In this document: positions 1 through 64,000 of the stretch, piece by piece
How the letters are laid out: every line of letters begins with the position of its first letter
Numbering within the stretch: position 1 is the first letter of the stretch
Assembly: GCA_963663035.1 (NCBI GenBank)
Contig: OY760074.1
Coordinates: 928,001 to 992,000, forward strand
Origin: Acidobacteriota bacterium
GTDB taxonomy: Bacteria > Acidobacteriota > UBA6911 > RPQK01 > JADFOI01
Direction of reading: 5' to 3'
DNA: 64,000 nt
The notes under the pieces: generated by a model
The model's input: only the letters and a program-made list of their open reading frames with translations
Told to the model about the DNA's origin: nothing
Databases searched by the model: none
Made by a program: the position numbers and the translations under genes

Positions 1-1
1 C

Positions 2-535
2 ATGGCTCTTTATGGGGTGGTCTTGGGTTTCATTTTTCTCTTCTACACGCTGGGGCTCTTCCTGGGAAGGGATCATTTCGTGGAAGCCAGGACGACTGAT
101 GGAGGATTCTCCCTTCCAGATATATCTGTCCAGGATCTCCAGCCAGACCTGGATTTCTACCAGGATTTGATGCTTCCAGCCCAGCCCGAGCAGGAGAGTA
201 CACCGTCAGCGGACGCCTCCTCGGTTGCAGCAGAGGTGTCCAGGGAGGACCCAGCAGAGCCGCCGGTAGACACCAGTCCAAGCTCTGCAGAGCCTTACAC
301 GGTGCAGGTGGGGGCTTTCACGGCTGAAGTGGATGCCAGGCAGATTCTGGTTCGCCTCGAGGCCAAGGGCTATTCGGGTGCACTGCGGCCTTCTTCCAGC
401 CAAGACCCGTACTACCGTGTCTGGGTGGGCGAGTTTAGAACTGTGGAAGAAGTCGGAGAGATGAACGAGTTGCTTCGACAGGATGGCTTTTTAACCTACA
501 TTAGAAAGGTCCCGGCTTCGAGTCCGACCTATTGA
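2..535 (+). CDS. SPOR-domain cell division/peptidoglycan-binding protein (may be 5'-truncated by the window edge)
   Basis: N-terminal TM helix, Pro/acidic linker, C-terminal SPOR motif YTVQVGAF...YYRVWVGEF. Confidence 0.85.
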   Translation: MALYGVVLGFIFLFYTLGLFLGRDHFVEARTTDGGFSLPDISVQDLQPDLDFYQDLMLPAQPEQESTPSADASSVAAEVSREDPAEPPVDTSPSSAEPYTVQVGAFTAEVDARQILVRLEAKGYSGALRPSSSQDPYYRVWVGEFRTVEEVGEMNELLRQDGFLTYIRKVPASSPTY

Positions 536-541
536 GTTTTA

Positions 542-798
542 ACCCGCACTCCCCACACCCGCTCTACTGCATCGGCGCAATGCTTCGACCTGACAGCGTT
601 GCACGACCCGCAAGCGGGTACCCCTCGCCTCCTCAACGTACTCAAGAGTACGTTTGCGGGGGCCGACCCGTGGCGGGTACCCCTCGCGCGCCAGTCGGAG
701 CCGCAGGCTTTAGCCTGCGGGCCCGTGGGCTAAAGCCCACGGCTCTGTTTTCCGGTCCTTTCGCCGCTTCGCTACGACCTGGTGTGAGAAATGCGGGT
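542..798. mobile_element. MITE family A, copy 1 (257 bp, TA duplication, nested REP pair)
   Basis: TIRs ACCCGCACTCCCCACACC / GGTGTGAGAAATGCGGGT; TA at 540-541 and 799-800; homologous to 31973-32178 in opposite orientation. Confidence 0.9.
696..747. repeat. Inverted pair of REP-A palindromes nested inside the MITE
   Basis: GAGCCGCAGGCTTTAGCCTGCGGGCC followed by its near reverse complement; absent from the 32 kb MITE copy; same unit at 39202, 40494, 40546, 40633. Confidence 0.85.
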
Positions 799-2320
799 TA
801 GTCTCTTCCATGGTGGGATGCTGTCCCTGGTCTCGGGGATTGCACTTTGGCTTTCCTTCCACCATTCCATCTTCTTTCCTCTGGCTTGGATTGCCCTCAT
901 TCCCTATCTCTCCTTTCTTTTGAAAAAGCCCTCCTGGAATTCAGTGCTCATAGGCAATGGGGTGATGGCGCTGGCTTATCTGGGAGGTGTCTTGTACTGG
1001 ATTCCCCGGGTTTTGGTGGTTTACGGAAACCTGAGCTGGACGCTGTCCCTGGTGGCTTTTCTGCTCATGCTGCTCCTCTTGAGTCTGTTTCTATTGCCTT
1101 TCTCCCTGTTGACCCGTTGGACGGCCGGGAAATCCGTCTCGGTGGCTCTCTTGTGCATCCCCGGGTACTGGCTTTTGACTGAACTGTGCCGAAACTATTT
1201 CCTCATCAATGGATTTCCCTGGGCCCTGCTCGGGTATTCCCAGTACCCCTATTCCTGGATTATCCAGGTGGCGGATCTGGCTGGAGTGTATCTGGTTTCC
1301 TTACTGGTGATGGCTGGCAACGCTGCCATATTAGGGACTTTCTGGTTGAAGTCCCTCCGGCCTCTGGTGATTTTCGCAGCCGTTTTTCTGGCTGCCAATC
1401 TTTACGGCGCATACCGCCTGCATTTTTGGCAGCCCGAGTCAGGACCTGCCCTCCAGGTAGCTTTGGTCCAGCCCAATATCGGGCTGACGGAAGAGATGGA
1501 ACATTACGCAGGAAAGTATTTCAACACCCTGGCAGAGTATTTCCAGCAGGCGGTGGATGGTGGTGCCCAGTGGGTGATTTTTCCAGAGGCTCCCAATCCC
1601 TATGTGTATGAGGAGGATTTTTATTTCACCACTTTCTGGCAGCGGCAGACCTCTACCCATGAGGCCTACCTGCTCTTTAACACGACACTGGTGGAGAGGA
1701 ACCCTGAATTTCAATACTTCAACAGCGCCGTGCTTCTCAGCCCGCAGGGCAAAGAGGCCTATCGCTACCACAAAACACATCTTGTTCCGTTTGGAGAATA
1801 TGTCCCATTTTCCAACTGGTTTGGAACGTTCTTTGAACCGCTCGTCCAGGAGGTGGGTGGGTTTTCGCCTGGCCAGGAGCTTTCAACCGGCAGCATCTCC
1901 GGCACTCAGTTCGCCACTCTGATTTGTTATGAGGCAATCTTTCCGGAGCTCAGCCGGCAGAGTGTCCGCCAAGGGGCGGAAGTTCTGGTGAATATCACAA
2001 ACGACTCCTGGTTTGGCCGCACTGCCGCTCCCAGCCAACATTTACACATGGCCGCTTTCCGTGCCATTGAGACCCGTAAGCCTCTTCTTCGCAGTGCCAA
2101 CAGCGGTTATTCGGTCGTCATCGATTACCTGGGTCGAGAAGGCCAGAAGATGGGGCTGTTCGAAGAAGGGATGTTTATCGCCGAAGTTGCCGGGAACAAC
2201 TACCGTTCTCTTTACTCTTATACAGGGGAATGGATTAATATATTCATTATAGGAGTTGCACTCCTGTTGCCTTTAGGGGCAGGCTTACAAGGATTTGCTC
2301 GTCAAAGATCGAAGAAGTGA
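791..2320 (+). CDS. lnt: Apolipoprotein N-acyltransferase
   Basis: Multi-TM N-terminus with GFPW and LGYSQ; nitrilase triad motifs FPE, KTHLVPFGEY, ICYEAIF; NDSWFG. Confidence 0.96.
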   Translation: MRVSLFHGGMLSLVSGIALWLSFHHSIFFPLAWIALIPYLSFLLKKPSWNSVLIGNGVMALAYLGGVLYWIPRVLVVYGNLSWTLSLVAFLLMLLLLSLFLLPFSLLTRWTAGKSVSVALLCIPGYWLLTELCRNYFLINGFPWALLGYSQYPYSWIIQVADLAGVYLVSLLVMAGNAAILGTFWLKSLRPLVIFAAVFLAANLYGAYRLHFWQPESGPALQVALVQPNIGLTEEMEHYAGKYFNTLAEYFQQAVDGGAQWVIFPEAPNPYVYEEDFYFTTFWQRQTSTHEAYLLFNTTLVERNPEFQYFNSAVLLSPQGKEAYRYHKTHLVPFGEYVPFSNWFGTFFEPLVQEVGGFSPGQELSTGSISGTQFATLICYEAIFPELSRQSVRQGAEVLVNITNDSWFGRTAAPSQHLHMAAFRAIETRKPLLRSANSGYSVVIDYLGREGQKMGLFEEGMFIAEVAGNNYRSLYSYTGEWINIFIIGVALLLPLGAGLQGFARQRSKK

Positions 2321-3442
2321 AAACTGTGGAAGACGTTCAGGAACGGTACAACGATTTAAAAAAGCGGATCGCTCACCTCTGGGAGTATCTTTGACGTAGA
2401 AGGAAAGCGCACCGAGCTGGGGGAAATCGAGGTGCAGATGTCCAAACCTACCTTCTGGGAGAACCCTGAGGATTCACAGAAGAAACTCTTACAAAGGCGA
2501 AGTCAGCTGGAAGACAGTCTAAGTCTGGCCGAGCAGTATCAAAGTTCCCTGGGTGATCTGGGCGCCTGGATCGAGTTGTACGATGAGGGTGAGGAGGTCA
2601 CTGCGGATCTTCAAAAAGGACTTTCAAATCTGGAAAAGAGCCTCTCGGAGACCGAATTACAGACTCTTCTGTCCGGTCCCCACGATCGGAACCCTTCCAT
2701 CGTCACAATCCATCCGGGCGCCGGTGGGACGGAGAGCCAGGACTGGGCTGAGATGCTGCTGCGGATGTACTTGCGGTGGGCTGAACGGCGCGGTTATCGC
2801 ACAGAAATAACCGACTACCAGGCGGGTGAAGAGGCAGGGCTGAAATCCGTCACCTTTCTGGTGGAGGGGGAATTTGCCTACGGTTATCTGGCGGCGGAAA
2901 TAGGGGTCCATCGGCTGGTCCGTATTTCCCCTTACGACGCTGCTGGGAGGCGGCACACTTCATTTGCTTCAGTATTCGTCACCCCCGAGGTCGAGGAAGA
3001 GGCGGACGTTCAGATCGACGAAAAGGATCTCAGGATTGATACCTATCGATCATCAGGCGCGGGTGGACAACATGTCAACGTGACCGACTCAGCGGTTCGC
3101 ATTACCCATCTTCCCAGCGGGATTGTCGTGCAGTGTCAGAATGAGCGCTCCCAGCACCGCAATAAGTCCACGGCCATGAAAATCCTCAAGTCCAGACTCT
3201 ATGAGCTGGAGATGGAAAAGAAGCAAAAGGAATTGGATCAACTGGAAGATAATAAAGCCGAGATCGCTTGGGGGAGCCAGATTCGATCTTATGTTCTCCA
3301 CCCCTATCGGCTGGTGAAGGATCATCGAACCAAACTGGAATACGGAGATGTCGATTCCATTCTCAATGGGCACCTGGATAGCTTCATCAACGAGTTCCTG
3401 AAACAAAAGAGTGAAAAAAAGAGTAAGGGAGCCCAGCGCTAA
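2317..3442 (+). CDS. prfB: Peptide chain release factor 2 with programmed +1 frameshift
   Basis: GTG at 2317 reads 25 codons to CTT TGA C (2389-2395); +1 frame joins ORF 2432..3442 carrying [14 protein letters not shown] (SPF-like) and GGQ motifs. Confidence 0.96.
2381..2395 (+). promoter_or_regulatory. RF2 autoregulatory frameshift site
   Basis: GGGAG internal SD-like + TAT + CTT TGA C. Confidence 0.93.
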
Positions 3443-4170
3443 TGCAGGAATCAGAAGACAAGAAAACAGAAGCGGAAGACTCCAGCTCGCCCACCGTCAG
3501 CTCTGAGGATCTGAAGGAACAGGCGCAATTGTTTCGCGAGCTGGTCAAAGCTCAGCCGCCGGAAGTCTTTGAGCGCCCTTTGCCCGGTTGGAAGGAGAAT
3601 GTGTACCTGGGTCTGGTTTTCGCCGTGCTCTGTCTGGTGGTGTTTCTGTTGATAGCCAGCAGTAGCCGTCGCCAGCTGATCGCTTCAGCAGGGGAAAGAT
3701 GGAATCGCATGTCAGGAGCCGAGCAAGACGAGATCTTCAGGTTACCTCCGCCTCCACCCCAGGCGGTCCAGACGCGAGTCCGGATCGCAGGTGACACGAT
3801 CGTGGCTGCTGACGATGAGGACCAACCGATGGGTGTGCTTTTCTGGAATCAAACACCTACTTCGCCTGGGAGGAGGGAGCAGACTGAAGCTCCGGTGGTG
3901 CTGGCCCAGAACCCTCTCAATGAAGCCGCCTATGACCTCCTGAGGGAAACCGGGGAGGTCGCCGGGGAGCTCAGTGAAAACAAGCTTCCAGAGTTTGAAT
4001 TCAAAGGCTGGAGGTCGGTAAAAGATGACCTGCCGGAGTTCTGGATCGATCTGGTTGTGACGCGTCGCTCTGACGGACAGGAAGTCCATCTGATCTGGTC
4101 CGTCAACACAGAGACCAATCGAATCACGGCTCTCAGTCAGGCCGCCCGAGATCTGGAAGCCTCCCGATGA
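3442..4170 (+). CDS. Hypothetical single-pass membrane protein
   Basis: 242 aa ORF coupled to prfB stop (TAATG); one TM segment, poly-Pro linker. Confidence 0.75.
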   Translation: MQESEDKKTEAEDSSSPTVSSEDLKEQAQLFRELVKAQPPEVFERPLPGWKENVYLGLVFAVLCLVVFLLIASSSRRQLIASAGERWNRMSGAEQDEIFRLPPPPPQAVQTRVRIAGDTIVAADDEDQPMGVLFWNQTPTSPGRREQTEAPVVLAQNPLNEAAYDLLRETGEVAGELSENKLPEFEFKGWRSVKDDLPEFWIDLVVTRRSDGQEVHLIWSVNTETNRITALSQAARDLEASR

Positions 4171-4247
4171 GAAACGTCAGCGGCCTTTACGGCAGTTGCA
4201 AATAGCCGTAAACTCAAGCCAGTAAACACGGTGGAGACTCGTACAAA

Positions 4248-5231
4248 GTGAGCCGGTCCAAGGAAACAACCAAATCCCCAGAAATCGAAGAAGAACTGGA
4301 AGTTTTCTCTCAATATCTCAAGAACAGCGGACGCAAGATGACGCGTCAGCGGCGGAGGGTGGTGGAAAGCTTTCTTTCAGCGGGCGGACATTTGAGCACC
4401 GAGGAACTCTATCAACTGGTCAAGAAGACAGATCCCAAGCTGGGCTTTGTGACAGTTTTCAGAACCCTGAAGACTTTGGCGGAGTGTGGGTTGGCTCGGG
4501 AGACCGATCTCCATGACGGGCGCACCCGCTTTGAACATACCTACAAGCGTCCCCACCATCATCACATCGTGTGCCTTGAATGTGAGCGCACCATTGAGTT
4601 CCTGAGCCCCGAGAGTGAACGAATTCAGGACGAGATTATTTCCAAATACGGTTTCAGGCCGGTGAGCCATAACCTGCAGATCTTTGGGGTCTGCCCGGAC
4701 TGTCAGAAAAAGCAGAAGACCCGGCAGAACATTGTGGATTCCGATCTGGTCTTTGCCCGAGATGCTTTAAAAATTGCCATGGCCACCGAGAAAAGAGGTG
4801 TGAGCTTCTACCGGACCGCGTCACAAATCGTCACTCACGCCTCCACAAAGCAGACTTTTCTGGGGATGCTCGATGAGGAAAAGAAGCATTTACGGAAACT
4901 GGAAAAAGAGTGGAAAGTGCTCATGAAAAGGGACAGAAATCTGCTGGCGGCACCCGTGTTCCTGCACTTCGACTATGAAGCTCTGAAGAACATCTTTCCC
5001 TCCCGAACCGAGACTCAGAAAAGGCTCAAAACCAGTCTTCGCGAGATCGATGCCCTTGAGCTGGCCATGAAGATGGAGTTGGAGGCCTATCAATTTTTCT
5101 CTGAGTATGCCGAGGGATTCAATGATACCAAGGGGAAAGACATCTTCCTGCGATTTGCCACCGAAGAACAGGAACACTACAGCCTGATCAAGGAAGAATT
5201 GGAAAAGTTAGTGAAACAGCAGGGTGAGTGA
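4248..5231 (+). CDS. Fur-family regulator fused to a rubrerythrin/ferritin-like diiron domain
   Basis: Fur motifs TRQR, HLSTEELY, TVFRTL, HHHHIVCLEC, CPDC; C-terminal E...EEKKH and E...EEQEH diiron motifs. Confidence 0.88.
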   Translation: MSRSKETTKSPEIEEELEVFSQYLKNSGRKMTRQRRRVVESFLSAGGHLSTEELYQLVKKTDPKLGFVTVFRTLKTLAECGLARETDLHDGRTRFEHTYKRPHHHHIVCLECERTIEFLSPESERIQDEIISKYGFRPVSHNLQIFGVCPDCQKKQKTRQNIVDSDLVFARDALKIAMATEKRGVSFYRTASQIVTHASTKQTFLGMLDEEKKHLRKLEKEWKVLMKRDRNLLAAPVFLHFDYEALKNIFPSRTETQKRLKTSLREIDALELAMKMELEAYQFFSEYAEGFNDTKGKDIFLRFATEEQEHYSLIKEELEKLVKQQGE

Positions 5232-5243
5232 ATGGCAGGGTGA

Positions 5244-5430
5244 AAGTTCCAAATCCTAAATCTCAAATTCCAAACAAATTCTAAATTCCAAACTCCAAAA
5301 TTCAAACCTCTCGGGTCAAGACTTTTGCTTCGGCAAGCGGTCCTTTTGGATGGTTTTCGTGGTTTGAATCTGTTTGTGCCTTGTTATTTGTGATTTGTTT
5401 GGAATTTGGGATTTGGAATTTGTAATTTCC
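5244..5430. repeat. Long imperfect inverted repeat built from AAATYCC-type heptamers
   Basis: Left arm ccaaatcctaaatctcaaattccaaacaaatt; right arm gatttgtttggaatttgggatttggaatttg; central ttgcTTCGgcaa hairpin. Confidence 0.8.
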
Positions 5431-5477
5431 ACAGGCTCCCGGCCGGCTGTGACAGAGCCGGTTGCTAAAATCGACAT

Positions 5478-7184
5478 GTGAAGTATCGCTGGAGTCTTTT
5501 TTCGAGCCTTCCTCAACAAATCCAATTGCTTGCAACTGAGCTGGGAGTTTCTCCTCTGCTGGCTCAATTGCTCCTTCAGCGGGGCTTCGAGGATCCTGAT
5601 CAAGCTGGGAGATTCCTCAGGCCCAGTTTGCAGGATCTCCATGATCCCTACCTGATGAAAGATATGGATCTCGTGGTGGAACGGATTCTGCAAGCCCGCG
5701 ACCTGGGTGAGAAGATCCTGATCTATGGAGATTATGATGTCGATGGAATCACCTCTACCGTGGTTTTGAAGCGGGCGCTGGAGATGCTGGGTGCAGCAGT
5801 CGGTTTTTACTTACCCCGGCGTCTGGAGGAGGGATACGGCATCAAGAAGGATGTGTTGAAGAAGGCGCGCGCGGATGGCTATGCTCTGGTCATCACCGTC
5901 GACAACGGGATACGAGCCTTGGAGGCGGCGGATTTGGCCCGTGAGTTGGGGCTCGAACTGATTGTCACGGATCATCATTTACCGGACAGCTCATTGCCCT
6001 CGGCCTATGCCATTTTGAATCCACACCGGCCAGATTGCCTGTACCCCGACAAGGATCTTGCTGCCGTGGGGGTAGTCTTCAAACTGGTTCAAGCCCTTTT
6101 CCAAAAAGTTGGGAGAGCAAGGATCCTACGGCATTTCTTGAAACTGGTTGCCATTGGAACCGTTGCCGACGTGGTTCCTCTGGTGGGAGAAAATCGCATC
6201 TTTGTGCGGTTCGGTCTGGAAGGATTGGCAGATCCGCAGAATCCTGGGCTCAAAGCCCTTCTCCGGGGCGCTGGGGTGAATGGTGAAGTGACCTGGTCTG
6301 ATGTGGGCTTCAAACTCGCACCTCGAATCAATGCTGTGACTCGGATGGGTGGTGGTTCTGAGGTGGTGGATCTGTTCAGTGAAGATGATCAGACCAATGC
6401 CCAGGCGATTGTGCAGGAAATGAATGCCAAGAACTCCCTTAGACAGCAGGAGGAAAGGAATATTCTGGCCGAGATTGAAGATCGAATAGGGCGGGACCCC
6501 TCGGCCTTTGAAGGGAAGTTTCTGACAGTGGCTGGCCAGCACTGGCATCGCGGGGTGATCGGCATTGTCGCCTCTCGGCTGGTGGAGCGCTTTTGCCGCC
6601 CTGTGCTGGTTCTGTCGATTGAAGATTCTTTCTGTCAGGGCTCGGGACGAAGTATCCCTGGCTTCAATCTCCTGGAGGCTTTGGATGAGTGCCGTGATCT
6701 CTTTGTGCAATATGGGGGTCATGCTCAGGCAGTTGGCTGCCGACTTGCTGAGGAGAATTGTAGGCCAGAAAAAGTGGAGGAGCTCGCCCGTCGTCTGGAA
6801 AGCCATGCTGTCGCAAAGTTGCCTTCAGAGGACCTGGTTCCTTCTCTCCGCATTGAAAGTTTCCTACCCGCTGAAGAAATTTCCCTCTCCCTCTATCAAG
6901 TCATAGAGCAACTGGCTCCTTTCGGTAAGGGAAACCCTGACCCGGTATTCGCATCAAAGAAGATGAGGATTGTGGGCGGACCATGGGTGCTGAAGGACCA
7001 GCACTTAAAATTTCAGGTTCAGTGCAATGGCTCTCGCGTTGATGCCATCTGGTGGAAAAATGGAGCTCTCGCTGATACTATTACCACTGGATCTCAGGTC
7101 GATTTGGCCTATACCATGAGCCGGGATACTTACCTGGGAAGGAATAAGTTGCTGCTGACCATCCGTGATATGCACCTGCCTTGA
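5478..7184 (+). CDS. recJ: ssDNA-specific exonuclease RecJ
   Basis: YGDYDVDG, TVDNG, TDHH, GTVADVVPL, PRINA, GSGRS, GGHAQA motifs. Confidence 0.97.
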   Translation: MKYRWSLFSSLPQQIQLLATELGVSPLLAQLLLQRGFEDPDQAGRFLRPSLQDLHDPYLMKDMDLVVERILQARDLGEKILIYGDYDVDGITSTVVLKRALEMLGAAVGFYLPRRLEEGYGIKKDVLKKARADGYALVITVDNGIRALEAADLARELGLELIVTDHHLPDSSLPSAYAILNPHRPDCLYPDKDLAAVGVVFKLVQALFQKVGRARILRHFLKLVAIGTVADVVPLVGENRIFVRFGLEGLADPQNPGLKALLRGAGVNGEVTWSDVGFKLAPRINAVTRMGGGSEVVDLFSEDDQTNAQAIVQEMNAKNSLRQQEERNILAEIEDRIGRDPSAFEGKFLTVAGQHWHRGVIGIVASRLVERFCRPVLVLSIEDSFCQGSGRSIPGFNLLEALDECRDLFVQYGGHAQAVGCRLAEENCRPEKVEELARRLESHAVAKLPSEDLVPSLRIESFLPAEEISLSLYQVIEQLAPFGKGNPDPVFASKKMRIVGGPWVLKDQHLKFQVQCNGSRVDAIWWKNGALADTITTGSQVDLAYTMSRDTYLGRNKLLLTIRDMHLP

Positions 7185-7260
7185 AGGAATTCGGAATTCG
7201 GGGACTGGCGCAAGAATTCTCCCAGAATTCGGGGCCTGTCCCAAGATTTCCGAATGCCTT
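7184..7260. repeat. Intergenic long hairpin (REP-like, GGGACWGGC/GCCTGTCCC type)
   Basis: Arms aaggaattcggaattcggggactggc / gcctgtcccaagatttccgaatgcctt; related ggggacaggc at about 60038. Confidence 0.6.
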
Positions 7261-7273
7261 TCGTGAAAAGGGT

Positions 7274-9634
7274 ATGGACCTCTTAAAATCATTTCGTGTC
7301 GTTCTGATCATTGGCATTCTTTTAGGGGGAATGGCCATCGTGTGGAATTTTCTCTCTCGCCGTGAGGAAGGATTTGTCATCCCTGAGGTAGAGATTCTTT
7401 CTCCGGACATTAGCCGCCAGACCACGCAGTTCGAATACACTGAGCACAAGCGTGGACGCACCGTCTTTACCGTTCATGCTGAAACCAGTACACAGACAGT
7501 CAGCCAGGTCCACACGTTGGAGAATGTGACTCTTGCTTACTATGACGAATCTGGAACGGCTTCCGATATCATCTCGGCCCAGGAGGCTGTCTATCTTTTA
7601 GAGGATCAGCAGATTGAGTTCAACGGCGATGCCACCATTCAGCTGGCCGATGGCACAGAGGTGTTTTCCGAACAAGTGAGTGCAGACCTCATTCAGGAAA
7701 GGGTGGTGATCGAGGGTAACTTTCGCTTCCTGAAGGGAGATATAAAGGGAGATGGCGAGTCCTTGATCTACGACTTCCCCCAGAGGAAGATACAAGTGAA
7801 AAAGGGCCTGCACCTGATGACCGCTTCCGGGTCAGATGACCTTGAAGGGAGGGCTTCACAGGCCGTCTATATTCTCTTTGAAGAGACCGTAGAGCTCATC
7901 GGCGACGCCCTGATCTCAGGCGGTGATACCCATCTGGAGGCTGATCAGATAACCGCCTTTTTGACAACAGAAAGCCGGATTGAAAAGATCCTCAGCTGGG
8001 GTGAGGCTCGCCTTCAATTTGCCTCGCTGAAGTCCTTGTCGGGTCCACAGCTCAATGTATTCTTCGATCCTGATTTGAAGCGTCTGGAGAAAATCGAAGC
8101 TCTGGGAGAGCCCCAGAAGTCTTCCGGGAGAGCCGTCTATTCTGAGGGGGCCGAAGGGAGGGACTATTTCCTGGAGGCGAACCGAATCGAGGTGGTCCCG
8201 GATCGTGCCGGGACCATGGAGGGGCTGCTCTTGGAGACATTTTCAGCTCGAGGGGACGTCCTCTTTCGCTCTCCCTCCCTGGGTATCGATGAGTCACGCT
8301 CCCAGGCGATGGAAGGCCAATTCTTTGACAACGGAGAGCATCTGCGGCAGCTCGATCTGCGAGGACAGGTTTCGCTCAGGAGGGGGCTTGATTCCCAGGC
8401 CTCGGTGGAAGAACAGCTGCACAGTGAAGTCCTGACCCTTCGATTTCGGCCTGAACAGGTTATTGAGCAGGCCATAGCTAGCGGGAATGTGGATCTGAGA
8501 TTGAATTCTCTGCAAGGATATCGTCATCTTTGGGCCAGGGACGCTGTGGAAGTGAACTACCTGGATGGATCCCCCGAGCGAATCGTGAGCCGGGGAGATA
8601 GTCGAATTGAAAAGGGCAGCGCTGGTCAGAGAGATGTCCTGGAAGCTCCCTTCATCGAGATACGCTATCGGCAAGGTCTCCTGGACCACATGACGGCTCA
8701 AGGAGGGGTCGCACTGCAGTCTAGCGAGGGGGGAAAGGCCAGGAATTCGACCAGTCAACGATTGGAGGTGTCCTATCGAGACAGCGAGGTGGAGAGGGCT
8801 GTCCAATCGGGAGATTTTCATTTCTGGGAGGGTAATCCTGCCTCCATTGAGGTCGAATCGGATCAAGCGGTTTTCGATCCCGAGAGCAACAGGGTCACCA
8901 TGACGGGGGAGAGGACTCCTGTGTTGAGATTCATCGGTGCTGATGGTAGCGATGGTGGTTCCCCGGTGGAGACAACCGCCCAGCGTCTCGAGCTGGATCG
9001 GAGGACGGGCGAGATCTCTGCCGTTGGACGGGTGAGAAGCTTTTTCCCGGAAGAGGACGGTTCCACAATCATTACCGCGGGTGGTATGGAGGCCAAACCG
9101 GAGACAGGCTGGATCACCTATTCCGCCAGTCCGAGAATCACTCAACAATACAACTCCATCACAGGAAAGATTGTGCGGTACAATCATCGAGATCAACAGC
9201 TGGTGGTTGAGGAGGAGGTCACTAGCTTCTTCATCGAGGGGAACCAGGAAGATGGTAAAAAATATACGGTTCAAGCCGACCGTTTGCTGTACAAACGCGC
9301 AGATCTTCGAGCACGATACGAGGGACAGGTGCGGGTCAAGACAGACGATCTTATTGTCGATGCTCCCTTTGTGGAGTTCGTCTTCTTGACAGCGGATCCG
9401 GATCAACTCCAGGAGATCGTCGCTTGGGGAGGAGTCAAGATCACGGGAAAGGATAGAGAAGCCGAAGGCCAAAGGGCGGTGTACTTTCCGTCGCAGGAGA
9501 AGGTGGTCCTGACGGGAGATCCTGCCCAGGTGACTGAAGCCCTGCGGGGTAAAGTTACCGGGCGTCAGCTCACTTTCTTTACCGGAGATGACAGACTTCT
9601 CATTGAAAATCCTTCCACTCCTGAGAAGCCATGA
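7274..9634 (+). CDS. LptC/LptA (OstA-like) multi-domain LPS export protein
   Basis: ATG 7274 after AAGGG; N-terminal TM, repeated beta-jellyroll motifs, C-terminal LptA-like AEGQRAVY...VVLTGDPA; directly upstream of lptB. Confidence 0.8.
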
Positions 9635-10374
9635 GCCGGGAAGAGTCCTCTCCGACCCTCAAAGCCCAGGAACTCCATAAGTCGTATCGCGGAAGAAAAG
9701 TTGTCAACAACGTCAGTTTGGCGATTTCCTCTGGAGAAGTTGTGGGATTGCTGGGACCGAATGGTGCCGGAAAGACCACGACTTTTTACATGATCGTCGG
9801 TCTGACCAACCCAGATAGCGGCAGCGTCTACCTAGGCGGCAAGGAGATTACTTCCTTGCCCATGTACTTGCGGGCAAGAAAGGGCATCAGTTATCTGCCA
9901 CAGGAACCTTCCGTCTTTCGAAAGCTTTCCGTCGAGGACAATCTTTATGCCGTTGCCGAAACACTGGGTCTGGCCGCGGGGATAGCCGATCAGCAGGTGA
10001 GTGAACTCCTGGAAGAATTTGGAATTGCTGGACTGAGAAGAAGTCTTGCCTATACTCTTTCGGGAGGTGAACGAAGACGGCTCGAGATTGCTCGTTCGAT
10101 GATGATGAAGCCTGCATTCATTCTTCTGGATGAGCCTTTCGCGGGAATTGATCCTCTGGCCGTATTGGAGATTCAACGCATTGTCACTCGACTGAAAGCC
10201 AAGAACATTGGTGTCTTGATCACCGATCATAATGTGCGGGAGACTCTGAAGATCACAGACCGGGCCTACATTATCAATGAGGGAACCATCTTTCGAATGG
10301 GCACTCCTGATCTGCTCTCCTCCGATCTTGAGGTGCGTAAAGTTTATCTCGGTGAAAACTTTCGATTATACTGA
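9631..10374 (+). CDS. lptB: LPS export ABC transporter ATPase
   Basis: [55 protein letters not shown]. Confidence 0.97.
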
Positions 10375-10470
10375 GTTAGAGGGAAAGAACAGTGACGGGA
10401 CGAGGTTGAGGCTGGGGTCGTCACTGGGGTCTTCCTTCTTCTCTTGTACGGAAGGTACTGAGGAAATTCA

Positions 10471-11907
10471 ATGAACAAACGTGGTCCTTTAAGGCAGTCT
10501 CTTGGATTGAACCTCTCGCAGCGATTGGTGATGACACCTTCGCTGTTGCAGAAGATTGAACTCCTGACCTTGAATCGACTGGAACTTTCCGATCTGCTGA
10601 ACCAGGAGCTGGCCGAAAACCCCGTTTTAGAGGAAGCGCTGGAAGAACCGGAGGCTGAACCAGGCGAGAGGACAGAGGAAGAGAAAGAGAAAGAGGCCGC
10701 AAAGGAAGAAGACGCATACGACGATTTTGACTATGACTACTTTTTGGGTGAGTATCTGACTCCCAGTTATCGCTCCCCCGATAGGGAGAATAGGAGTGAG
10801 CAGCCCTCCTTCGAACTGTTTCTGGCTACCCCGCCGACATTAAGTGATCATCTGAACTGGCAGCTGGACTTGAATGGAATTCCCTCTGAAATCCGTGAGA
10901 TTGGGTACTTTATCGTCGGGAACATCAATGAAGACGGCTACTTGATGGTCTCCGTCGAGGAGATTGTAGAGTCCCTCCAGGCCTCAAGTGAAAAGGTTGA
11001 AGAGGCCTTGAGCATGGTCCAGAGTCTTGATCCCATAGGCATAGCAAGCAGGAGCCTGCAGGAGTGTCTACTGATTCAAATTCGAGCTGATGGATTGGAG
11101 GGTTCACTGGCCGAGCTACTGGTGCGAGATCACCTTCCCTTGATCCAGGCCAGACAATTTAAGGAACTGGTCAAGCAAGTGGGCTGCAGTCTGGAAGAGA
11201 TCGCGGAGGCCATGGAAACCGTTCGGAGTTATTCGCCCAAGCCGGGCCAAAAGCACAGCCAAGTAAATCCTATATACATCCAGCCGGATGTCCATATCTA
11301 TAAAGTGGATGATGAATACCAAATTGCTCTCAACGATGACGGTATGCCCAAGCTGCGGCTCAGCCGCGCCTATCGTGAACTGCTCAAGGGAAAAAATGTC
11401 TCCAAGGAAACGAAAAGCTTCGTTAAGGAGCGTTTTCGTTCCGCCATCGAGTTGTTGAAAAGTGTGGATCAACGTCAGCAGACCATCTACCGGGCTTGTG
11501 TGGTTATTATCGATCGACAGCGCCAATTTCTGGATCGGGGAGTGAAGTATCTCAAACCGATGTTGATCAAGGATGTGGCGGAAGAGCTGGGTGTGCATTC
11601 CTCCACTGTCAGCCGCGTGGTTTCAAATAAGCACGCCCATACCCCCCAGGGCGTCATTGAGCTTCGGAAGTTCTTCACCAGTGGAATCGAGAGTTCTCAC
11701 GGGGAAGATCTGTCCGTAGTTCAGGTGAAAGAGAGAATCAAAGACATTATTGCCAATGAGGAGACCGACAGGCCTTTCTCTGATCAGAAAATCTCCGAAT
11801 CTCTGAACCTTGATGGGATTCGGATCACACGAAGGACCGTAGCCAAGTATCGCGATCAGATGCACATTCCCGGATCCCGCCAGCGAAAAATGGCCATGCT
11901 GTTTTGA
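10471..11907 (+). CDS. rpoN: RNA polymerase sigma-54 factor
   Basis: Leu/Gln-rich region I, ENPVLE, HSSTVSR HTH, RpoN box TRRTVAKYR. Confidence 0.97.
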   Translation: MNKRGPLRQSLGLNLSQRLVMTPSLLQKIELLTLNRLELSDLLNQELAENPVLEEALEEPEAEPGERTEEEKEKEAAKEEDAYDDFDYDYFLGEYLTPSYRSPDRENRSEQPSFELFLATPPTLSDHLNWQLDLNGIPSEIREIGYFIVGNINEDGYLMVSVEEIVESLQASSEKVEEALSMVQSLDPIGIASRSLQECLLIQIRADGLEGSLAELLVRDHLPLIQARQFKELVKQVGCSLEEIAEAMETVRSYSPKPGQKHSQVNPIYIQPDVHIYKVDDEYQIALNDDGMPKLRLSRAYRELLKGKNVSKETKSFVKERFRSAIELLKSVDQRQQTIYRACVVIIDRQRQFLDRGVKYLKPMLIKDVAEELGVHSSTVSRVVSNKHAHTPQGVIELRKFFTSGIESSHGEDLSVVQVKERIKDIIANEETDRPFSDQKISESLNLDGIRITRRTVAKYRDQMHIPGSRQRKMAMLF

Positions 11908-11916
11908 TGACACTAA

Positions 11917-12906
11917 ATGGCCGCTGAAAAGACCCAGCCTTCAAAGCCGACTACTACCGTTAGGAAATTAAGCGAGTTGTCGAGCCAGGGGCTGCAGCTC
12001 ACGCCGCTCACCGGCGAGGACGCCCTTGACAATTCCATTACCTCGTCCCAAATCCAAAAGCTTGGGCTTGCCCTGTCCGGCTATATCGACTACCTGCATG
12101 AAGGAAGAGTGCAGATGGTCGGCCGGACTGAGATCCATTATCTGGAGACCTTGTCGGCGGCTGATCGAAAGAAAGCTATTGCAGGAATCTTTGCCCGGAA
12201 ACTAGCCTGTGTCGTGATTACCACAGGTCTGAAGGCTCCTTCCGCTCTGGTGAGCAACTGTGAGCGACTGAAAGTCCCGCTGTTTGAGACCGAAGCGGGG
12301 ACTGCGACGGCCATCACTGAGATCACCAGTTTTCTGGCGGAACAACTTTCTCTCAGGAGCACTATTCATGGAGTGCTGATGGAGGTCTATGGACTGGGGG
12401 TCCTACTTTTAGGTCCATCCGGGATAGGGAAGAGCGAATGCGCTCTGGATCTGATCTTAGGGGGGCACCGATTAGTGAGCGATGATCTGGTCATCATCAC
12501 AAAAGGTGGCTCCGGCCGGCTGGTGGGCTCTGGTCCCAGCGATGTTCAGTTCCATATGGAGCTGCGCGGATTGGGAATCATCAACATTAAGGAACTCTTT
12601 GGTGTCTCGGTACTGAGTCCAAAAACGATCATCGATCTTGCCATTGACCTGGTGCCATGGAATGCCGAGGAAGAGTATGATCGCCTGGGTCTGGACGAAA
12701 GACGATACTCCCTGCTGGATGTCTCAGTCCCACTGATCACGATGCCAGTCGCGTCAGGACGAAATCTTGCCACTCTGGTGGAAGTGTCCGTGCGGATTCA
12801 AATGCTGAGAAACCAGGGATACAGCCCTTCCAGTGACTTCTTTAAGCGCTTGGATGAACGTCTGAGAGTCCCTCGGTCGCCCGCCGATGAAGCATGGCCT
12901 CTGTAA
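11917..12906 (+). CDS. hprK: HPr kinase/phosphorylase
   Basis: HGVL, GPSGIGKSECAL, LVSDD, MELRGLGII, GRNLA. Confidence 0.96.
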   Translation: MAAEKTQPSKPTTTVRKLSELSSQGLQLTPLTGEDALDNSITSSQIQKLGLALSGYIDYLHEGRVQMVGRTEIHYLETLSAADRKKAIAGIFARKLACVVITTGLKAPSALVSNCERLKVPLFETEAGTATAITEITSFLAEQLSLRSTIHGVLMEVYGLGVLLLGPSGIGKSECALDLILGGHRLVSDDLVIITKGGSGRLVGSGPSDVQFHMELRGLGIINIKELFGVSVLSPKTIIDLAIDLVPWNAEEEYDRLGLDERRYSLLDVSVPLITMPVASGRNLATLVEVSVRIQMLRNQGYSPSSDFFKRLDERLRVPRSPADEAWPL

Positions 12907-13769
12907 GGCTGCCCTCACTCGTTATCATCACCGGAATGAGCGGCTCCGGGAAGCATACCGCTTGCAAGGCCTTTGAGGATTTGGGTTATTTCTGCGTAGA
13001 CAACCTTCCCACCTCCTTAATCTCCCCACTCGTCCAGATGTCAACTGCATCGGGAGGGGAGATCCAGGAGCTGGCCATTGTTCTGGACGTGCGGCTCAGG
13101 GAATCCCTTGCCGGCTTTGAAAAGCTCTTTAGCCAGATCAAGCTGTTGTCCAAGGTCTCGACGCTTCTCTTCGTCGATGCCTCCGATGAGGTTTTGGCGA
13201 GAAGGTTTGGTGAGACGCGGCGTGTTCACCCGCTTGCCCATGATCAATCTCTTATGGAGGGCATTGGGGCTGAACGAAGAAAGCTCTCCGCTATCCGGGA
13301 CCAGGCAAACTTGGTGATCGAAACCAGTGAGTTTTCTGTTCACGATCTCTGCAACTTCATCTACCAGAGATTCCAGCAGAAGGGCAGAGCAGAGAGCCTC
13401 AACATTTCCGTGGTCAGCTTCGGCTTCAAGTACGGCATTCCTCTCAATTCCGAGTTGGTCTTCGATATGCGATTTCTTCCCAATCCCAATTTTGTTCCCT
13501 CGCTCAGTGATCAAACGGGCAATGATCCAAGCGTGGTGAGCTATATGCTGAAGCAGCCGGAAACCGAGGAGATCTTGGGCAGAATTCACGATATGTTAAA
13601 ATACCTGCTGCCCAAATATGGAAGGGAAGGAAAGAAATATCTCACCATCTCCATCGGTTGCACTGGCGGAAGGCACCGTTCAGTCATGGTAGCCAATGAG
13701 TTGCAGAAACGGCTGACGAAAGAAGGCCGCACGGTTAGTCTGATTCATCGGGACTTGCACTGCGAATGA
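12894..13769 (+). CDS. rapZ: RNase adapter RapZ / P-loop ATPase
   Basis: GMSGSGK, CVDNLP, ETRRVHPL, SFGFKYG, RFLPNP, IGCTGGRHRSV. Confidence 0.95.
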   Translation: MASVRLPSLVIITGMSGSGKHTACKAFEDLGYFCVDNLPTSLISPLVQMSTASGGEIQELAIVLDVRLRESLAGFEKLFSQIKLLSKVSTLLFVDASDEVLARRFGETRRVHPLAHDQSLMEGIGAERRKLSAIRDQANLVIETSEFSVHDLCNFIYQRFQQKGRAESLNISVVSFGFKYGIPLNSELVFDMRFLPNPNFVPSLSDQTGNDPSVVSYMLKQPETEEILGRIHDMLKYLLPKYGREGKKYLTISIGCTGGRHRSVMVANELQKRLTKEGRTVSLIHRDLHCE

Positions 13770-14179
13770 CACAGGATCTTTTAGTGGGTGCGGTGGTTGT
13801 CACACATGGTCAACTAGGTCAGGAACTCGTGGCTGTGGCACAGACCATTGTGGGTGAGACCTCGCACATTGAGGCTGTCTCCATTGGTTGGAATGATGAT
13901 GTTGAGGAATCCAAAAAACGGATCGAGGAGGCCGTCCAAAAGGTCGATCAAGGGAAGGGTGTCGTCATTCTCACGGACATGTTCGGGGGCACTCCTTCTA
14001 ATCTGTCCCTTCCTCTGTTGCAAAGGAATGAGTTAGAAATCATCACAGGCGTTAATCTGCCCATGGTCATCAAACTCGTGGATCAGTCTGGCAAAGATTC
14101 GTTGTTGGAGTTGGTATCCAAAGTGACGGCAGAGGGACAAAAGCACATCTCCATCGCCAGCGAACTTTTGGGAGAATGA
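13766..14179 (+). CDS. PTS mannose-family EIIA component
   Basis: VVTHG, LTDMFGGTPSN, GVNLPM. Confidence 0.92.
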   Translation: MTQDLLVGAVVVTHGQLGQELVAVAQTIVGETSHIEAVSIGWNDDVEESKKRIEEAVQKVDQGKGVVILTDMFGGTPSNLSLPLLQRNELEIITGVNLPMVIKLVDQSGKDSLLELVSKVTAEGQKHISIASELLGE

Positions 14180-14451
14180 TTCGAAAAACCCTTCGAATCG
14201 AGAGTGAATTGGGTCTGCACGCGCGGGCTGCTGCCAAGCTGGTGAAACTCGCCTCCCGATTCGAGTCGGACGTCAAGTTGTCACGACTGAACTCTCAGCA
14301 AGAAGTTGACGCCAAAAGCATTTTGGGAATTCTGCTCCTGGCCGCCTCACAAGGGACTGAACTTCAAGTCACCACCAATGGAAGTGACGAGAAAGAGGCT
14401 ATGGAAGCGGTGGTGGAATTAGTGAAGAGCCGATTTGGTGAAGAGAAATGA
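14176..14451 (+). CDS. ptsH: Phosphocarrier protein HPr
   Basis: GLHARAA (His15) and DAKSIL (Ser46). Confidence 0.95.
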   Translation: MIRKTLRIESELGLHARAAAKLVKLASRFESDVKLSRLNSQQEVDAKSILGILLLAASQGTELQVTTNGSDEKEAMEAVVELVKSRFGEEK

Positions 14452-16193
14452 GCAAAGTCACAAGGGATACTTCCTCTCAGGGTTTATCCGGTGTTGGACT
14501 TTCCCCGGGGATCGCCGTTGGCACTGCCTATGAAGTAGAGTCTCCCAGCGCAGCCTTCCATCCCATCGGTATCGCCAAGAAGGATGTCCCCCGCCAGTTG
14601 AAGCGACTTCGTGCCGCCTTGAAAGAGTCAGAGCGGCAGTTACAGAAGGCTAAAGAGAAGTTTGAGGCTGAGCTTCCCAAAGAGCACTCCCACATCATCG
14701 ATGCCCATCTGTTGATACTGGAAGATCATCAACTCTTGGGGGAAATCGAAGAAAAGATTCAAAAGGAGCTGCAGAGTCCAGAGCGTGCGGTTCGAGAAGC
14801 AGCTCAGAATTGGATTTCCGTTTATCGTTCCTTGGAGGATCCCTTTTTTCGGGAGCGTGGTTCGGACGTGGAAGAGGTCGTGCAGCGTATTATCTCTAAT
14901 CTCACGGAACTGGAGCCGCAAGTTACGGACGGTTTACCTGAGGATCTGATTCTGGTGGCCTCTGAGGCGAGCCTGTTCCTTCTGGTCGAATATCCCCTGG
15001 AGCGGATCAAGGGACTGGTTGTCAAAAAGGGTGGAACGACTTCGCACGGCATCATTATTGCCCGGTCCTATCAGATTCCTGTGGTTTCAGGGATCCAGAA
15101 TTTCGAGGAAGTGATTCATACTGGCGACACCCTCATTGTGGATGGCACAACAGGAGTTGTCATAGTCCGGCCTACCGGCAGGGAAATGAAAAGCTGCCGA
15201 GCTCGAATCAAGAAGCAGGAGAAACGCCGTCTGACGCTGGTGGGAGATCAGGAACCGTGTGTGACCTCCGACGGCCGGCGGATCTTCCTGTACACAAATG
15301 CTGAGATCGGCAGTGAGGTGACCGTTGGAATGAGACTGGGCGGTGGAGGGATCGGTCTGTTTCGCTCAGAGTACATCTACATGAAAGACAAGAAAGAACC
15401 TGTGAGTGAAGAGGAGCAATTCAAGATTTATAGGAAGCTGGCTGAGGAGGTGGGTGATCGTCCCGCCTTTATCAGAACATTGGACTTCGGGGAGGAGAGA
15501 CATCCCTATTTTACCCCTATCCTGGGTGAAACTGAGACTGCGCTTGGCTTGCGCGGAATTCGTCTGAGCTTGAAGTATCCCGAAATCTATACAGAACAGA
15601 TCCGGGCAATTCTGCGAGCCAGTGCCTACGGAAATCTGAAGATCGTCCTGCCCATGATCTCAAGTGTGGATGAAGTTTTAGAGGCCAGACGGCTTATTCA
15701 CGCGGCTCAAGAAGAGCTTCTCCGAGAAGGCGTTGCCATCAACAGGCAGATTGAGGTTGGTGTTATGCTGGAAGTCCCAGCGGCCATCATTCTGTTGGAG
15801 GCGCTTTGCGCCCATGCGGATTTCTTTGCGGTTGGCACCAACGATCTGATTCAGTATACCCTGGCGGCAGGCCGGGCTGATGATCGCATTGCCGACCTGT
15901 TTAATCCCTTACATCCAGCTGTTTTGAAAAGCCTTGCTCGGGTTGCCCGGGTGGCAGAAGAGGAAGATTCCATGGCCCTCGTTTGCGGTGAAATTGCTTC
16001 CCATCCTGTCTATGCGCGTCTTCTGATCGGAATGGGTTTTCGGCATCTTTCCATGAGCCCCTTTGCCATTCCGGAGGTCAAACAGAGGCTGAGAGAGACT
16101 TCTTACCTTGAGGCATGTGCGATGGTGGAGGATGTGCTGAGACAGCCCACCTTGAGTGGGGTGGAAAGCTGTGTCAAGCTGACTGAGAACTGA
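14448..16193 (+). CDS. ptsI: PTS enzyme I
   Basis: GGTTSH, GIGLFRSE, LGLRGIR, MLEVP, VGTNDLIQY, VCGE. Confidence 0.95.
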   Translation: MSKVTRDTSSQGLSGVGLSPGIAVGTAYEVESPSAAFHPIGIAKKDVPRQLKRLRAALKESERQLQKAKEKFEAELPKEHSHIIDAHLLILEDHQLLGEIEEKIQKELQSPERAVREAAQNWISVYRSLEDPFFRERGSDVEEVVQRIISNLTELEPQVTDGLPEDLILVASEASLFLLVEYPLERIKGLVVKKGGTTSHGIIIARSYQIPVVSGIQNFEEVIHTGDTLIVDGTTGVVIVRPTGREMKSCRARIKKQEKRRLTLVGDQEPCVTSDGRRIFLYTNAEIGSEVTVGMRLGGGGIGLFRSEYIYMKDKKEPVSEEEQFKIYRKLAEEVGDRPAFIRTLDFGEERHPYFTPILGETETALGLRGIRLSLKYPEIYTEQIRAILRASAYGNLKIVLPMISSVDEVLEARRLIHAAQEELLREGVAINRQIEVGVMLEVPAAIILLEALCAHADFFAVGTNDLIQYTLAAGRADDRIADLFNPLHPAVLKSLARVARVAEEEDSMALVCGEIASHPVYARLLIGMGFRHLSMSPFAIPEVKQRLRETSYLEACAMVEDVLRQPTLSGVESCVKLTEN

Positions 16194-16228
16194 GGCAGCG
16201 GTCAGTGGTCAGCGGTCAGGTGTTACCC

Positions 16229-16786
16229 ATGGTATCGGCGAATCAACTCACAATTTTGCGGATGGCGTTCGTGCCGGTCTTCGTGCTGCTGATCGTCTAC
16301 AACTTCTTTGGTGGGGCCTTGGCTGTCTTCCTCCTGGCCGGTGTGACCGATCTATTGGACGGCTTCATTGCTCGGAAGTTTGGTCAGAAAACGCCCCTTG
16401 GCGCTTTTCTGGATCCGATTGCCGACAAGTTGCTGCTGGCCAGCTCCTTCATCCTGCTCTCGCTGAATGCTCTTGAGCTGGGCGTGATGATTCCTCTTTG
16501 GCTGACCATCACGGTGCTGGGCCGAGATGTCCTGCTAATCGTGAGTGTTGTCATCATCAACCTGACCATGGGGAGACACTTGTTTCCTCCCTCCATCTAT
16601 GGAAAGGCGACGACATTCTCCCAATTACTGACCGTGCTGTTGGTCCTGGTGACAAACGCTCTGCAAGTCAACATACCTTTTCTGGCCATCGTTTTCTATC
16701 TGACGTTTGCCTTGACCGTCATCTCCGGATTGCAATATCTGGTCAGGGGCCTCAAGCTCTTTGAGTATAATCAGGAAGAAGGTTGA
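16229..16786 (+). CDS. CDP-alcohol phosphatidyltransferase (PgsA-like)
   Basis: ANQLTILR and DLLDGFIARKFGQKTPLGAFLDPIADK signature. Confidence 0.92.
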   Translation: MVSANQLTILRMAFVPVFVLLIVYNFFGGALAVFLLAGVTDLLDGFIARKFGQKTPLGAFLDPIADKLLLASSFILLSLNALELGVMIPLWLTITVLGRDVLLIVSVVIINLTMGRHLFPPSIYGKATTFSQLLTVLLVLVTNALQVNIPFLAIVFYLTFALTVISGLQYLVRGLKLFEYNQEEG

Positions 16787-16787
16787 A

Positions 16788-17573
16788 ATGAGTGAGTTCA
16801 AAATCCTGAAGATTGAAGTAGAAAATCAGATCGCTCTCCTCACCATCAGCCAACCCAAGGTGTTGAATGCTCTGAACGAGACCACCATGGAGGAACTGGA
16901 AAGCGCTTTTGGCAACAGGCTGAAGGAGGCCGATGTGGGGGCCATCATCCTGACGGGCGCTGGAGAGAAGGCTTTCGTAGCGGGTGCCGACATCAAGGAA
17001 CTGGCTCAGCTCAACCCCCTGGATGCCAGACTCAAAGCCCTTCGCGGACATGAGCTTTTGGAGTTGATTGAAGGATTTCCCAAGCCGGTTATTGCCGCCG
17101 TCAATGGCTATTGTCTGGGGGGCGGATGTGAGCTGGCTCTGGCCTGTCATCTGCGAATCGCCTCTGAGAACGCTCAGTTCGGCCTGCCCGAGGTCAAGTT
17201 AGGGTTGATTCCCGGATACGGCGGAACCCAGCGATTGCCTAGGCTGGTGGGAAAGGGTAGGGCCATGGAGATGATCCTTTCCGGAGAGAGTATAAGCGCC
17301 CAGGAGGCGGCCAGGATCGGACTGGTCAACAGTGTTGTCCCCAGGGAGGAGCTGATCCCAAAGTGTCGCGAGTTGGCGGAGAAGATTCTCCGCAATGCTC
17401 CACTTGCTGTACGATATTCCATCGAGGCCATCAACGCTGGGCTGGAGATGCCTTTGCAAGAAGCAACCCGGTTGGAAGCCTCCTTCTTTGGCCTCTCCTG
17501 TGCCACAGAAGATATGAGGGAAGGGACCCGAGCTTTCACAGAAAAGAGAAAACCTCAATTCAAGGGAAGCTAA
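16788..17573 (+). CDS. Enoyl-CoA hydratase/crotonase
   Basis: FVAGADI, GGGCELALAC, PEVKLGLIPGYGGTQRL. Confidence 0.94.
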   Translation: MSEFKILKIEVENQIALLTISQPKVLNALNETTMEELESAFGNRLKEADVGAIILTGAGEKAFVAGADIKELAQLNPLDARLKALRGHELLELIEGFPKPVIAAVNGYCLGGGCELALACHLRIASENAQFGLPEVKLGLIPGYGGTQRLPRLVGKGRAMEMILSGESISAQEAARIGLVNSVVPREELIPKCRELAEKILRNAPLAVRYSIEAINAGLEMPLQEATRLEASFFGLSCATEDMREGTRAFTEKRKPQFKGS

Positions 17574-17847
17574 GTGCCTCGTTTCATAAATACGATGACG
17601 TTTGCTGATGGGTTTTGCGAGGCGAGGTCAAGGAGAGAGGAGGAGGCGATGTCAGGGACATCGGCGACGACGAGAGACACAGAGATCGCCCGCAACCCCC
17701 ATCAGCCCAAAGGGTGGCGGCGGGACGGCATCGATTTCTTTGTCGCTCCTCCTCCGCGATGCGCACAGACATCGTGTCGTCGTCGCTTCGCGAACTCGAC
17801 GCCGTCGCGCTCGCCACAAACGTCACCGTATTTATGAAGCGAGGCAC
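17574..17847. mobile_element. MITE family B (274 bp, about 31-bp TIRs, TAA duplication)
   Basis: GTGCCTCGTTTCATAAATACGATGACGTTTG vs reverse complement of right end GTGCCTCGCTTCATAAATACGGTGACGTTTG; TAA at 17571-17573 and 17848-17850. Confidence 0.88.
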
Positions 17848-17852
17848 TAAGT

Positions 17853-18329
17853 ATGAAAGACTTTGCCGGGAAGATGGAGTCCAAGGGGTTAAAGATAGGA
17901 ATCGTGGTCAGTCGATTCAATGAGATGATCACGGAAAAACTACTCGCGGGAGCGCTGGACACTTTGCGGGAAACGGGAATTGCAGAGCAAGACATTACCC
18001 TGGTACGGGTGCCGGGAAGCTTCGAAATCCCGGTAGCTTCCCAGCGACTGGCAGAGACGGGAAAGCTGGAGGCGATTATTTGCCTGGGCGCTGTGATTCG
18101 GGGGCAGACACCGCATTTCGAGTACATCAGCTCACAGGTCGCTCACGGGATCAGCCAGGTCGCTCTGAAATATGATCTTCCCGTAACCTTTGGCGTCATC
18201 ACTGCTGACACGGTCGAGCAGGCCCTGGCTCGAGCGGGGGTGAAACACGCAAACAAGGGCAGTGAGGCAGCGATCAGCGCGGTTCAAATGGCCAATCTTT
18301 TCAAGCAGCTGGCAGAAGAGGAGAAGTGA
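17853..18329 (+). CDS. ribH: 6,7-dimethyl-8-ribityllumazine synthase
   Basis: VSRFN, VPGSFEIP, LGAVIRGQTPHFEYI, NKGSEAA. Confidence 0.97.
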   Translation: MKDFAGKMESKGLKIGIVVSRFNEMITEKLLAGALDTLRETGIAEQDITLVRVPGSFEIPVASQRLAETGKLEAIICLGAVIRGQTPHFEYISSQVAHGISQVALKYDLPVTFGVITADTVEQALARAGVKHANKGSEAAISAVQMANLFKQLAEEEK

Positions 18330-18446
18330 GGAGTCAGGAGGCAGGAGAACAGATTTCAAATCTGTTTGGGATTTGGGATTTGGAATTTGGAGTTTCCGAC
18401 GGTCTTGGGCCGGCGGTGTCAGGTGTCAGCTGTCAGTTGTCAGGTG
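18330..18446. repeat. Concatenated heptamer tandem repeats
   Basis: AGGAGTC/AGGAGGC, then (GATTTGG)n, then (GTCAGNT)4. Confidence 0.75.
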
Positions 18447-18453
18447 CCCCCCC

Positions 18454-18885
18454 ATGAGCAGCAGGAGGAAAGAACGTGAGTTGGCTCTGCAGCTGCTGTT
18501 TCAGCAGGATTTCAGCCATTTGACAGTGGAGGAAATCTTAGAAATTTTCTGGGAGGTGAATCCTGTCGATCCGGAGGACCGCGAGTTTGCCGAGCTTTTA
18601 TTTAGGAAAGCCTCTGAACATCGATCTCTGATCGATGAGCTCATTGGCCGGCATGCTCAACATTGGCGGTTGGAGCGGATGCCCGCAGTTGATCGGAATA
18701 TTCTGCGCTTGGCGGTGAGCGAGTTTCTCTACGCTGAGACACCTCAGATTGTGGTGATTGATGAGGCCATTGAGATTGCTCGCCGCTTCAGCACAAGCGA
18801 TTCCACCCAATTTGTAAACGGAGTCCTGGATGCCGTTCGGGAGGAAATAAACCATCCACCCGTCAGCGAAAGTCATCATGGGTGA
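18454..18885 (+). CDS. nusB: Transcription antitermination factor NusB
   Basis: RRKERELALQLLF, WRLERM, DRNILRL, IDEAIEIA, FVNGVLD. Confidence 0.96.
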   Translation: MSSRRKERELALQLLFQQDFSHLTVEEILEIFWEVNPVDPEDREFAELLFRKASEHRSLIDELIGRHAQHWRLERMPAVDRNILRLAVSEFLYAETPQIVVIDEAIEIARRFSTSDSTQFVNGVLDAVREEINHPPVSESHHG

Positions 18886-20368
18886 GAAAACGGATCCCAT
18901 CGAACAGCGCTCTCTGAAACTGGAAGAGATTCGCCAACTCGGACATGATCCCTATCCCCACGACTATGAGACGAGTCACACCGTAGCTGAGCTGGTCGGG
19001 AGATTTTCCCAGAAATCGGCTCAGGAGCTGGAGCAAGAGCAGGTGTCCGTGCAAACGGCCGGTCGGCTTGTGAACCTGCGGGGACACGGAAAGGCCGGTT
19101 TCGCGGATCTCTTCGGCTCAGGCGAACGGATCCAGATCTATGTGCGGCAAGACCGGATTGGCGAGGAAAACCACAAGCTTTTCCGGCTTCTGGATATTGG
19201 CGATATCATCGGTGTACGAGGACATTTGTTTCGCACCAAGACCGATGAGCTGACGATTTCAGCCCAGCAGCTTGACTTTCTGGTCAAGGGTCTCCTGCCG
19301 CTGCCCGAAAAGTGGCACGGTCTCAAAGATGTGGAGCTCCGCTACAGGCAGCGCTACCTGGATTTGATTTCCAGTCGAGAGGTGAGAGAAATCTTTATTC
19401 GGCGTAGTCGCATCATTTCCCAGATCCGGGAATTCCTGGAATCGAGAGATTACCTGGAAGTTGAGACCCCCATGATGCAGCCTGTGGCGGGAGGAGCGAA
19501 GGCTCGACCTTTCAAGACCTTTCACGAGGCTCTCAGCATCCCTCTGTTTTTGAGAATTGCTCCTGAACTGTATTTGAAGCGGTTGATCGTGGGGGGCTTT
19601 GACCGGGTGTATGAAATCAACCGAAGCTTTCGCAACGAAGGAGTGTCCACACAGCACAACCCCGAATTCACGATGCTGGAATTTTATCAGGCCTACAGTA
19701 ATTATCAGGATCTGATGGACTTGACCGAGGAGATGCTGCAGATGGTGGCCCAGAAGGTCACCGGTGGCCTTGAAGTGCCATTCAATGGCAATCAGGTGGA
19801 TTTCAGCAGCTTTAGCCGCTATTCCATGGTCGAAGCCATTCAGAAGTTTTGGGATAAGGAGGGTGCTCCTTCAGCAGAAGATCTCGGCCAGCGCGCGCCC
19901 TTGGTTGCTCTTTTGAAAAAAGTTGGCTTGGAATTTGAAGCGGAGCAGAGCTGGGGAGAACTGCTCGAATGGCTGTTTGAGCAAGTCGTGGAAAAGCACC
20001 TCATCCAGCCAACCTTCATTTATGACTTTCCTGCCGAGCTTTCTCCGCTCTCCAAGACCAGTGATGAGGATCCCCGTTTTGCGGAGCGATTTGAATTATT
20101 CATTGGCGGCCTTGAAATTGCCAATGCGTACAGTGAGTTGAATGATCCGGAGGAGCAGAAAAAGCGGTTTGAGACACAGGTGCAAGCTCGGGTGGGCGGG
20201 GATTCCGAGGCCCACGAGATGGATGAGGACTACCTGAAGGCATTGCGATATGGAATGCCTCCAACGGCGGGAGAGGGAATTGGGATCGATCGCCTGACCA
20301 TGGTGTTGACCGATTCTGACTCCATTCGAGAGGTCATCTTGTTTCCCCACCTTCGACCTGAGAGCTGA
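18878..20368 (+). CDS. lysS: Lysine--tRNA ligase (class II)
   Basis: LPEKWHGL, RYRQRYLDL, LRIAPELYLKRL, FRNEG, HNPEF, YGMPPTAGEGIGIDRL. Confidence 0.98.
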   Translation: MGEKTDPIEQRSLKLEEIRQLGHDPYPHDYETSHTVAELVGRFSQKSAQELEQEQVSVQTAGRLVNLRGHGKAGFADLFGSGERIQIYVRQDRIGEENHKLFRLLDIGDIIGVRGHLFRTKTDELTISAQQLDFLVKGLLPLPEKWHGLKDVELRYRQRYLDLISSREVREIFIRRSRIISQIREFLESRDYLEVETPMMQPVAGGAKARPFKTFHEALSIPLFLRIAPELYLKRLIVGGFDRVYEINRSFRNEGVSTQHNPEFTMLEFYQAYSNYQDLMDLTEEMLQMVAQKVTGGLEVPFNGNQVDFSSFSRYSMVEAIQKFWDKEGAPSAEDLGQRAPLVALLKKVGLEFEAEQSWGELLEWLFEQVVEKHLIQPTFIYDFPAELSPLSKTSDEDPRFAERFELFIGGLEIANAYSELNDPEEQKKRFETQVQARVGGDSEAHEMDEDYLKALRYGMPPTAGEGIGIDRLTMVLTDSDSIREVILFPHLRPES

Positions 20369-20375
20369 ATCCACT

Positions 20376-21614
20376 ATGCTAGTCACGAAATTCGAGCTGT
20401 TTGTGGCCTTGAGATACCTTCGAGCCGGCCGCAAGCAAGTCGTCATTTCAGTCGTCACCTTTATCTCGGTGCTGGGGGTTACGGCGGGGGTGATGGCCCT
20501 GAATATCGCTCTGGCCCTCAATGCGGGTTTCATAGCGGAGTTCCAGGACCGAATCCTGGGTGCCACCCCCCATGTCAATCTTTTAAGAGCCGTTCCGGGA
20601 CCGATCTCCCCCTATCAGCTCCTCACCCAGCAGATCGGTGAACTGCCTGAAGTGCTGAGAGTCACCCCCACCATCTATGGCCAGGCCCTGTTGGTGAGTG
20701 AGTTGCGCGAGCAGCCGGCCGTCCTCAAGGGGTTGGATCTACCAGAAACGACGCAGCTCTCCGACTTTTTCCCACAGATCATCGAAGGAAGCCTGGAGCA
20801 GTTTAATCAGTTCGATTCTTTTCCGACCGTAGTCTTGGGAACTGATTTGGCCCAGTCTCTGGGCGTTGTGACTGGAGACAACATTCGCGCCATAGGTCTG
20901 AAGGGGGAGCTTTCCCCGCTGGGACGCATGCCTCGCATTGAGACCTTTCGGGTGATTGCTATCTTTGAGTCAGGTTTTTGGGAAACGGACTCCAGCTGGG
21001 TCCTGTTTTCTATTCAGGCGGCTCAGCAGTTCTTTAGATTCCCCTCCGGTGCGGCCTCCGTTCTGGAAGTGTGGATCCAGGACATGGATGCGGCTCCAAG
21101 CGTGGCCATGAAGTTAAGGGAGGTGGCTGGCTCCGGCTATTCGACCAGCACCTGGATGGAACTTTTCCGTCCTCTCTTTTCAGCTTTGGAGCATGAGAAG
21201 AGAATCATGTTCATCGCCATTGGACTGATCATTCTGGTGGCCTCCCTCAACATCATCGGGACACTGACTCTGATGGTCATGCAAAAAAATCGCGATATTG
21301 CCATTATCACGGCCATGGGAGGGACAGCTCGGACCATCATGGCGGTCTTCATGCTGCAAGGTTTGATGATTGGACTGGTGGGGACGATTCTGGGAGATCT
21401 TTTGGGAAGTGCCGCTATCTGGTATTTCAATGCCTACCAGGTGTTTCCTCTGGAAGCGCAGGTCTATGCGATCCCTTACGTGCCCTTCCTGTTGAACTCC
21501 GGTGACCTGGTTCGGGTCTCGATCCTGGCCATCCTGACTTGTTTTTTGGCCACCCTTTATCCGGCCAGAGCTGCTTCACGATTGGATCCAATTGAAGCGT
21601 TGAGATATGAGTAA
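20376..21614 (+). CDS. lolE: Lipoprotein-releasing ABC transporter permease (LolC/E family)
   Basis: [36 protein letters not shown]. Confidence 0.9.
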   Translation: MLVTKFELFVALRYLRAGRKQVVISVVTFISVLGVTAGVMALNIALALNAGFIAEFQDRILGATPHVNLLRAVPGPISPYQLLTQQIGELPEVLRVTPTIYGQALLVSELREQPAVLKGLDLPETTQLSDFFPQIIEGSLEQFNQFDSFPTVVLGTDLAQSLGVVTGDNIRAIGLKGELSPLGRMPRIETFRVIAIFESGFWETDSSWVLFSIQAAQQFFRFPSGAASVLEVWIQDMDAAPSVAMKLREVAGSGYSTSTWMELFRPLFSALEHEKRIMFIAIGLIILVASLNIIGTLTLMVMQKNRDIAIITAMGGTARTIMAVFMLQGLMIGLVGTILGDLLGSAAIWYFNAYQVFPLEAQVYAIPYVPFLLNSGDLVRVSILAILTCFLATLYPARAASRLDPIEALRYE

Positions 21615-22296
21615 GTTTCTCAGGATTCAAGGGATTTCGAAATCGTTCCAGTCCGGGGCTGAGAAGCTCCACATCCTGGTCGATCTGGCTTTAGACCTTC
21701 AACAAGGCCAGATGGTGGCTGTCACCGGCGCCAGCGGATCTGGAAAGAGTACCTTCCTTCACCTGGTCGGTGGCATGGACAAAGCCGACGCCGGCCAAAT
21801 CTTGCTGGAAGGAGTCGATGTCACTCGCCTGGCGGGCAAGGAGTTGGCGGAATATCGCAACCGGAAGATCGGATTCATCTTTCAATTTCATCATTTACTG
21901 CCGGAATTCTCTGCTCTGGAGAATGTCATGTTTCCCCTTCTTTTGCGGCAAACCCCTTTTCCTCGGGCCCGGAGGGAGGCCCAAGAGCTGCTGGCTGAGG
22001 TGGGACTGGCTGACCGCGGTCACCACAAGCCGGGCCAGCTATCGGGAGGGGAGCAACAGCGGGTTGCCTTTGCACGGGCACTGGTGGGAAAGCCGAGTTT
22101 GCTGCTGGGGGATGAGCCCACCGGCAATCTGGATGAGCACACTTCAGAAGCGATCTACCAGCTTCTCCTGGAAGTCCATCGCAATCACCGTTTGACCTCC
22201 ATAATCGTCACCCACAACCCAAGACTGGCTGCTCTATGTGAATCGGAGAAGAGCCTTCAAGAGGGAAAGTTAGTGGAAATGAGTGAAAGTCACTAA
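21607..22296 (+). CDS. lolD: Lipoprotein-releasing ABC transporter ATPase
   Basis: [40 protein letters not shown]. Confidence 0.93.
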
Positions 22297-22391
22297 GTTT
22301 CCAGCGGGTCTGTCGACAGTTGCTGGGGGACAGCCATTTCTGTTAAAAGATAAGTGCAGGCTTATAAAAGCAGGCTGACTGGAACAGTCTT

Positions 22392-24836
22392 ATGTTTGAG
22401 AAGTACACCGAAAAGGCCAGGCGGGTCATCTTCTTTGCACGCTATGAAACCAGCCAGTTGGGGGCCCGACGGATCGAAACAGAGCACGTTCTGCTAGGGT
22501 TGCTCAGAGAAGATAAGGCCCTCAGCAGCCGCTTTTTCCCTCATGCTGAGGCTGCCCTGGAAGCCATCCGAAGGCAGATTGAAGGCCGCACTGTCGCTCG
22601 CGATAAAGTCTCCACCTCTGTTGAACTGCCACTCAGTGATGAATCAAAAAGGGTCTTGACTTATGCGGCCGAGGAAGCAGATCGACTGATGTGCAATTAC
22701 ATTGGAACGGAGCACATCCTGCTGGGCCTGTTGCGGGAAGAGAAGTCGGTGGCTGCCGAAATCCTGTATGAAAATGGTCTCAGGCTTTCGCGTGTGCGCG
22801 AGGAGTTGGCTGGCTCAAGCCCCGAGCGAGTTGCACCTTCCAAGTCAAAAGACGCGCTGCTTTTGACCGAGTTCAGCCGCGATCTGACGGAAGCTGCCAG
22901 TAACGGAGTACTGGATCCGCTGGTGGGGCGAGATGCTGAGATCGAGCGCGTGGTTCAGATTCTTTGTCGGCGCACCAAGAATAATCCAGTACTCATCGGG
23001 GAACCCGGTGTGGGGAAGACGGCAATCGTGGAGGGGTTGGCCCAAAAGATCATCAAAGGAGAGGTTCCTTCCATGCTCACTGACAAGCGGGTGCTGGCCC
23101 TGGATATCTCACTGATCGTGGCTGGAACCAAATACCGCGGTCAGTTTGAGGAACGACTCAAGGCCATTATGAAGGAGTTGGTGGACCATCCCAACTTCGT
23201 CGTCTTTGTCGATGAACTGCACACCCTGGTGGGGGCCGGTTCAGCAGAAGGTTCTCTGGATGCCGCCAACATTTTGAAGCCTGCCCTTTCGCGGGGTGAA
23301 ATCCAGTGCGTTGGGGCCACCACGCCCTATGAGTACCGACGTTCGATCGAAAAGGACCGTGCTCTGGCGCGGCGCTTTCAGGCCATCAAAGTGGCTCCTA
23401 CTACGGAAGAAGAAACGCTGGAGATCATCCACGGGATTAAGAGTCGCTACGAGTCGTTCCATCAGGTCGAATACACGGATGAGGCAGTTCACACGGCCGT
23501 GTATCAGTCCAGTCGATATATCACGGATCGACACCTTCCCGACAAGGCCATCGATGTTCTGGATGAGGCCGGAGCTCGAGTAAAGCTCGACAACACGGTT
23601 ATCCCGGAAGGTATGACTGATCTCCAGAGGAAGCTCAAAGTCATTGTCCGGCAGATGGACGACGCCATCTCAGCTAAAGAATTCGATCGAGCGGCTCTGC
23701 TGAAAGATCAGGAGTTGCTGGAGCGCGAGAACCTGCAGATCATTAAGGAACGCTGGAAGGTGGGCAACAGCATTACTCCCCAGGTGAAAAAGGAGCATGT
23801 GGAACACGTGGTTTCGCATTGGACGGGTATTCCCGTCACCTCCTTGCATGAGGAGGAAATGCAGAAGCTTCTTCGCTTGGAGGAGGATCTTCATGGGAGA
23901 GTGATCAGTCAAGATCGTGCCATTTCGGCTCTTTCCAGAGCGATTCGTCGCAGCCGGGCGGGTATGAAAAATCCTAACCGACCGGTTGGATCTTTTCTTT
24001 TCCTGGGACCTACCGGGGTTGGTAAAACAGAACTGGCCAAGGCGCTCTCGGAGGTGCTGTTCGGCAGCGAAAAGGTCCTGATTCGCTTTGACATGTCCGA
24101 GTACATGGAGAAACACGCAGTGTCGAAGCTGATTGGGTCCCCCCCGGGCTACGTCGGGCATGAGGAGGGGGGGCAGTTGACCGAGCAGGTCAAGCGGAAT
24201 CCTTACTCCGTTCTACTGCTCGATGAAATTGAAAAAGCTCACTTTGACATCTTCAATATCCTGCTCCAGGTGTTTGAGGATGGTGTGCTGACGGATTCAC
24301 TTGGAAATACGGTTGATTTCAAAAACGCCATTATCATCATGACTTCCAACATCGGAGCCCGCTATCTGGTGGATCGCTCTCCGATGGGGTTTTCCACAGG
24401 AGCAGAGCAGGACCAGGGGAAAGTGGAAAACCTTATCCTCAATGAGGTCAAGAAGCTCTTCAATCCCGAGTTTCTCAACCGGCTGGATGAAGTGATACTG
24501 TTCGAGTCTTTAACAGAAGAGGATCTGAGCCAAATCGTGGACCTCCTTCTGAACCAAGTCAATCAGAACGTGGCGCCCAAGGAGATTCACATTAATCTGA
24601 AGGCGGAAGCCAAGGATTGGATCATCCAGAAAACCTGCCTTGATCGCTCCTATGGAGCGCGACCACTGCGCAGAGCCATTCAACGCTACATCGAAGATTC
24701 AGTTGCCGAACTCATCATTCAAGGTAAACTGAAAGAAAAACAGACACTGACTATCTATCTCAAGGGCGACCTCCTCTACTATCGTCCCAAGGGCTCCCAG
24801 AGCGAGGGAGCGCCTCTTTCCTTCGGCCTGGCCTGA
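22392..24836 (+). CDS. clpC: ATP-dependent Clp protease ATPase subunit
   Basis: Two Clp-N repeats, [11 protein letters not shown]-like coiled coil, [23 protein letters not shown]. Confidence 0.93.
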
Positions 24837-24843
24837 GTCTGTG

Positions 24844-24866
24844 CGTGGGAGGCACCTCAGGTGCCG
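24844..24866 (+). repeat. REP-B palindrome
   Basis: CGTGGGAGGCACCTCAGGTGCCG; also at 39234, 39280 and inverted at 40459-40480. Confidence 0.8.
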
Positions 24867-24959
24867 CATTGTCCGATTTTCAACAGCACAGCTAAATCCA
24901 CGCCTGAACGAACAGTCCAGTTGCTCTTGAACTGGATTGCGCGATAAAATTATCGAGCC

Positions 24960-27599
24960 ATGACCCTCCCTGAAATCGAATATCGATTGAGCCGTGTTCT
25001 TGCAATGGCTCTGTTGGTTCTCAGCGCGGTGTCCTCCTGGGCGCTTGCTCAAGTCAACCAACCTATCCAATTGCTTGAGGGAGCGCCAATCGAGGAGATT
25101 CGTCTTGTCGGCAATCGCCGGATTCCCGAAAGTACCATCCATTACTATATCCAGAGTAGGGAGGAGATGATCTTCGATGAGCAGCGGGCCCTGCTCGATT
25201 ATAAAACTCTTCTGAACACCAACTTTTTCGACGACGCGAAAATCAAGCGGATGGACGGAGAAACGGGTGTCATCCTCATTTTCGAGTTCACCGAGAGACC
25301 GCTCATCCGAACCGTAGAGTATGAAGGGATGAAGTCCTTCAAGGAGTCCGACGTTTTGGAGAAGTTCCGAGACCTCAGGGTTGGACTCTCAGTGGACTCT
25401 ACCTTTGACCCGGCCAATCTGCCCCTGGCGCGCCGAGCGATCAAAGGGCTTCTCGATGAAAATGGCCGCCCTCTCGGTCGAGTGGAGGTGGAGACGGAGC
25501 ACATCACAAGCACTTCCGAGAAGATCGTTTTTAAAATTGAAGAGGGCCCTAAGGTTCGCATCGGGAAGATCGATTTCGAGGGCAATACGGTCTTTTCAGA
25601 CAGTGAACTGGGCAAGGCGCTGGAGTTGACCAAGCCACGAGGGCTGATGAGCATTTTCAGGGGCCAGGACAAATTCATCAAGGAAAAAATTGAGTATGAC
25701 CTCCAGCTGAATCTCATCGAGCGCTATCGTGAGGTGGGTCACATCTTCGCCAGGGCAGGTGAGCCTGAGGCCCGGATCGTTGAAGCCCCCAAAGGTTTGC
25801 TCATCGGCTTCAGGAAAACCAAGCAGCAATACTATCTCACCATTCCCATCGAAGAGGGAGAACAGTATCGCTGGAACAGTTTTGAGATCGAGGGCCTGGA
25901 TAGTTTTGACGAAGAGGTGGTGAAAGCGGCTTATGACATCGTTCCGGGAGAAGTGGTCAACTACGTGGCTCTCAGGGAGGCCAGCGATGAACTGAAGAAG
26001 GCCTACTCGACCAGCGGGTATCTGGATATGGTTGTGATTCCGAATCTGGATGCCGATCAGGACAACAAGACTGTGGATGTGAGGCTTCAGGTCGATGAGG
26101 GAAAGCAGTACCTGGTGAACCGAATTGACTTTGGGGGGAACACCAAAACCCGTGATAAGGTCCTGCGCCGCGAGTTTCTCCTGGAGGAGCAACAGCTCTT
26201 TAACGGAACCTCCCTGGACTGGTCCATCTTGCGTCTCAATCAACTCGGATTCTTCGAACCGATAGAAGAGGCGGATTACGAAGTCATCAAGAGGCCCAGT
26301 GAAGGTGAAGTCGACATTTTGGTGACTGTCGAGGAGAAGAGCCAGCAATCGATTGGTGTCAGTGGAGGAGTCAGTGGTATTAGTGGCAGTTTTTTCGGTA
26401 TCAACTACCAGTCCAATAACTTCCGGGGCCTGGGACAGCGAATCGATGTTCAGCTTTCCACGGGTACCCGGACCTCAAACTACACGCTCTCCTTTACCGA
26501 ACCCTATTTCCGGGACACCAGGATCTCCCTGGGACTCTCAGTCTTCAATCAGCGCTATCGGTTCGATACCTTTACCGCCTTCGCCGGGCAGATCGCTGAG
26601 AACGACAATATTCAGCTCTTTACGCGCAATACCAGCGGGTTTACGGCAAGCGGAGGTTATCCGATATGGCGCTGGACGCGTTTGGACATGAGTTACCGTC
26701 TGGAGACCATCCGAATTGAAGATATCGATGAGGGGTTCAGTGACTTTGCCTTGAATCAACTGGTTGGATTCACTCCCGGCGGCAGTCCCGAAGATGCCAG
26801 AAAAGGGATTATCCGCAGCGAAATCACACCCAGACTGACTTACAACACGAAAAACCAGGTCTTTAATGCGACCCAGGGAACCCAACTCAGTTTGAGCGCG
26901 CCCATTGCCGGCGGGGCCTTGGGTGGGACCTTCAATCTCATCCGGCCGACACTCGAATACCAGAAGTTTTTTCCCGACACTTTCCTCAGCGGCGGTCGAA
27001 ACACGCTCGCCTTGCGGGCACAAATATCCCACATCCTTCCCTATGGCAATCTCCCCGCTGGGGATCCCATGGCGATACCTTTTTTCGAAAGAATCTTTTC
27101 CGGGGGAGAATTTACATTACGCGGCTTTGACCTCCGTTCCGTCAGCCCCTGGGCCGTCACCCGGAGTCCCAGCCTGGATGGCAGCGGGAACCCCATTATC
27201 GACCCAGCCACGGGTTTGCCCGCCATCACCGAAAGTCCCATCCCGGTGGGAGGAGACACCACCATGATCCTGACCGCGGAGTACCGTGTCCCCATCGTTG
27301 GACCCCTGCAGGTGACGGGTTTTGTTGACTTTGGAACGGCCACCATCGTGAAAAAAGATAACTTGCGTATCTTTGGACCCAACACCGAAGTGACTTTGCA
27401 GGAGCAAACCAACAATGTCTGGCGGGCATCGACCGGTGCGGAAATTCAGTTCCTGATGCCCGTGGTGAACCAGCCGTTCCGTCTGATCTTTGCCTATAAT
27501 CCATTGATCATGGATACGAGTATCGTTTCGAGAGGCCAGCGATTTCCTCTCAGAGAGCCGGAGAGAAATGTTAAATTTACAGTTGGATACACCTTTTAG
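24960..27599 (+). CDS. bamA: Outer membrane protein assembly factor BamA
   Basis: POTRA repeats (GNRRI, GNTKTRDKVLRRE), LRGF motif, C-terminal F. Confidence 0.95.
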   Translation: MTLPEIEYRLSRVLAMALLVLSAVSSWALAQVNQPIQLLEGAPIEEIRLVGNRRIPESTIHYYIQSREEMIFDEQRALLDYKTLLNTNFFDDAKIKRMDGETGVILIFEFTERPLIRTVEYEGMKSFKESDVLEKFRDLRVGLSVDSTFDPANLPLARRAIKGLLDENGRPLGRVEVETEHITSTSEKIVFKIEEGPKVRIGKIDFEGNTVFSDSELGKALELTKPRGLMSIFRGQDKFIKEKIEYDLQLNLIERYREVGHIFARAGEPEARIVEAPKGLLIGFRKTKQQYYLTIPIEEGEQYRWNSFEIEGLDSFDEEVVKAAYDIVPGEVVNYVALREASDELKKAYSTSGYLDMVVIPNLDADQDNKTVDVRLQVDEGKQYLVNRIDFGGNTKTRDKVLRREFLLEEQQLFNGTSLDWSILRLNQLGFFEPIEEADYEVIKRPSEGEVDILVTVEEKSQQSIGVSGGVSGISGSFFGINYQSNNFRGLGQRIDVQLSTGTRTSNYTLSFTEPYFRDTRISLGLSVFNQRYRFDTFTAFAGQIAENDNIQLFTRNTSGFTASGGYPIWRWTRLDMSYRLETIRIEDIDEGFSDFALNQLVGFTPGGSPEDARKGIIRSEITPRLTYNTKNQVFNATQGTQLSLSAPIAGGALGGTFNLIRPTLEYQKFFPDTFLSGGRNTLALRAQISHILPYGNLPAGDPMAIPFFERIFSGGEFTLRGFDLRSVSPWAVTRSPSLDGSGNPIIDPATGLPAITESPIPVGGDTTMILTAEYRVPIVGPLQVTGFVDFGTATIVKKDNLRIFGPNTEVTLQEQTNNVWRASTGAEIQFLMPVVNQPFRLIFAYNPLIMDTSIVSRGQRFPLREPERNVKFTVGYTF

Positions 27600-27618
27600 T
27601 TAAGGAGAAGATGAAATT

Positions 27619-28164
27619 ATGAGAAAGTGGATAGCGGTGGCCCTGGTCGGGCCGATGATAGCCGGGGCTGCGGTGACGATGAGCCTGGCCCAAGGTTCCA
27701 AGATAGGTTTCGTCGACACCCTGGCGGTGCTCTATGCTACCGAAGAGGGCAAGAGAGAGCTCGAAGGGTTAAATCAGTTTGCCTCGGTCAAGCAGCAGGA
27801 AGTCGCTCTCCTGACTTCAGAGGTGCAGATACTCCAGGACCGGTATGTCTCCCAGCAGGCAGTTCTCAATCCCACGGCTCGCGTGGACATGGAACGGGAT
27901 ATTGGGGATAAGGAGCGCAATCTGCAGAGACTGCAGGAAGATGTCGAGCTGGAATACAACCAGCGCAGCGAAGCACTTTTGGCCAGGATGGGTGAAAAGA
28001 TTCAGGGAGTGATTGTCCAGTACTCTCAAGACAATGGCTATTCGGTGATTTTCATGCGAAATGAGACGCAGAGTTTCGTGGATGTCTCACTGGATGTCAC
28101 TGAAGAGATCATACGCATTTACAACGAAAGCAATCCTGTCACCGGCCAGGCGGGTTCGCAATGA
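27619..28164 (+). CDS. skp: Skp/OmpH chaperone, copy 1
   Basis: Signal peptide, KIGFVD, coiled coil, LDVTEEII. Confidence 0.88.
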   Translation: MRKWIAVALVGPMIAGAAVTMSLAQGSKIGFVDTLAVLYATEEGKRELEGLNQFASVKQQEVALLTSEVQILQDRYVSQQAVLNPTARVDMERDIGDKERNLQRLQEDVELEYNQRSEALLARMGEKIQGVIVQYSQDNGYSVIFMRNETQSFVDVSLDVTEEIIRIYNESNPVTGQAGSQ

Positions 28165-28718
28165 GAAATTACGTGTTGACGTTATTGACCTGCCTATTTC
28201 TCCTGAGCGTGGGGAGTGCCACGGCCGTGGCTCAAACGAGTGAACCGCAAAAGGCTCTGATAGAACAGAAGCTCGGCTTTATCGATAGCCTTCAGGTTCT
28301 CAACGGAACGGAAGACGGAAAAGTGCAAATAGCCGAGGTCGAGCAGTTTATTGCAGACAAGCAGGCAGAGTACGATACACGGCGTGTGAACTTGGAAAGA
28401 CAGACAGAGCAGTTCGAGGCCCAGCAGCGAACCCTGAATGCCCAGACGCGTCTGGAGATGCAGCGCAAGATTGAGGAAGACGATCGGGTGTTGAGAAGAT
28501 TCCAGGAAGATACTCAGGTGGAAATCGAGCGCAGGCGAACTGCCATTCTGGCGGGCCTGAGCGAACAAATCCAGGTCATTATCGACGAGTTCGCTCTGGA
28601 ACAGCAGCTGGGGATGATTTTCCTGCGGGATGAATCTCAAATCTATGTGGATCCAGCTCTGGACTTCACCCAGGATATTATTCGGATATACAACCAGCGC
28701 TATCCAGTGACCGAGTAG
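28161..28718 (+). CDS. skp: Skp/OmpH chaperone, copy 2
   Basis: Signal peptide, KLGFID, coiled coil, LDFTQDII; paralog of preceding gene. Confidence 0.88.
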   Translation: MRNYVLTLLTCLFLLSVGSATAVAQTSEPQKALIEQKLGFIDSLQVLNGTEDGKVQIAEVEQFIADKQAEYDTRRVNLERQTEQFEAQQRTLNAQTRLEMQRKIEEDDRVLRRFQEDTQVEIERRRTAILAGLSEQIQVIIDEFALEQQLGMIFLRDESQIYVDPALDFTQDIIRIYNQRYPVTE

Positions 28719-28743
28719 GAGAGCTCTGCCAGCCCCACCTCAC

Positions 28744-29754
28744 GTGTATACCCTTCAGAAACTGGCCGAACACGTCGAAGGGCGTGTGGCCGGCGACTCC
28801 CAGATTGAAATCCGTGGCATTCAGCCTTTCGAGAGCGCGGGAGCGGGAGATCTCACCCTGGCGGGTGAGAAAAAGTTCCAGGAGCGGCTGGAGGAGACCC
28901 GTGCCTCTGCAGTGATCGTTTTGCCGGGTGTTTTGTCCTCCAAGAAGGCTCTGCTTCAGGTCGACAAGCCGAAGCTCGCTTTTGCTCGCCTCCTGGCTCT
29001 TTTGCACGGGAGGGACTTTGAGGCAGCAGGTATCTCTCCTCTGGCACAGGTCAGTAAAAGTGCTCAGGTTTCCGAGAATGTCACCATTCATCCCTTCGTC
29101 TTTGTGGGGGATGAGGCTGTCATCAAGGAAGAGGTCACTCTCTTTGCAGGGGTCCATGTCGGGAATCACTGTGTGATTGGTTCTGGCTGTGTGTTGCATC
29201 CCAATGTGACCCTGTATGAGGGTGTTTCTTTGGGTTCACGGGTTATCCTGCACAGTGGCACGGTCATCGGTGCCGATGGTTTCGGGTATGTCTTTGACCA
29301 GGACACTCAGGTGAAGATTCCTCAGACGGGAAGCGTCCTGATCGGAGATGATGTGGAAATTGGAGCAAATAGTTGTGTGGACCGGGCTACTTTTGGTGCG
29401 ACGGTATTGGAACGAGGTGTCAAACTGGACAACCATGTCCATATCGGCCATAACTGCCGAATCGGAGAAAATACGGTGATTGTTGCCCAGGTGGGGATTT
29501 CCGGAAGTGTTGAAATTGGGAAAAACTGTACCTTTGCAGGCCATTCGGGTGTTGTCGATCATGTCCGGATTGGAGATGAAGTCACGGTGATGCTCAAGTC
29601 GGCGGTCACCAAGGATATTCCTTCTCACTCAGTCATTTCCGGTCAACCCGCCATGGACCACCGCCAGTGGATGAAGATTGAAGCTCTCAAACGACGCTTT
29701 CCAGAGATCTACAAGGAGTGGAAGACGTGGTTAGGGGAAAGACGGAAGGATTGA
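28744..29754 (+). CDS. lpxD: UDP-3-O-acyl-glucosamine N-acyltransferase
   Basis: Hexapeptide repeats, GADGFGY, KIPQTG, KLDNHVHIGHN. Confidence 0.96.
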   Translation: MYTLQKLAEHVEGRVAGDSQIEIRGIQPFESAGAGDLTLAGEKKFQERLEETRASAVIVLPGVLSSKKALLQVDKPKLAFARLLALLHGRDFEAAGISPLAQVSKSAQVSENVTIHPFVFVGDEAVIKEEVTLFAGVHVGNHCVIGSGCVLHPNVTLYEGVSLGSRVILHSGTVIGADGFGYVFDQDTQVKIPQTGSVLIGDDVEIGANSCVDRATFGATVLERGVKLDNHVHIGHNCRIGENTVIVAQVGISGSVEIGKNCTFAGHSGVVDHVRIGDEVTVMLKSAVTKDIPSHSVISGQPAMDHRQWMKIEALKRRFPEIYKEWKTWLGERRKD

Positions 29755-29766
29755 CCATGGGGAAAA

Positions 29767-30255
29767 GTGAGCATTGCCATGAGTGAAGTGATTACGACCA
29801 TTGAGATTCAAGAGATCATGGAACTCCTGCCCCACAGGTATCCCTTTCTCCTGGTGGACCGCGTCATTGAATACGAGGCGGACAGCCGCATTGTGGGTAT
29901 CAAGAACGTCACCATCAATGAACCCTTTTTTCAAGGTCACTTTCCCGGTATCCCGATTATGCCGGGAGTCTTGATCATTGAGGCCATGGCACAAGTGGGC
30001 GGCGTTCTGGTCTTTAAGACTCTTCCTGATCGGGAAAAGAAGTTGGTGTTTTTCGCCGCCATCAAGAACGCCCGTTTCCGCAAACCTGTCGTTCCCGGGG
30101 ATCAATTGCGCATCGAAATGCTCCTGACCCATGTCAGAAGAAGTCTTGGAAAGCTGAAGGGAGAAGCATACGTGGATACTCAGCTGGTGGCCGAAGCAGA
30201 GATCATGTTTTCACTGGTGGACCGATCCGACTTCATTTCCAGTTCGGGCGAGTGA
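29767..30255 (+). CDS. fabZ: 3-hydroxyacyl-ACP dehydratase
   Basis: [31 protein letters not shown]. Confidence 0.97.
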
Positions 30256-31091
30256 CTCCCATGGGTTCAGAACAAAGCCCGGAAATCCACAAAAGCGCTG
30301 ATGTTTCTTCACGTGCTGAACTCGCAGGCGGAGTCCGCATCGGACCCTATGCGGTCATTGGTGACGATGTCACCATCGGAGAGGGAACGGAAGTGGGTCC
30401 TCACACTGTGATCGAAGGTCCCACCATCATCGGTAAGGGAAACCGCATCATCGGTCAATCCGCCATAGGAACCATTCCTCAGGATCTCAAGTTTCAGGGT
30501 GAGAAGACTTCTCTGGCCATCGGGGATGACAATATCATCCGCGAGTTTGTCACCATTAATCGAGGGACTTCTGGTGGGGGTGGCAAGACGACCCTTGGGA
30601 GCGGGAATTTATTGATGACCGGCGTGCACATCGCCCACGACTGTCACGTGGGGCAGCGAGCCGTACTGGCCAACTCGGCTACCCTGGCTGGCCATGTCGA
30701 AGTGGCGGATGATTCGACGGTGGGTGCTTTCTCCGGTGTTCATCAGGACTGTCGGGTGGGGGTGCATGCCTTCATAGGAGGTTATTCGGTGGTCACCCGC
30801 GATGCCTTACCTTTCGTCAAAACCGTGGGCTACCGCAATCAAGCCAGGATTTACGGCATCAACAGCATCGGTCTGGAAAGGAAGAACTTTTCATCCCAAC
30901 GAATCGGAGTCCTGAAAAAGGCTTATCGGTTGCTCTTTCACAAGGGCTTGAAGCTCCGGCAGGCCATTGACCGGATTCGAGAGGAAGAACTGGAGAGCGA
31001 AGATCTGACCATCCTCATTGAGTTCATTGAAAGCTCGGGGAAGGGATTCGTGAGGAGTGTGAGCAGCAGCGGGAGCCCACGGGACTCGTGA
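30252..31091 (+). CDS. lpxA: UDP-GlcNAc acyltransferase
   Basis: [28 protein letters not shown]. Confidence 0.96.
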
Positions 31092-31945
31092 AGCTTGAAA
31101 AACTGGGACTCATAGCCGGAAATGGCCGATTCCCACTGCTGGTCCTGGAAGAAGCCCTCAAACGTGATATCAGTGTGGTGGTGGCAGCCATTCGGGAGGA
31201 AACCTCTCCCGAAATTGAAGACTTTGCTTCCCAGGATACGGTTTCCCTTCACTGGCTGGGCCTTGGTCAACTGGGGAAGTTGATCCGTCTCTTTAAGAAA
31301 GCGGGAGTCGAGAAGGTGATGATGGCCGGACAGGTCAAGCACGTTCAGATTTTTTCCCGCAAGGGGAGTGATTCTTCAAAACGCCGCGTCATCCTGCCCG
31401 ATTTGAAAATGACACGCCTGTTTATGTCTCTTCCTCAGAAGAACACCCAGGCACTGATAGGTGGAGTCATGGGAGCGCTGGAAAAGGAGGGCCTCCAGCT
31501 CATTGATTCGACCGTGCTCCTGCAGCCCCTGCTTGCCCAAGCCGGAGTCCTGACCCAGCGTGAGCCGGACAGCGAGGAGTCAAAGGATATGGAGTACGGC
31601 CGGTCTGTGGCGCGGGAGATTGCACGCCTCGATCTAGGTCAGACAGTCGTGGTAAAAGATCAGGCAGTGGTGGCCCTCGAGGCCATGGAAGGCACGGATG
31701 AAACAATTCGTCGTGCCTCTCGCCTGGTCGAAGGTGGACGCCTGACCGTGATCAAGCTCAGCCGACCGGATCAGGATATGAGATTCGATGTGCCCGTGGT
31801 CGGTCTGGATACACTTCAGGTCCTGCAGGAATGCAGGGTCTCAGCGCTTTCAATCGACGCGGGTAAGACGTTGATATTGGATCGTGAGAGCTTTATCCAG
31901 GAGGCTGATCGTCACAGCATGACGGTGGTAGCCGAGGCGGTCTAG
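31088..31945 (+). CDS. lpxI: UDP-2,3-diacylglucosamine pyrophosphatase
   Basis: GLIAGNGRFP, DLGQTVVV, EAMEGTD, QDMRFDVPVVG. Confidence 0.93.
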   Translation: MKLEKLGLIAGNGRFPLLVLEEALKRDISVVVAAIREETSPEIEDFASQDTVSLHWLGLGQLGKLIRLFKKAGVEKVMMAGQVKHVQIFSRKGSDSSKRRVILPDLKMTRLFMSLPQKNTQALIGGVMGALEKEGLQLIDSTVLLQPLLAQAGVLTQREPDSEESKDMEYGRSVAREIARLDLGQTVVVKDQAVVALEAMEGTDETIRRASRLVEGGRLTVIKLSRPDQDMRFDVPVVGLDTLQVLQECRVSALSIDAGKTLILDRESFIQEADRHSMTVVAEAV

Positions 31946-31972
31946 CCACCGTATTGATGAAACGAAGCGTTA

Positions 31973-32178
31973 ACCCGCAGTGCTCACACCAGGTCGTCAC
32001 GAAGTGGCGGAAGGGCCGGCCTGACAAGGCGCGTGAGGGGTACCCGCCACGGGTCGGCGCCCGCAAACGTACTCTTGAGTACGTTGAGGAGCCGTGGGGT
32101 ACCCGCTTGCGGGTCGTGCAACACAGTCAGGACGGATCATTGCGCCAATGCAGTAGATCGGGTGTGAGAAGTGCGGGT
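31973..32178. mobile_element. MITE family A, copy 2 (206 bp, TA duplication)
   Basis: TIRs ACCCGCAGTGCTCACACC / GGTGTGAGAAGTGCGGGT; TA at 31971-31972 and 32179-32180. Confidence 0.9.
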
Positions 32179-33121
32179 TAGGGTTGCTGTGGTGGGCGTG
32201 GGGGCTCTCGGGGAGCAGCATGCCCGAATCTACTCCGAACTTCCGGAAGCCGAGCTGGTGGCTGTGGTGGATATCGAGGAAGAGAAGGGCCGACAAGTCG
32301 CCTCCCGCTGCAACTGTCGATCCTATCAACGATATGAGGATGTCCTCGACTCAGTAGAGGCGGTCAGTCTGGCTGTCCCAACCTCGGAGCACGCTCGAAT
32401 TGGTGTGGAGTTTCTGAAACGAGATGTGCATGTTCTGGCCGAAAAGCCCATTGCTGAGGATCTGGAAGAGGCTGAGCTGCTCATCCAGGCGCAAAAAGAA
32501 AGTGGCGCCTTGCTGCAGGTGGGTCACTCGGAACGATTCAACCCAGCCCTGAAGGCCGTGAAACCTTTCATTACCCAGCCCAAATTTTTTGAAGCCCACA
32601 GGCTGGCTGTTTTTGTTCCTCGAAGCCTGGATGTGGATGTCATTCTGGATCTGATGATCCATGACCTGGATTTGATTCTCCATCTGGTGGACAGCCCGGT
32701 CCGGGAAGTCAGGGCCGTGGGAATACCCGTCTTGACCCCTCGCATCGATATTGCCAATGCGCGCCTGGAGTTTGAAAATGGCTGTGTGGCCAACGTGACC
32801 GCCAGTCGGGTATCCAGAGAGAGGATTCGGAAGCTCCGCTTTTTTCAGCCCTTCGAGTACGTGTCCATCGACTTTCTCAAGCTGGAAGTGGAGATGGTCA
32901 GTCTTCTCGATGAAGCCCCGGGAAAGCAGATTGCCCAGAGGAATTTCGAGATTGATCCAGATGAGCCGCTCAAGCTGGAGCTGCAGGCATTCCTGGGTGC
33001 CATTCAGGGTCAGAAGCCCGTTGACGGAGAACCCGTCGCCTGCTCCGGGGAAGAGGGCATGCGTGCCCTGGCGCTGGCGCTGGAAGTGAAGAGCCGCGCG
33101 CAGAGCGCGCTGGTGGCGTAG
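32171..33121 (+). CDS. Gfo/Idh/MocA family oxidoreductase
   Basis: VAVVGVGALG, HVLAEKP, GHSERFNP, DLMIHDLD; typical neighbour of lpxA/lpxI. Confidence 0.92.
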   Translation: MRVRVAVVGVGALGEQHARIYSELPEAELVAVVDIEEEKGRQVASRCNCRSYQRYEDVLDSVEAVSLAVPTSEHARIGVEFLKRDVHVLAEKPIAEDLEEAELLIQAQKESGALLQVGHSERFNPALKAVKPFITQPKFFEAHRLAVFVPRSLDVDVILDLMIHDLDLILHLVDSPVREVRAVGIPVLTPRIDIANARLEFENGCVANVTASRVSRERIRKLRFFQPFEYVSIDFLKLEVEMVSLLDEAPGKQIAQRNFEIDPDEPLKLELQAFLGAIQGQKPVDGEPVACSGEEGMRALALALEVKSRAQSALVA

Positions 33122-34345
33122 ATGAAAGGCAAAAGAGCAGGGGGACAAAGGAGCAGTAGAAGGTCTTTCTTTCTTTCTTTCTCTCTCTCTTTCTTTCTCC
33201 TGGGTTGCGGTGGTGGCAAACGACCGCCAGCCCCGATCAGGACTGGCGGTGTAAGGCCTCCCTCATCGCCGCCACCAGACAGAACTCCGTCAAGAGTCGA
33301 TCAGGCTCCCGGCATCCGCGTTCTTCTGAAAGCCAGCTTTGGGTCAGCAGCCGTGGAGGGATCAGATTTGCCTTCGCTTCAGCGCATTCAGGCGGTGGGA
33401 GACCAGATCACCTTACGAGACGGAAGAGGCCTTGTTCTGCGCTTGGGCTCGGGCTTTCGTTTGAATCCCCGCAGGGGGAGTGTGTTGAGGCTGGATGGCG
33501 TTCCCTATCAGGGCGCCATCGAGGTGTTCGTCAATCCGCTGGGAACACCTGTGATCGTCAATGAGCTGAGCCTGGAGACCTACTTGCAGGGTGTGATACC
33601 CAACGAGTTGAGCTCCGCAGGAGGGGCCCAGCTGGAAGCCATAAAAGCACTCACCATTGCGGCCCGAACCTTCGCTTTCTATAGCCTCGGCCAGAATGCG
33701 CGTCGAGGATTTGACGTGTACTCGGACAACCGTTCTCAAGTCTACCGGGGGACCAGCAGTGAGCAGCCGCTCTCCAATCAAGCGATCGACCAGACACGGG
33801 GCACGATTGCCACCTATCAGAACAAGGCGATTGTGGCCTTTTACTCCTCGACCTGCGGTGGAACCACGGAGGACTATCAGGCGGCCTTTCAGGGAGCGCG
33901 TATTCCCTACCTGGAAGGTGGAGCAGCCTGCCCGGATAGCGCCAGCCCGAGTTCTACCTGGGAAGAGCACATTGAAGTTTCTCGAATCCAGAGGAATCTT
34001 GACCGGCTGACGGGTGTGGGAAGGTTAAGAGAACTGGTCTCGCTGCGAAAAGGTCAGTGGGGCCGGACCGTGGAAATGCGCTTTGTGGGAGACCAGGGCG
34101 AGAAAGTCTTGAAGGGCCTTGATATTCGTTCTGCTTTAGGGCTGAAAAGCAGTTGGATTCTGGCTCTGGAGCCTCGCCGTGATCACTCTGGTTATATCGT
34201 GGAAATCCATGCCCGGGGGAGAGGGTGGGGACACGGAGTGGGTCTGTGCCAGATGGGAACAGTTGAGCTGGCCCGGCAGGGGTGGGGTTTCGAACGGATT
34301 CTCAAGCATTACTACAAGGGAATCGACTTGACCCGTCGCTGGTAG
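33122..34345 (+). CDS. SpoIID/LytB-domain lytic transglycosylase-like lipoprotein
   Basis: Lipobox LLGC; LETYLQGVIPNE, AART, QVYRG, SSTCGG, GWGHGVGLCQMG, ILKHYY. Confidence 0.9.
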   Translation: MKGKRAGGQRSSRRSFFLSFSLSFFLLGCGGGKRPPAPIRTGGVRPPSSPPPDRTPSRVDQAPGIRVLLKASFGSAAVEGSDLPSLQRIQAVGDQITLRDGRGLVLRLGSGFRLNPRRGSVLRLDGVPYQGAIEVFVNPLGTPVIVNELSLETYLQGVIPNELSSAGGAQLEAIKALTIAARTFAFYSLGQNARRGFDVYSDNRSQVYRGTSSEQPLSNQAIDQTRGTIATYQNKAIVAFYSSTCGGTTEDYQAAFQGARIPYLEGGAACPDSASPSSTWEEHIEVSRIQRNLDRLTGVGRLRELVSLRKGQWGRTVEMRFVGDQGEKVLKGLDIRSALGLKSSWILALEPRRDHSGYIVEIHARGRGWGHGVGLCQMGTVELARQGWGFERILKHYYKGIDLTRRW

Positions 34346-34383
34346 CTTCGTACTCCCTTTCATCATTACGGTAACGTTTGCGG

Positions 34384-35337
34384 ATGGGGCTTGCCAAGAG
34401 AGGGCTTCTCATTGCTATAGTCGGCCCAACCTCTTCGGGGAAGAGTGCACTGGCATTCAGATCCGCTCAAATCCTCAATGGCGAGATTGTCAACTGCGAT
34501 TCCGTGCAGATGTACCGGTCGATCGAGATCGGTTCCGCCAAGCCCGCCCAGGAACAAAGACGACAGGTTCCCCACCATCTGTATGATCTTTTGGATCCCG
34601 ACCAGTACTTTAGTGCCGGCCGCTATATGGTGGAGGCCAGAAGAGTCTGCCGGGAGATTGCCGATCGGGCCGGCATTCCGTTTGTTGTGGGAGGTACCGG
34701 ACTTTACCTTCGGGCGCTTCTGGAGGGAATGTTCAAGGGTCCTGGTCGTTCACAGGACATTCGAGAGCGTCTCCAGAAGATTGGCCGCCGTAAGGGATTG
34801 GACTTTTTATACCGTTTATTGTTGAAAAAGGATCCCCAGGCGGCGGAGCGGATTGAGCCCGGCGACAGCGTTCGTATTATCCGAAGTCTTGAGGTCTATC
34901 TGCTCACCGGGCGCCCTATCAGCCACTTGCAGCAGCAGCGGGAGCCTCTCGAGAACTTCTCCATCCTCAAGATTGGCTTGGAACTGCCGCGCCAGGATCT
35001 CTATGATAGAATCGACCGCCGCGTGAGCGAAATGTTTCGCCGCGGCTTGCTCGAGGAGGTCCAGGAGCTCCTGGACAAGGATTATAGTTCCGACTGTAAA
35101 GGATTTGAGACGCTCGGATATCGACACGCTCTGGCGCTGTTGAAGGGCGAGCTGAGCCAGGAGGAAGCCATCACAAGGACGCAGATCGATACTCGCCGCT
35201 ACGCCAAGCGCCAGCTGACCTGGCTTCGCCGAGAAGCCGAGGTGCATTGGATTCCAGGGCCGGGAGAAGATCTCTCCGCTCTGCAGCAGTTCTTGAAGCT
35301 GGTCGGGGCGAGGAGGCTAGCGGAGCCTGACTTATGA
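34384..35337 (+). CDS. miaA: tRNA dimethylallyltransferase
   Basis: [33 protein letters not shown]. Confidence 0.97.
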
Positions 35338-36782
35338 TGGAACTGGAACCCGTCATCGGCCTTGAAGTTCACGCTCAGCTGCTGACCAGAAGTAAGATCT
35401 TTTGTGCTTGCAGTACCCGCTTCGGCGCTCCTCCCAATTCCAATACCTGCCCGGTTTGTCTCGGTTTGCCGGGTGCACTCCCGGTGCTCAATCGCCAAGC
35501 AGTGGCCATGGCCGTCAAAGCTGGGTTGGCTTTGGGCTGTCAAATCACTCGAAAATCCATCTTTGCCCGTAAAAACTACTTTTATCCCGATCTGCCCAAA
35601 GGTTATCAGATCTCCCAGTACGATTTGCCGCTGGCCCAGGACGGCAAGATGGAAGTTCTCACCGGGAACGAAAAGAGAACTTTTGGCATTACCCGAGTGC
35701 ATCTGGAAGAGGATGCCGGGAAATCCATCCACAGATCCGGCCAAGACAGCTATGTCGACTTGAATCGAACAGGCGTTCCCTTGATCGAGATCGTCTCTGA
35801 GCCCGATTTCCGCTCCTCACAGGAGGCCTATGACTACCTGAACAATCTTCGTCGCACCTTGCTCTATCTGGGGATCTGTGACGGCAATATGGAAGAGGGA
35901 AGTCTTCGCTGTGACGCCAATGTCTCGGTGCGGCCGGCTGGCTCCTCGACCCTGGGAACGAAAACGGAAATTAAGAACCTGAACTCCTTTCGTTTTCTCC
36001 AGAAGGCTCTCGAGTACGAGATCGAAAGACAAGGGAAGGTGCTTGGCGAGGGTGGCCAAGTCGAGCAGCAAACCAGATTGTGGGACGAAGAAAATCAGAA
36101 GACCCTGCTGATGCGAAGCAAAGAAGAGGCCCATGATTACCGCTATTTCGCGGAGCCGGACCTGCTCCCGGTGGTGATTTCCCAGGAGTGGATCGAGGAA
36201 CTGAAGGGGGAAATTCCCGAGCTGCCCGAGACTCGGAGGCAGCGTTTCGTCAAAGAGTTCTCCCTCGCCGACGAGGAAGCCCTGCTCTTGACTCAAACGC
36301 GGCAATTTGCGGACTATTTTGAAAAGGCCGTCTCGACCTGCGATCAACCCAGAGCGATCTTTAACTGGATGCTGGGTGAACTGACGCGTCATCTCAAAAA
36401 GGATAATCGGGATATCACCCAGTGCCCGGTCAAGCCAGAAGATTTAGCCAACCTGATGGGTCTGATCGATCAAGGGGGGATCAGCGGAAAGATGGCCAAA
36501 CAGGTCTTCGAGGAGATGTATGAGACGGGAGAGGGTGCGGAGGCTATTATCTCCCAGGAAGGCCTTGAGCAGATCAGTGACGAGGATGAGTTAAATAGCA
36601 TCGTCAAGCGGGTCCTGGATTCCAATCCCGAGAAGGTCGAAGCCTACCGGGCGGGAAAGGAAGGGCTGTTAGGGTTTTTCATGGGACAGGTGATGAAGGA
36701 GACGCGCGGACAGGCCAATCCGCAAATGGTCAGTCAAATGCTGCAAGGCCAGCTGCAGTCACGGACGGGACAGAGTTTATGA
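35334..36782 (+). CDS. gatB: Asp/Glu-tRNA amidotransferase subunit B
   Basis: [47 protein letters not shown]. Confidence 0.98.
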
Positions 36783-37171
36783 AAAAGTCCAAGGACAAGA
36801 GGGAAGAGCAGGAAAAGAGAATCGCCGTCATCGAAGAGGTGGCGGATAATATCTATTCCATAAAATTCATCCTGCAGAGCATCGGTTACGACGTGACCTC
36901 TGTTTCCTCGCAAGATTCCTACCAGCCCATGCTGAAGGAGTTTCGGCCCGACCTGGTCATCCTCGACATGATGATTCCCGCTGGAGGAGGCTATGAGGTA
37001 ATCCGCCAGCTGCGTAAGAGCTCTCTCAAGAAGGTTCCCATCCTGGCCATCACCGCTGAGGCCATGGAGGGAACAGAGGAAGATGTCCACCAGGCCGGTG
37101 GGCAGGATACCCTCTGCAAACCCTACACCGTAAAAGATTTAAAAAAGAAGCTCAAAAAGTGGCTGGCCTAG
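36779..37171 (+). CDS. Single-domain response regulator (CheY/DivK-like)
   Basis: [20 protein letters not shown]. Confidence 0.88.
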
Positions 37172-37177
37172 CCGGCC

Positions 37178-37642
37178 CTACTCTGCCGCCTTGGATCGTT
37201 TGAGATAGCGGCTCAGGGCCAGGGCAGCGGGTCCAGCCAGCAGGCCGAATCCAGCCGACATGAGAACTCCGAAGGGAAAATTGGTGGCCGGAGTCAAGAT
37301 CAGTCCCTGTAGTGCCGTCACCCCTTCCCCCACTACGCCGCCTCCTTGAACACTGAAGCGGGGAGCACTCCAGCTGAAGAGGTAGGCCATGGAATAGGTC
37401 ACCAGGACCATCAGGCGAATCGAAACCGCATAGAGCGCGATCAGCTTGAGGAGGACCCGGTAGGGATGCTCCTCTCCGCTGCCTGCCAGGCGAACTGCCC
37501 AATAAACGGGAATCAGAAAAGAGAGCCAGGCCACACCCAGGATATTATTGATTGCATGGGGAGCGCCCATCTCCTCCAGAAAGATCCGCGCCCCCATGAC
37601 AACCACCGAAAAGATCAACGGCCACTTCAGTGTCTTTATCAT
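37178..37642 (-). CDS. Hypothetical integral membrane protein
   Basis: ATG 37642 after GAGGGA; about four hydrophobic segments. Confidence 0.7.
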   Translation of the reverse strand: MIKTLKWPLIFSVVVMGARIFLEEMGAPHAINNILGVAWLSFLIPVYWAVRLAGSGEEHPYRVLLKLIALYAVSIRLMVLVTYSMAYLFSWSAPRFSVQGGGVVGEGVTALQGLILTPATNFPFGVLMSAGFGLLAGPAALALSRYLKRSKAAE

Positions 37643-37737
37643 GGTGTCCCTCAATCCTACATCAGAACGATGCAAAACACAGTGTTAGATTTTGAAAGTT
37701 TAGGATTTCTCTGAGTAACTCAGTATGATCCCTGGTT

Positions 37738-39186
37738 ATGCCGCACGACCTTCGCGATTGGCTCGATAGGATCCAGTCCCTTGACCTTCTCCGCAAAGTC
37801 CGCTCTGTTGACTGGGACCAGGAGGTGGGGGCCATAGCCGATCTCAATGTAAAGAGGAACAAATACACCCTCCTGTTTGACGAAATCAAGGATTCCCCCA
37901 AGGGCTTCAGAATTCTGACAGGAGCCCTCATAGACGCCATTAGGTTATCAGTGACGCTGGGCCTGCCCGAGACACTCACCAATCTGGAGCTGGTCCAGCA
38001 CCTGAGGGAGAAGCTCGCCTCTCAGAAGAAGAATCCAGAGGGAACTTCACCGAAATGGGTGAAGAATGCTCCCCTTTTCGAAAACGCCTGGGACGGGGAT
38101 GCGATTGACCTGTTCAGGTTTCCCTCGCCCAGGTGGTTTGAAGGCGATGGCGGGAGATACATGGGGACGGGAGATGCCGTGGTGACCCGCGATCCTGAGA
38201 CGGGATGGGTGAATGTGGGTTCCTACCGGATGATGCTGCAAGACAAAAAGACGCTGTCCCTCTTTTTGGAAGGTCCCCGCCACGCCAGATTCATGCTGCA
38301 GAAATACTGGGATCAGGGGGAACCGGCACCCATCGCAGTCTCCTTCGGGCACCATCCCCTCATCATGTTGTCTGCCGGCCTGGAGGTGCCCTCCGGTGTG
38401 AGTGAGTACAACACCGCGGGAGCCCTTATGGACACGCCCTATCCAGTCGTCAAGGGTCCCCTGACGGGACTTCCCCTGCCGGCCGACAGCGAAATCGCCA
38501 TCGAGGGTTATGTCTACCAGGAGCCCAGCAGCGAGGGCCCCTTCGGGGAGTTTCTGGGGTACTACTCCAGCGGAACGACCCAGAGCCCCACGGTCAAGGT
38601 GGAGGCGGTGTATCACCGCGATGACCCCATCATGCTCGGTGCCTGTGTGGGCAAACCCCCTCACGACACCATCTACTTCCGCTGTCCCATGAGGGCGGCC
38701 ATGATCTGGGACTTCCTGGAGCAGGCTGGCGTGGATGGGATCAAGGGCGTCTGGTGCCACGAGCCGGCCTATTCGCGAGCCTTCACGGTCGTCTCCCTCC
38801 AACAGATGTTTGCCGGCCATGCCAGGATGGCTGGATACCTGGCCTGCCAGTGCAAGCCGGGGAATGTCACGGGAAAATATGTGGTGGTGGTGGATGAGGA
38901 CATAGACCCGTCCAATCTTGACGACGTGGTGTGGGCCCTCTCCTCCCGCAGCGATCCCGCCACCGGAATCGCGACCATCGGGCAGAGTCTGGGAACGCCT
39001 CTGGACCCCATTGCCGATCACAGCCCGGATAAGGACATCCTCGAGTACACCAGCTCCAGAGCCATAATCTTCGCTGTCAAACCCTTCGGGAGATTGCTGA
39101 GAAATGAGTTCCCACGAGTGGTCGAGCCCAATCAAGAGGTCAAAGCCCGGATCCTCGAACAGTGGAGCGAAATCTTCTCCGATTGA
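37738..39186 (+). CDS. UbiD-family prFMN-dependent decarboxylase
   Basis: DGGRYMGT, VNVGSYR, EIAIEG, EGPFGEFLGYY, VVVDEDIDP, TPLDP. Confidence 0.92.
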   Translation: MPHDLRDWLDRIQSLDLLRKVRSVDWDQEVGAIADLNVKRNKYTLLFDEIKDSPKGFRILTGALIDAIRLSVTLGLPETLTNLELVQHLREKLASQKKNPEGTSPKWVKNAPLFENAWDGDAIDLFRFPSPRWFEGDGGRYMGTGDAVVTRDPETGWVNVGSYRMMLQDKKTLSLFLEGPRHARFMLQKYWDQGEPAPIAVSFGHHPLIMLSAGLEVPSGVSEYNTAGALMDTPYPVVKGPLTGLPLPADSEIAIEGYVYQEPSSEGPFGEFLGYYSSGTTQSPTVKVEAVYHRDDPIMLGACVGKPPHDTIYFRCPMRAAMIWDFLEQAGVDGIKGVWCHEPAYSRAFTVVSLQQMFAGHARMAGYLACQCKPGNVTGKYVVVVDEDIDPSNLDDVVWALSSRSDPATGIATIGQSLGTPLDPIADHSPDKDILEYTSSRAIIFAVKPFGRLLRNEFPRVVEPNQEVKARILEQWSEIFSD

Positions 39187-39201
39187 GTGTGAATTTCCGA
39201 T

Positions 39202-39306
39202 CAGAGCCGTGGGCTTTAGCCCACGGGCCAGAACGTGGGAGGCACCTCAGGTGCCGAATCCAGAAATGTGTGGATTGAACGTGGGAGGCACCTCAGGTGC
39301 CGAATC
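39202..39306. repeat. REP cluster (REP-A + two REP-B)
   Basis: CAGAGCCGTGGGCTTTAGCCCACGGGCC then two GAACGTGGGAGGCACCTCAGGTGCCGAATC. Confidence 0.88.
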
Positions 39307-39334
39307 TTTTAGTTCCCAGCTGTTTCCCGAATCC

Positions 39335-40288
39335 TCATTTCACGTGCAGCCTGGTAACGGTGATGCTGTCCATATTGCCCACCCAGATGTTGGAGCCATC
39401 GAAGGCTAGAGCCCGTGGTTCTGCTCCTACGGCGAATGTCCTCACATGTGCTCCATCACTGGCTCGAAGCTGGGTCACTGTATTCTCAGCGGAATTGGGA
39501 ATCCAGATGTGGCTCCCGTCAAAGACAACCTGGGATCGAGGCCTTTCTCCCACGGCAAACTTGCCCAGGGTTACTCCATCACTGACCCGTATCTTGACCA
39601 CGGCATTGCTGCGAAAGGTCCCCACCCAGATATGTTCTCCATCGAATATCAGCCCAACTGGGGTTTGTCCCACCGCAAAGGTTTCCAGGGTAGTCCCGTC
39701 ACTGGCCAGCTTTGTGACCGTATCGCTGTCTCGATTGGACACCCAGATATCTGTTCCATCAAAGGCCACTCCAACCGGTGCCTTTCCAACGCTAAATTTT
39801 CCCAGGGTTGCGCCATCACTGGCCCGCAGTTTGGTGACGGTGTTGCCAGCCCTTTGCGTCACCCAAATATTGGTCCCGTCGGAAAGGATGCCGAAGGGCT
39901 CGCTGTCAACCGTGAATGTGCCAAGGTTCGTCCCATCACGGGCGCGCAGCTTGGTTACCGTGCCGCCGTCTCGGCTTGCCACCCAGATGTTCTCTCCATC
40001 GAAGGCCAGCCCAATCGGTGCCTCGCCCACAGGAAATTCACCCACTACAGCCCCGTCGCTGGTGCGGATTTTCGATACCTTGTGAATTGCCGAATTGCTC
40101 ACCCAAATATAGGTCCCATCGAAAGTCATCCTGGCCGGCCGGGTTCCCACGGTGAAGTCTGTGCGTGCGTCCTGCTGTTGGGCGTGCAGGTAAGATCCAG
40201 AGAAGAGCCCTAGCACAATGAGAAAAAACGTGGGAATAGAATTAGTTACAGGAAATAATATAATGTAATACTTGAAGATATACCACAC
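39335..40288 (-). CDS. Secreted YncE/YVTN-like seven-bladed beta-propeller protein (start uncertain)
   Basis: Seven ~41-aa repeats FDGxxIWV...VTKLRASDG...FxVGxxP; signal-peptide-like FFLIVLGLFSGSYLHA. Confidence 0.82.
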   Translation of the reverse strand: MWYIFKYYIILFPVTNSIPTFFLIVLGLFSGSYLHAQQQDARTDFTVGTRPARMTFDGTYIWVSNSAIHKVSKIRTSDGAVVGEFPVGEAPIGLAFDGENIWVASRDGGTVTKLRARDGTNLGTFTVDSEPFGILSDGTNIWVTQRAGNTVTKLRASDGATLGKFSVGKAPVGVAFDGTDIWVSNRDSDTVTKLASDGTTLETFAVGQTPVGLIFDGEHIWVGTFRSNAVVKIRVSDGVTLGKFAVGERPRSQVVFDGSHIWIPNSAENTVTQLRASDGAHVRTFAVGAEPRALAFDGSNIWVGNMDSITVTRLHVK

Positions 40289-40306
40289 CTCAAGTGCACG
40301 GAAGCC

Positions 40307-40393
40307 TGGTGCCGGAGGGGAGACTCGAACTCCCACGGGCCGAAGCCCACTGCGCCCTGAACGCAGCGCGTCTGCCAATTCCACCACTCCGGC
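40307..40393 (-). tRNA. tRNA-Leu (anticodon CAG)
   Basis: GCCGGAG acceptor stem, TGGTGGAATTGGCAGAC D-arm, CTGCG-TTCAGGG-CGCAG anticodon arm, long variable arm, GTTCGAGT T-loop, encoded CCA. Confidence 0.96.
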
Positions 40394-40440
40394 ACTAAAA
40401 GCTGAGTCTACAACAACCATGCCAGAAATGTGAAGCGTCC

Positions 40441-40661
40441 CCTGACAGCTGACAGATTCGGCACCTGAGGTGCCTCCCACATTCTGGCCTGTTGGCCCGT
40501 GGGCTAAAGCCCACGGCTCTGTTAGGAAGTGGCGACGAATATTCAGGCCCGTAGGCTAAAGCCCACGGCTCTGTCTGATCCTCGTCAGCTCCGACAGAGT
40601 ATTGTAGCGGCCGCTCTATGAGCGGCCTCCGTCAGAGCCGCAGGCTTTAGCCTGCGGGCCC
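40441..40661. repeat. REP cluster (REP-B, three REP-A, one GTAG-type palindrome)
   Basis: Inverted REP-B 40455-40484; REP-A 40494-40521, 40546-40573, 40633-40660; GTAGCGGCCGCTCTATGAGCGGCC 40604-40627. Confidence 0.88.
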
Positions 40662-40692
40662 TTATGGAAATACGTATTTTCTCCGAATCCAT

Positions 40693-41820
40693 TTATGTCA
40701 ATGGCTTTTCAGAAAAGGGCCCGCCCAGCCGTGCCCCCAGGAAAACTTGAGAGAGGGCGAAGAGCGCCAAAAAGCCGAGGGTGACCAGGAGATCCACCCA
40801 GCTAAAGGCCAGGCCGTTCTCAGGGGAGGGGACGACCAGCCAAAATCTCTCCAGCCAGATACCCACCACAGTGATCAGCGAGATGACAAAGATGGGCGCT
40901 GGCCGCTTCATGGGGCGAGTGAGCATGGCCGTGAAAGGAATCACAAAACACATGCTCAGGACCATCCAGGCCATCACTCCCCAGCCGCCTGTGGTTCGTA
41001 CCACCAGAAAACCCAGTTCCTCGGGTAGGTTGCCGTACCAGATGATGATGTACTGGGACCACAGCAGGTAGGTCCACAGGAGGGAGAAGCCCAACAGCAG
41101 CTTGCCCAGATCGTGGGCTGCGGCATCACTGAGCCATTCCTCAACACCCGTCCACCTGCGCCACAGAAAACTTGCCGCTGCTATGGCAGCAATCCCCAGG
41201 CACAGGTTTCCCATGAAAAAATAAGCCGGGAAAAGTGTGCTGACCCAGTAGGGATCCAGCGACATGACCAGATCGATCGTCACCAGACTGAAGACCAGTG
41301 CGTAAAGCACAATGGTCAAGACGGCCAGAGCAGACAGGGTGGCGGAGCTGGGAGATTCCTCCCTCCGGCTTTGCCGGGAGGCCAAAAGAAACTTGCCGCC
41401 CACTCCATAGAGCAGGACCAGAGCAATCCCATCCCGCAGTCCCAAAAAGGGAAGGCTGAACCAACCCGCTCGGGCCGCCGGTGGATCAGTGATCCAGGGA
41501 TAGAGAGATCCGGCTCCCGCCAGCACCAGCAGCAAATAGAGGAGCAGGGAGAGGGGGAGAAAGCAAGCAAAGCTTTCGGCAACCGTTCGTACCTGCCGAG
41601 CAGCCCAGCGTGCATTGGTGAGCTGGAAAATGGCCGAGAAAACGACACCCGAGATGGAGATTCCCGACCAGAACAAAAAATTAACCAGGAAGACCTTCCA
41701 GGTCTGGGTGGGACGCTCCACCACCCCGAAAGCAAAGGCCAGGGCCCCGACCACAGCCGCCCCCAGCAGCAGAGCTGTGGTTCTGTTGAGTTTGTTGAGG
41801 TTGGATGCAGCGTCTGTCAT
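40693..41820 (-). CDS. actF: Alternative complex III membrane subunit ActF
   Basis: About ten TM helices; MSLDPYWVSTLF, HDLGKLL, SQYIIIWYGNLPEE. Confidence 0.88.
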   Translation of the reverse strand: MTDAASNLNKLNRTTALLLGAAVVGALAFAFGVVERPTQTWKVFLVNFLFWSGISISGVVFSAIFQLTNARWAARQVRTVAESFACFLPLSLLLYLLLVLAGAGSLYPWITDPPAARAGWFSLPFLGLRDGIALVLLYGVGGKFLLASRQSRREESPSSATLSALAVLTIVLYALVFSLVTIDLVMSLDPYWVSTLFPAYFFMGNLCLGIAAIAAASFLWRRWTGVEEWLSDAAAHDLGKLLLGFSLLWTYLLWSQYIIIWYGNLPEELGFLVVRTTGGWGVMAWMVLSMCFVIPFTAMLTRPMKRPAPIFVISLITVVGIWLERFWLVVPSPENGLAFSWVDLLVTLGFLALFALSQVFLGARLGGPFSEKPLT

Positions 41821-42317
41821 GGGGCGGACTGCTCGAGAGTTCTCAAATAGGTGACGATTTGCCAGACTTGATCCGAAGTCAGGTCGGCGCCATAGCGCGG
41901 CATTAGTCTGACGCCGTTGCGAATGGTGCCATAGAACCAGCCGTCGGTATTTCCCTGCACAAAGGGGTTGGCCAGATCAGCGGGTGGAATGAACACTGCC
42001 GCAACCGGACCGTCACCCTTGCCCGTCTCCCCGTGACAGGGCATGCAGTAGCTGGCGAAGAGGGACTGTCCTTTTTCCACGTTGGATTCGCTTTGGGGCA
42101 GCGGGTTGCTGGGGTAAAGTTCCTCGAATTGGGAGCGGTCCCAGGAAAAGGCTCCGTTGACCGGAAGCGTCCCCTCCACAGGAGCCCGAGGGCCATGGTA
42201 AGGGGCCGGTGCCGGCTGTTGGACCATGTCCCTGTTCCAGGGCCAGCCGGTGGCATAAAGGGTGATCAGGACCGCAATGAGGGCCGCCAGAAGCGTCTTT
42301 TTTATCGTATTTCCCAT
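41817..42317 (-). CDS. actE: Monoheme cytochrome c ActE
   Basis: CMPCH, GKGDG, TIRNG..LMPRYG, WQIVTYLR. Confidence 0.88.
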   Translation of the reverse strand: MGNTIKKTLLAALIAVLITLYATGWPWNRDMVQQPAPAPYHGPRAPVEGTLPVNGAFSWDRSQFEELYPSNPLPQSESNVEKGQSLFASYCMPCHGETGKGDGPVAAVFIPPADLANPFVQGNTDGWFYGTIRNGVRLMPRYGADLTSDQVWQIVTYLRTLEQSAP

Positions 42318-42802
42318 TCCATGGCTCCCTTCTCTTTGAGAAACTCCATGACTTGCTCGGTCTCATCGGAGGGACACTCGATCCAGAGACCGAAATGGCC
42401 TTGACTGAAGCGAGGATCGTAAGGCACAGGTTTGCGGTAGCGCCCCCAGGCAGACCAGTAGAGAAATCCGCTCACCGTTCCCAGCGCACCCAGGAGAATC
42501 GTCAGTTCAAAGGCGATAATCAAAAATGGAGGAATCGAGATGAGTGGTTTGCCTCCCGTGATGAGCAGTGGCCACTGGGCGGTGGTCCAGATGGTGAGTG
42601 CCAGCCCGCCTATCCCACCGGTTACACCTCCCAACAGCGTCAGCCAGCGCACCGGGCTTTTTCCCGGCGCCGCGACTTCGATCAACTCCTCGTCAGGAGT
42701 GGGAGAAAAGGCCTCCAGTTCACCCAGATTCTTTGCCCTGGCCTCCCTCAGTGCCTTCAGGAGATCCTCCCTCTGTTCAAAGATGCCCAGAACTCCACTC
42801 AT
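42302..42802 (-). CDS. actD: ActD (DUF3341)
   Basis: EAFSP, GGKPLISIPPFLIIAFELTIL, YDPRFSQGHF. Confidence 0.9.
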   Translation of the reverse strand: MSGVLGIFEQREDLLKALREARAKNLGELEAFSPTPDEELIEVAAPGKSPVRWLTLLGGVTGGIGGLALTIWTTAQWPLLITGGKPLISIPPFLIIAFELTILLGALGTVSGFLYWSAWGRYRKPVPYDPRFSQGHFGLWIECPSDETEQVMEFLKEKGAMEWEIR

Positions 42803-44172
42803 TTGTGGCCCTCACTGGGAAGTCCATGCAGCATGCTTTCCTTGACTTCGGCTATGGGAATGGCGGGAAGGTGTCGGACGAAAAGAAGGAACCAGAGCCC
42901 AAACCAGGCAAAGCTGCCCGCCAGAATGCTCCACTCCACCCAGCTGGGACCGTAATCTGCCCAGGCCGTGACATTGTATTCTCGTGCCAGCGAACCGGCG
43001 ATGATGACGAAGCGCTCAGTCCACATTCCCACATTGATCAGGATCGAGATGGTAAACAGAAGCGCCGTGTTGCGGCGAGCTGAGGGGATGAAAAAGACCA
43101 GGGGAAGCAGGGAATTGCACAGCACCATGAGCCAGAACAGGGGAGCGTAATCGCCTACGGCTCGCGACATAAAGACGGTCTGTTCATAAGGATTTTCGCT
43201 ATACCAGGCAAAGAAGAATTCCATCAGGTAGGCATAGGAGACGATGAGTGAGGAGACGATAATCAGCTTGGCCAGGTTCTCCAGATGGCGAGGCGTGACA
43301 TAGTCCTCCAGATGCAAAATCTTCCGTGCCGGGATGATCAGCGTCAGGACCATGGCCAAGCCTGAGAAGATGGCGCCAGCAACAAAATAGGGGGCAAAGA
43401 TGGTGCTGTGCCAGCCGGGAACAATGGCTACGGCAAAGTCCCAGGACACCACACTGTGAACCGAGATGACCAGTGGCGTGGCCAGCGCGGCCATCAAAAG
43501 ATAAGCGCTGTTAAAGTGTTTCCACTCTCTGGCACTGCCCGACCACCCCAGACAGAAGATACTGAAAATACGTCGCTTCCAGCCCCGTGCATTGTCGCGC
43601 AGGACGGCCAGATCGGGAACCAGGCCCAGGTAAAAGAACAGGACACTGACAGTGAGGTAGGTGCTCACGGCAAACACATCCCACAGAAGGGGTGAGCGAA
43701 AGTTGACCCAGAGGCCGCGCTGGTTGGGGTAGGGAAGCAGCCAGTAGAATAACCAGGGGCGTCCCAGGTGGATAATGGGAAACAAGCCTGCCGTCATGAC
43801 GGCAAAGACCGTCATGGCTTCTGCAAAACGGGAGATGGATGCCCGCCAGCGGGCTCTAAAGAGAAAGAGAATGGCAGAGATCAGGGTTCCCGAGTGAGCG
43901 ATACCCACCCAGAAAACAAAGGTGGTGATGTAGGTCCCCCACATGACCGGGTGGCGCAGACCTGTCACGCCCAGGCCGCTGGAAACTTGCGTGGTCCAGG
44001 CCCAGAAACCCCATCCTATCCCCACAAGGCAGAGGAGCAGCGCAGCGAAATAAAGCCCTCCAGGGTGGAGTGTTCCCAGGATGTCGGAATTGACACGACC
44101 CAAGCTGTCTGGTGAGGGATCCGAAAGCGAGGGCTGATGTGAGGAATGGGGTGATGACATGAGGTCCTTCAC
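42799..44172 (-). CDS. actC: NrfD-family quinol-binding subunit ActC
   Basis: FVFWVGIAHSGTLISAIL, HLGRPW, NFRSPLLWDVFAV, SVHSVVSWDFA. Confidence 0.94.
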   Translation of the reverse strand: MKDLMSSPHSSHQPSLSDPSPDSLGRVNSDILGTLHPGGLYFAALLLCLVGIGWGFWAWTTQVSSGLGVTGLRHPVMWGTYITTFVFWVGIAHSGTLISAILFLFRARWRASISRFAEAMTVFAVMTAGLFPIIHLGRPWLFYWLLPYPNQRGLWVNFRSPLLWDVFAVSTYLTVSVLFFYLGLVPDLAVLRDNARGWKRRIFSIFCLGWSGSAREWKHFNSAYLLMAALATPLVISVHSVVSWDFAVAIVPGWHSTIFAPYFVAGAIFSGLAMVLTLIIPARKILHLEDYVTPRHLENLAKLIIVSSLIVSYAYLMEFFFAWYSENPYEQTVFMSRAVGDYAPLFWLMVLCNSLLPLVFFIPSARRNTALLFTISILINVGMWTERFVIIAGSLAREYNVTAWADYGPSWVEWSILAGSFAWFGLWFLLFVRHLPAIPIAEVKESMLHGLPSEGHK

Positions 44173-47100
44173 TACTCCTCGGTAAACGGCCTCTCAGGCA
44201 CCAGTTTCTTCAAATAGGTGACGGCCGGACGAGTGTTCAACCCCTCCAGCAGGTGATAGCCGCGGGGATCATCCACCCGTTGTGACAGGCGGCTCTCGGG
44301 GTCCTTCAGGTCCCCAAAGAGGATGGCCTCGGCCGGACAAGTCTGCGCACAGGCCGGGGTAATGTCTCCATCTCTGAGTTCCCGCTCTTCTCGACGGGCC
44401 CGGTTTTTCCCCACCTGGATGCGCTGAACGCAGAAGGTACACTTTTCCATCACACCGGCTGTGCGAACCGTGACATCGGGGTTGAGCTGCAGCTCCAAAG
44501 GCTCATCGAACTCATAGCTGCTCCAGTTGAAGCGACGCACTTTGTAGGGACAGTTATTGGAGCAGTAACGGGTTCCCACGCAGCGGGCGTAAACTTGAGC
44601 ATTTAACCCCTCGGGGTTGTGATAGGTGGCAAAAACGGGACAGACCGGTTCGCAGGGCGCGTTGTGGCAGTGCTGGCAAAGCGTGGGCAGCGAAGTCACC
44701 TGCGGCTGGACAGCGTCTGCCCCCGACAGGATGTTCTCCTGGGACGGATGCCTCTCAATGCGCAGCCAGGCCATCTCCCGTCCCTGGGCGCACCCCTGCT
44801 TGCCCACAATGGGGACGTTGTTCTCGGCATAGCAGGCCGCCACGCAGGCGTTGCAGCCCGTACAGGCGTCCAGGTCAATGGCCATGCCCCACTGGTGATC
44901 GGGGTGATCATGGGGGGGATAGAAATCGATCGGTTCATGGGCGGCCGAGGGTGAGTCAGAAGCCCCCAGCTCGCCGGGGCGGATGGTTTCAGCAAAAGCT
45001 TCATCCGGCTGGACTTGCAGCCTGATCAAAGAATCTCTGGGGTGGTCCTGGGGCCGTGCCTGCAGGGAAACCAGCTCATGTTTTTGTCCCGTCTTGGCCA
45101 GGCTGACCCGAAGGGAACGCCAAAGAACGGAGCCCGATTCGGGTTCAGCCTCAGGGGAGAGGAGCCGCATGGGATTGTCTCCTCTTCCGGAGGCATAGCG
45201 CAGATCCCCCGAGCGGCCCTGTCCCAGTGACATGGCCACCGTATCGGGTTGCAGGCCGGCAAAGAGATGGACAGCCACCGTCAGGCTGCCGTGAGGAGAG
45301 GTCACCGTGACCACATCTCCCTCCTCCAGACCCATCGGCAAGGCGGTTTCAGGATGAATCTCCAGCCAACCATCCCAGACCAGGTGGGTGACCGGATCGG
45401 GTATCTCCTGAAGCCATGGATTGTTGGCGCTGCGGCCGTCAAAAAGAGAAGTGGAAGGGTAGACTATGAGAGCAAGACCCCCACTGGGGCCTTCCAGGGT
45501 CTCTGGCTGAAAGCGGATCTGGCTGGAAAAATCCCGTAAAGTGGCCGTGACCGGCTCAACTTCCGAGAAGTGTCCGCCCTCTCTTAAGACATCGGGCCAG
45601 AACTCCTCCCAGGAGCGCCCTGCTGCCACCTGAGGCTGCACCGTGGACTCCCAATAGGCGTGAAGCCACTCGGAATAGTTGGAGTGCTCGAACTGGGGGG
45701 CCATCTCCTCAATCTTCTGAGCTGCGCTGAGCAGGACATCGCCGCTGGCCTTGCTGTCAAAGATCGGCTGCATGGCGGGTTGCTGAATCGTTAAAACTCC
45801 CGCTCGCGGAGTGAAGTCGCCCCAGCTCTCCAGAGAGTGATGATCGGGCAGAATGAGATCTGCCCGGGCTGTCGTTTCATCGGGAAGAGTGGAGAAACTG
45901 ACCACCAGGGGAACCTTCTCCAGGGCCTCGGCAAAGCCGCAGGCCTGGGGCAGCGTGAAAACGGGATTGGACTGGTGCACAAAAAGGACGTCGATCCTTC
46001 CCTGGTTCATGTCCTCGATGAGATCGAGGATTTCCTGATAGGTTGCCAGCTGATCGAAGGCTGAGGGAATTCCCAGGGTGAGTGTCTTTCCCAGGTTGCC
46101 TGCCAGGGCGTTGAGCAGCAGGACAGCCAGCTCCAGAGACACGGCCTCTTTTCCTGCGGCGCTCACTCCCCCGCCCAGGGCCAGGGAGGGCGAATCCCGG
46201 CAGAAACGCCGTGCCAGTTCCTGAACCGTCGAGACCTCCACGCCCGTGTCTGGCTGGGTCGCTTCCGGTGAGAACGGTGCAACCAACGACTCGATCCACC
46301 CCAGCTGTGACCCCATCTCGGGTGCGGATAGACCCTGATCCAGGATGGAGTGAATCAGGGAGAGGGCCAGCTGGACTTCAGTGCCGGCAGGGACGGGAAT
46401 CCACCAGTCGGCGTTGGAAGCGGTGAGTGAAAGTCGGGGAGCGATGTGAACGAAGTTGTCGGGACGTTCGCTGGGCCGGTTCTTACGCATCTGGCTAAAG
46501 TCGCCCGTCAACTCGACATTGGAGCGCCAGGTCTCCAGGAAGTCTGCCCCAAAGGAGAGCAGAAATTGGGCCTGGTCCAGATGATAGCTGGGAAGCTCGG
46601 AGCGATCGAAGGCGATTTGGACGGCCCGCCGCAGCGGCTCATATTGGAAGGTCTCATAGAAGAGAATGCGCTCGGAACCCAGGGCCTGCAGCCACTGGCG
46701 CGTCAGCTGTTCCATGGACCCGGTCAGGAGTTGGCCCATCCAGGCCACTCGCTGCTGGCTGCCGCTGGCCATGATCGGGCTGAGGTGGGAGATGAGCAGC
46801 TCTTCGGCCTGCTCCCAGTCAGTGGAGCGCAGCTCTCCGCTGTCGTCACGAAGGAGGGGGCCCCGAAAGCGGTCCGGATTGTAAAGAGACTGAACCGATG
46901 CCTGTCCCCGAATACAGAGCCGTCCCTTTCCCACGGGATGGCGGGGGTTGCCCTCGGCCTTGATCACGCGGCCCTCCCGAGTCTTGGCCAGCATGCCGCA
47001 TCCGGCCGGGCACTCGCGGCACTGGGTTGTGTAGTAGGCTGCCACACCGGGGACGATGTTGTCCGGAGAGACCAGGTAAGGCACCAGCTGTTCGGTCGGT

Positions 47101-47174
47101 GGGGAGCAGGCGTCCACCAGGGCGGCCGATCCACTGACTCCCACCACCTTCAGAAAATCTCGTCTCTTGATCAT
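44172..47174 (-). CDS. actB: ActB (molybdopterin-oxidoreductase-like domain fused to an Fe-S domain)
   Basis: Tat motif KRRDFLK; KAEGNPRHP; CTGCNAC, CQHCHNAPCEPVC, CVGTRYCSNNC, EKCTFC. Confidence 0.92.
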   Translation of the reverse strand: MIKRRDFLKVVGVSGSAALVDACSPPTEQLVPYLVSPDNIVPGVAAYYTTQCRECPAGCGMLAKTREGRVIKAEGNPRHPVGKGRLCIRGQASVQSLYNPDRFRGPLLRDDSGELRSTDWEQAEELLISHLSPIMASGSQQRVAWMGQLLTGSMEQLTRQWLQALGSERILFYETFQYEPLRRAVQIAFDRSELPSYHLDQAQFLLSFGADFLETWRSNVELTGDFSQMRKNRPSERPDNFVHIAPRLSLTASNADWWIPVPAGTEVQLALSLIHSILDQGLSAPEMGSQLGWIESLVAPFSPEATQPDTGVEVSTVQELARRFCRDSPSLALGGGVSAAGKEAVSLELAVLLLNALAGNLGKTLTLGIPSAFDQLATYQEILDLIEDMNQGRIDVLFVHQSNPVFTLPQACGFAEALEKVPLVVSFSTLPDETTARADLILPDHHSLESWGDFTPRAGVLTIQQPAMQPIFDSKASGDVLLSAAQKIEEMAPQFEHSNYSEWLHAYWESTVQPQVAAGRSWEEFWPDVLREGGHFSEVEPVTATLRDFSSQIRFQPETLEGPSGGLALIVYPSTSLFDGRSANNPWLQEIPDPVTHLVWDGWLEIHPETALPMGLEEGDVVTVTSPHGSLTVAVHLFAGLQPDTVAMSLGQGRSGDLRYASGRGDNPMRLLSPEAEPESGSVLWRSLRVSLAKTGQKHELVSLQARPQDHPRDSLIRLQVQPDEAFAETIRPGELGASDSPSAAHEPIDFYPPHDHPDHQWGMAIDLDACTGCNACVAACYAENNVPIVGKQGCAQGREMAWLRIERHPSQENILSGADAVQPQVTSLPTLCQHCHNAPCEPVCPVFATYHNPEGLNAQVYARCVGTRYCSNNCPYKVRRFNWSSYEFDEPLELQLNPDVTVRTAGVMEKCTFCVQRIQVGKNRARREERELRDGDITPACAQTCPAEAILFGDLKDPESRLSQRVDDPRGYHLLEGLNTRPAVTYLKKLVPERPFTEE

Positions 47175-47197
47175 ACCTGTGGTCTCAAATTCCGCTA

Positions 47198-47373
47198 GCC
47201 CGGATTATGCATAGGTTCTTGTCACGAAGCGACGAAAGCGCCGGCCTGACAAGGCGCGCGACGGAGGCCCCCGCAAACGTACTCTTGAGTACGTCGAGGA
47301 GGCTGACCGAGCGCAACGCTGGCAGGGCGGATGATCTCGTAGCTGCAGTAGAGAATTTATGCATAATACGGGC
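47198..47373. mobile_element. MITE related to family A (176 bp, TA duplication)
   Basis: TIRs GCCCGGATTATGCATA / TATGCATAATACGGGC; TA 47196-47197 and 47374-47375; shares CCGGCCTGACAAGGCGCG and CCCGCAAACGTACTCTTGAGTACGT with 31973-32178. Confidence 0.87.
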
Positions 47374-47879
47374 TAATAATGGCAGCTGAGGCAATCCACT
47401 GATGCCTCCTGGCTGCGATGACAGTCCAGGCACCATCCCATTTCCAGATTCCTGTCGCGGGTGACTTTGGACATCGATTCTATGGCTCCGTGGCACTCCT
47501 GACACTGGACCTGTGCCCGCAGGTGGGCTTCATGATTGAAGTGTACGAAACGGGGCAGGGCGAAAACCTTCACCCAGGGGACAGGCTGGCCGTTTTGCCA
47601 GTAAGTGCGCAGCTTCTCAATTTCCGGACTCTCTCTGGCCACGATTAGGTGGCATCCCATACAACGCTCCACGGAGGGCACTCCGGCGAAAGGGGAGCGG
47701 TCGGCATAGGTGTGACAGTAGAGGCACTGGATCTGGTAGTCGCCGGCGTGAACCTGATGGTCAAAGGCGATGGGTTGATCGGGTGAATATTGCGGCTCTG
47801 CCTGAACCAGCCAAACTGCCGCTACCAGCAGGCTCAACAGCAAGACACCCAGGGCTGCCGTCCAAAGGTGTCTTCCCAT
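47373..47879 (-). CDS. actA: Pentaheme cytochrome c ActA
   Basis: N-terminal TM; QPIAFDH; CLYCH, CMGCH, CQECH, CLDCH, CLSCH. Confidence 0.92.
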   Translation of the reverse strand: MGRHLWTAALGVLLLSLLVAAVWLVQAEPQYSPDQPIAFDHQVHAGDYQIQCLYCHTYADRSPFAGVPSVERCMGCHLIVARESPEIEKLRTYWQNGQPVPWVKVFALPRFVHFNHEAHLRAQVQCQECHGAIESMSKVTRDRNLEMGWCLDCHRSQEASVDCLSCHY

Positions 47880-48003
47880 AGCAAAGGTCCTCTCCCTGAG
47901 CGACAAGTCTTTAGTTATTGAAGATTATTGTCAAGGAACGGCGGTAGGATCTCCTACAACTTCTCTCCACTGGGTTATACTCTTCCAGACTGAAGCTCTG
48001 AAT

Positions 48004-50001
48004 ATGACAGCAAAGAAAGCGGAAAACATAGTGACCGGGCGCTTTGTCGCCCATCCGGATGGCTACGGCTTTGTCATCGCCGAAGATCCGCCACGTGAGC
48101 AGGATGTTTTCATCCCTCCCACCAAAACGGGGACGGCCATTGACGGGGACACGGTTCGTGTTCGTCTGGTTCCATCCAGCCGCCCTCGAAGAAAAAAGGG
48201 GGAGAGTTCTTCGGAAGGAGAGGTTTTTGCCATTGTGTCGCGGGCTCGAGAGGCCATCGTGGGAAAGCTCTTTCGCCAGCGTAAGGACATCTTCGTTACA
48301 CCCCTGGACGAGCGCTACCGCTATACGGTCCGTTTGGTGGATGAGCAAGCAAAGAAAGTTGCTGATGGAAAGATTGTGGCCGTCGCCATCGTGGCACAGC
48401 CCGGGCCGGACCAGCTTCCCCTGGGAAAGATCAGTGAGGTGCTGGGGGATCCTGATGATCCGGGGATCCAGTACAAGATTGTCTGCCATTCCCATGAAAT
48501 CCCTCTGAAGTTTCCCGCAAAAGTTTTACAGGAAGCGGAGGGAGCCCAGGAGCCGAATCCAGAAGAGATCAAGAAGAGAGTGGATTTTCGAAAACTGCCC
48601 ACCGTGACCATCGACGGCGAGACGGCACGTGATTTCGATGACGCTATCAGTATCGAGAAACTTGAAAACGGCCATTTTCTGCTGTGGGTTCATATCGCCG
48701 ATGTGTCCCACTATATACACACCGGCAGCGAACTGGATCGAGAGGCCTTGCTGCGTGGTACCTCGGTTTACTTTCCGGATCGGGCCATACCCATGCTTCC
48801 CGAGAAACTGTCCAACCAGCTGTGCAGCCTCAATCCCGGGGTTGACCGGCTCACCCTCTCCGCGGTGATGGAGGTCGATGAGAAAGGGAAAGTCTGCCAC
48901 CGGGAATTCTGCCGGTCGGTGATCCGCAGCAACGAGCGGATGACCTATACGGACGTCAGCAAGATCCTCATCGATCAGGATGAGACATTGAAAGGTCGCT
49001 ATCACGATCTTCTGGAAGGCTTTGGTTGGATGCTGGAGCTGTTCAAGATCCTCAGGGCGATGAGGGTGAGGAGGGGATCGCTCGATTTTGATCTTCCCGA
49101 GGCGGAGATTAAGTTTGATGACAATGGGGAAATTCTCGATATTGTCCGTTCAGAGCGGAACGAGGCCCATCGGATCATCGAAGAATTCATGCTGCTGGCC
49201 AACGAAACGGTTGCCCACCATCTGACTAAGCTTGAAATTCCTTTGATTTACCGGATCCATGAAGATCCCGATCCAACCAAGGTCGAGGCCTTCCTCGAGC
49301 TTGCCGTCCAGTTCGGGTATTCGTTGAAGCAAGATCGAGACGGTCGCTACCCCGTTCGAGCCTTTCAAAAGCTCACCCGCCAGCTCAGTGGCAAACCGGA
49401 GGCCCAGTTTCTTTCCTATTTAATGCTTCGCTCCTTTCAGCAAGCCCAGTATTCGGAAGTGAATCAGGGGCATTTCGGTCTGGCCGCTGCCCGTTACTGT
49501 CACTTCACCTCCCCGATTCGGCGCTATCCCGATCTCATCGTGCACCGCCTTTTGAAAATGGTCATCGCCCAACGGACTTCCAGCCGCAGTGCGGAGCAAC
49601 TCTACGGCCGCCTCCATGACATTGCCGGCCGTTCTTCGGCAAGAGAACGGAAGGCGGTTGAAGCGGAGCGGGAGATCATGCGCTGGTTAATGGCCAAATT
49701 CATGGCCGATCGGTTGGGAGAGGAATTCGATGCCTTTATCATCGGAGTGAAACGCAATGGCTTCTTCGTCGAACTGCTCCAGCATTTTGTGGAAGGCTTT
49801 GTTTCTGCAGAGACGATCTGGGATGACTTCTATGTCCTCAATGAACGCCACCACTGTCTGGTCGGGGAGAATACCAAGAAAGTCTACCGGATTGGCGACC
49901 GGCTGAGGGTCCGGCTGGATAAGGTGAGTCTCCACCGGCACCTGATCGACTTCTCGCCGGTTATTGCCGGGACGCCAAAGCAGCGAAAGCGGAAACGATG
50001 A
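48004..50001 (+). CDS. rnr: Ribonuclease R
   Basis: GYGFV CSD, TIDGETARDFDDAIS, IEEFMLLAN, HFTSPIRRYPDL, C-terminal S1. Confidence 0.95.
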   Translation: MTAKKAENIVTGRFVAHPDGYGFVIAEDPPREQDVFIPPTKTGTAIDGDTVRVRLVPSSRPRRKKGESSSEGEVFAIVSRAREAIVGKLFRQRKDIFVTPLDERYRYTVRLVDEQAKKVADGKIVAVAIVAQPGPDQLPLGKISEVLGDPDDPGIQYKIVCHSHEIPLKFPAKVLQEAEGAQEPNPEEIKKRVDFRKLPTVTIDGETARDFDDAISIEKLENGHFLLWVHIADVSHYIHTGSELDREALLRGTSVYFPDRAIPMLPEKLSNQLCSLNPGVDRLTLSAVMEVDEKGKVCHREFCRSVIRSNERMTYTDVSKILIDQDETLKGRYHDLLEGFGWMLELFKILRAMRVRRGSLDFDLPEAEIKFDDNGEILDIVRSERNEAHRIIEEFMLLANETVAHHLTKLEIPLIYRIHEDPDPTKVEAFLELAVQFGYSLKQDRDGRYPVRAFQKLTRQLSGKPEAQFLSYLMLRSFQQAQYSEVNQGHFGLAAARYCHFTSPIRRYPDLIVHRLLKMVIAQRTSSRSAEQLYGRLHDIAGRSSARERKAVEAEREIMRWLMAKFMADRLGEEFDAFIIGVKRNGFFVELLQHFVEGFVSAETIWDDFYVLNERHHCLVGENTKKVYRIGDRLRVRLDKVSLHRHLIDFSPVIAGTPKQRKRKR

Positions 50002-51361
50002 GTTCTTCCTGCTCTGGAAAGACGGTGCGCAAGTCCAGAATCAACTGATCAGCCTCTATCCGTGCCAGCACCGGGACTGGAGACTTCCTCAGGTGCTGCT
50101 CCAGGTCGTTCACGGAATGTTGCTTGGAGGTGATGGCCAGCAGATAGGTGGGGATCTCTTCTTCAGGCGCGGAGCCCCCGCCGATCAGAGAAAAGCCTGC
50201 TCGACCCTCGCTTTGAAAAATTTGGCTATCCAGAAGGTCCTTCAGGCGCAGGGCGCGTTTTTCAATCTCCTCCGCACTGGCGGAGAGCATGCGGTGAACG
50301 GGGATGAGCGTAGGATAGCTCCCCCTTTCGTATTGGGCCAGGGTCCACTGCAGGGCAGCGTAGGTCATCTTGTCGACACGGCAGGCCCGCATGAGAGGAT
50401 TGCGGCGAATGGCCTCAACCAGGTCGCTGTTACCCACCATGATGCCGGCCTGCGGGCCCCCCAAAAGCTTGTCGCCACTGAAGCAGACCAGGTCCGCACC
50501 CTCTCCCAGAACCGATTGAACCGAGGGTTCCTCCTGCAGGAAGGGATGGGATGAGGAAAAGAGAAGACCGCTGCCGGCATCCTCCACCAGGGGAATACCA
50601 CTCTCCTGAGCCAGCTCGGCCAGCTCCAGGAGTGTTGGACGGTGAGTAAATCCCACAATCTTGTAGTTGCTGGGGTGCACCCGCAGAATCAAGGCGGTAT
50701 CTTCATCAATGGCGTCGCGGTAATCCGAGATCCTGGTCTTGTTGGTGGTCCCCACTTCCTTCAAGATGGCGCCACTGCGCTCCATAATGGCGGGGATGCG
50801 GAAAGAGCCTCCAATCTCAACGAGTTCTCCACGAGAGACCAGGACCTTCTTTTCTCGGGCCAGGGTATTCAAGATCAGCAGAACCGCTGCTGCATTGTTG
50901 TTGCAGACGGTGGCTGCCTGACAGTCCAGCAGGCGGCAGATGCCCTCTTCAAAGTGAAGATCGCGATGTCCTCGCTGGCCGGCAGCGAGATCATATTCGA
51001 GATTGGAATACCCGGTTGCGATTTCCAGGATGGCCTGGGCTGCCTCAGGAGGCAGAGGAGCCCGCCCGATATTGGTGTGAAGGATGACACCGCTGGCATT
51101 GATGACTTTGCCCAGCGAGGGTGAAAGCCGTGCCTCGATTCTAGAGCGAAGAACGGAATCCAGCGATTCGATCCGTTCACTCAGGATTTCGTCAGAGAGT
51201 TGTCCATTTTGAATGCCGGTGCGCAGCTCTGCCAGATATTCCTGGATTCCATTTACCACAAGCTCTCGAGAATAGAGATCGATCAGGCCCTGAATGGAGT
51301 CCTTCTGCAAGATCTTGCTGACGGAGGGAAGCTGCTGCAGGATCTGACTTTCAGCGGACAC
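49961..51361 (-). CDS. selA: L-seryl-tRNA(Sec) selenium transferase
   Basis: INASGVILHTNIGRAPL, NLEYDL, SRGELVEIGGSFRIP, EVGTTN, FSGDKLLGGPQAG; probable GTG start 51361. Confidence 0.95.
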   Translation of the reverse strand: MSAESQILQQLPSVSKILQKDSIQGLIDLYSRELVVNGIQEYLAELRTGIQNGQLSDEILSERIESLDSVLRSRIEARLSPSLGKVINASGVILHTNIGRAPLPPEAAQAILEIATGYSNLEYDLAAGQRGHRDLHFEEGICRLLDCQAATVCNNNAAAVLLILNTLAREKKVLVSRGELVEIGGSFRIPAIMERSGAILKEVGTTNKTRISDYRDAIDEDTALILRVHPSNYKIVGFTHRPTLLELAELAQESGIPLVEDAGSGLLFSSSHPFLQEEPSVQSVLGEGADLVCFSGDKLLGGPQAGIMVGNSDLVEAIRRNPLMRACRVDKMTYAALQWTLAQYERGSYPTLIPVHRMLSASAEEIEKRALRLKDLLDSQIFQSEGRAGFSLIGGGSAPEEEIPTYLLAITSKQHSVNDLEQHLRKSPVPVLARIEADQLILDLRTVFPEQEELIVSAFAALASRQ

Positions 51362-51393
51362 CAGTTGATTATACAGGAAGGAGTCAGAGGAAA

Positions 51394-51450
51394 AGAATCC
51401 AGAATCCAGAATCCAGAAGATTCTCGGAACCTGGAATCTGGAACCTGGAA
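51394..51450. repeat. Heptamer tandem repeats
   Basis: (AGAATCC)3 and GGAACCT-GGAATCT-GGAACCT. Confidence 0.75.
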
Positions 51451-51478
51451 CGATGTATGCTTTAGCGGGGGTACGGTC

Positions 51479-51697
51479 ATGAAAAAATGGAGCGCTCAAA
51501 CGGTTCGGTTGGATAGGTTAGAGGATCATCTGAACCAACTGTCTGCTGACGGGTATGAGATTTATGGTCTCTATCCTGTCATGATGCCCATCGGGGGGGA
51601 TGCGAAGCTCACCACTTTCCTGGTAGCCGCCAGTAGAAGCGTGGACTACGTAGAAAAGGAAATCGCTCAAGTGGACACTGAAGCCACCAGACATTAG
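51479..51697 (+). CDS. Small hypothetical protein (72 aa, DUF4177-like)
   Basis: ATG after GGGGG; LEDHLNQLSADGYEI resembles the LNxLGxEGWEL pattern. Confidence 0.6.
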   Translation: MKKWSAQTVRLDRLEDHLNQLSADGYEIYGLYPVMMPIGGDAKLTTFLVAASRSVDYVEKEIAQVDTEATRH

Positions 51698-51704
51698 GAC
51701 AGGC

Positions 51705-51775
51705 GACACCTGACTGCTGACAACTGACAGCAGACCCTTGCACAGTAGTTTGAACCTGGAACTTGAAACTTGGAA
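51705..51775. repeat. Heptamer tandem repeats
   Basis: GACACCT-GACTGCT-GACAACT-GACAGCA and GAACCTG-GAACTTG-AAACTTG. Confidence 0.72.
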
Positions 51776-51814
51776 GGCGCGCGAAGCGCGCTCTGCGCGA
51801 ACAGGAACGTCTTT

Positions 51815-53374
51815 ATGAAAATCGAGACCGCATTGTTGAGTGTTTACGATAAAGAAGGGGTGGTCGAGCTGGCCGAGCGCCTGACGGAAATGAAGATCCA
51901 GATCCTCTCCACGGGAGGCACAGCGGGGGTTTTGAAGAAGGCTGGCATACCGGTGATTGCCGTCTCTGACTACACCGGGTCTCCCGAGATTTTGGATGGT
52001 CGGGTCAAAACGCTGCATCCTCGGATTCACGGGGGTATCCTGGCCCGTCATGGTGATTCCGCTCACCAGGCTGTCCTCCAGGAAAACGAGATATCAGCCA
52101 TTGGCCTGGTGGTCGTGAACCTCTATCCCTTCAGCAAGACGATCGAAAGGGAAGGGGTGACCATGGAGGAGGCCATTGAGCAGATTGATATTGGAGGGCC
52201 CACCATGATTCGTGGCGCCGCCAAGAATCATAAATACACCACGGTGCTGGTGGACCCGTCCGATTATTTGGAAGTTCTGGCGGAGATGGGTGAGCAGGCC
52301 GGAGAAACCAAAGAAGCCACCCGCCGCCGCCTGGCCAGTAAAGCGTTTCATCATACAGCCGGCTATGATGCGGCCATTGCTGGTTACTTTGAGGACCAGC
52401 AGTCACCGACAGAGGCTTTGCCCACCACGATCAATCTGGCCTTGATGCAGAAAAGCTCTCTTCGCTACGGTGAGAACCCTCATCAGGCAGCAGGGCTTTA
52501 CCAGCCCTGGTTCTCGCCCAGCGCGGGCTTGGTGAGTGCCAAACAACACCAGGGAAAGGAACTGTCCTTCAATAACTACCTTGATCTGGAGTCTGCCTGG
52601 AATTTCTGCAGTGAATTTGAGGAGCCCTGCTGTGTCATTATCAAACACACCAACCCCTGCGGTGCAGCCCAGAGTTCCGAGCTGCCGGAGGCCTATGAAA
52701 AAGCGCTGGCCTGCGACCCCCTCTCTGCTTTTGGCTCGGTTGTGGCTTTTAACCGCGAGGTCAATGGGGATACGGCCGAGCTGATGAGGTCGCTTTTCAT
52801 TGAAGCGGTGATCGCCCCTGGATTTCATGGGGATGCTCTGGAACTCTTTTCCAAGAAGAAGAATCTCCGCGTCATGGAGATGGGAGAAAATGCCCTTCAG
52901 CGGGATCCGGCGGGAAAATGGTTCGATTTCAAGAAGATCTCGGGAGGGTTTCTGGTCCAGAACAAGGACCTCTATTACATGAAGAGAGGGGAACTCAAGA
53001 CGGTGACAGAGCGCGCCCCGACAGACGATGAAACCGATGACCTGCTCTTCGCCTGGGTGGTCTCGAAGCACGTGAAATCGAATGCCATCGTCTACGCGCG
53101 CGGCGGACAGACGGTTGGAATTGGCGCCGGCCAGATGAGCCGGGTGGATTCCGTTCGCCTGGGGGCGGAAAAGGCCCAGCTGAGCCTGGAAAATAGTGTG
53201 CTGGCCAGCGACGGGTTCTTCCCTTTCCGCGACGCCATCGACGAGGCCGCCGGGGCCGGTGTGAAAGCAGTCATTCAGCCGGGAGGATCCATCCGAGACG
53301 AAGAAGCCATCGCTGCAGCCAATGAGCACGGCATGGCGATGGTCTTTACGGGCATCCGCCACTTCAAGCACTGA
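51815..53374 (+). CDS. purH: Bifunctional AICAR transformylase/IMP cyclohydrolase
   Basis: [52 protein letters not shown]. Confidence 0.98.
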
Positions 53375-53390
53375 TCTCTGGGAGAGGACC

Positions 53391-54164
53391 ATGATACTAG
53401 CCATCGATATCGGAAATTCGCACTTGGTCTTGGGCATTTTTGACCGCGATCGACTCGCCCACTCGTGGAGAGTGGTGACGCGCACAGATCAGACCTATGA
53501 CGAGTGCGCTGTGATGTGCACCAATCTGTTTGGACTCAAGGGGATCTTTGCTCAGGACATTGAGGGCATGATCATCTGCTCGGTGGTTCCGCCGCTGAAC
53601 GAGGCCTATGAGTTGCTGGGCAAGAGATACTTCTCCCTGGACGCGCTGTTTGTCGACACCACCCAGCAGAGCCTGATGCCCATTTCTGGCTATCAGCCTC
53701 CATCGGACGTGGGTGCTGATCGCATCGTCAATGCTGTGGCCGCCTTTGACAAGGTGGGCGGGCCTGTCATTGTGGTGGATTTTGGGACCGCCACGACTTT
53801 TGATGCCATCTCTGAAAAAGGGGAATACCTGGGCGGAATCATTGCTCCCGGGCTGGGCATCTCTGCGGAGGCGCTGGTCAGCCGGGCCTCCAAACTGCCT
53901 CCCATCGAGATCAAGAAGCCCCCTCAGGTGATCGGAGACTCCACGGTGACCAGTATGCAGTCAGGGCTGTACTTTGGTTACCTTGGCCTGGTGGAGGGGA
54001 TTCTCGGCAAGATGAAGGAGGAGTTGGGAGAGGTCCAGGTGGTGGCTACCGGAGGTCTGGCCGCCCTTGTGGCTGCCGATTCGGAGGCGATAGACCGCGT
54101 AGAGGAAAACCTGATCCTCTATGGATTGAATATCTTTTATAGAGATATGAGAAAAGAGGGTTGA
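53391..54164 (+). CDS. coaX: Type III pantothenate kinase
   Basis: [35 protein letters not shown]. Confidence 0.95.
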
Positions 54165-54865
54165 ATAATTATTTCAACTACTTCACAGAAGTTGAGGAGC
54201 ATTTCGCCAGGAAGCGGGGCAAGGGCTTGCTGGTTTCCCCACTGGACTGGTGCCTGATTGAACTGTGGAGAGACAGTGGTATTCCTCTGCACATCGTCCT
54301 GCGGGGGATTGAAAGAAGCTTCGAATCGGTAGAAAAAAGACAAAAAAAAGCCCCCAACACTCTCTTTTACTGTCACCAGGCGATTCTTGAAGCCTTCGAA
54401 GAATACAATCAAGCCATGCTGGGTACTTCTCCCCAAGCCGGGGAAGCTGAGGCCGCATCAGTCTCGTCTGCAGATCCCGCCCAACTCGAAGCTGTCTTGA
54501 GTTATCTTCAAGAACTCGAAAATTTTCTGAAGGCGAAATCCAGTGAGGTGTTTGAAAGGTCCAGTGGACGGGTTTCCGCTTTGAAATCGGAACTTCTCTC
54601 TGCTCAGTCCGCCGATTTTCGGGCGCTGGATCGCGACCTCGTTCAAATTGGAGTCCTGCTGGCTGAGGCTCTGAAAGAGGAGTTGGGTTCAGAGAAGGTC
54701 AAGGAGCTACGCGGGGAGGTGAGACAAGAGATGAGGATTTACCGCAAGCGCCTCTCCAAGGAAATGTACCAGCGTCTGGAGAACTCTTACCTGGATCGCA
54801 AGATCCTGGCTTTTCACGGTCTCCCGGAATTCAGCCTGCTGGGCGTGGAGATGGCGGAAGAGTAG
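54161..54865 (+). CDS. Conserved hypothetical protein (possible DnaD-like helical domain)
   Basis: Coupled to coaX (TTGA); NYFNYFTEVEEHF...VSPLDWCLIELWRDSGIPLHIVLRGI. Confidence 0.7.
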   Translation: MNNYFNYFTEVEEHFARKRGKGLLVSPLDWCLIELWRDSGIPLHIVLRGIERSFESVEKRQKKAPNTLFYCHQAILEAFEEYNQAMLGTSPQAGEAEAASVSSADPAQLEAVLSYLQELENFLKAKSSEVFERSSGRVSALKSELLSAQSADFRALDRDLVQIGVLLAEALKEELGSEKVKELRGEVRQEMRIYRKRLSKEMYQRLENSYLDRKILAFHGLPEFSLLGVEMAEE

Positions 54866-54889
54866 CAGTTCAAGTTCCAGGGGAACCAG

Positions 54890-55366
54890 ATGGTAGAGTT
54901 CGTCAACGAAAACTTTTTCACGATCTGGTTGATCTTCGCGGCCTGGCCTGTCGGCCTCTTCAGCTGGCTTCTCTGGCGTCGCCATCAGCGGGGTTCCATC
55001 TTTCCAGAGGTACCGCCAGAGCAGATTCGTTTTAAGGAGAGCTTCGCCTCGGGTCGATCACATAAGAATTGGCGCACGCGTATGGGTTCTGCCGCAAATT
55101 GCTTGAAGATTACGGTAACGGACGAAGAACTTTGGGTAGTGCCGGTTTTCCCTTTCTCCGCCCTTGCGAAATACTCTGATCTGGAGCATCGTGTTCGGAA
55201 AGAGGACATAACCCAGGTGACGGAACGGCGGCAACTTTTCATCCGCTCGTTCCTGATCGATTTCCTGGATCAGGATGGTCAGAGTCATCGAATACAGATT
55301 CATCCCAGGCGGTGGCGCCAATTCAAGGAGGCACTGGGCAATGTGGGAGAAGGTGAGGGACAGTAA
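54890..55366 (+). CDS. Hypothetical membrane-anchored protein
   Basis: 158 aa, N-terminal TM, GGGG RBS. Confidence 0.65.
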   Translation: MVEFVNENFFTIWLIFAAWPVGLFSWLLWRRHQRGSIFPEVPPEQIRFKESFASGRSHKNWRTRMGSAANCLKITVTDEELWVVPVFPFSALAKYSDLEHRVRKEDITQVTERRQLFIRSFLIDFLDQDGQSHRIQIHPRRWRQFKEALGNVGEGEGQ

Positions 55367-55418
55367 TCTTTTCTGTGCCCTCGTGTTAGCCACGGTAACG
55401 TGGCTTCCCTCCACCGCG

Positions 55419-55970
55419 TCATTCACTCACTCGCTTGATTAACCGGTTGGATGGTTCCTGTGCGGGGTCGACGACTTTGCGAGAGGCCTCGATCCCCGTC
55501 GCGGGGAGTTTCTCCGCGTCGATCAAGCCGACCTGCGCGAGTACGGAGGCTTGGTCCCAGTAGATGCGCTCACCGGCGATCTTGCCGTCTTTAAACTGCA
55601 CAACCACGATGACGGCAACTTCGACCCGTTTGCCCGTCGGCGGTACGCCGGGAAGAATCCACGGCATTTCGATCGTGTGGGTAAACTGGTGAATCAGTTC
55701 GTCCACTACGCGGTCATCTCCAACCGTGCGAGCGATTGGTATGGTTTCGATGTCCGGTGGATGGCCGGGGAGGAAATAAGTGCTGTAGAAGTGGTGGACT
55801 TCACTGGAGCCAACGCCACCTGTCATTACGGGGACATGATTGACGAAGGGCTCCGACGTCATTGTCGCCATCGTCGCGTTGATACTCTTCTCCTCGAACT
55901 CGGCCGCCATGTGCTGCTCCCATACCTCGACCATCGCCTGCTGTTCCGGAGTAAGGTGACGACTATTCAT
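55419..55970 (-). CDS. SnoaL/ester cyclase-like (NTF2-fold) protein
   Basis: WEQHMAAEF, VNHVPVMTGG, VVDE, LPGVPPTGK, ERIYWDQASVLAQ; ATG 55970 after GGGAGG. Confidence 0.85.
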   Translation of the reverse strand: MNSRHLTPEQQAMVEVWEQHMAAEFEEKSINATMATMTSEPFVNHVPVMTGGVGSSEVHHFYSTYFLPGHPPDIETIPIARTVGDDRVVDELIHQFTHTIEMPWILPGVPPTGKRVEVAVIVVVQFKDGKIAGERIYWDQASVLAQVGLIDAEKLPATGIEASRKVVDPAQEPSNRLIKRVSE

Positions 55971-55992
55971 GGTTTCTCGAGCCTCCCTCGTG

Positions 55993-56187
55993 TTAGCCAG
56001 CCCCTTCAAGAGTGCGTTCAAGAATGAGGCTGGCATGGCCATTCTTGCTGAAAACCTCGTCACCGCGATACTCAACGATGGTGCGAAAACCGAGCTTTAT
56101 CCAAGCGCGCAAGTCGGCCAGTTTTTCAGGTACACTTGAAGCCAAACAGCTCGGTACTTTCCAAGACCTTCAAGTTCTCTGGCGAAC
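55993..56187 (-). pseudogene. C-terminal remnant of a GNAT acetyltransferase with a frameshift
   Basis: RAVWLQVYLKNWP then, after a frameshift at about 56113, LRAWIKLGFRTIVEYRGDEVFS...LILERTL; resembles GNAT motif B (N..A..W.KLGF). Confidence 0.62.
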
Positions 56188-57102
56188 CTTCTCGCGGGAA
56201 GGGTTTCCACTGTACTCCGTGTAATTACCCGGTTTTCCTCCCGCTTCGAGAATCGCATCCATGCTGGTGAGAGAAGCACCGCCGCCGCTGGCCAGTACGG
56301 CGATATTTCCGTCGAACTCGAGAAAAGTTTTCCCGGCCACGCCACGATGATCGTGATAGTCGATCTTGCGTGCTTCGAGAGCACCTTCACTGAGCAGGCT
56401 CAGATCTTCGGCATCGGTGACATCGGAGAAAACCCTCTGGCGGGACACAGCGCTGTCATCAATGGTGATCTTGGCGTCTCCGGCAAAGAGCATGCCTTCA
56501 GGAGTCTTGATGATGGGATTGATTTCCAGTAAGCGACAGTCATAGCGTCTGAAGCATGTATAGGCTTTGCTGATAAAAGAAGCAAGCTGGAGGATCTCAC
56601 GTTTGCTGAATCCTGCAGCTTTCACCAGCTCACGCGCCTGAAAGCTGTGCAATCCCTCCAGGGCGGAGACATGGATGCTGTGCGGCCTTTCCTCGTCTTC
56701 AACGTTTATCCCTCCGCTTCGCGAGAAAAGAACCATGGGCTTCCGCTCCCGGGTGTCGTAGAGGATCGAGAGATAATATTCCTCCTGAATGTCCAGTTCT
56801 TTCTCGATGAGCAGGGTGGTAATCGGCACATCGTTCCACTCCATTTGGTAGAGTGTATCGATTTGCTGGAGAGATTTCTCGTAATTGTCGGCTTCAACGA
56901 TGAGCCCTTTCTTCTTTCGTCCGCTGGTGGCCACTTGAGCTTTCAGAATCACATGACCGTGGTGCTCAAAGAAAAATTCATTGTAACGTTCCGTGTGATA
57001 GGAAAGGTTGATGTAGCTCTTGTTGTTGGTGACAATACCCCGGGGTATCCTGATTCCGCAGGACCGTAGGAGTTCTTTTCCCTTGTATTCAAGAAGTTGC
57101 AT
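56170..57102 (-). pseudogene. 3'-truncated ATP-grasp protein of the succinyl-CoA synthetase beta / ATP-citrate lyase (AclB) family
   Basis: LLEYKGKELL, LKAQV, EYYLSI, LEINP, DAKITIDD, SGGGAS, NYTEYSGNP, then abrupt end. Confidence 0.75.
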
Positions 57103-57157
57103 GGGCTGTTCCGGCTAGATGATAAGACGAAATTCAGTAGGAAAGCAATGCGCTGGA

Positions 57158-58156
57158 TCAACGGTGCAAAGACGAAAAAGTCCGACCGACCAATTTCCCC
57201 TTCGCCTGATTTGACTCCATGTAGGAATGGGCCTCAGCCAGTTGATCCAGCTCGAAAACTCGATCAAGCGTCACCCGAAGTCGACCATCTTCAACTGCCC
57301 TCACGACCTTGTTGAGTGCCTCGGTGGCGCCGGCCGCATCCACGGCATCGCTCTGGAAGGTGGTGAGTCGCACCGTTGACGGTATGTCTGCCATGGGCTC
57401 GAACTTCTCCAGGGTCCAGGCGTTTCCCAAGATCCCCGTGTTGCACACCACCCCCTTGGGAGCTGCTGCCTGTAGAGAGTCGAGCAGCGTGGTGGTCCCT
57501 ACAAGCTCCAGCACATGAGAAACTCCTTCGGGTACCAGCGCCCGGACTTCTGGAGCAATGGACCCGCTGTCGATGACCACATGATCGGCGCCGTTTGCCT
57601 CCAGGGCAGAGCGCTTGCTCTCGCTCCGCGTGGTCGCGATGACTCGGGCACCCAGGCTCTTGGCGAGAGTGCATGCCGCCATGCCGACCGATGATGAGCC
57701 GCCGCGGATAAAGAGAGTATCGTCTTCGCTGACTTCTAAGGCGTCCACCAGCGACCCCCAGGCAGTGAGGAACGTTTCCGGGAGGGCGGCCAGCGTTGCC
57801 CAGTCGAGAGTGCTCTCGATGGGTATGACCTGAGACTCCGGTACCAGGGTGTATTCTGCGTAGCTGCCGTCAAAGGCCCTGCCCATGCCGCCCATGACAG
57901 CGGCGACTTTGCTCCCGGGCTGAAAGTCGGAGCCTGCTCCAGCTGACTCAACCATCCCGACGCACTCGATCCCGAGGATGCGGGGAAACTCGACTGCGGA
58001 CCCGGAGTGGCCCTGGCGAGTGAACATCTCGGAACGGTTGAGGCCAAACGCCATCACCCGGATCAGGACCCACCCGTCACGAACATCCGGCTTCGGCACC
58101 TCGGTCAGGGTTAAGACTTCGGGGGGACCCGGCTCACTGACTACAATTGCCTTCAT
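57158..58156 (-). CDS. MDR-family (quinone reductase-like) oxidoreductase
   Basis: FGLNRSE, ILGIECVG, DGSYAEY, IRGGSSSVG, AHSYME..GKLV. Confidence 0.9.
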   Translation of the reverse strand: MKAIVVSEPGPPEVLTLTEVPKPDVRDGWVLIRVMAFGLNRSEMFTRQGHSGSAVEFPRILGIECVGMVESAGAGSDFQPGSKVAAVMGGMGRAFDGSYAEYTLVPESQVIPIESTLDWATLAALPETFLTAWGSLVDALEVSEDDTLFIRGGSSSVGMAACTLAKSLGARVIATTRSESKRSALEANGADHVVIDSGSIAPEVRALVPEGVSHVLELVGTTTLLDSLQAAAPKGVVCNTGILGNAWTLEKFEPMADIPSTVRLTTFQSDAVDAAGATEALNKVVRAVEDGRLRVTLDRVFELDQLAEAHSYMESNQAKGKLVGRTFSSLHR

Positions 58157-58172
58157 TTTTCACCCAATGGAC

Positions 58173-58832
58173 TCACGGATCAGGGGCATACCGGGGGTAA
58201 TGGCTACGATACCCGAGCAGCCGAGCGATAGGGCCAATGACCCAGTAGAGGGCCCGCTGGAGCGCCACCGGGGGTCCCCCCAACCAGGAATCATATGCTG
58301 GGCTGAAGCGCGACATTTGCAGAAGGGCGCGAGGGAGTAAGCCGTTCTCCGGTGCGGCATCGAAAAAGCCGTAGGCTTGTGCAAGAAAGATGCCGAACCG
58401 ATCGGGCAGGGCGTACTCCGGCGTGAGAGGGCCCGAAACAATGGCTTCCTCTTGGGTCGGGTTGAACGGCTTATGAACGACTCCCGGCGCAACCAGGAAC
58501 TCCTCCCCGGCATGCAGGTGAACGACTTCGCCATCGGCGAGGACAGCCACTGTTCCGCGCTGCACGCGGAAGCGCTCGGCAAAAGTCGTGTGTACGTGAA
58601 GAGGCGGACCAGGCGCATGTGGGTGAAGGGTTAGCTCCGACCAGATCAGACCCGGCTGGTGCCGCATGATTCGCTGCGTGAACCCTTCGGATTTGCTGTG
58701 GAAGACTTGCCCAAACTTTGGAACGAACTCCGATCCAGCTTCGGGCTCAGGGAACACAACACGATCCAACAAAGGCCCGACCACAAGGAGAAGAACGAGG
58801 ATGCTCGCCAGACCTGAAAAAAAGTACAGCAA
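58173..58832 (-). CDS. Membrane-anchored cupin-domain protein
   Basis: PPLHVH...E.F.V..G and PGVVH cupin motifs; TTG after GGAGGTGA. Confidence 0.8.
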   Translation of the reverse strand: MLYFFSGLASILVLLLVVGPLLDRVVFPEPEAGSEFVPKFGQVFHSKSEGFTQRIMRHQPGLIWSELTLHPHAPGPPLHVHTTFAERFRVQRGTVAVLADGEVVHLHAGEEFLVAPGVVHKPFNPTQEEAIVSGPLTPEYALPDRFGIFLAQAYGFFDAAPENGLLPRALLQMSRFSPAYDSWLGGPPVALQRALYWVIGPIARLLGYRSHYPRYAPDP

Positions 58833-58889
58833 ATCCTCACCTCCACGAGATGAGGACAGTCATCTTGTCTGCTCCTTCGTTAGGCTGCT

Positions 58890-59306
58890 TCATTGGTTCA
58901 CCACGAGGCATCCCGCCATCATATCGTGGAGACCCTGCTTCTTTTCAGTAAACGCCACCATGGTGAAACCCACCAGGAGGATAACGGTAGAGATGATCTT
59001 TCCGAAATATCGTCCTGCCGCCTTTCCGAAGCCAATCGGGTTTCCTTCCAAGTCGGTCACTTTGATTCCAAGGGCCATCTTTCCGAGTGTTGCTTGGGTT
59101 GGGGAGGACTCCATGACGCAAAAGTAGAGCCATCCGATGAAGAAACCGAGGATGTTTCCGATAACTTCCAGCACTTCAGGGTCATCGACGCCGCCCAAGA
59201 CCAGGATGATGCCGAACATGAATCCAATCGCAAAACTGCCAATCATGGTGATGATAGTGTCAATGATGAAAGCTGCGAATCTCTTCCAAAACCCTGCGTA
59301 GCTCAT
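58890..59306 (-). CDS. RDD-family membrane protein
   Basis: YAGFWKRFAAFIID, QATLGKMALGIKV, KQGLHDMMAG; ATG 59306 after GGGAG. Confidence 0.92.
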   Translation of the reverse strand: MSYAGFWKRFAAFIIDTIITMIGSFAIGFMFGIILVLGGVDDPEVLEVIGNILGFFIGWLYFCVMESSPTQATLGKMALGIKVTDLEGNPIGFGKAAGRYFGKIISTVILLVGFTMVAFTEKKQGLHDMMAGCLVVNQ

Positions 59307-59517
59307 TGTTGTCTCCCTTTTGTGTTGCCGAACAATGTCTGTGCTGGTCAACATAATATCCAAAGTTTCCGCATAAGATGCAAGCAGAAATCGGCGCAGC
59401 AGGAAATGCGGACCGAAGGGGGAATGCATGGACGCAGGGTGGAAGGTTGGAGGCAGGAGAGGTGGCTCAGGCAAAGGATCTACCAGAACCACCTGACTCA
59501 CTCACGAAACCACGAAC

Positions 59518-59907
59518 TCAGAGCACATCCTGGGTTCCAGAGCGGAAATAGAACACGTAGATAAAGCCGCCTGGAAACTCTCTGGTCTTCGTATAGTCAA
59601 CCACAATATCGATGTCCGGCTTGTGTTGGAATCTGTAGACTCGGACGTTCTCCGCTTGAACACTGAATTGTCTGGCCTGACCCAACTCGACCACTTGCTG
59701 GACAATGGATTGAGTGTCCTGTTGACTGATCTCCGAGCGACTGACCAGATCGAGCAGTCCCTCCTGAAAGGTTCCCTGTGCCGCGTAAATGGGAAGAATG
59801 ATGTAACCCAGGTAACCCAGAATGGCAAAAAGCATAGACATCACTATGAAATTTGAAGTTTTCTCTCTGCGTTTTTTTCGTCGTAGAGCGACTAAAGCAT
59901 GCGCCAT
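59518..59907 (-). CDS. Hypothetical pilin-like (DUF4845-like) membrane protein
   Basis: Basic N-terminus, one TM ending LPIY, C-terminal beta strands VDY..Y.FYF. Confidence 0.6.
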   Translation of the reverse strand: MAHALVALRRKKRREKTSNFIVMSMLFAILGYLGYIILPIYAAQGTFQEGLLDLVSRSEISQQDTQSIVQQVVELGQARQFSVQAENVRVYRFQHKPDIDIVVDYTKTREFPGGFIYVFYFRSGTQDVL

Positions 59908-60055
59908 TGGCTGTCCTTTCCTTGAGAAGTGATTAATTGTTTATGATTCTGACTCTATCGGAAAAATTAGACAGTGATACTCGTCACTGACCGCATGGCC
60001 GGTGGCGAAAAGCTTGCGATGGGGGACTCACAGAAGAGGGGGACAGGCGCCTGCT

Positions 60056-60331
60056 TTACTCGATTTCGCTGATCAAGGTGAAGAGCTCCTCGCGGGTGAA
60101 CTTATTGAGTGCGACGATGCGGGCTTCCGGGCGAAACTGCGGCGGCACCTGCTGCATCGCTCCCTCCCGACTGTCGACATCGGCGATTACCCAGGCGGAA
60201 TGTATGCCATCTTTGCAGCCCCAGTCCGCGTGGGTAAAGAAGTGGGCTCCGTATTTCTCGATCGCTTCAATCGCTCTTACGCAGGCGGCGTGCTCATCAT
60301 CATGTGTCAACTCGATCAAATATCGAGGCAT
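60056..60331 (-). CDS. Small hypothetical protein (91 aa)
   Basis: ATG 60331 after AGGGG; MPRYLIE...DWGCKDGIHSAW. Confidence 0.7.
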   Translation of the reverse strand: MPRYLIELTHDDEHAACVRAIEAIEKYGAHFFTHADWGCKDGIHSAWVIADVDSREGAMQQVPPQFRPEARIVALNKFTREELFTLISEIE

Positions 60332-60409
60332 GGGTTCAGCCCCTTTTTCTAAAGCTCTTGCAGAATGAAAAATCAAAACCTATCAAGTTTCCAACCTTGA
60401 ATCAACGGT

Positions 60410-62797
60410 TCATTGCACGACGGTCAACTCTTTCAGCTCGACTTCTCGAAACCTTTTTTCTTGCATGGAGTAATGAGACACCTGCCACTGCAATCCGTCG
60501 GTCTCAATTCTGAGAGTGCCCCACTGTGGGGTTTCCATGACTGGAATGCCAGCTTCCCGGAAGCGTCTGAGAGTCTCACTCGATGGGTGTCCAAAGAGGT
60601 TCTTTCGTCCCGCTGAGATGATCGCCAGGCGGGGTTGAGTTCTTTCCAACAATTGCTGTGAGTTGCTGGTTCGAGCTCCGTGGTGGGCGGCTTTCAAGAC
60701 GGTCACTGGGCCCAGTTTAGAGGCCAAATAGTACTCAGCGGCCTGCTCGATGTCTCCGGTAAACAGCATTTTAAAATCCTTGTACTGCAGCAGTACCACC
60801 AGAGAGCTGTCGTTGGTCTCCCAATGGTTCCCCATAGGACCTTGAGCCGGCGGATGGAGCACCAGGTGCTCGACGCCTGCAATGGAAAAACTGTCTCCCT
60901 CCTGAAGCTGGCGTCGAGGTGGTCCGTCTTGCCTGTTGGGAAAGTCGTGGAAGAACAGGCGGCCGATAGGGAAGGCTTGCTGGATGAAGTCGTACCCCTG
61001 AATGTGGTCGGAGTGGGGATGGGTGAGCAGAACATAGTTCAACCTCTGCGATTTTTCCTGCCAAAGGTAGCGGGAAACCAGGCGTTCTCCTACAAACTGG
61101 TTGGTCTCTTCAGGAGAATAGAACAAGCCTCCCGTGTCAATGAGTGCGTCCGTACCGTTGGGGTACCGAATATGAAGACTCTCTCCCTGGCCCACGTCAA
61201 GCATGGTGACAAAAAGCTTCCCTTGAGGGTGGAATGCCGGTTGTTGAAGCATCAGCCAGAGCCATACAGGAGTGAACAAGGCCACGACCTTGGTTTTTCC
61301 TGGAAGCAAATAGAAAGCGGATAGAAATAGCAGAAAGTAAAGCATGATCTCAAGAGGCTCAGGCTGGCGCACAAAGGTGACCCAGCTCAAGTGTTCCAGG
61401 CTCGTCATCAGGTGGAGTATGCACTCGGCATAGCTACCCAGCAGCTGAGCAAAAATGGGACCAGTAGGCAGCCAAAAGGTCAAAAAGAGTACAAGGCAGG
61501 CGGGAACAAGAAGTGTGAAAAATGGAACCAAAACAAGGTTGGCAAACCATTGCGTCCAGACCCATCGATTGGTGTAGTACAGGCTCACCGGGAGTGTCAG
61601 GAGCTGGATCAAACTGCCGCACAGGAGCAGGCTGAGGAGGTAAGCTGCAACCTTCCCCGAAGGACACAGAAAGAAAACGCTCAATTTTCGGGGCCAGAAG
61701 TTGAACTTTTCTTCGAGAAAAAATCGAACGCTGCGGCGCAGCCTCGTAGAGTTGTCTCGATCAACCAGGAGCCGCTGTGTAAATGCATCTTGAAAGCCTC
61801 GGGAGAGGCTTTGAATTTGAAGCTGATAGGGGAGTACAAACAGCCCTATCGTGGAAAGACACAGGAAGGAAAACTGAAAACCCGAAGAAAAAAGAGCAGC
61901 TGGAGACACTGCTAGCAAGATCAAGGCTGAGATGCCCAAAGCGTTGAGAAACTGCCGGGACAGACCGAAGCCAAGAAGCAGATAAAAAAGGGTCATCATG
62001 ATCCCGGCTCGTACGGCTGGAAGGCCTGCTCCAACCAGGATCACGTAAGTCCATAGTCCTGCCATAGTGAGAATTCGCCCAGGTAGCCCACAGCGACGAA
62101 AGCACCAATGGAGGAAAAGGACGATGATAGACACGTGGAAGCCAGAGACGACAAATAGATGGTAAATTCCTAATGTTTTAAGAAGGTTAGTATCTTTCTC
62201 TCCAAGTGTCTTACTCTGTCCCAGGAAGACGCTGAGAACCAACTTGAGTTGGGTGGTCTTGAAGGATTTCTGAAGAAAATCGTGAAAGCTTTGGACATAT
62301 CCAAAAAGGGGACGCAACAGGCGTCCACTTGGATGGTAACCTCTTCGTTCCACCTGCCGTGGCGACTTCAGGCGGACCCTGTGGAGGATTCCCCGGGTCC
62401 AGAGTACCTGGCGGAAGTCAGCCACTCCCGGAATCGCATAGTAAGGAGGGTCTTCCAGAAAGCTGTTGAAGCCGAGAATCTCACCGTATCCGAGAGGGGG
62501 ATCAAAATAGGTCTCGGGGGCCGAATTTGAAGAGGAGATATAGATCGCCAAGCGCCCAGGATACGAGATGAGTTCACCCTGTTGTTTGACCTGGAGGGGC
62601 CGAAGCTCCAGGTAAATGTGATCATCCAGGACCTGAGGCGGTTGGGAGATCCAGCCTTCGACCTCCGTCAGCCGATCGTCTTCGAGTCGGACTTGAGGCC
62701 GAATGACTTCGTAGCAACCCCCCAGGAGGGTACTTGCCACTGCGGCGATAACGAAACAGGGATTAAAAAGGCAGAAGGTCTTTAAGCGGTGAAGCAC
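60410..62797 (-). CDS. comEC: DNA uptake protein ComEC/Rec2
   Basis: HLFVVSGFH, VRAGIM, GFQFSF, LDVGQGES, LTHPHSDH, FTGDIE, HHGA. Confidence 0.94.
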   Translation of the reverse strand: MLHRLKTFCLFNPCFVIAAVASTLLGGCYEVIRPQVRLEDDRLTEVEGWISQPPQVLDDHIYLELRPLQVKQQGELISYPGRLAIYISSSNSAPETYFDPPLGYGEILGFNSFLEDPPYYAIPGVADFRQVLWTRGILHRVRLKSPRQVERRGYHPSGRLLRPLFGYVQSFHDFLQKSFKTTQLKLVLSVFLGQSKTLGEKDTNLLKTLGIYHLFVVSGFHVSIIVLFLHWCFRRCGLPGRILTMAGLWTYVILVGAGLPAVRAGIMMTLFYLLLGFGLSRQFLNALGISALILLAVSPAALFSSGFQFSFLCLSTIGLFVLPYQLQIQSLSRGFQDAFTQRLLVDRDNSTRLRRSVRFFLEEKFNFWPRKLSVFFLCPSGKVAAYLLSLLLCGSLIQLLTLPVSLYYTNRWVWTQWFANLVLVPFFTLLVPACLVLFLTFWLPTGPIFAQLLGSYAECILHLMTSLEHLSWVTFVRQPEPLEIMLYFLLFLSAFYLLPGKTKVVALFTPVWLWLMLQQPAFHPQGKLFVTMLDVGQGESLHIRYPNGTDALIDTGGLFYSPEETNQFVGERLVSRYLWQEKSQRLNYVLLTHPHSDHIQGYDFIQQAFPIGRLFFHDFPNRQDGPPRRQLQEGDSFSIAGVEHLVLHPPAQGPMGNHWETNDSSLVVLLQYKDFKMLFTGDIEQAAEYYLASKLGPVTVLKAAHHGARTSNSQQLLERTQPRLAIISAGRKNLFGHPSSETLRRFREAGIPVMETPQWGTLRIETDGLQWQVSHYSMQEKRFREVELKELTVVQ

Positions 62798-62951
62798 GTC
62801 TTTAGATCCCTCATCCCACAGCTCACGGATCCGAATCTCAGGACTCTTCGGCTACAACGCTGCAACACGACAAAGTACGAAGAATTCTTTCTGAATGAGA
62901 AACTGACCTAAGAGACTCTCATCCGTTTGGTTAGAGGGTAGACGGCTCAGG

Positions 62952-62978
62952 AAAGTCAGACCCGCAGTCTGACTTTTT
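62952..62978 (+). terminator. Intrinsic terminator-like hairpin
   Basis: AAAGTCAGAC-CCGCA-GTCTGACTTT-TT. Confidence 0.5.
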
Positions 62979-63061
62979 ACCAAGGGACCTCGTGACTTTG
63001 AAGAAATAACGAGTTCGTGATGATCAGCCTAATGGATTGATTCTAAATTAGTTGCCTTAAT

Positions 63062-63081
63062 TTATTGAGCCCTTTCAATAA
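63062..63081. promoter_or_regulatory. Palindromic operator candidate (CRP/FNR-like spacing)
   Basis: TTATTGA-GCCCTT-TCAATAA about 45 bp upstream of the next start. Confidence 0.45.
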
Positions 63082-63125
63082 TTGGCCTCCTGATTGCAGT
63101 GGTGCACAAGCATGGAGGGAGGCCA

Positions 63126-64000
<875 letters not shown>

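Follow-up and report, generated by a model that had tools for sequence, protein, structure and literature searches.

Apparent capture of gene starts by an IS1380-type MITE in operons of an Acidobacteriota lineage

Mycobacterial interspersed repetitive units (MIRUs; Supply et al. 1997) are described, in the available parts of two accounts (PMC12548453, PMC3184786), as repeats that insert at start codons and carry a coupled internal open reading frame (ORF). The element analysed here, designated A1, is like MIRUs in these excerpts a short, apparently mobile repeat in operons, with a putative 4-nt duplication, an internal ORF apparently coupled to the downstream gene and presumed survival of that gene's expression. 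According to the same excerpts, MIRUs measure about 40-100 bp, whereas the A1 element measures 87-470 bp and has IS1380-type ends. MIRUs are said to insert at start codons, whereas gene starts hold 5 of the 54 A1 copies and stop codons hold 23, and the MIRU spacing to the native start is -4, whereas the putative A1 relay has a spacing of -11 or +3 (PMC12548453, PMC3184786). Unlike MIRUs as excerpted, the A1 captures sit a few codons inside the gene and replace its N-terminal residues with their own start. Set apart by these published descriptions of ends, size, target and spacing, the element works like MIRUs but is not one.

The Neisseria REP2 repeat and the ERIC, BOX, BRE and RPE repeats provide an initiation codon to, or fuse with, host ORFs, as described in the available parts of three papers (PMC3184786, PMC2229807, PMC3049150). 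In these sources REP2 is without terminal repeats and brings a promoter and a ribosome-binding site, unlike the A1 element, and RPE and ERIC fusions are read in frame as part of the protein, whereas the gene frame through A1 is closed by a TGA. No description of the A1 MITE family, or of start-codon donation by IS1380 ends, was found in the literature searched, outside which much subscription literature lies. Mobile DNA that seizes and repeatedly rewrites the start codons of housekeeping genes was found in print, within the same literature, only for MIRUs.

The window, a 64,000-nt stretch of the genome designated G000, contains an operon in which a copy of the A1 element lies between an LpxI-like gene and a gene encoding a Gfo/Idh/MocA oxidoreductase (Table 1). 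The ORFs upstream of the LpxI-like gene are presumably lpxD-fabZ-lpxA, judged from their translations, and the oxidoreductase is taken to be GnnA in both name and pathway role. The LpxI-like gene matches the model NF047836 below the cut-off of that model, and the best NCBIfam match of the oxidoreductase, UDP-GlcNAc 3-dehydrogenase, is also below cut-off. As the first-pass annotation of this DNA had proposed, the terminal repeat provides the start of the oxidoreductase, the GTG at 32171-32173 being in frame with the 316-aa ORF; the Pfam model begins at residue 3. That no start further down could substitute holds at this gene, where the alternatives are an in-frame GTG at codon 7 (inside the first strand) and an ATG at codon 162, but not at lnt, where a native ATG at codon 10 could serve in G000. 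Gene starts in these genomes are prone to misannotation, and the gene caller used in this analysis itself placed the oxidoreductase start at codon 7. Decay of the gene, a possibility raised at first pass, was checked: the gene is intact and shows 50 synonymous and 22 non-synonymous codon differences from its G002 orthologue over 310 codons; it is under purifying selection and is not decaying.

Excision of 31973-32180 rejoins ATG AAA CGA AGC GTT AGG GTT GCT, exactly as first described. The old start is also open through the element to the TAG at 32179-32181, which overlaps the new GTG at 32171 by 11 nt, as at lnt; a stop thus lies beside a start, as in coupled upstream ORFs. A Pfam search with this relay ORF gave no match. 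Each of the two copies is closed in the direction used by the other, the reverse frame of the gnnA copy being shut at 31997-31999 and the forward frame of the lnt copy being shut as well. The insertion phase NNT/AG, which had been remarked as common to both sites, is indeed present at both, but it is forced by the repeat, since any copy with an in-frame start must have it.

Table 1. Features of the gnnA-like and lnt gene starts, in window coordinates
Feature	Position	Strand	Remarks
LpxI-like upstream gene	31088..31945	+	Stop TAG 31943-31945, 11 nt before relay ATG
Solitary terminal-repeat remnant, MITE family B	31947..31972	+	Carries the 'old' ATG 31957
Relay ORF, 74 codons	31957..32181	+	ATG 31957 (TTG 31954 in frame) to TAG 32179-32181
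Left target-site flank TTAA	31970..31973		Sequence reading
MITE family A1, 204 bp	31974..32177	+	One long RNA stem-loop (predicted)
Left terminal inverted repeat	31974..31989	+	Pairs with new start region in predicted RNA fold
TGA shutting reverse-orientation relay frame, gnnA-site copy	31997..31999	-	Frame reading
Right terminal inverted repeat	32162..32177	+	In-frame TGA 32165-32167, then new start GTG 32171-32173
Right target-site flank TTAG	32178..32181		Contains relay stop and codons 3-4 of oxidoreductase gene
Intact Gfo/Idh/MocA oxidoreductase, GnnA-like	32171..33121	+	316 aa; starts at the repeat's GTG
lnt relay ORF	532..801	+	Opens at TTG 532, which overlaps the upstream stop; ends at TAG 799-801
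Sister MITE copy, 255 bp, reverse orientation	543..797	-	Supplies ATG 791 of lnt

The sister copy at lnt (543-797) contains a 51-bp REP-like insert at about 704-754. Of 13 genomes compared, five (G000, G001, G002, G005 and G006) have an element-derived lnt start and the remaining 8 do not, and the MITE in G000 is reversed relative to the copies in G002, G005 and G006. Reverse orientation is uncommon among the in-phase copies of the census described below (21 forward, 3 reverse, 7 undetermined), so the lnt copy is of the rarer kind. In the gene that follows lnt, a short first ORF leads into CTT TGA C (2390-2400), which we take to be the signature of the prfB +1 frameshift.

A blastn census located the shared core of the element at 199 loci in G000. 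When paired copies were sorted by their ends, 54 were of type A1, 102 of a sister type (A2), and 7 and 8 of two other types. In other genomes, among the matches listed, the A1 terminal repeat is also found at both ends of IS1380-family insertion sequences of 1.6-1.7 kb with a PF13701-type transposase. A scan of public genomes for A1 ends gave at least 120 loci; among the matches listed, at least 8 have an IS1380-type transposase and at least 4 have both ends 1605-1694 bp apart. One transposase from these loci was checked by Pfam and belongs to PF13701 (DDE_Tnp_1_4). Because its end flanks IS1380-type elements in public genomes, the A1 element, which is short, multicopy and non-coding and has terminal inverted repeats, is classed as an IS1380-type MITE. 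The start codon is a property of a transposon end spread over many phyla, and not an invention of the gnnA locus.

Unlike IS1380-family insertion sequences, the A1 element is non-coding, and the resident insertion sequence of G000, with its CTAG duplication, has ends that are related but not identical to those of A1. This insertion sequence is 1.64 kb long, is present in 27 copies and encodes PF13701. Exact 4-bp flank repeats surround 25 of its 27 copies (24 of them CTAG) and 5 of the 54 A1 copies; the gnnA-site copy has TTAA and TTAG. The bounds of this copy were set at 31974-32177, between 4-nt flanks, because a 4-bp duplication is the rule among the autonomous IS1380 copies. The gnnA site, taken alone, would fit a 2-bp TA duplication of the IS630 type equally well, a reading dropped since the cognate insertion sequence duplicates 4 bp. 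The commonest single length in G000 is the 196-bp class, which is frame-closed and shows no clear start capture. An Rfam scan returned no significant family and a single chance-level match.

In the flanks of the MITE copies of G000, the two inner bases stay complementary (AG..CT or AA..TT) and the outer two drift. A 4-bp duplication kept faithfully would not look so; the cause may be correction driven by the hairpin, or selection acting on the RNA stem. REP-like palindromes of two families, both free and nested in MITEs, occur in the window at 704-754, 39200-39320, 40440-40660 and 24841-24875, and the nested unit of 51 bp is a multiple of three in length. An A2 MITE with the same core lies between divergent genes (47199-47372), and three 88-nt in-frame repeats lie inside a minus-strand gene (39623-40067). 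About 107 intervals of 1-3 kb, derived from at least four multi-copy IS families (1.27, 1.30, 1.38 and 1.65 kb), were recorded in G000:C1 and mark a large recent IS expansion.

The old ATG had been read at first pass as the remains of an ancestral MKRSVRV N-terminus. This reading is not supported: element-free relatives read M-A-x-T-K/R-VAVVG or M-I/T-K/R-LAVVG. The MKRSV start was rejected as ancestral, and 31947-31972 is the terminal repeat of a second MITE family (family B), identical to the family-B end consensus at 21 of 26 positions. Its score in a family-B matrix, which was trained on ends with internal element context, is reached 97 times in the genome and 0 times in two control sequences, reversed or complemented. 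The gnnA orthologue of G005 takes its start from a complete family-B copy; the relay there begins at an ATG that overlaps the lpxI stop and ends at a TGA that overlaps the new ATG, the sole case of -4 spacing seen.

Among the 12 family genomes with the locus, the gnnA start is element-derived in G000, G002, G005 and G009. The element in G002 is reduced to a right-end remnant, and there the stop codon of lpxI comes 3 nt ahead of the GTG. The insertion in G009, a member of another genus, is read as an independent event because the two other sampled members of that genus are element-free at gnnA. The gnnA start has been taken at least three times: by family B, by family A in G000/G002 and by family A in G009. 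Since every insertion leaves an in-phase YTAR target at the element end, we infer serial replacement of elements at this site. Filled and element-free orthologous sites both exist, and some element-free junctions look remodelled. At the lpxI–oxidoreductase junction of L003, L005 and L006 (G003, G004 and G001, respectively), extended and mutually different lpxI tails overlap the next start, which suggests that these 'empty' sites were remodelled, perhaps after element loss.

Further family-B sequences were observed. A full 272-bp family-B MITE lies at 17575-17846 of the window; its left flank is the stop codon of a gene that we assume to be crotonase-like, and 6 nt beyond the MITE begins a gene assumed to be ribH-like. 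Isolated remnants of the family-B repeat, some of them with a TGATG variant, occur at G000:C1 3271490-3271520, 2568810, 283777 and 1326073. The remnant at 3271490-3271520 supplies the start of a HAD/riboflavin-kinase fusion gene, at whose site G003 and G004 carry different family-B remnants. No autonomous partner of the family-B MITE was identified.

The phase of insertion was tabulated over 324 A1 ends from seven genomes, comprising all 118 ends that passed the filters in G000 and the ends in pattern-search loci of six others (30 of 42 loci in G001, 30 of 109 in G009, 30 of 45 in G006, 28 of 28 in G003, 20 of 20 in G013 and 14 of 14 in G005). Ends with less than 200 nt downstream were left out, as were unpaired ends carrying two or more mismatches. 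Coding frames were required to have at least 80 codons and a positive score in our own hexamer model and to be open to the element junction. In this census, in which the genomes are related, the gene calls come from a simple model of our own and the pattern search favours intact ends, 49 coding frames abut A1 ends; 39 are in the phase of the repeat's start codon, and 5 and 5 are in the other two. The target-site stop usually shuts one of the two remaining phases, so the appropriate comparison is 39 versus 5 (p = 7e-8, a value overstated because related genomes are not independent). The bias exceeds chance in the seven genomes; copies out of frame at the chance rate were the outcome that the first-pass annotation had named as refuting.

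By Pfam, the in-phase genes include members of the gpmI, sirtuin, ThiD, PrmC, LipA, NuoG, HAD, SDR and M16 families. In 11 in-phase cases, by our own count, the Pfam domain begins before any other in-frame start codon, and some of the 39, with native starts further down, are probably not captures. The gene frame through the element is always shut by a TGA in the repeat (0 of 276 ends open), and the repeat therefore contributes only about three residues. In-frame fusion of the element to the protein is impossible with the gene frame closed at 276 of 276 ends. Little bias was seen for family B (109 ends; phases 12, 8 and 6). No bias was seen for distant taxa among the public-genome matches listed (130 ends; phases 8, 13 and 1), a count made on ORF length only, with no coding model.

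Both element ends are in view in 31 of the 39 in-phase cases. A relay was scored when a start codon lay no more than 45 nt upstream and its frame first met a stop at -15/+12 nt or closer to the new start. Relays are present in 22 of 31 in-phase copies versus 39 of 245 other ends (p = 6e-10, overstated for the same reason), and at 19 of 27 distinct sites after repeated sites were collapsed by hand. All 22 end at +11 or -3 of the new start. In 23 of 31 in-phase copies versus 61 of 245 other ends, the exit frame leading to the target stop passes through the entire element without interruption. An uninterrupted exit frame is commoner in the in-phase copies in each of the seven genomes (CMH p = 5e-8), and among lengths divisible by 3 it is present in 20 of 22 versus 39 of 86 (p = 7e-5). 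Of 21 full relays, 4 have an open frame on the opposite strand, which is about background.

In the off-length copies of 151 and 175 bp, the ATG sits in the shifted frame that reaches the stop, and in the 197-bp copy at nuoG the relay ends on the repeat's TGA, 3 nt before the start. In G002 the frame survived later deletions, one at lnt and one at gpmI, and at lnt it also survived a nested insertion of 291 nt (G006 versus G005). For the sirtuin gene (cobB) the empty site has lost the native ATG, and comparison with G002 suggests that it was lost by a 4-nt deletion after insertion. No relay is present in 9 of the 31 in-phase copies, and 5 of these have a plausible native start downstream. The relay is broken or start-less at prmC (L132), an SDR gene (L220) and LUD-domain genes (L244, L253), which look like real captures. 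For family B the relay is present in 1 of 7 in-phase ends versus 1 of 65 others, and the rule is not supported; single clear captures by this family are gnnA in G005 and the HAD/riboflavin-kinase gene. For A1, selection for the start and relay geometry is well supported by these counts.

Start capture by a MITE without special aim, combined with a ribosome relay and reinitiation, is probably the best explanation. The MITE would insert at YTAR/CTAG sites without aim, mostly at stop codons and between genes, and its terminal repeat, read outward, by chance gives RTG-CGG-G. Landing at NNT/AR in the first codons of a needed gene, it would provide an in-frame start and an N-terminus M-R-A/V-. The new start is predicted to be buried in the element's own RNA stem, and a coupling relay therefore appears to be the likeliest mechanism. 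The element RNA is predicted to fold into one long stem-loop (z = -5.5) with the GTG in the closing stem, and the predicted unpaired probability around the GTG is 0.18 in the whole element and 0.59 without the left arm.

The stranded upstream start would be coupled to the preceding gene, lying 11 nt after the lpxI stop at gnnA and at an overlapping stop at lnt. Ribosomes from this start would translate the element and melt the stem. They would then terminate either at the target-site TAG/TAA, 11 nt inside the new gene, or at the TGA of the repeat, 3 nt ahead of that gene, and initiate again. Insertions that are out of phase or closed in frame would be purged, and captured ends would outlast others. 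Each insertion would re-create an in-phase target at its end, so that later elements could replace earlier ones at the same site. Coupling by structure melting and by termination-reinitiation are both described in the available part of one source (PMC6728339); in that of another, coupling favours -4/-1 and is lost at a distance of about 20 nt (PMC10666635). Overlapping pairs in our own gene calls number 206 at -4, 47 at -1 and 14 at -11; the dominance of the coupling-type -4 overlaps favours the relay, and the rarity of -11 speaks against it. Also against it stand the nine in-phase copies that have no relay, the weak result for family B and the lack of bias in distant taxa among the matches listed. 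No promoter or terminator was found in the element, and no promoter-like site in 31900-32250. Two RNA-library contigs from one study (31820-32052 and 31814-32122; depth about 3, DNA carry-over possible) cross the left junction unexcised. No element-skipping RNA joint was listed among these low-depth contigs, which give no coverage of the right junction or mid-gene.

The first-pass annotation had ascribed the geometry to selection or targeting. Selection is favoured by the phase counts (39 versus 5 versus 5) and the relay counts (22/31 versus 39/245). In G000 a called stop codon forms the flank of 23 of the 54 A1 copies, 5 are start captures with a relay (in one of these, an AddB-like gene, codon 19 is a native ATG as well), and 1 is flagged mid-gene versus 4 of 27 recent IS copies. 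Of the tolerated YTAR sites, 5.0% are in-phase targets in codons 2-11, a share that the 5 of 54 fits (p = 0.13); of CTAG sites the share is 2.1% (p = 0.005). Because 5 of 54 fits the YTAR expectation and 23 of 54 copies lie at stop codons, survival filtering suffices for the geometry and targeting is not needed, though modest targeting is possible. That captures make up a larger share in relatives may be due to the loss by decay of ends that captured nothing, given the intact-end search. That the element is actively targeted to gene starts and built as a coupling cassette is quite improbable. Recurrent hits (gnnA at least three times, lnt in both orientations, an LUD-domain gene in two genera) and the excess over the strict-CTAG expectation speak for it. 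The copies at stop codons and the fit to a YTAR target speak against it, as does the presence of the same start-bearing repeat around full IS1380 elements in other phyla without phase bias, among the matches listed; the frame-closed 196-bp class, the commonest in G000, argues against a cassette.

Instead, the repeat may give the start while the open frame is kept because translation through the element protects the mRNA from Rho-dependent polarity or RNase attack on the hairpin, with fresh initiation at the new start. This is unlikely, although it predicts an identical open-frame enrichment, and the available part of PMC2229807 reports ribosome-dependent effects of ERIC hairpins on mRNA stability. 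All 22 relays end at +11 or -3, which protection alone does not require; this is a weak objection, as both stops are built into the repeat or target. Removal of the element from the RNA, or its bypass by a +1 frameshift at the final GGT-TAG, would let the protein start at the old ATG; it would account for retention of the old start in nearly all cases and would restore the frame. It has very little probability, since the two low-depth RNA contigs keep the left junction and no skipping joint was listed, open frames and lengths divisible by 3 would not be needed, one-ended remnants still serve (G002) and the cobB empty site is without a native ATG. The least credible account is chance combined with subfamily history, in which a 174/204-bp class, open by descent, was active when the sites were hit and the relay is functionless. 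Non-captured 204-210-bp copies are often open in both directions and 39 of 86 non-captured copies with lengths divisible by 3 are open, as it predicts, but the enrichment holds when lengths divisible by 3, or single genomes, are taken by themselves, the frame was preserved in each of three later rearrangements, and the 151-, 175- and 197-bp copies have an upstream start in exactly the stop-reaching frame.

Numerous housekeeping genes of this bacterial family have taken up a MITE in their first codons, and they appear to survive by using the repeat's start while the old start is read through the element, which probably brings ribosomes to the new one. Dozens of genes thereby form a natural experiment on what a structured insertion needs in order to avoid silencing the next gene of an operon. 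The statistics point to a strict need for ribosome delivery, with the unusual -11 spacing and no promoter-like site found in the element. The element is a compact and testable putative coupling module. More speculatively, and less likely than not, the MITE lineage may be a standing relay cassette, in which a 174/204-bp form kept open, with a repeat that carries both a stop and a start, colonises the 5' ends of essential genes. The host genes would then depend on ribosomes unwinding the element, and successive elements would replace one another at the same start over genus-scale time. If so, lipid A, lipoprotein and respiratory genes would be among those dependent on unwinding of the element, their N-termini would have been rewritten, and the genes would possibly be tied to a shared control by RNA structure.
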